Below, one piece after another: positions 1 through 12,294 of a stretch of DNA of 12,294 nt (position 1 is the first letter of the stretch; each line of letters opens with the position of its first letter). The notes beneath the pieces were generated by a model. It was not told where the DNA came from, ran no database searches, and worked only from the letters and a program-made list of their open reading frames with translations. The DNA is from an uncultured archaeon. Lineage in GTDB: Archaea > Iainarchaeota > Iainarchaeia > Iainarchaeales > GCA-2688035. Location of the stretch: assembly GCA_964354805.1 (NCBI GenBank), contig CAYHBD010000011.1, positions 1-12,294 of the forward strand. Reading direction: 5' to 3'. The translations under genes and the position numbers were made by a program.

Positions 1-2
1 CA

Positions 3-983
3 TTACAGGACATTCCGGTAGATGGTTCAGCCAGCTTGAAGCGCTTTGGGCCTGTTCTTTCGCCAGGCACCTATACGCTTGTTGTAAAGGCAGTGCACGG
101 CACTGAATCTGCAGAGATTGCAAGGGAATTCACTGTAGCGCCATTGCCTTTTCCGCTGCTGCAGGTGGTCAGTGCAGCGGCTTTGCTCCTGCTTTTGTTT
201 TCAGCAGTGTTCATAACAACAAGGTTCATTGCGCCCAGAAGAGTTTTGAGCAGGCAGCCTGTTGTGCCTGCTGAAACCGCTTTTAGGGAAGAGGCGCCAG
301 TGAAAAAAATTTTAAAGCCTGTTGTGCAGAGGCTGCTTTTGTTTGAAAGCCAATCGAGCGGAATTCCTGATGAGATTGAGATAAGCAGGCTGCTTGATGG
401 TGCAGGGCTGAAAGCAGCTGAAAGGAAAAAAGCGCTGGACTCTTTTGTGGGCAGGGTTCAGCTGCAGCAGACAGTGAAATGCTATGTTGTCAGCAAAGAG
501 ATTTGCAGCAGCGGCTTTGAAACAGTTGTTTCATTTTCCGTTGCAAACAATACAAACAGGAACTGGCTGAATATGGTTGCAGTTGCAAGGCTGCCGAAAT
601 TCCTTGGAAACAATGTTTTGTCAATAGCAAGCGATGCAAAAACAAGGGTTGAAAGGCACGGCGACATTTTGCAGTTCACGCTGAAAAAAGTCAGGGCAAT
701 GCAGAGTGCAACAGTCTCCTACAGCTTTGACAAATTGATTTCGCAGCCCGAGGCAAACACTGTTCCACTGCCTGTTGTAATCGGCTTTGAGGAAAGCGAG
801 CCACTGGTCATAACTGAGGTGAGAGAGGAAAACCCAATTGTGCTTGAGGCAGGCGCAGAGGAAAGCAGTGAAAAAGAGCTCAAAGTTGTGGCAGTGAAAA
901 AGCCTGCCAAAAAGGCGGGGGCTGCTAAAAAATCTGGCAAAGGCAGGCAGAGCATAACTATGGCGAAAAGCCCAGATAATTGA
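3..983 (+). CDS. Membrane-anchored hypothetical protein, C-terminal part (5'-truncated); Ig-like segment, one TM helix, beta-rich C-terminal domain, Lys/Ala-rich tail
   Basis: Frame is open from the window edge (LQDIPVDGSASLKRF...), so the TTG at 36 is unlikely to be the real start. PGTYTLVVKAVHG looks like an Ig-type strand and LLQVVSAAALLLLLFSAVFI is hydrophobic. Stop TGA at 981-983. Confidence 0.7.
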   Translation, partial: LQDIPVDGSASLKRFGPVLSPGTYTLVVKAVHGTESAEIAREFTVAPLPFPLLQVVSAAALLLLLFSAVFITTRFIAPRRVLSRQPVVPAETAFREEAPVKKILKPVVQRLLLFESQSSGIPDEIEISRLLDGAGLKAAERKKALDSFVGRVQLQQTVKCYVVSKEICSSGFETVVSFSVANNTNRNWLNMVAVARLPKFLGNNVLSIASDAKTRVERHGDILQFTLKKVRAMQSATVSYSFDKLISQPEANTVPLPVVIGFEESEPLVITEVREENPIVLEAGAEESSEKELKVVAVKKPAKKAGAAKKSGKGRQSITMAKSPDN

Positions 984-1000
984 ATAACTAAATTGCTTTC

Positions 1001-1051
1001 CTTACAAAGCAAAGCTTTGTGAGGCCTCGCAAAAGCTATGCTTTTGCAAGG
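1001..1051. terminator. Two adjacent triloop hairpins downstream of the first CDS (possible terminator or stabilising structure)
   Basis: CTTACAAAGC-AAA-GCTTTGTGAG (1001-1023, one G.T pair) and CCTCGCAAAAGC-TAT-GCTTTTGCAAGG (1025-1051, one mismatch). Confidence 0.4.
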
Positions 1052-1191
1052 TTGCATATAGCAAACTGCAATAAAAAGTTCAAAAATAGGCAGTTCGCTA
1101 TAATTAAAAAACCTGCCATTTAATAGATTTAATTAAAGGCATTCATTGAACAGTTTAATTCAACGATTGCATAAACTTGGAGGTGCTATTG

Positions 1192-1464
1192 ATGGCAGAA
1201 GAGAACGTTGTTTTCGTTGGAAAAAAGGGGACAATGAGCTATGTGCTTGCTGTTGTGACCCAGATGAACATGGGGGCAAAAGAGGTAGCAATCAAGGCAA
1301 GGGGCAGGGCAATCAGCAGGGCAGTTGACGTAGCGGAAATAGTGAAAAACAAGTTCGTGACAGATGCAAAAATCACGGAAATAAAGACTGCAACAGAGGA
1401 AATAACCACAGAAGAGGGAACCCCGCTAAAATTGTCAGCAATTGAAATAACAATAAAGAAATAA
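1192..1464 (+). CDS. albA: DNA/RNA-binding protein Alba (90 aa)
   Basis: Alba signatures [31 protein letters not shown] and SAIEITI. SD GGAGGTG at 1179-1185 supports ATG 1192 over the ORF-track start at 1177. Confidence 0.96.
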
Positions 1465-1471
1465 ATCTGGA

Positions 1472-1533
1472 AAGGGTTTTTCTGCGAAGCATTTTTTTCC
1501 CAAGGGTTTTTTCCGAAGGAAAAAAGGCTTTTT
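1472..1533 (+). terminator. T-tracts and GAA-triloop hairpins after albA
   Basis: TGC-GAA-GCA (1483-1491) followed by T7; TTTTTTCC-GAA-GGAAAAAA (1507-1525); AAGGGTTTTT repeated at 1472 and 1502. Confidence 0.5.
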
Positions 1534-1695
1534 AATTTTAACCTCCTTCTTTTTCTATTTTTTTATTTTGAATTCCATTTATTGGCTAAAAAAGAGTTTC
1601 AAATAGTATAAATTCTATAATTTATTATATATAATATACTTCACTTGGTTTGGAATCCAAATTTTTGGCTCTCATTTATTCAGGCTTCCGAAAAC

Positions 1696-1750
1696 CGAAA
1701 AGTATATAAATATCATGATACTATCATGATACATCATGGTGGGTCATGAC
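1696..1750 (+). promoter_or_regulatory. BRE/TATA promoter plus four phased TCATG(A) palindromes (putative operator array)
   Basis: CGAAAAG-TATATAAA (1696-1710) lies about 26 nt before ATG 1736, implying a leaderless mRNA. TATCATGATA at 1711-1720 and 1722-1731, CATCATGGTG at 1732-1741, GTCATGAC at 1743-1750. Confidence 0.7.
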
Positions 1751-2230
1751 TCTGTCAAGGAGCTGTCAGACATCCTGAATGACAGCGAGCTGGTTAAAAA
1801 GATTAGCCCGCGCTTCAACGAGCTAAGCCTTGATGCACAGGAAATAAGCAAATACAGCGAAAACCCAGTTTTTTTGGCAATGCTATTGTTCAAACTGGCT
1901 GAAGAAAGGGACAAAACCAACAAAATGCTTGAACAAATATTCGACAAATTCGATGCAATAATGCTTAAATTAAAAACAGAGCAAGGCAGTGCTGCAAGAG
2001 AAAGCATGCCAACAGCAGCAGAAACAAACGCTCCCCTTGCGGAACAAGACCAGATAATAATGCACCTAGCCAAAGCAAACGGGCAAATAGGCGCAGACCT
2101 GGTCAAAACAGAACTAGGATACAAAGGAAAAAACGCTGCATCGCAGCGCCTAAACCGCTTATTCAAGGAAGGGCATTTAAGAAAAATTCAAGCCGGGAGG
2201 AAGGTATTATACTTGGCAAAGATCATTTAG
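1736..2230 (+). CDS. Putative DNA-binding protein: N-terminal helical/coiled-coil region plus C-terminal winged helix-turn-helix
   Basis: C-terminus LAEQDQIIMHLAKANGQIGADLVKTELGY...NAASQRLNRLFKEGHLRKIQAGRKVLY has the wHTH pattern. LAEERDKTNKMLEQIFDKFDAIMLKL is heptad-like. Good promoter upstream. Confidence 0.75.
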   Translation: MVGHDSVKELSDILNDSELVKKISPRFNELSLDAQEISKYSENPVFLAMLLFKLAEERDKTNKMLEQIFDKFDAIMLKLKTEQGSAARESMPTAAETNAPLAEQDQIIMHLAKANGQIGADLVKTELGYKGKNAASQRLNRLFKEGHLRKIQAGRKVLYLAKII

Positions 2231-2310
2231 AGTTTTGCCTTCTTGTAAAAACTCCCAACCCCACCTTCTTTGCCAAATCCCCCCGGCCTTAAATGCCCCC
2301 TCCTTTGCCT

Positions 2311-2422
2311 AAGCCTTTCTTTTTAGAAAAAAGAAAGCCTTGTGAAAGAAAAACATTTGCTTCGCAAAGAGCCTTCGGCACAGCTTTTCTTTTGGAAAAA
2401 GAAAAGCTGTATCAAAAGAAAA
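2311..2422 (+). repeat. Composite intergenic repeat: degenerate 43-bp element, two triloop mini-hairpins, full 43-bp element
   Basis: Degenerate copy 2311-2352; TTTGC-TTC-GCAAA 2356-2368; GCC-TTC-GGC 2371-2379; ACAGCTTTTCTTTT-GGA-AAAAGAAAAGCTGT-ATCAAAAGAAAA 2380-2422. Confidence 0.85.
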
Positions 2423-2446
2423 AGAGGTGTGGGTTAAAATTTTTCC

Positions 2447-3745
2447 CTATTTCACAAAAGCGCTTGCTGTTACGCCGGCATCCCAGCTCAGCCTTGGCCT
2501 GATTTTGACCATTAAAATCTTTTCGCTGTTGTCGTCAACGATTAAGGCATATCCCTTGCTTCTGGGCATTTCCTGGAAATAGTGGTCGAAATCCTGATGC
2601 ATATAGCTCGGCCTCAGGGCGCTCACTGCCTCAATGTCAGGCTGCGAGGTCATCCTGTGCGAAATGAACAAATCGCACTGGCTGATTGCGTCAGGGTGCA
2701 ATTTTTCAGGCCTCTGGGTTGCAAGCACAAGGCTCAGGCCAGGCTGCCTTCCTACACGAACCCATTCCAGCAGAACCTTTAAGCCGATTGTTTCCTCATC
2801 CTTGGGCATAAACATGTGCGCTTCGTCAATAAACATCCAGACAATAGGCATTGCTGACTGCTTTTTCTCTCCCCTAACCAGGCGCATTTCCTCTTCTTTT
2901 CTGTACAGCATTCTTTCCTCAAAAAGCTTTTTTCCAAGCAGTGCAACAATGATGTCCTTTGTGCCTTCCATTCCGACAGCCTGCCTGTAAGCGCTTACAT
3001 CAATCACTGTTATTGTAGCAGGCTTTGCTATTTCACTGATCTTTGTCCCCTTTTTCTCAATCAGGCCCCAGCTCTGTGCAGCCTGCAGCCTGTTAATCAG
3101 TGCCTGCCTTGTGCCTGGCTCTGACTCCTTGTCATGCTTTATTGCTGAAATAATGTCTTCAATTCCGTAAAATGTTCCGAGTTTTTCCTTGACTATTTCA
3201 ACTGCTCTTGTAATAAGAATGCCTTCCTTGTCGCTCCAGTTCAGCCTGAACAAAGCCATCCATTCAACTGCCTCAAGCTCGCTTGCCTTCAAGGTGAAAG
3301 CGCTGTCAAAAGGAATGCCCCTGCTCTTATAGAACTCTGTTCTCCCTGCCGGAACCAAAACCCTTACATTTGTTGCAGAAGGCTGCAGGCCCCATTCAGC
3401 CAGTTCCTCCAACCGCTCCCTTGCCGGCAGCTTGAGGCTCCAAAAAATTCCAACGCTGTCAATCACAATAACGCTAATTCGCTGCCTTAGCTCAAGCGGC
3501 AACCTTGCCATTTCCTCCAGCAAAACCGCAAGGCTATAGCTTTTTCCGTAGCCCCTTTTTCCGCAAATCAAAATAAGGTGAGGTTCAGCCAGGTCAACCA
3601 AAACCTTGCTGCCCAAAACAGGTCTCTCTCCGCTTGACATCAAAACCTTTCCAAAATAGCCGCAGCCAACGCTGCCGTATTTTTCAATTCCAGACAACTC
3701 CCTGCCAACAATGTTCTCGCCAATTCCCAATTCACTTACAGCCAT
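2447..3745 (-). CDS. HerA/FtsK-superfamily P-loop ATPase (DUF87-like), stand-alone
   Basis: PHLILICGKRGYGKS Walker A; IVIDSVG; WMFIDEAH Walker B; GRQPGLSLVLATQRP motif typical of HerA/FtsK/VirB4 ATPases. Confidence 0.88.
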   Translation of the reverse strand: MAVSELGIGENIVGRELSGIEKYGSVGCGYFGKVLMSSGERPVLGSKVLVDLAEPHLILICGKRGYGKSYSLAVLLEEMARLPLELRQRISVIVIDSVGIFWSLKLPARERLEELAEWGLQPSATNVRVLVPAGRTEFYKSRGIPFDSAFTLKASELEAVEWMALFRLNWSDKEGILITRAVEIVKEKLGTFYGIEDIISAIKHDKESEPGTRQALINRLQAAQSWGLIEKKGTKISEIAKPATITVIDVSAYRQAVGMEGTKDIIVALLGKKLFEERMLYRKEEEMRLVRGEKKQSAMPIVWMFIDEAHMFMPKDEETIGLKVLLEWVRVGRQPGLSLVLATQRPEKLHPDAISQCDLFISHRMTSQPDIEAVSALRPSYMHQDFDHYFQEMPRSKGYALIVDDNSEKILMVKIRPRLSWDAGVTASAFVK

Positions 3746-3808
3746 AAAATCAACTGATAAAAGAAGGGATTAGAAAAATATAAATTTATGCTTTAAAGCT
3801 TTCGAATT

Positions 3809-4894
3809 CTAAAATCGTTGGAATCTTTTTCCCAGTTGCTCGAACTTTCCTTCAATTATTGCTTGCCTCGCCTGCTTCACCAAATTCGCAGTAAAGTGCA
3901 AATTGTGCAGCGATAAAAGCATTTTGCTGTTCTCTTCCTTCACTTTGAACAAATGGTGCAGGTATGCCCTGCTGTGCTGCGTGCAGACAGGGCAGGCGCA
4001 TTTAGCATCCAACGGCCTGAAATCAAATTTGAACGCGCTCTTGCACACATCAATGTTTCCCTTTTCAGTGAAAGCCAGGCCGTGCCTTGCAGTCCTTGTC
4101 GGAAAACAGCTGTCAAAAACATCAATGCCGAGGGCAATGCACTGCAGCAATTCCAGGGGCGAGCCAACGCCCATGAGATAGCGGGGCTTTTCTTCCAGGA
4201 TTATTTTATTGCTCAATGAAACCATGCGCAGCATTTTCTGCTTTGGCTCTCCAATGCACAGTCCGCCCAAAGCAATTCCGTCAAAATCAATTGAACTGAT
4301 TTGTTCAGCGCTTTTCCTCCTGAGCTTTTCAATCGTTCCCCCTTGGCAAATTCCAAACAAAAGCTGCTTTTTTGCTTTGTGCGCTTCCCTGCACCGCTTT
4401 GCCCATTGGAATGTTCTTGCAGCGCTTTCAGCAATTCTTTTTGCATTGCTGCCGTGCAATGGAACATCATCAAGGCACATTGCGACATCAGAGCCAAGGG
4501 CATTTTGTATTTCAATGCATTTCTCAGAGCTGAGAAAGCTGCGGCTTTTGTCAAAAGGGTTTCTGAAAAAAACCCCGTTATCGTTTATTTTTAACAAAAA
4601 TTCTTCACTTAGCACCTGGAAGCCGCCTGAGTCAGTGAAAATTCCTTTGCTCCAGTTCATGAAGCTATGCAGTCCGCCTGCTTTTTTTATTACAGCCAAG
4701 CCTGGCTGCAGGGAGAGCAGGTAAGCGTTTGCAATAAAGCACTGCACGCCAGCTGCCCTGCATTCATCAAGCGAAATCCATTTCAACGCCGCTTTTGTTG
4801 CAACAGGCATGAAAAGAGGAGTTTGAATTGTGCCGTGCGCTGTGTGCAGCAGCCCTGCCCTTGCTTTTCCGTCTGTTGCAATTATTTTGAACAC
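3809..4894 (-). CDS. tgt: tRNA-guanine transglycosylase, bacterial/eukaryotic (queuosine, G34) type
   Basis: ARAG..HG.IQTPLFMPVAT, GGLHSFMNW, TDSGGFQV, QGG, GGLCIGE, KPRYLMGVG, FDSCFPTRTARHG, zinc site CACPVC...RAYLHHL...LHNL. At 361 aa it has no C-terminal PUA extension of the archaeosine TGT. GTG start. Confidence 0.93.
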   Translation of the reverse strand: MFKIIATDGKARAGLLHTAHGTIQTPLFMPVATKAALKWISLDECRAAGVQCFIANAYLLSLQPGLAVIKKAGGLHSFMNWSKGIFTDSGGFQVLSEEFLLKINDNGVFFRNPFDKSRSFLSSEKCIEIQNALGSDVAMCLDDVPLHGSNAKRIAESAARTFQWAKRCREAHKAKKQLLFGICQGGTIEKLRRKSAEQISSIDFDGIALGGLCIGEPKQKMLRMVSLSNKIILEEKPRYLMGVGSPLELLQCIALGIDVFDSCFPTRTARHGLAFTEKGNIDVCKSAFKFDFRPLDAKCACPVCTQHSRAYLHHLFKVKEENSKMLLSLHNLHFTANLVKQARQAIIEGKFEQLGKRFQRF

Positions 4895-4927
4895 AGCAAA
4901 TCACTTCAAATGAGAACTGTTTAATTG

Positions 4928-4970
4928 TTTTCTTTTGGTACAGCTTTTCTTTTCCCAAAAGAAAAGGTGT
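4928..4970 (-). repeat. 43-bp hairpin repeat copy 1 nt downstream of tRNA-Val
   Basis: Minus strand ACACCTTTTCTTTT-GGG-AAAAGAAAAGCTGT-ACCAAAAGAAAA, near-identical to 2380-2422 and 8191-8233. Confidence 0.88.
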
Positions 4971-4971
4971 A

Positions 4972-5043
4972 TGGACCTGGCCGGAATCGAACCGGCTACC
5001 TTATGCGTGTGAAGCATACGTCATACCAATAGACCACAGGTCC
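4972..5043 (-). tRNA. tRNA-Val(CAC), intronless, CCA not encoded
   Basis: GGACCTG-TG-GTCTATTGGTATGAC-G-TATGC-TTCACAC-GCATA-AGGTA-GCCGG-TTCGATT-CCGGC-CAGGTCC-A folds as a full cloverleaf with anticodon CAC and discriminator A. Confidence 0.96.
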
Positions 5044-5118
5044 AATGAAAACAGCCTTAAATAGCTTTTTCGATGCAAAAATTTAAATACCAAATGCGCT
5101 TAATTGTTATTGGTTTTA

Positions 5119-6075
5119 ATGAAAAAGTTTGCCTTTGCCTTGTTGTTTTTGCTGTTGGCTTCTGCCGCAAGCGCGGCAATTGATTTGCAGGGCAGCGTTG
5201 CGGCAAACAGCGTTTTGAGCTTTAGTGTTTCTTTGCCTTCTGCCAGCTCTTTCAGGGAGGCAATTGTTTTTTTGGATTCAGATGAGCTTATCGGTGTTTA
5301 CACTTTCCAGAGCAAGGTCAAGATTGATGAGGACAGCCTCAATAAAACAAAAGTAGTGAGCAGTGCTGTTGTTGAAAACGTTGTTTACCTTTCAATTGCT
5401 GCCTTGAGAAGCGGCTCTCACACAGTGAAAGTGCAGGTTGACGGCACTGAAACAGAAAGCAGGGAAATAACTGTTTTCGAGCCGCTGGATTCAGAGCAGA
5501 TTGCTGAAATGCAGAAAGATCTCAGCGGCCTGAGGGGAACTGTTATTGCACAGGAGGAAAGGCTGAATGCCCTGCAGGCTGATTCTCTGAGGAAAGAAGA
5601 CAAAGACCAGCTGCTGGCTGAAATCGATTCACTGAAAGAAAAGCTTGATTCAATGCAGTCAAGCCTTGATTCTGTTGCAGCTGATGAAAGCCAGAACAAA
5701 GAGAGCATAGATGGCCTGGTTGCTGAAACACAGGCATTGAAGCAGCAGGCAGCCAAATTGAACGAATCAATGGAAAGCGGCTTCTTTGGCTTGGGCAAAT
5801 CATGGCAGGGCATTGGATTGATTGCGGCTCTTTTTATTGCTGCAATAATTGTGATTGCCGTTGCTTATTCTAAAAGGCACTTGTTCCATTTCAAGCGCAG
5901 CCTTTACAGCAAGCGCATGAGCACTGATGATTTGGGTGAAGCGATTGGAGAAGGGGATGGCGTAATTGCTGCCGAAGGGCTTGCCGCTGAAGCAAAGCCA
6001 GGCAAGTGGGCGCTTGAAAGGCCAGTGCAGGAAAAAAGTCACAAGTTCCACTTCGGGGATTTGATTAAAAAATAG
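5119..6075 (+). CDS. Secreted, C-terminally anchored surface protein (signal peptide, beta-sandwich, coiled coil, TM helix, cytoplasmic tail)
   Basis: MKKFAFALLFLLLASAASA signal peptide (ATG 5119, TTTAAATA at 5082-5089); long heptad region IAEMQKDLSGL...AKLNESM; TM GIGLIAALFIAAIIVIAVAY followed by basic residues. Confidence 0.8.
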   Translation: MKKFAFALLFLLLASAASAAIDLQGSVAANSVLSFSVSLPSASSFREAIVFLDSDELIGVYTFQSKVKIDEDSLNKTKVVSSAVVENVVYLSIAALRSGSHTVKVQVDGTETESREITVFEPLDSEQIAEMQKDLSGLRGTVIAQEERLNALQADSLRKEDKDQLLAEIDSLKEKLDSMQSSLDSVAADESQNKESIDGLVAETQALKQQAAKLNESMESGFFGLGKSWQGIGLIAALFIAAIIVIAVAYSKRHLFHFKRSLYSKRMSTDDLGEAIGEGDGVIAAEGLAAEAKPGKWALERPVQEKSHKFHFGDLIKK

Positions 6076-6080
6076 CTTAT

Positions 6081-7190
6081 CTAATACCTGTCTATTGTGT
6101 CATAAAATATTATCAGCATTGATTTTTCTCTTTCTTTTTCTGCAAGTTTTTTTGCAGCCGAAAAGGACATGGCGCTTGTGTGCCCCACTTTGTAGCCTTT
6201 CTCGCTTAATTCTTTCAATGCCTCCTGCATTTCCTCTTTTTTTATGAGAATTATGCCATCGGTGATTTCTGCTGCTGAATAGAGGTGCGGGAATTGCACG
6301 CCTATTGCGCCTGTTCCGGGGGCAAAGAATTCTTTGCCCTGCATTTCTTCAATTGAAGGCGGCTTTCTGTGGTAGTTTTTCTCATACCTGCCAGGATATT
6401 TTAATGGATATAGCACTGGCCTTTCAAATGCTTCTATTGCTATTACTTTCATTTTTGGGAAATGCTTTTTCAGTTCCAAGCCAACTCCATACAGTATTAC
6501 GCCGTTGCCTGCTATTCCCAAAAAATAATCTGGTTTTTTTCCTTTAAGCTGCTTTACTATTTCTTTTGCCGCAGTCTGTATTGCCTGCAATGACTCTGTT
6601 ACCTGCGAGTGGTTCACGCAATAAAAGGCTTTTTTACCCGGGTTTTGCAGCCTTTCTTCTTTATTATTGTCCAAAGCTTCCCTCATGGCATTGGCTGCCC
6701 CAAAAACACCCCAGCCCTGCTTTTCAGGATCGGCAATCACTGTTTTGCCGCACTGTGCTCTTGTCAGGTTTTTTCTTTTCTCCGAAATCTCTGCCGGGAG
6801 AAAAGCAATTGTCTCATAGCCAAGCTTGCCTGCAAAGTAACCAAAAGCAGGAGTTGCATTTCCGGAAGAGGTTTCAACCAAAACAAACTTTTCCGGATTT
6901 ATTCCAATCCTCTCCAGTGCACAAAGCAGAACAGGGTAAACCCTGTCATAGTGGCTGCCAGTCGGCCTGTTTTCAAACTCCATTTTAACAAAAAGCCTGT
7001 TGCCGTTCGGCAGAACCAGTCTTTCAAGCGAGGTATGCCCTGGGATTTTCATAAGCTCTTTGAATAATTTTTCTCTTTCCTTGGAAAGCTTTGCCAGCCC
7101 TTTTTTTGGTTTCCATTTAAGCGGCTTTCCTCCACTGCAAAGAATGCTTTTTGCTTTTGGTATTTTTCCTGCTGATTTGCTTGAATACAT
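6081..7190 (-). CDS. Cysteine synthase/tryptophan synthase beta (PLP fold type II) family protein with a non-canonical active site
   Basis: GHTSL, LFVKMEFENRPTGSHYDR (canonical NPxGSxKDR), VETSSGNA, GIAGNG, KVIAIE, VGHTSA, IIFYDTIDRY. Start is either ATG 7190 or TTG 7199. Confidence 0.85.
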   Translation of the reverse strand: MYSSKSAGKIPKAKSILCSGGKPLKWKPKKGLAKLSKEREKLFKELMKIPGHTSLERLVLPNGNRLFVKMEFENRPTGSHYDRVYPVLLCALERIGINPEKFVLVETSSGNATPAFGYFAGKLGYETIAFLPAEISEKRKNLTRAQCGKTVIADPEKQGWGVFGAANAMREALDNNKEERLQNPGKKAFYCVNHSQVTESLQAIQTAAKEIVKQLKGKKPDYFLGIAGNGVILYGVGLELKKHFPKMKVIAIEAFERPVLYPLKYPGRYEKNYHRKPPSIEEMQGKEFFAPGTGAIGVQFPHLYSAAEITDGIILIKKEEMQEALKELSEKGYKVGHTSAMSFSAAKKLAEKEREKSMLIIFYDTIDRY

Positions 7191-7218
7191 ATCAATCAAC
7201 TAAGTTGTGTACCGGATA

Positions 7219-7419
7219 TCACTTTCTGCTTTTCCAGTCTGCAACAAATTTCTCAACGCTTCTATCGTAGCTTTTCTCTGCTTTGGGGCTGAAGAAGCAG
7301 CCCGGCAATTCCCCGTTCTGCCAGTGGTATTTAATGCACTCGCAGCAAACGCCCTTCCTGCTGCAAGGCTCGTAAGTGCAGGGGCAGCTTTGCAGATTCT
7401 TTTCTTTTTTGCATTCCAT
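7219..7419 (-). CDS. Small Cys-rich protein (DUF6485-like, probable metal-binding)
   Basis: MEC...[21 protein letters not shown]...ELPGCFF...YDRS pattern with 8 Cys. GGTGA SD at 7425-7429 favours ATG 7419; alternative start 7431. Confidence 0.75.
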
Positions 7420-7439
7420 CTCTTTCACCATTTTTTTCG

Positions 7440-7823
7440 TTAAATGATTTCCACGTTCTTCATGCCCTTGAAGTGCTTGTCCATTGTTTTTAGTTCAGAG
7501 TTGGTTAACTCAGCTGTGGCCTTGATGATTGAGTCGGCCAATGAAAGGCCTGTTTCAATGCTGATTTCTGCCGCATGAACGGCGATTCTTTCGTCCAATG
7601 CAACAATTTCTGTCAAATCAACTATGTGGGCAATGGCCTGGTTTGCGCTCTGCTCGTTCAGGTCTTTTTTTATTTTTTTGTATACCTCAAACAGGACTAT
7701 TGCAGCTGTCTTATAGGTTTCTTTGTTGGCGCTTTGGATTATTTCCGCAACCCTGCCTGTTTTCTGGCCCTTTGAAAAGTACTCAATCCAAAGGCTGCTG
7801 TCAACCAAAACGTTCACTTTCAT
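7440..7823 (-). CDS. vapC: Type II TA toxin, VapC/PIN-domain ribonuclease
   Basis: [32 protein letters not shown]: all four PIN acidic residues are present. Overlaps the upstream antitoxin. Confidence 0.92.
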
Positions 7824-8013
7824 CCCTCAACCCTTTTGCCGAAACACCTTTCGCCATTCCGGCAGCAGACTTAATGCTCCCTATTTTTACAATCTCAATA
7901 CTGTTGCCCTTTTCAAGCAGGACAAGCTTTTGGCCGGGTTTCAAGCCAAGGTCTTCCCTAGTTTTTTTCGGAATAACTATCTGGAATTTTTCAGACAATG
8001 TCACAGTTTGCAT
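7801..8013 (-). CDS. vapB: Type II TA antitoxin, AbrB/MazE/SpoVT family
   Basis: TLSEKFQIVIPKKTREDLGLKPGQKL AbrB signature; SD GGTGA at 8020-8024; 23-nt overlap with vapC. Confidence 0.9.
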   Translation of the reverse strand: MQTVTLSEKFQIVIPKKTREDLGLKPGQKLVLLEKGNSIEIVKIGSIKSAAGMAKGVSAKGLRDESERFG

Positions 8014-8046
8014 AGTAATTCACCAAACAGATATGGAAGCAAACAA

Positions 8047-8092
8047 TATTTAAATCTTACCAAAACCGAATCGATAGGCAAAAAGTAAGATT
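8047..8092 (-). promoter_or_regulatory. TATA box of the TA operon with an adjacent 8-bp inverted repeat (possible antitoxin operator)
   Basis: Minus-strand TTTAAATA at 8047-8054; AATCTTAC (8053-8060) and GTAAGATT (8085-8092) are reverse complements. Confidence 0.45.
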
Positions 8093-8105
8093 AATGTTTC
8101 TTGCC

Positions 8106-8233
8106 AATTGCGAAGCAATTAGCCCTTTTCTTTTGGTACAGCTTTTCCAGCGAAGCTGTTTTCTTTTAATACACTTTTTCTCGCGAAGCCTTTTCTTTTG
8201 GTACAGCTTTTCTTTTTCTAAAAGAAAAGCTGT
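8106..8233 (-). repeat. Tandem composite repeat: three units of [GCGAAGC mini-hairpin + TTTTCTTTTGGTACAGCTTTTC], ending in a full 43-bp element fused to the tRNA-Leu 3' end
   Basis: GCGAAGC at 8110, 8150 and 8183; 22-mers at 8126-8147, 8159-8180 (degenerate) and 8191-8212; full element 8191-8233 with a perfect 14-bp stem. Confidence 0.88.
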
Positions 8234-8315
8234 GCGGGAGGGAGGACTCGCACCTCCGAAGCCGCTAGGGCATCAGGTCCTAAACCTGACGGAATTGCTG
8301 CTATCCGACTCCCGC
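8233..8315 (-). tRNA. tRNA-Leu(TAG), intronless, long variable arm, CCA not encoded
   Basis: GCGGGAG-TC-GGATAGCAGCAATTCC-G-TCAGG-TTTAGGA-CCTGA-TGCCCTAGCGGCTTC-GGAGG-TGCGAGT-CCTCC-CTCCCGC-A; all stems pair; anticodon TAG. Confidence 0.93.
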
Positions 8316-8365
8316 GTGCATTAAAGAATAAGAAAAAACAATTAAAGAAAGTTGCTTTTTTGGGC

Positions 8366-8617
8366 TTACGGCCCTGTTGTTGCTTCCTTTAGCTTTACGT
8401 TAAAGGATGGCTTTCCAGGCTTTCCTGCTGCGCTGAAAACCATGCCGCAGCCCACGATTATGAAGAAAAATGCGAGCAAAAAGTCAGCTTGTTCCCCTAC
8501 AATATAATAGCCGGAGCGGAAAAAGCCAAGGCTGCTTAACAGAAAAACCACGCTTAAAACTATTAAAATGACTCCGTAAAACAGGTAGCGCGCGTCAGCG
8601 TCAAACAGCTGTGCCAT
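8366..8617 (-). CDS. Small two-TM membrane protein, unknown function
   Basis: Two hydrophobic helices (YLFYGVILIVLSVVFLLSSLGFF; FLLAFFFIIVGCGMVFSA). Minus-strand AAAGGTTTAAATA lies about 25-35 nt upstream of the ATG, implying a leaderless mRNA. Confidence 0.7.
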   Translation of the reverse strand: MAQLFDADARYLFYGVILIVLSVVFLLSSLGFFRSGYYIVGEQADFLLAFFFIIVGCGMVFSAAGKPGKPSFNVKLKEATTGP

Positions 8618-8696
8618 ATGATAATATTGTGCAGGGGCAATATTTAAACCTTTTCTTTAATACGGTTAAGGAGTGAATTTGCGGTTAGCGGACAGT

Positions 8697-8930
8697 TCAG
8701 GTTCTCGCCATTGCAAGCACGTGCAGCTTGTAGTAGCCTTTGCTGAACGTGAAATAACTTGCAAAAATCATCAGGGGCGTTGCAGCGTAGTATGCCAGGG
8801 CAATTAGCATTGAGCCGTTTGCCTGAATGAAGAATCCCTGCACAAGTGTAACAATGCTGAAGCCGACCAGTATGAAAGTGGAAATGAAATACAATGTTGC
8901 AAACAGATTGTATTCGACTTTTGGTTTCAA
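8697..8930 (-). CDS. Small two-TM membrane protein, unknown function
   Basis: Two hydrophobic segments; TTG start preceded by a GGTGA SD (8938-8942) and TTTAAATA boxes. Confidence 0.7.
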   Translation of the reverse strand: MKPKVEYNLFATLYFISTFILVGFSIVTLVQGFFIQANGSMLIALAYYAATPLMIFASYFTFSKGYYKLHVLAMART

Positions 8931-9180
8931 GCGCGTTTCACCAATTTAAATTAATGCATTGCCGTATTTAAAATTTCAAGGCTTGTTTTCAATTGCTGTT
9001 TCGCTGATTTAATTAGTGCAATCCAGTATTTAAAATTTTTCTATAAAAATTAAAAAGGGTTTTTTGTCGAAATGCCCGTTTTTCGCTTGCTCCACAGTTG
9101 CATTTAAATAAGTTTTCCTGCGCTTTAAATATTAAATTTGCTTTAAAATAGCGTTTAAAGGCAAAAGGGGGCGTTTTAAA

Positions 9181-9357
9181 ATGGCGGAGATTTTGGTTGT
9201 AGGGAGCAAGGTAAAGGGCGCAGTCAAATCAGGCGGCTGCAACACTGCAGGGGACTTTGTGTCAGGCCTGAGCAAGGAAGTAGAGGCAATGGTCAAGAAA
9301 GCAATAGCAAGATGCAAGGCAAACAAAAGAAAAACAGTAAGGGCAGCGGATTTGTGA
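9181..9357 (+). CDS. Short histone-fold protein (alpha3-truncated prokaryotic histone, DUF1931/Bd0055-like), 58 aa
   Basis: Not in the ORF track (under 60 aa). Manual translation: MAEILVVGSKVKGAVKSGGCNTAGDFVSGLSKEVEAMVKKAIARCKANKRKTVRAADL*. Has the LVVxSKVK N-terminus and RKTVxxxD histone motif, SD AGGGGG at 9166-9171, and a T-tract after the stop. Confidence 0.92.
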   Translation: MAEILVVGSKVKGAVKSGGCNTAGDFVSGLSKEVEAMVKKAIARCKANKRKTVRAADL

Positions 9358-9359
9358 CG

Positions 9360-9417
9360 TTTCTTTTTTTTTGGATTGGGAGCAACAGGCTCCCTTTCCA
9401 ACAACTATTTTTTTTAT
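9360..9417 (+). terminator. Oligo-T terminator and hairpin between the convergent histone and endA genes
   Basis: T9 run at 9364-9372; TTGGA-tt-GGGAGC-aacag-GCTCCC-tt-TCCAA (9371-9401); second T run near 9408-9415. Confidence 0.55.
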
Positions 9418-9446
9418 TGCCCTTTTCAAAAATCGTGAAATCTGTT

Positions 9447-9956
9447 TTACGGCGTAATCCTTTCAATAGTGTAATAGTTGATGTCATTCTCCGAATCAAC
9501 TACCGCAACAATAAGCATTGTCCTGATGTTTCCGCTCAATCTGACCATCCTGCTAAAGCCAGGCATTGAAAGCCTTTCCTCTTGGGCTGCAACATGCACA
9601 ACCCACTGCGTATGAGCTTGGCCAGGCTTTTTTCCCCTGGGATAAACCCTGAAATCAAAGCCGAATTTGAAACCGGTTTTAACGCAAAAGCCCCTATCCC
9701 TCAAATCCCTGAAAACAATGAATTTGGTGTAAAAATCCTTTTCCTTTTTCTCGGCATACTGGAGCAAAGCCTTTTTTGAAAGCTTTTTTCCATTGCTGCC
9801 CTTCAATGTGATGCTTTTCTTCTCAAGCAGATACAATGCTTCCTTTAAATCCAGAACAAATTCTCGTTCTGTCCTCTCGCCAAAGCCCTTCTGCTGCAGC
9901 TGGCTCTCTATGCGCTTTTTTTCCACAATCACCTTGTTTTGAACCAAAATGCACAT
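9447..9956 (-). CDS. endA: tRNA-intron endonuclease (single-unit, alpha4-size, 169 aa)
   Basis: LDLKEALYLLEK, VFRDLRDRGFCVKTGFKFGFDFRVY, QAH, AVVDSENDINYY. GGGTGA SD (9962-9967) supports ATG 9956 over 10004. Confidence 0.93.
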   Translation of the reverse strand: MCILVQNKVIVEKKRIESQLQQKGFGERTEREFVLDLKEALYLLEKKSITLKGSNGKKLSKKALLQYAEKKEKDFYTKFIVFRDLRDRGFCVKTGFKFGFDFRVYPRGKKPGQAHTQWVVHVAAQEERLSMPGFSRMVRLSGNIRTMLIVAVVDSENDINYYTIERITP

Positions 9957-10095
9957 TTCGCTCACCCTGCAAACAAATTTATGCAATTGCCTTGTTTTGA
10001 ACAAAAAAACCTGTTTTTGCCTGCTGCAAAAGAATTTATATAATTAAACAATACAATATAGTAAACATTTAAAACAAAACCTTTGTGATTGAAAA

Positions 10096-11175
10096 ATGCC
10101 AAAAATCGACCCCTGGGGAAGCGCTGCAATAACAGACTACGAGCACGTCTTCCAGGAATTCGGCCTGAGCAAATTCCCTGAAAGCATGCGGAAACAATTA
10201 AAGCACAGGTTTTTCCAGAGGAACATAATAATTGCCCACAGGGACTTTGAAAAAGTTGCCGAGCGGATAAAGCAAAAAAAGCCGTTCATTAACATCACAG
10301 GCATTGCCTCATCAGGCCCATACCATCTCGGGCACAAGGTTGACATTGACCTCTTCCTTTTCTTCAAGGAACATGGCGCAAAAAACTATTTCTGCGTTTG
10401 CGATCTGGATGCATACTCAAGCAGGGAGAAGATAAAAACAATGCAGGAAGCGAAAGAGATTGCAGTGCAGAACGTGGCTGACGCGCTTGCGCTTGGCTTG
10501 AGCGAGAAAGACATCAGGGTGCAGAGCAGCAGGGAGAAAGAATATTATGGTTTTGCTTTCGAGCTTGGAAAGAAGATTACTGCAAGCACTTTCGAGGCAA
10601 TTTACGGCCACCTTGACTTGGGGAAAGTTAGCGCAAATTTGCTGCAGTATGCAGACATACTGCACTGCCAATTGCCAGCATACAGCGGAAAAATGCCGAG
10701 CATTACAGGCATTGGCTTGGACCAGGACCCGCATGCAAGGGCAACAAGAGACCTTGCAAAAAGGCTTCCTTATGAACTGGAAGTGCCCTCCTTCATTTAC
10801 TTCAGGCACCAGTCAGGGCTGAAGGAAGGCAGCAAGATGAGCAGCAGCGAGCCTGACACAGCAATCTTCCTAAGCGATGGCGAAGCAGATGTAAAGAGAA
10901 AGATTGGCAACTGCTTTACTGGAGGCAGGAACACGGCAGAAGAGCAGAGAGAGCTCGGGGGCAAGCCTGAGATATGCAAAAAATACGAAATTGACCTTTT
11001 CCATCTGGAGAGCGATGCAAAGCTGCGCGACATTTTTGAGAAATGCAAATCAGGAAAGCGATTGTGCGGCGAGTGCAAGCAGCTGACAATCGAATACCTG
11101 AACAGTTTCCTGCGGCAGCACCAAGCTAAAGCGAAAAAGAATTTGGGCAAAGCAAGAAAGCTTGTTTTCGGCTGA
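10096..11175 (+). CDS. trpS: Tryptophan--tRNA ligase (archaeal type)
   Basis: IDPWGS N-terminus, HLGH (HIGH motif), GLDQDPH.R.TRD, KMSSS, FTGGR...EQRELGG, CGECK. Confidence 0.95.
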   Translation: MPKIDPWGSAAITDYEHVFQEFGLSKFPESMRKQLKHRFFQRNIIIAHRDFEKVAERIKQKKPFINITGIASSGPYHLGHKVDIDLFLFFKEHGAKNYFCVCDLDAYSSREKIKTMQEAKEIAVQNVADALALGLSEKDIRVQSSREKEYYGFAFELGKKITASTFEAIYGHLDLGKVSANLLQYADILHCQLPAYSGKMPSITGIGLDQDPHARATRDLAKRLPYELEVPSFIYFRHQSGLKEGSKMSSSEPDTAIFLSDGEADVKRKIGNCFTGGRNTAEEQRELGGKPEICKKYEIDLFHLESDAKLRDIFEKCKSGKRLCGECKQLTIEYLNSFLRQHQAKAKKNLGKARKLVFG

Positions 11176-11181
11176 CTGCTG

Positions 11182-11580
11182 CTATTTCTTTTCCTCTTCC
11201 AATTTCACTGCCTCAATTTCCAGTTTGGGCAGCTTTTCTTCCAGCTCTCGCAGAAGCTTTTTGCTGAACTGGTTGTCCTGTCGTACCAGATAAATTTTGT
11301 CAACCTGCCTGAGCATTGCCAAGTGCTCAATCTTTGTTGCTGTGTCGCCCCACTCGATTATGTCTTCGCATGTTTTCCTTTTCTTTCCAATGGCTGCCTT
11401 CATTTTCTGCATTAAAGCGTTTGCCTGCGCTATTTCTCCTGCGGCAAAGCCGAACTGCCCTGACATTGCGGCAGTGTCGATTACTATAAGCAAAATTATT
11501 TCCTTTGCTTTTGCCGTAATCATTTCAACAAATTCCTCGCTGTCCTCTTTTTTTGAAAGCAGCGGAACCAAGACGCGCAT
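11182..11580 (-). CDS. Universal stress protein (USP)-like protein
   Basis: MRVLVPL start strand, IILLIVID, and IIEWGDTATKIEHLA...VDKIYLV match the USP fold pattern. GGTGA SD supports ATG 11580 over 11640. Confidence 0.6.
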   Translation of the reverse strand: MRVLVPLLSKKEDSEEFVEMITAKAKEIILLIVIDTAAMSGQFGFAAGEIAQANALMQKMKAAIGKKRKTCEDIIEWGDTATKIEHLAMLRQVDKIYLVRQDNQFSKKLLRELEEKLPKLEIEAVKLEEEKK

Positions 11581-11641
11581 TTTCAATTCACCTTGTTTTT
11601 TTACGTTTGTCTTTTTTTGCCAAAAATATTTTCCCTGCACT

Positions 11642-12292
11642 TTATACAGCCTGCATCAGCTCATGTCTTTTTTCAATTATTTCGCCTTCATCCTTCAAAA
11701 ACTCGCATGCTGTTTTAACAAGCGCTGTGCTCAAGCCTGCTTCTGCAGCCAGCTGTTGCACTGTTATGCTTTTCCTCTGCTTAATTAATGAGAGCAATTT
11801 TGCCCTGTGCTTGTTGTAAACCTGGCTTTCAATCACGTAAAAGAATCCGTCAAAGCCCTTGATTCCCCTTATTTTTCCTTCCTCAATCTCTTTGCGCAGC
11901 TGCTGGCTGACTGCCCTTGCAGACTGCTCGTCTTTGCACAGCAGGAAACCGCTTTTTTCCAGCACGCCGCATGCAGCTGCAGGATTGCCTGCATCGCCTG
12001 CCTGATTGCCGTCTTTTTTTTCCTCTTCCAGCTCTGCCCTTGTTTTGTAAACAGCCTTTTTGTATTTGTCGCTCAGCTTGAATGCAACAACGCTGCCCTC
12101 TTTAAGCATTTCCTTGAAGCGCTGCAGCTCTTCCTTATTCAAAAGCTTCTCGAATTTTCCTTCAACCCTGTCCTGCAGCCTCTTCTGCCTAAGCAGTGCA
12201 AAAATCTTTTTGTCAACAGGGCTTTCAATTTTTTCAGCGGCAGGTTGTTTTTCAACCAAAACCCAGATGCCTTTCTTTGCCTTCACCAATTC
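11642..12292 (-). CDS. Hypothetical protein with C-terminal winged HTH (probably 5'-truncated by the window)
   Basis: Frame is open to the window edge. C-terminus KLLSLIKQRKSITVQQLAAEAGLSTALVKTACEFLKDEGEIIEK is wHTH-like. Confidence 0.7.
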   Translation of the reverse strand, partial: ELVKAKKGIWVLVEKQPAAEKIESPVDKKIFALLRQKRLQDRVEGKFEKLLNKEELQRFKEMLKEGSVVAFKLSDKYKKAVYKTRAELEEEKKDGNQAGDAGNPAAACGVLEKSGFLLCKDEQSARAVSQQLRKEIEEGKIRGIKGFDGFFYVIESQVYNKHRAKLLSLIKQRKSITVQQLAAEAGLSTALVKTACEFLKDEGEIIEKRHELMQAV

Positions 12293-12294
12293 GT

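Follow-up and report, generated by a model that had tools for sequence, protein, structure and literature searches.

What defines a PLP enzyme is generally taken to be the lysine that holds the cofactor as a Schiff base. In CysK we take the asparagine loop to bind the substrate carboxylate and PLP O3', and the serine of the G-I-S-S motif presumably hydrogen-bonds the pyridine N1. In TrpB, where the lysine is kept, the histidine directly before it in the GSHK motif presumably contacts the PLP phosphate, and the phosphate loop, which we take to be GGGSN, contains an asparagine. Literature searching for fold-type II precedents without the lysine gave only a degenerate, inactive module. The N-terminal module of C. 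elegans CBS-1, a fold-type II domain, has lost both the PLP-binding lysine, replaced by glutamate, and the phosphate-loop glycine, and has no PLP bound (PMC3316156). The PMP-dependent sugar 3-dehydratases ColD and E1 carry a histidine as acid/base in place of the catalytic lysine and hold the cofactor non-covalently, with E1 requiring a separate NADH-dependent reductase (PMC8987622).

The window (the whole stretch of DNA that was analysed, 12,294 nucleotides) contains a gene for a CysK-like protein, P0001, with tyrosine in place of the lysine. The positions of the gene, its motifs and its neighbours are collected in Table 1. P0001 is intact, is maintained by selection and belongs to a monophyletic, uncharacterised branch of the CysK/CysM/CBS-type fold-type II proteins.

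Table 1. Positions in the window of the PALP-fold gene, its pocket motifs and the adjoining genes.
Feature	Residues	Position	Strand	Remark and basis
PALP-fold (CysK-like) ORF without Schiff-base Lys, P0001	1-369	6081..7190	(-)	369 aa + TAG stop; translation
Motif NRPTGSHYDR	74-83	6942..6971	(-)	counterpart of CysK NPxGSxKDR; clade-specific His80 + Tyr81
Tyr81 codon TAT	81	6948..6950	(-)	at PLP Schiff-base Lys position (E. coli CysK K42)
ETSSGN, asparagine loop	106-111	6858..6875	(-)	retained; alignment with CysK
NHS	193-195	6606..6614	(-)	clade-specific substitute for CysK Q143-F144 substrate-loop residues; alignment
GIAGNGVI, phosphate loop	225-232	6495..6518	(-)	altered; alignment
GHTS	336-339	6174..6185	(-)	counterpart of CysK G-I-S-S, retained; alignment
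C-terminal FYDTIDRY	362-369	6084..6107	(-)	Tyr363 clade-specific (CysK P300)
DUF6485 Cys-rich protein, 70 aa		7219..7431	(-)	upstream neighbour; one edge of insertion site
Coiled-coil protein, 323 aa		5104..6075	(+)	convergent downstream neighbour; other edge of insertion site

Tyrosine at the Schiff-base lysine position of a CysK-like fold

Direct translation from the ATG at 7188-7190 to the TAG at 6081-6083 gives 369 amino acids with zero internal stops, in agreement with the initial annotation, which had described the ORF as intact and full length. A TTG at 7199 is an alternative start that adds three residues. P0001 belongs to the PALP superfamily (fold-type II/TrpB-like) by profile score and predicted fold, scoring 113.5 bits against Pfam PALP (PF00291, cut-off 35) over residues 56-362 and giving an AF2 model with a pLDDT of 95.1. 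The top Foldseek match of this model is CysK (TM 0.70/0.81, 26% identity), and the matches to CysK, CBS and beta-cyanoalanine synthase have a probability of 1.00 and TM values of 0.7-0.87.

The likeness is closest to CysK/CysM (S. aureus 8srt/8srv, E. coli CysK), which have the same two-domain fold and the top sequence-family scores. P0001 has in common with them the KxE strand, the D-R after the lysine position, the E-x-S/T-S-G-N loop, the G-x-G Gly-rich loop, the GxG loop, the G-x-S/T-S motif and the C-terminal D..RY with D364 and Y369; the earlier observation that ETSSGN and the C-terminal D..DRY are kept is confirmed by translation and alignment. Relative to CysK, P0001 has ~15 residues inserted (KYPGxYE...) and is extended by ~40 residues at the N terminus. 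By HMM the protein lies within a CBS-like subgroup, with SbnA at 72 bits, CBS at 47 and CapA at 40, none at cut-off, and CBS and CapA1 structures are among its Foldseek matches. CBS, SbnA and the cysteate synthase CapA are, unlike P0001, all K-bearing PLP enzymes. The clade-specific His80 and Asn229 resemble the histidine of the TrpB GSHK motif and the asparagine of its phosphate loop, but TrpB keeps the lysine and the HMM scores of P0001 side with the CysK subgroup.

Tyr81 pairs with the Schiff-base lysine in three independent alignments (HMMER, MAFFT and hmmalign), which together with the translated codon bear out the Lys to Tyr replacement in NRPTGSHYDR that the initial annotation reported. 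The counterparts of the motif are GS-V-K-DR in S. aureus CysK and GS-V-K-CR in E. coli CysK (K42), and canonical enzymes have V/I at the position of H80 and K at that of Y81. With Tyr81 in place of K42 the protein lacks the cysteine-synthase motif S-x-K-D/C-R. A single-base error cannot give Tyr81, because the change from AAA/AAG to TAT requires two base changes, and a 94%-identical orthologue from two other, independent samples also has tyrosine. An assembly error or one-off mutation was rejected on this recurrence in independent samples and on the conservation of tyrosine in the clade. P0001 must work otherwise than all characterised relatives.

A large Lys-less clade with a coordinated set of pocket residues

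Among 178 Lys-less homologues, with identity down to ~27%, the lysine position is occupied by Y in 168, H in 5, F in 5 and K in none (the earliest homologue set had Y in 52/52). In a tree rooted with K-bearing relatives these sequences form one clade with a support of 0.79, rising to 0.996 when P0182, the sister with K ('GSHKDR'), is added, and P0001 falls in a 30-tip all-Tyr subclade inside it. A family profile retrieves 1,102 representatives of 50%-identity clusters at E<=1e-30, and the clade is distributed over DPANN archaea, Patescibacteria, Fidelibacterota/Marinimicrobia, Latescibacterota and Acidobacteriota. A dN/dS of 0.23 between P0001 and the 94%-identical orthologue shows that the gene is under purifying selection. 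The initial annotation had asked whether GSHYDR defines a conserved clade, had proposed dN/dS as a further check and had favoured repurposing over decay; the monophyly of the sampled sequences and the absence of the lysine from close homologues answer the first, and the clade-wide tyrosine and altered Gly loop, with the dN/dS value, uphold repurposing.

The branch appears to be unstudied as well as large. No Pfam or NCBIfam model for the Lys-less 'SHYDR' clade was found, and the family profile found no solved structure of a member in the PDB, where its top matches are K-bearing CysK at 175 bits compared with 230-457 bits for family members. An atlas look-up gave generic PALP clusters only, and full-text literature searching, whose coverage leaves subscription journals outside, found no work on the clade. 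Sampled members are named 'cysteine synthase', 'pyridoxal-phosphate dependent enzyme' or 'PLP-dependent lyase/thiolase' in public records.

The residues around the former lysine are strongly conserved in the clade, with S79 present in 148/178, H80 in 171/178, Y81 in 168/178, D82 in 158/178 and R83 in 169/178. In the asparagine loop E106 (165/178) and G110 (178/178) are kept, and position 111 is small and polar in 175/178 (N94/S62/T13/C6), the O3'-binding Asn itself being only 53% conserved. N193 (147/178) and H194 (171/178) stand where canonical enzymes have Q/F. In the phosphate loop G228-N229-G230-V231-I232 aligns with G177-T178-G179-G180-T181 of CysK, so that the alteration noted in the initial annotation stands in a corrected register, as GTGGT to GNGVI. 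The family consensus for this loop is GNG[TS][ST], with G228 in 177/178, N229 in 162/178 and G230 in 174/178. Most of the family has T/S at positions 231 and 232, where P0001 and its 94% orthologue have V/I, so that in P0001 both hydroxyl residues of the loop are hydrophobic (V231 and I232). The GxG loop is retained (G292 in 177/178), as are G336 (177/178), T/S338 (176/178) and S/T339 (172/178) of the GHTS motif, and at the C terminus Y363 is found in 168/178, D364 in 171/178 and Y369 in 159/178. P0001 has the clade motifs N-H-S (193-195), G-N-G (228-230) and F-Y-D..R-Y (362-364, 368-369).

Six CysK positions are altered together in the clade, namely V41H, K42Y, Q/F143-144 to N-H, T178N, P300Y and R84L, corresponding in P0001 to H80, Y81, N193-H194, N229, Y363 and L123. 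The initial annotation had spoken of two coordinated cofactor-site changes; the coordination holds, and the count was too low, with at least six clade-specific positions involved. H80 and H194 are both present in 163/168 Tyr-bearing members, and the Tyr to His variants retain H80 (5/5) and H194 (4/5). The small Phe subclade (support 1.0) is mostly without H80, H194, N229 and Y363 as well. N229 co-varies with Y81, S/T being found at 229 in every Y81 variant, and one possible reading of the alignment is that Tyr81 could fold into and fill the cofactor site. In the alignment the clade-specific residues behave as a single unit.

An accessory gene in the host genome and its context elsewhere

The AbrB, VapC, DUF6485 and PALP genes are arranged in tandem, all on the minus strand, and 5 nt separate the coiled-coil gene from the PALP stop codon. 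In six relatives the DUF6485 gene abuts the coiled-coil gene with the PALP gene missing between them, and the Tyr-type PALP gene occurs in 2/41 related genomes compared with 24/41 for DUF6485, which is single-copy. The PALP gene is accessory, a cassette that has been inserted where two genes lie next to each other in relatives. No compositional island was found at the gene, the GC content being 0.41-0.44 as in the flanks. The DUF6485-PALP pair is also present in the 94% relative, where VapBC is missing from the site, and the two genes are on separate contigs in genome G013. A functional link of PALP with DUF6485 or with VapBC was rejected on the distribution and the empty-site synteny, and a four-gene AbrB-VapC-DUF6485-PALP system was rejected as no conserved co-occurrence or adjacency was seen in independent lineages.

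Elsewhere in the host genome the canonical CysK/M is P0204 (305 bits to cysKM), located away from the PALP locus, and TrpB and other K-bearing PALP enzymes are carried. The presence of P0204 and TrpB indicates that B6 is in use in the host and that cysteine synthase is already covered. This genome (88.5% complete) yielded no PdxS and no ProC-like gene scoring above the cut-off.

The P0001 locus has no adjoining regulator, transporter or reductase, and the context clues therefore come from distant relatives only. Of 62 family loci, 22 carry a divergent TrmB regulator, 9 a sigma-54 activator and 4 regulators of the AsnC type. Four of the 62, from two phyla, encode a PutP-like Na+/solute symporter (NCBIfam best match PutP, 352 and 271 bits), and a ProC-like reductase adjoins the gene in 3/62 and is fused to it in ~10 protein clusters. 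An identification of the sigma-54 activator as PrdR was set aside, since its 129 bits reflect the generic AAA+ core and NifA scores 130. Operonic neighbours in ten further loci are heterogeneous (methyltransferase, HNH, HIT, TFIIB and unknowns), and for a conserved divergent neighbour of 340-355 aa in Marinimicrobia Pfam, NCBIfam, the PDB and the atlas gave no identity. No conserved protein-partner gene was found in the 62 loci. Taken together, the dedicated regulators, the transporter and the reductase fusion favour an enzyme over a scaffold.

Candidate functions of P0001

The reading we prefer, with a probability of roughly 0.4, is that P0001 is an inducible enzyme other than a cysteine synthase, which holds a B6 vitamer non-covalently and uses His/Tyr/His acid/base chemistry. 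A phosphorylated vitamer (PLP or PMP) would be held without a covalent internal aldimine and the substrate would condense straight with the free cofactor, with Tyr81, His80 and His194 taking over the acid/base steps of the lysine, as ColD/E1 suggest by analogy. The likeness to ColD/E1/SpnQ extends to the five clade members with His at the lysine position and to the reductase fused to some clade members, and is one of analogy only, as these enzymes are of fold type I (aspartate-aminotransferase), act on nucleotide-sugars and have no homology to P0001; E1 and SpnQ differ further in having a [2Fe-2S] cluster. The substrate may be a small amino or imino acid imported or salvaged from outside. Retention of B6 is supported by the near-invariance of G228, G230, T/S338, S/T339, G110 and G292 in the clade, and is weakened by the relaxed O3' Asn, the hydrophobic V231/I232, the co-variation of N229 with Y81 and the failure to find PdxS.

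As a weak lead, in some lineages a cyclic imine product or substrate might be handled by the ProC-like NAD(P)H reductase, which would point to a proline-like compound. The loci behind this lead are few and the family scores sub-threshold. Secondary-amine and cyclic-imine substrates are, to our knowledge, not typical for lysine-aldimine PLP enzymes. A far-reaching extension, which we consider improbable, is a new catalytic class in fold-type II, widespread in DPANN/Patescibacteria, in which a His-Tyr-His arrangement would stand in for the Schiff-base lysine and act, with PLP/PMP exchanging freely or without any B6, on proline-like imino acids (such as hydroxyproline, thioproline or pyrroline carboxylates), the reaction being coupled directly to a ProC-like NAD(P)H reductase in some lineages.

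An enzyme fully without B6 is a less probable but serious alternative. Here the pocket would be rebuilt by Tyr81, His80, His194, Asn229 and Tyr363 for acid/base or metal-assisted (His/His/Asp/Tyr) chemistry on a carboxylate- or phosphate-bearing substrate. The joint appearance, around the former active site, of six polar or aromatic residues specific to the clade is consistent with such a pocket, as are the co-variation of N229 with Y81, the joint loss of the whole set in the Phe subclade and the relaxed O3'-binding Asn, while in P0001 itself V231/I232 remove two phosphate-binding hydroxyls and PdxS was not found in the 88.5%-complete genome. Against this, the Gly loop and the N1-binding Ser/Thr are nearly invariant, whereas the loop glycine is lost in the cofactor-less CBS-1 module (PMC3316156). 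Fold-type II has no known metal-site motif, and B6 is available in a host with other K-bearing PALP enzymes.

A non-catalytic pseudoenzyme, using the CysK fold for ligand or protein binding only as a sensor, binding partner or scaffold, is unlikely. Loss of the catalytic lysine is a classic pseudoenzyme signature, CysK moonlights as a binding partner with CysK:CdiA complexes among the Foldseek matches, and the CBS-1 N-terminal module is Lys-less, PLP-free and structural (PMC3316156). That module, however, is the degenerate half of one protein, whereas the P0001 clade is large and free-standing with its Gly loop and N1-binding residues nearly invariant, and the clade has gained near-invariant polar residues (H80, Y81, H194, N229 and Y363) with no drift of the site. 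The gene is typically alone with its own regulator and beside transporters, the ProC-like reductase fusion argues for metabolism, and no conserved partner gene was found in the 62 loci.

An ordinary PLP enzyme or cysteine synthase forming its aldimine through K69 is very unlikely. K69 is conserved in 168/178 members, but just as strongly in canonical enzymes that have the catalytic lysine (14/14; E. coli CysK K31), in which another residue forms the Schiff base; apart from K69, Lys reaches 50% or more in columns 241 and 356 only. The initial annotation had named a relocated lysine as one finding that would overturn its proposal; no replacement lysine specific to the clade is present among the 178 aligned sequences. 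P0001 scores 91 bits against the cysK equivalog TIGR01139 (cut-off 350.95) and 65.4 bits against cysM TIGR01138 (cut-off 394.2), reaching neither, and 87 bits against the cysKM model, and the canonical CysK/M is encoded elsewhere in the genome. A decaying gene, one-off mutation, assembly error or part of a four-gene system can be dismissed, as the head-to-tail order and the DUF6485-PALP pair in the 94% relative are outweighed by the intact ORF, the dN/dS of 0.23 and Tyr in 168/178, and by the unequal distribution of DUF6485 and PALP, their separate contigs in G013, the missing VapBC in the 94% relative and the six empty sites.

About a thousand sequence clusters thus carry a Lys to Tyr replacement plus five further coordinated changes, under selection. 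If these proteins are enzymes, they would represent either lysine-independent B6 chemistry in fold-type II or a PLP scaffold turned into another catalyst, and either outcome would widen the reaction space of a much-studied enzyme superfamily. Because public records name members 'cysteine synthase' and the like, cysteine synthesis may be wrongly credited, and metabolic reconstructions of ultra-small symbionts may assign to organisms carrying these genes a cysteine synthesis that the proteins probably lack.

The Lys-less clade

The product of the studied open reading frame, P0001, belongs to the Pfam PALP family of fold-type II PLP enzymes (113.5 bits against a cut-off of 35), and its top NCBIfam models are cysK (91 bits), cysKM (87), SbnA (72) and cysM (65), all matched far under their equivalog cut-offs of 345-394 bits. 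The replacement of the Schiff-base lysine by tyrosine described in the initial annotation is confirmed: Tyr81 falls in the lysine column (K42 of E. coli CysK) in three alignments (phmmer with solved CysK chains, MAFFT with E. coli CysK and CysM, and hmmalign) and is also present in the orthologue P0002 (94% identical; from two independent samples). Conversion of AAA or AAG to TAT requires two substitutions. Each motif listed in that annotation lies at the position assigned to it.

Features and their coordinates (in the window unless a genome or locus is named)
Feature	Position	Strand	Remark
Lys-less PALP-fold ORF	7190-6081	minus	open frame, 369 residues
Tyr81 codon TAT	6948-6950	minus	aligned with CysK Schiff-base Lys
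DUF6485 Cys-rich protein, 70 aa	7219-7431	minus	single-copy in 24/41 related genomes
AbrB/MazE-VapC (PIN) pair	7440-8013	minus	genes overlap by 23 nt
Bacterial-type TGT gene and adjacent tRNA-Val	3809-5044		between DUF87/HerA-like ATPase and coiled-coil genes
P0203, K-bearing PALP without named family	G000:C29:12219-13115 (L004:1480-2505)		host genome; motif NPTGTHKDR
ProC-like neighbor genes, three DPANN loci	L057:5294-6034, L062:7155-7904, L064:7161-7910

Tyrosine occupies the lysine column in 52/52 homologues of a first alignment (identity down to 28%), with His80 close to invariant. Searched with a profile, 1.84 billion cluster representatives yielded 1,102 proteins at E<=1e-30, and among 200 aligned sequences the position is Y in 182, F in 5, H in 5 and K in 8, the K-bearing sequences being GVGTGGT proteins of the canonical kind, most of them long and multi-domain. 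An LG tree of 192 domains places the 178 Lys-less sequences in a single clade on a long branch (support 0.79, or 0.996 once the lone K-bearing sister P0182 is added), within which the H and F variants nest; SHYDR-type proteins are a conserved clade and not a one-off. P0182 keeps the lysine (motifs GSHKDR, NQS, GTGAL, GHTSAA and IFYD..KY), already has the preceding histidine and the FYD motif, and is a possible evolutionary intermediate toward the clade. Retention of the tyrosine across the clade and a dN/dS of 0.23 (dS 0.13) between the window gene and its orthologue at locus L005 bear out the earlier proposal of repurposing rather than decay.

The predicted AF2 structure, modeled with an alignment, is of high confidence (pLDDT 95.1, pTM 0.92). 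In the PDB it is closest to CysK (8srv and others; TM 0.70/0.81, 26% identity); CBS, beta-cyanoalanine synthase, CapA1 and DcsD come next. A clade-profile search of PDB sequences returned no Lys-less member, only K-bearing CysK at <=175 bits, far below the 230-457 bits of true family members, so a solved structure for the clade is apparently absent. No clade-specific Pfam or NCBIfam model was found and no paper on the clade in full-text literature searches; its members are entered in databases as "cysteine synthase," "pyridoxal-phosphate dependent enzyme" or "PLP-dependent lyase/thiolase." Both fold and superfamily are established, the catalytic apparatus is not.

Active-site residues and mechanism

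When the 178 Lys-less sequences are set against 14 K-bearing ones (E. coli CysK and CysM among them), a clade-specific set emerges: H80, Y81, L123, N193-H194, N229 and Y363 in place of V41, K42, R84, Q143-F144, T178 and P300 of E. coli CysK. H80 and H194 occur together in 163/168 Tyr-bearing members. In the Tyr-to-His variants H80 persists in 5/5 and H194 in 4/5, the five Phe variants group within a single tight 7-tip subclade (support 1.0) and mostly also lack H80, H194, N229 and Y363, and N229 is replaced by S/T in 10/10 non-Tyr variants. As the clade-specific residues co-vary, the set behaves as a single functional unit.

Around this set the first-strand residues K69 and E71, D82-R83, the E106-x-S/T-S-G loop (G110 in 178/178), E210, the phosphate-loop glycines G228 (177/178) and G230 (174/178), E253, G292, D364 and Y369 are retained. 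The G336-x-[TS]-[ST] stretch, the counterpart of the N1-binding serine region in CysK, is also retained (176/178 at [TS] and 172/178 at [ST]), and the equivalent of the O3'-binding asparagine is relaxed (N/S/T/C = 94/62/13/6). A relocated Schiff-base lysine, the alternative raised initially, is not borne out, as the same comparison reveals no clade-specific conserved lysine and canonical enzymes conserve K69 just as well. The phosphate loop is indeed altered as annotated, but in a different register, with GTGGT of CysK corresponding to G228-N229-G230-V231-I232. P0001 matches the clade at all key positions except V231/I232, which are T/S in most members; its close relatives read GNGTI.

The conserved phosphate-loop and N1 residues, the gain of a co-varying His-Tyr-His-Asn-Tyr set and the enzyme-like gene context argue for an active site that functions and is not a fossil. 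The favored reading, with a probability of about 0.4, is that the Lys-less protein would be an enzyme holding PLP or PMP noncovalently. Mechanistically, the nearest precedent comes from the PMP-dependent dehydratases ColD, E1 and SpnQ, in which a histidine takes the place of the catalytic lysine and provides acid/base catalysis, with the cofactor bound noncovalently; E1 partners with a separate reductase (PMC8987622). The main rival, in which the former cofactor site is filled or remodeled by Tyr81 and its partners and B6 is no longer used, draws on the N229-Y81 co-variation, the relaxed O3' asparagine and V231/I232 of P0001, and is rather unlikely. The N-terminal module of C. elegans CBS-1, the only other Lys-less PALP module found documented in the literature, binds no PLP and has also lost the loop glycine (PMC3316156), whereas the Lys-less clade keeps it. 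A noncatalytic binder is less likely than either of these readings.

Host genome and insertion site

The host archaeon genome (1.38 Mb, 88.5% complete) contains tRNA-splicing endonuclease and Alba genes, and the closest relatives of the Lys-less protein carry the labels Candidatus Iainarchaeum or Diapherotrites. Three further PALP genes are encoded: P0204, a canonical CysK/M (NPSGSIKDR, GIGTGGT, 305 bits to cysKM), TrpB, and P0203, an unclassified K-bearing fold-type II protein with no NCBIfam match at E<=1e-10 and a histidine directly before its retained lysine. PdxS was not found in the 88.5%-complete genome.

The minus-strand order in the window is AbrB/MazE, VapC, DUF6485 and the Lys-less gene. 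A single system of these genes is rejected because their frequencies differ (2/41 related genomes have the Lys-less gene, 24/41 have DUF6485), DUF6485 directly adjoins the coiled-coil gene in six relatives with spacers of about 10-420 nt, the Lys-less gene of the related genome G013 is on a separate contig beside another gene (MCM-like by eye), and VapBC is absent from the site in the 94% relative L005. Iainarchaeal orthologues at L007, L036 and L037 also have unrelated gene contexts. The Lys-less gene is an accessory cassette inserted between the DUF6485 and coiled-coil genes, with flanking spacers of only 28 and 5 nt and no compositional signal at the insertion. It is probably co-transcribed with DUF6485, as the 28-nt spacer is too short for a promoter.

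DUF6485 is a conserved small protein of this archaeal lineage, its gene usually convergent with the coiled-coil gene and present also in the control genomes of T. maritima and M. jannaschii. AbrB/MazE-VapC is a recently inserted toxin-antitoxin module, being missing at L005, where DUF6485 comes directly after a small membrane-protein gene; in G013 (L032) a VapC fragment, 88% identical, adjoins DUF6485. At L027 and L033 DUF87 lies near the coiled-coil gene with a gap too small for a TGT gene, so TGT and tRNA-Val look like a second insertion, common to L005. The G013 contig JAFCBY010000040.1 (L038; G013:C23), titled "Candidatus Falkowbacteria bacterium," carries a 72%-identical orthologue beside an archaeal-MCM-like ORF (by eye), and its bin label is probably wrong.

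Gene neighborhoods across the family

The 62 loci examined, from GTDB representatives and further loci, span DPANN archaea (Iain-, Micr-, Woese-, Pace- and Nanoarchaeota) and bacteria (many Patescibacteria; Fidelibacterota/Marinimicrobia, Latescibacterota and Acidobacteriota). Recurrent neighbors include a divergently transcribed TrmB-family regulator (22/62), a 670-aa sigma-54-type AAA+ activator (9/62; beginning 5-10 nt downstream on the same strand in four Marinimicrobia-type loci), AsnC-type regulators (4/62), a FadL-like outer-membrane channel (6/62) and, in two phyla, a Na+/solute symporter best matching PutP (4/62; 352 and 271 bits, under the 515-bit cut-off). A ProC-like Rossmann oxidoreductase is adjacent in 3/62 loci (one same-strand overlapping, two convergent with 4-nt overlap), and the same ProC-like domain is fused C-terminally to the Lys-less PALP in about ten 90%-identity clusters (P0054, P0069, P0205-P0211). 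Among solved structures and curated families, the best relatives of this domain are pyrroline-5-carboxylate reductases (3gt0, 40.8 bits; TIGR00112, about 30 bits), and it carries GGxGxxG and an invariant T-K-G-G, taken here to resemble their substrate motif.

At five Marinimicrobia/Fidelibacterota loci (L044, L050, L051, L056 and L091) a FadL-like channel, a 340-355-aa protein with no match in any library searched, and a divergent Lys-less PALP with the 670-aa activator occur together, the PutP-like symporter being next in order at L050, L051 and L091. This gene order resembles an operon for taking up and catabolizing some solute. None of the TrmB, sigma-54, AsnC, PutP-like, FadL-like or ProC-like genes adjoins the window copy; the host genome yielded no ProC-like gene scoring above cut-off, and a TrmB homologue (27% identity) lies elsewhere in it. 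Across the family, the regulator, transporter and reductase neighbors suggest that the protein is an inducible enzyme of metabolism whose substrate is a small molecule taken up from outside, for which proline-like imino acids or cyclic imines are a weak lead.

Follow-up and report, generated by a model that had tools for sequence, protein, structure and literature searches.

The 43-nt hairpin sequence that recurs beside the tRNA genes of this archaeal contig is one subfamily of a group of short composite repeats, which are spread across the genome and across the order to which it belongs. On the whole, one small module is found at every kind of site where a precursor RNA is cut, and it carries a clear structural signature, namely a hairpin of a pyrimidine and a purine arm followed by a third tract that mirrors the purine arm. 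The preliminary description, made from a single contig, saw a dispersed repeat family with a strong association, fixed in orientation, with tRNA 3' ends, and this is borne out genome-wide. The explanation that we favour, at somewhat better than even chances, is that a triplex-capable repeat has proliferated and has been retained just outside mature RNA, its first arm probably being a leaky archaeal terminator. What appears to be new is the existence of intrastrand-triplex dispersed repeats in an A/T-rich, clamped, archaeal form tied to RNA processing sites, while the architecture seems to be of a kind already known, that of the bacterial class II intrastrand-triplex repeats. Our literature search found no published description of such repeats in these archaea.

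According to this explanation, the repeat would proliferate either as a non-autonomous element or by copy-and-paste recombination, and would persist only where the RNA is discarded or untranslated. At the 3' ends of genes, the first arm would put two U4 tracts 5-14 nt past the mature end or the stop codon, and a copy there would most likely serve as a leaky terminator, since two such tracts suffice, according to published work, for binding by the archaeal termination factor aCPSF1. In introns, the hairpin would give a helix flanking the bulge of the 5' splice site. The triplex fold, probably at the DNA level, would be needed for either the spread of the repeat or the arrest of a polymerase. 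The repeat may thus illustrate the origin of gene-end signals and of new tRNA introns.

The repeat family in the genome and its relatives

The window, i.e., the whole stretch of DNA analysed here, is an entire contig of 12.3 kb (C11) in a 1.38-Mb assembly of 49 contigs (G000), with 44% G+C and 88.5% completeness, in which archaeal 16S, 23S and RNase P RNA are identified by Rfam. With introns allowed, ARAGORN detects 44 tRNA genes in this genome, 25 of them interrupted, versus only 21 genes without the intron search, and Rfam reports 31. For annotation, this means that about half of the tRNA genes of the genome are interrupted and are overlooked by simple tRNA scans.

Overall, subfamily A, to which the 43-nt sequence belongs, has 17 copies on 11 contigs of the genome according to a fuzzy search, and several of them are identical 43-mers at unrelated loci. 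A 39-nt pattern with at most 3 mismatches has 16 matches in the genome versus 1 for the reversed control, and it is present in 15 of 41 related genomes, which include several genera and families of the order. The preliminary description was prepared to reduce the repeat to an ordinary bidirectional terminator if it were confined to the window, or if it had no tRNA association and were fixed in position across relatives; copies do lie beyond the window, and their positions vary across relatives. A scan based on the stem detects 64 hairpins of the same build in the genome, each with an outer clamp of 4-5 bp and an inner homopyrimidine/homopurine tract of 8-12 bp around a loop of 3-6 nt (14 bp of hairpin in the description of the family). 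Among them, 47 also have a linker of 2-3 nt (AYC, GKG or GCG) and a matching third tract, the purine tail. The clamps are of the types ACAGC/GCTGT, ACACC/GCTGT with a C.C mismatch, AAGCC/GCCTT with the same mismatch, and AAGCC/GGCTT. The sequence of clamp and linker is common to several genera and is more conserved than the neighbouring proteins. In an alignment of 19 copies, the stem has 14 pairs with 93% of the cells paired and compensatory changes at 4 pairs, a result equalled by none of 500 shuffles. The 14-bp stem had been called nearly invariant; however, its fourth position is G-C, A-T, C-G or T-A, or the recurring C.C mismatch.

Hairpins of the AAGCC subfamily that have no tail are also present in this genome, at C16:138607, C16:62825, C30:59585 and C10:20051, and in each case a conserved motif of about 20 nt, starting GGCACAATGCC, comes next; together, hairpin and motif may constitute a different composite element.

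Copies in the window

The copies in the window and the two tRNA genes beside them are as follows.

8233..8315, minus strand: tRNA-Leu(TAG), found by ARAGORN and Rfam; its discriminator A (8233) is common to the hairpin
8191..8233, minus strand: full copy of subfamily A, docked on tRNA-Leu(TAG) on the same strand; in minus-strand reading, clamp 8233-8229, pyrimidine arm T4CT4 8228-8220, loop 8219-8217, purine arm A4GA4 8216-8208, clamp 8207-8203, linker ACC 8202-8200, mirror tail A4GA4 8199-8191
8106..8190, minus strand: trailer array with a period of 33 nt, in which two armless units are interleaved with three mini-hairpins of the GC-TTC-GC type
8159-8180 and 8126-8147, minus strand: the armless units, each a remnant of the purine arm with clamp, linker and tail, the pyrimidine arm missing
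8181-8190, 8148-8158 and 8106-8120, minus strand: the GC-TTC-GC mini-hairpins of the array
4972..5043, minus strand: tRNA-Val(CAC), found by ARAGORN and Rfam
4928..4970, minus strand: full copy of subfamily A on the strand of tRNA-Val(CAC), with one T between it and the tRNA end (4972); C.C mismatch in the clamp; 33 nt upstream of the TGT start codon
2380..2422, plus strand: full copy of subfamily A, located between convergent genes; the copy that follows tRNA-Ala at C38:2343 has the same sequence
2356..2379, plus strand: two mini-hairpins of the GC-TTC-GC type (2356-2368 and 2371-2379), joining the B and A copies
2311..2353, plus strand: full copy of the sister subfamily B; clamp AAGCC/GCCTT with C.C mismatch, arms T3CT5/A5GA3, linker GT

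The positions first given for the three full copies, 2380-2422(+), 4928-4970(-) and 8191-8233(-), hold, and these copies are 93-100% alike. The docking on both tRNA genes in the same relative orientation likewise stands, with the tRNA-Leu copy sharing the discriminator A and the tRNA-Val copy beginning after one extra T. The sequence at 2311 had been taken for a degenerate copy; it is instead a full member of the sister subfamily: its tail G-A3GA5 is the exact mirror of its purine arm A5GA3, and C2:29864 and C16:27400 have copies that match it from hairpin through linker to tail. The half copies reported at 8126-8147 and 8159-8180 are correctly placed but are in fact armless units in the 33-nt tandem array. 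Folded as DNA, the hairpin has -13.1 kcal/mol with z = -6.4. The mini-hairpins represent a second repeat module with an invariant GC-TTC-GC core and co-varying outer stems, which is present at many loci genome-wide; they come after about half of the triplex-type copies and alternate with armless units in arrays.

A mirror tail and a predicted intrastrand triplex

The main structural clue, overlooked in the preliminary description, lies in the 12-nt tail: it repeats the purine arm in mirror order, and the two vary together. An intrastrand triplex or H-DNA requires a homopurine mirror repeat adjoining its Watson-Crick partner. This genome has 7 asymmetric tract types, and in every one of them the tail reverses the purine arm, the pairs of arm and tail being A5GA3 and A3GA5, A4GA3 and A3GA4, A7GA4 and A4GA7, A5GA4 and A4GA6, A3GA4 and A4GA3, A2GA4 and A4GA2, and A6GA3 and A2GA6. 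Automatic scoring of the tails in this genome gives 17 that are better as mirror, 7 that are better as direct repeat and 19 ties, where the 7 are near-symmetric tracts with a difference of 1 nt, plus C16:53473, whose linker offset was mis-set and which is a mirror by eye. For loci from other genera, which had been fetched for other reasons, the same scoring gives 13 mirror, 0 direct and 6 ties, new tract types included. Within one alignment, columns 10/24/39 and 11/23/40 co-vary. Moreover, in 16 of 17 spacer types the mirror halves are separated by a stretch in which a Watson-Crick pair encloses a 2-nt turn (C-TT-G or T-GT-A), and position 2 of the linker co-varies with position 2 of the clamp (C with G/T, G with C).

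A fold-back triplex fits the repeat because the third tract mirrors the purine arm in the asymmetric types, and the 2-nt turn together with the covariation of linker and clamp fits a tail folding back onto the purine arm. A helix switch, in which the tail would pair with the pyrimidine arm, would predict a direct repeat; it is rejected, as the asymmetric tails are parallel- and not antiparallel-complementary to that arm, and it is possible, as an alternative fold, only in the symmetric A4GA4 subfamily. Judged from the tract order, the repeat strand can fold as a class II intrastrand triplex made of pyrimidine arm, purine arm and a reverse-Hoogsteen purine strand, and the complementary strand can fold as its pyrimidine-motif counterpart, class IV, in the terminology of Holder et al. 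(PMC4666352). Two points weigh against our explanation at this place: the triplex is deduced from covariation only, A-rich purine-motif triplexes being weak, and a linker of 2-3 nt has to span 4-5 clamp pairs, or else the clamp opens.

Intrastrand-triplex repeats are known in bacteria as PIT, BoxC and TM-ECO (Hoyne 2000; Holder 2015, PMC4666352), where the function of PIT/BoxC is unknown and no terminator or promoter activity is found in E. coli (PMC4666352). Like PIT/BoxC, the archaeal repeat is dispersed, multi-copy and mostly extragenic, with the class II order of domains, conserved stems and variable loops, and with a complementary strand that yields the pyrimidine-motif class. Both components of a class II element are present, i.e., a hairpin of complementary pyrimidine and purine domains and a 3' mirror purine domain. 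Unlike those repeats, it is A/T-rich and not G/C-rich: its tracts have one or two G/C positions, and it bears no sequence similarity to BoxC/TM-ECO with their G/C-rich stems. It also adds a clamp of 4-5 bp with a recurring C.C mismatch, docks where mature stable RNAs end and where tRNA introns begin, and is accompanied by the GC-TTC-GC mini-hairpins, often in arrays. By this comparison of sequence and architecture, the repeat is best regarded as an analogue, not a homologue, of BoxC/TM-ECO.

Location of the copies

Among the 44 tRNA genes, 12 have a hairpin that starts at -2 to +1 nt of the tRNA 3' end on the tRNA strand, and a 13th is cut by a contig end. Three tRNA 5' ends are adjoined by inverted copies (C25:7603, C2:29760 and C28:55339), and 11 tRNA introns contain a copy, with 9 copies beginning at intron base 0-2. 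On the rRNA contig, where Rfam places the ends of 16S, 23S and RNase P RNA at 2021, 6148 and 6669, hairpins start at 2022, 6149 and 6671, corresponding to offsets of 0, 0 and 1. The 5S rRNA and SRP RNA of this genome have no copy, a point that also counts against the explanation that we favour. In all RNA-associated copies the hairpin adjoins the mature sequence and the tail is distal, and roughly one third of the stable-RNA genes have a docked copy. For protein-coding genes, about 7 long ORFs have a copy within a few bases of the stop codon, and 13 of 15 copies beside such genes, as read by eye, are sense relative to the nearer gene 3' end. A dedicated tRNA 3' trailer signal, as had been proposed, is therefore too narrow: the module also comes after 16S, 23S and RNase P RNA and after stop codons, including one inside an operon, and inverted copies come before tRNAs while others start tRNA introns. 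In tRNAs that have no copy, T5 or longer is often found at the equivalent place (13 of 44). In addition, several tRNAs of this genome without a triplex-type copy carry another hairpin at +1.

Relation to archaeal transcription termination

Archaeal genes may end at oligo-U terminators of aCPSF1, also named FttA (PMC8716108; PMC2253867). Two U4 tracts are the least that aCPSF1 binds, with a termination efficiency of only about 50% at such sites, and hairpins are not needed for archaeal termination (PMC8716108). After tRNA-Leu, tRNA-Val and others, T4CT4 of the repeat is located at +5 to +14, presenting two U4 tracts, and the opposite direction has four. Similar to aCPSF1 terminators, the repeat thus places two U4 tracts at most 15 nt past the gene end in a genome that encodes aCPSF1, and those terminators are themselves leaky; on this likeness, the first arm probably acts as a leaky archaeal terminator. 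Both aCPSF1 and RNase Z are encoded in the genome, so that a special 3'-end signal due to the loss of either is rejected.

Unlike aCPSF1 terminators, the U tracts of the repeat are inside a stable hairpin, and copies are present in introns and inside an operon. Termination would be harmful at such places, which include 11 tRNA introns (with T4CT4, some with T6) and one operon junction, where the copy is 3 nt upstream of a Shine-Dalgarno sequence. With copies inside these needed tRNAs and inside the operon, the repeat cannot be a strong terminator, and leakiness would reconcile the terminator reading with the intron and operon copies. The terminator function, on the other hand, leaves the hairpin and the co-varying mirror tail unexplained.

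Copies in tRNA introns

The predicted fold of pre-tRNA-Glu, encoded at C10:64296-64450, consists of the anticodon stem, a 4-bp helix, 3 unpaired nt and then the repeat hairpin, so that in this model the hairpin can serve as the outer helix of the bulge-helix-bulge motif. Transposition of tRNA introns has been inferred for Thermoproteales (Fujishima 2010, as summarised in PMC4033280). According to that summary, similar intron sequences are found in several tRNA species of one lineage there and their presence varies among relatives, as is the case here. Unlike those introns, the module in our genome is also present in 3' trailers, 5' leaders, flanks of rRNA and RNase P RNA and after protein-coding genes, has a defined three-tract architecture, and occupies introns at the canonical 37/38 position.

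As a tentative extension, to which we give clearly less than an even chance, the module of stable-RNA 3' ends could also be the raw material of new tRNA introns, and the same three-stranded DNA fold could drive both copying and polymerase arrest. An intron would be born when a trailer-type triplex hairpin is copied in after nucleotide 37, or is left there at the fusion of half genes. The hairpin copied in would supply the helix beside the bulge of the 5' splice site, and a short segment complementary to the anticodon would then suffice for removal by the splicing endonuclease. If true, this would offer a concrete and testable route for the birth of archaeal introns and a first functional role for intrastrand triplex repeats, touching on two open questions, the gain of tRNA introns in archaea and the function of intrastrand triplex repeats.

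Variation among relatives

For tRNA-Leu(TAG), only 1 of 15 orthologues, that of the present genome, has a trailer copy. The nearest relative, with a tRNA of 96% identity, shares the upstream promoter side, and the homology stops exactly at the tRNA 3' end; because synteny with this relative breaks at that point, the case is a synteny break rather than a clean insertion. For tRNA-Val(CAC), 2 of 7 orthologues have a copy, and the second of them (G015) has a different tract with a perfect mirror tail. Two junctions between conserved protein genes carry a copy in this genome: the one at C9:56285 has none in G016 and G011, and at the second, the operon junction at C16:77681, the same two genes are 3 nt apart in G009. 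The sequences on either side of these sites have diverged too far for insertion boundaries or target-site duplications to be made out. The intron of tRNA-Glu(UUC) built from the module is present in this genome (G000), G009 and G011 and absent in G004, with tract A3GA4 and tail A4GA3 in G011 and A4GA4 in this genome.

Some sites look conserved and older rather than mobile, to judge from the orthologous sequences. At the 5' flank of tRNA-Cys, both this genome (G000) and G006 have a copy, with a different tract, and this conserved-looking site stands against our explanation. Of 19 relatives, nearly all have a hairpin that begins 0-6 nt past the end of 16S, which likewise stands against our explanation. 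Its sequences are unrelated across families; it is of the pyrimidine/purine type in close kin only, and no reliable mirror tail is seen there. With the same tRNA having a copy in some relatives and none in others, the family supplies defined sequences for terminator, splicing-endonuclease and triplex tests.

Alternative explanations

Several readings at the RNA level have to be weighed. One would take the repeat as a purely functional, vertically inherited cis-signal for the formation of stable-RNA 3' ends by termination or processing and not as a mobile or proliferating repeat, the similarity of copies being convergence on one shape bound by a protein or enzyme. The exact docking in fixed orientation, 0-1 nt from the ends of tRNA, 16S, 23S and RNase P RNA, would be expected for such a signal, as would the near-constant hairpin after 16S in the 19 relatives and a clamp and linker that outconserve the neighbouring proteins across several genera. 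We nevertheless judge it unlikely, since presence at tRNAs is not conserved (see the orthologues of tRNA-Leu and tRNA-Val above), identical 43-mers are found at unrelated loci, copies are also present in introns, 5' leaders, operon junctions and between convergent protein genes, and 5S and SRP RNA do without one. A quite improbable reading is an RNA triple helix (U.A-U) of the ENE/MALAT1 type, formed by the tail-first strand and capping the 3' end of an RNA that is cut off beside the tRNA. In MALAT1 and MEN-beta, an ENE triple helix lies beside a tRNA-like RNase P site. The corresponding order of U tract, linker, U tract, loop and A tract does occur on the strand opposite the tRNA, and for the 5'-flank copies at C25:7603, C2:29760 and C28:55339 it occurs on the tRNA strand itself; these three set the module of two U tracts and an A tract directly against the tRNA 5' end and stop precisely where RNase P cuts, an arrangement also seen in MALAT1-mascRNA. 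But they are the minority orientation: in about 26 of 29 RNA-associated copies the transcribed strand carries the other order, with one U tract and two A tracts, a poor RNA triplex, and the tRNA-Val gene of the window has no converging gene whose transcript could be capped. Unlike MALAT1/MEN-beta, moreover, the context here is prokaryotic. Least credible of all is an ordinary bidirectional intrinsic terminator of the bacterial type, a hairpin and then a U run, which is practically excluded because the stem has no U run after it. Its attraction lies in the intergenic copies, partly between convergent genes (2311-2422), in the T-rich arms and in one armless unit that gives a hairpin and then T4CT4 on the plus strand (8138-8167); the hairpin of full copies, however, is followed by an A tract in sense or an RNA gene in antisense, the U tracts are inside or before the stem, and the mirror-tail covariation and the intron and operon locations would be left unexplained, quite apart from hairpins being unnecessary for archaeal termination (PMC8716108).

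As for how the repeat spreads, it had been suggested that a REP- or MITE-like element is mobilised by an enzyme of the RAYT or IS200 type encoded elsewhere. Such a REP/BIME- or MITE-like element, dependent on a HUH (Y1) transposase of the RAYT or IS200/IS605 type acting in trans, we consider improbable. The resemblance is real in that both are short, dispersed extragenic palindromes, often arrayed near gene 3' ends, and no target-site duplication is seen, in line with what this family of transposases would leave; the genome also has two Y1 transposase genes (C35:572-1015, minus strand, and C13:1331-1786, plus strand). Yet the end hairpins of both Y1 genes are their own, of the ordinary IS200 type, and bear no relation to the repeat, and copies flank neither gene. 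For the single tract type counted across the 41 genomes, which are 72-99% complete, copies and Y1 genes show no positive association: no Y1 match was obtained in G006, G001 and G009, which have 6-8 copies and are 72-88% complete, while G004, G023 and G020 have 5-7 Y1 matches and no copy of the subfamily A tract type. To our knowledge, REPs also have no third, mirror tract. A route by reverse transcriptase is rejected, as the genome has no RVT_1 match, and no TnpB is found in it. What counts against the proliferating triplex-capable repeat that we favour is that neither a mobilising enzyme nor a target motif nor a target-site duplication came to light, the 5-7 nt preceding the copies having no consensus. 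As a separate observation, the two IS200-type Y1 genes have homologous left-end hairpins, whose stems co-vary between the two.

Other features of the window

Between the stop of a Myb-like gene and the subfamily B copy there is an 80-nt C-rich stretch (2231-2310), with no Rfam match at the gathering threshold; given that gene or RNA ends are the usual docking sites of the copies, it might be a small RNA that has escaped recognition. The TGT gene (3809-4894, minus strand) encodes a tRNA-guanine transglycosylase of the bacterial (queuine) type, whose best relatives in genome collections are bacterial, with 36-45% identity, which suggests that the archaeon acquired the gene horizontally. Directly downstream of the tRNA-Leu trailer array is a PIN-domain (VapC-like) gene with a small upstream ORF (7440-8013, minus strand). 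The same contig also encodes a tRNA-splicing endonuclease of 185 aa with N- and C-terminal EndA domains (9447-10004, minus strand), and upstream of its gene, between small ORFs, there are two 56-nt tandem units (8921-9038), which are 71% alike and each contain TTTAAA-type boxes.
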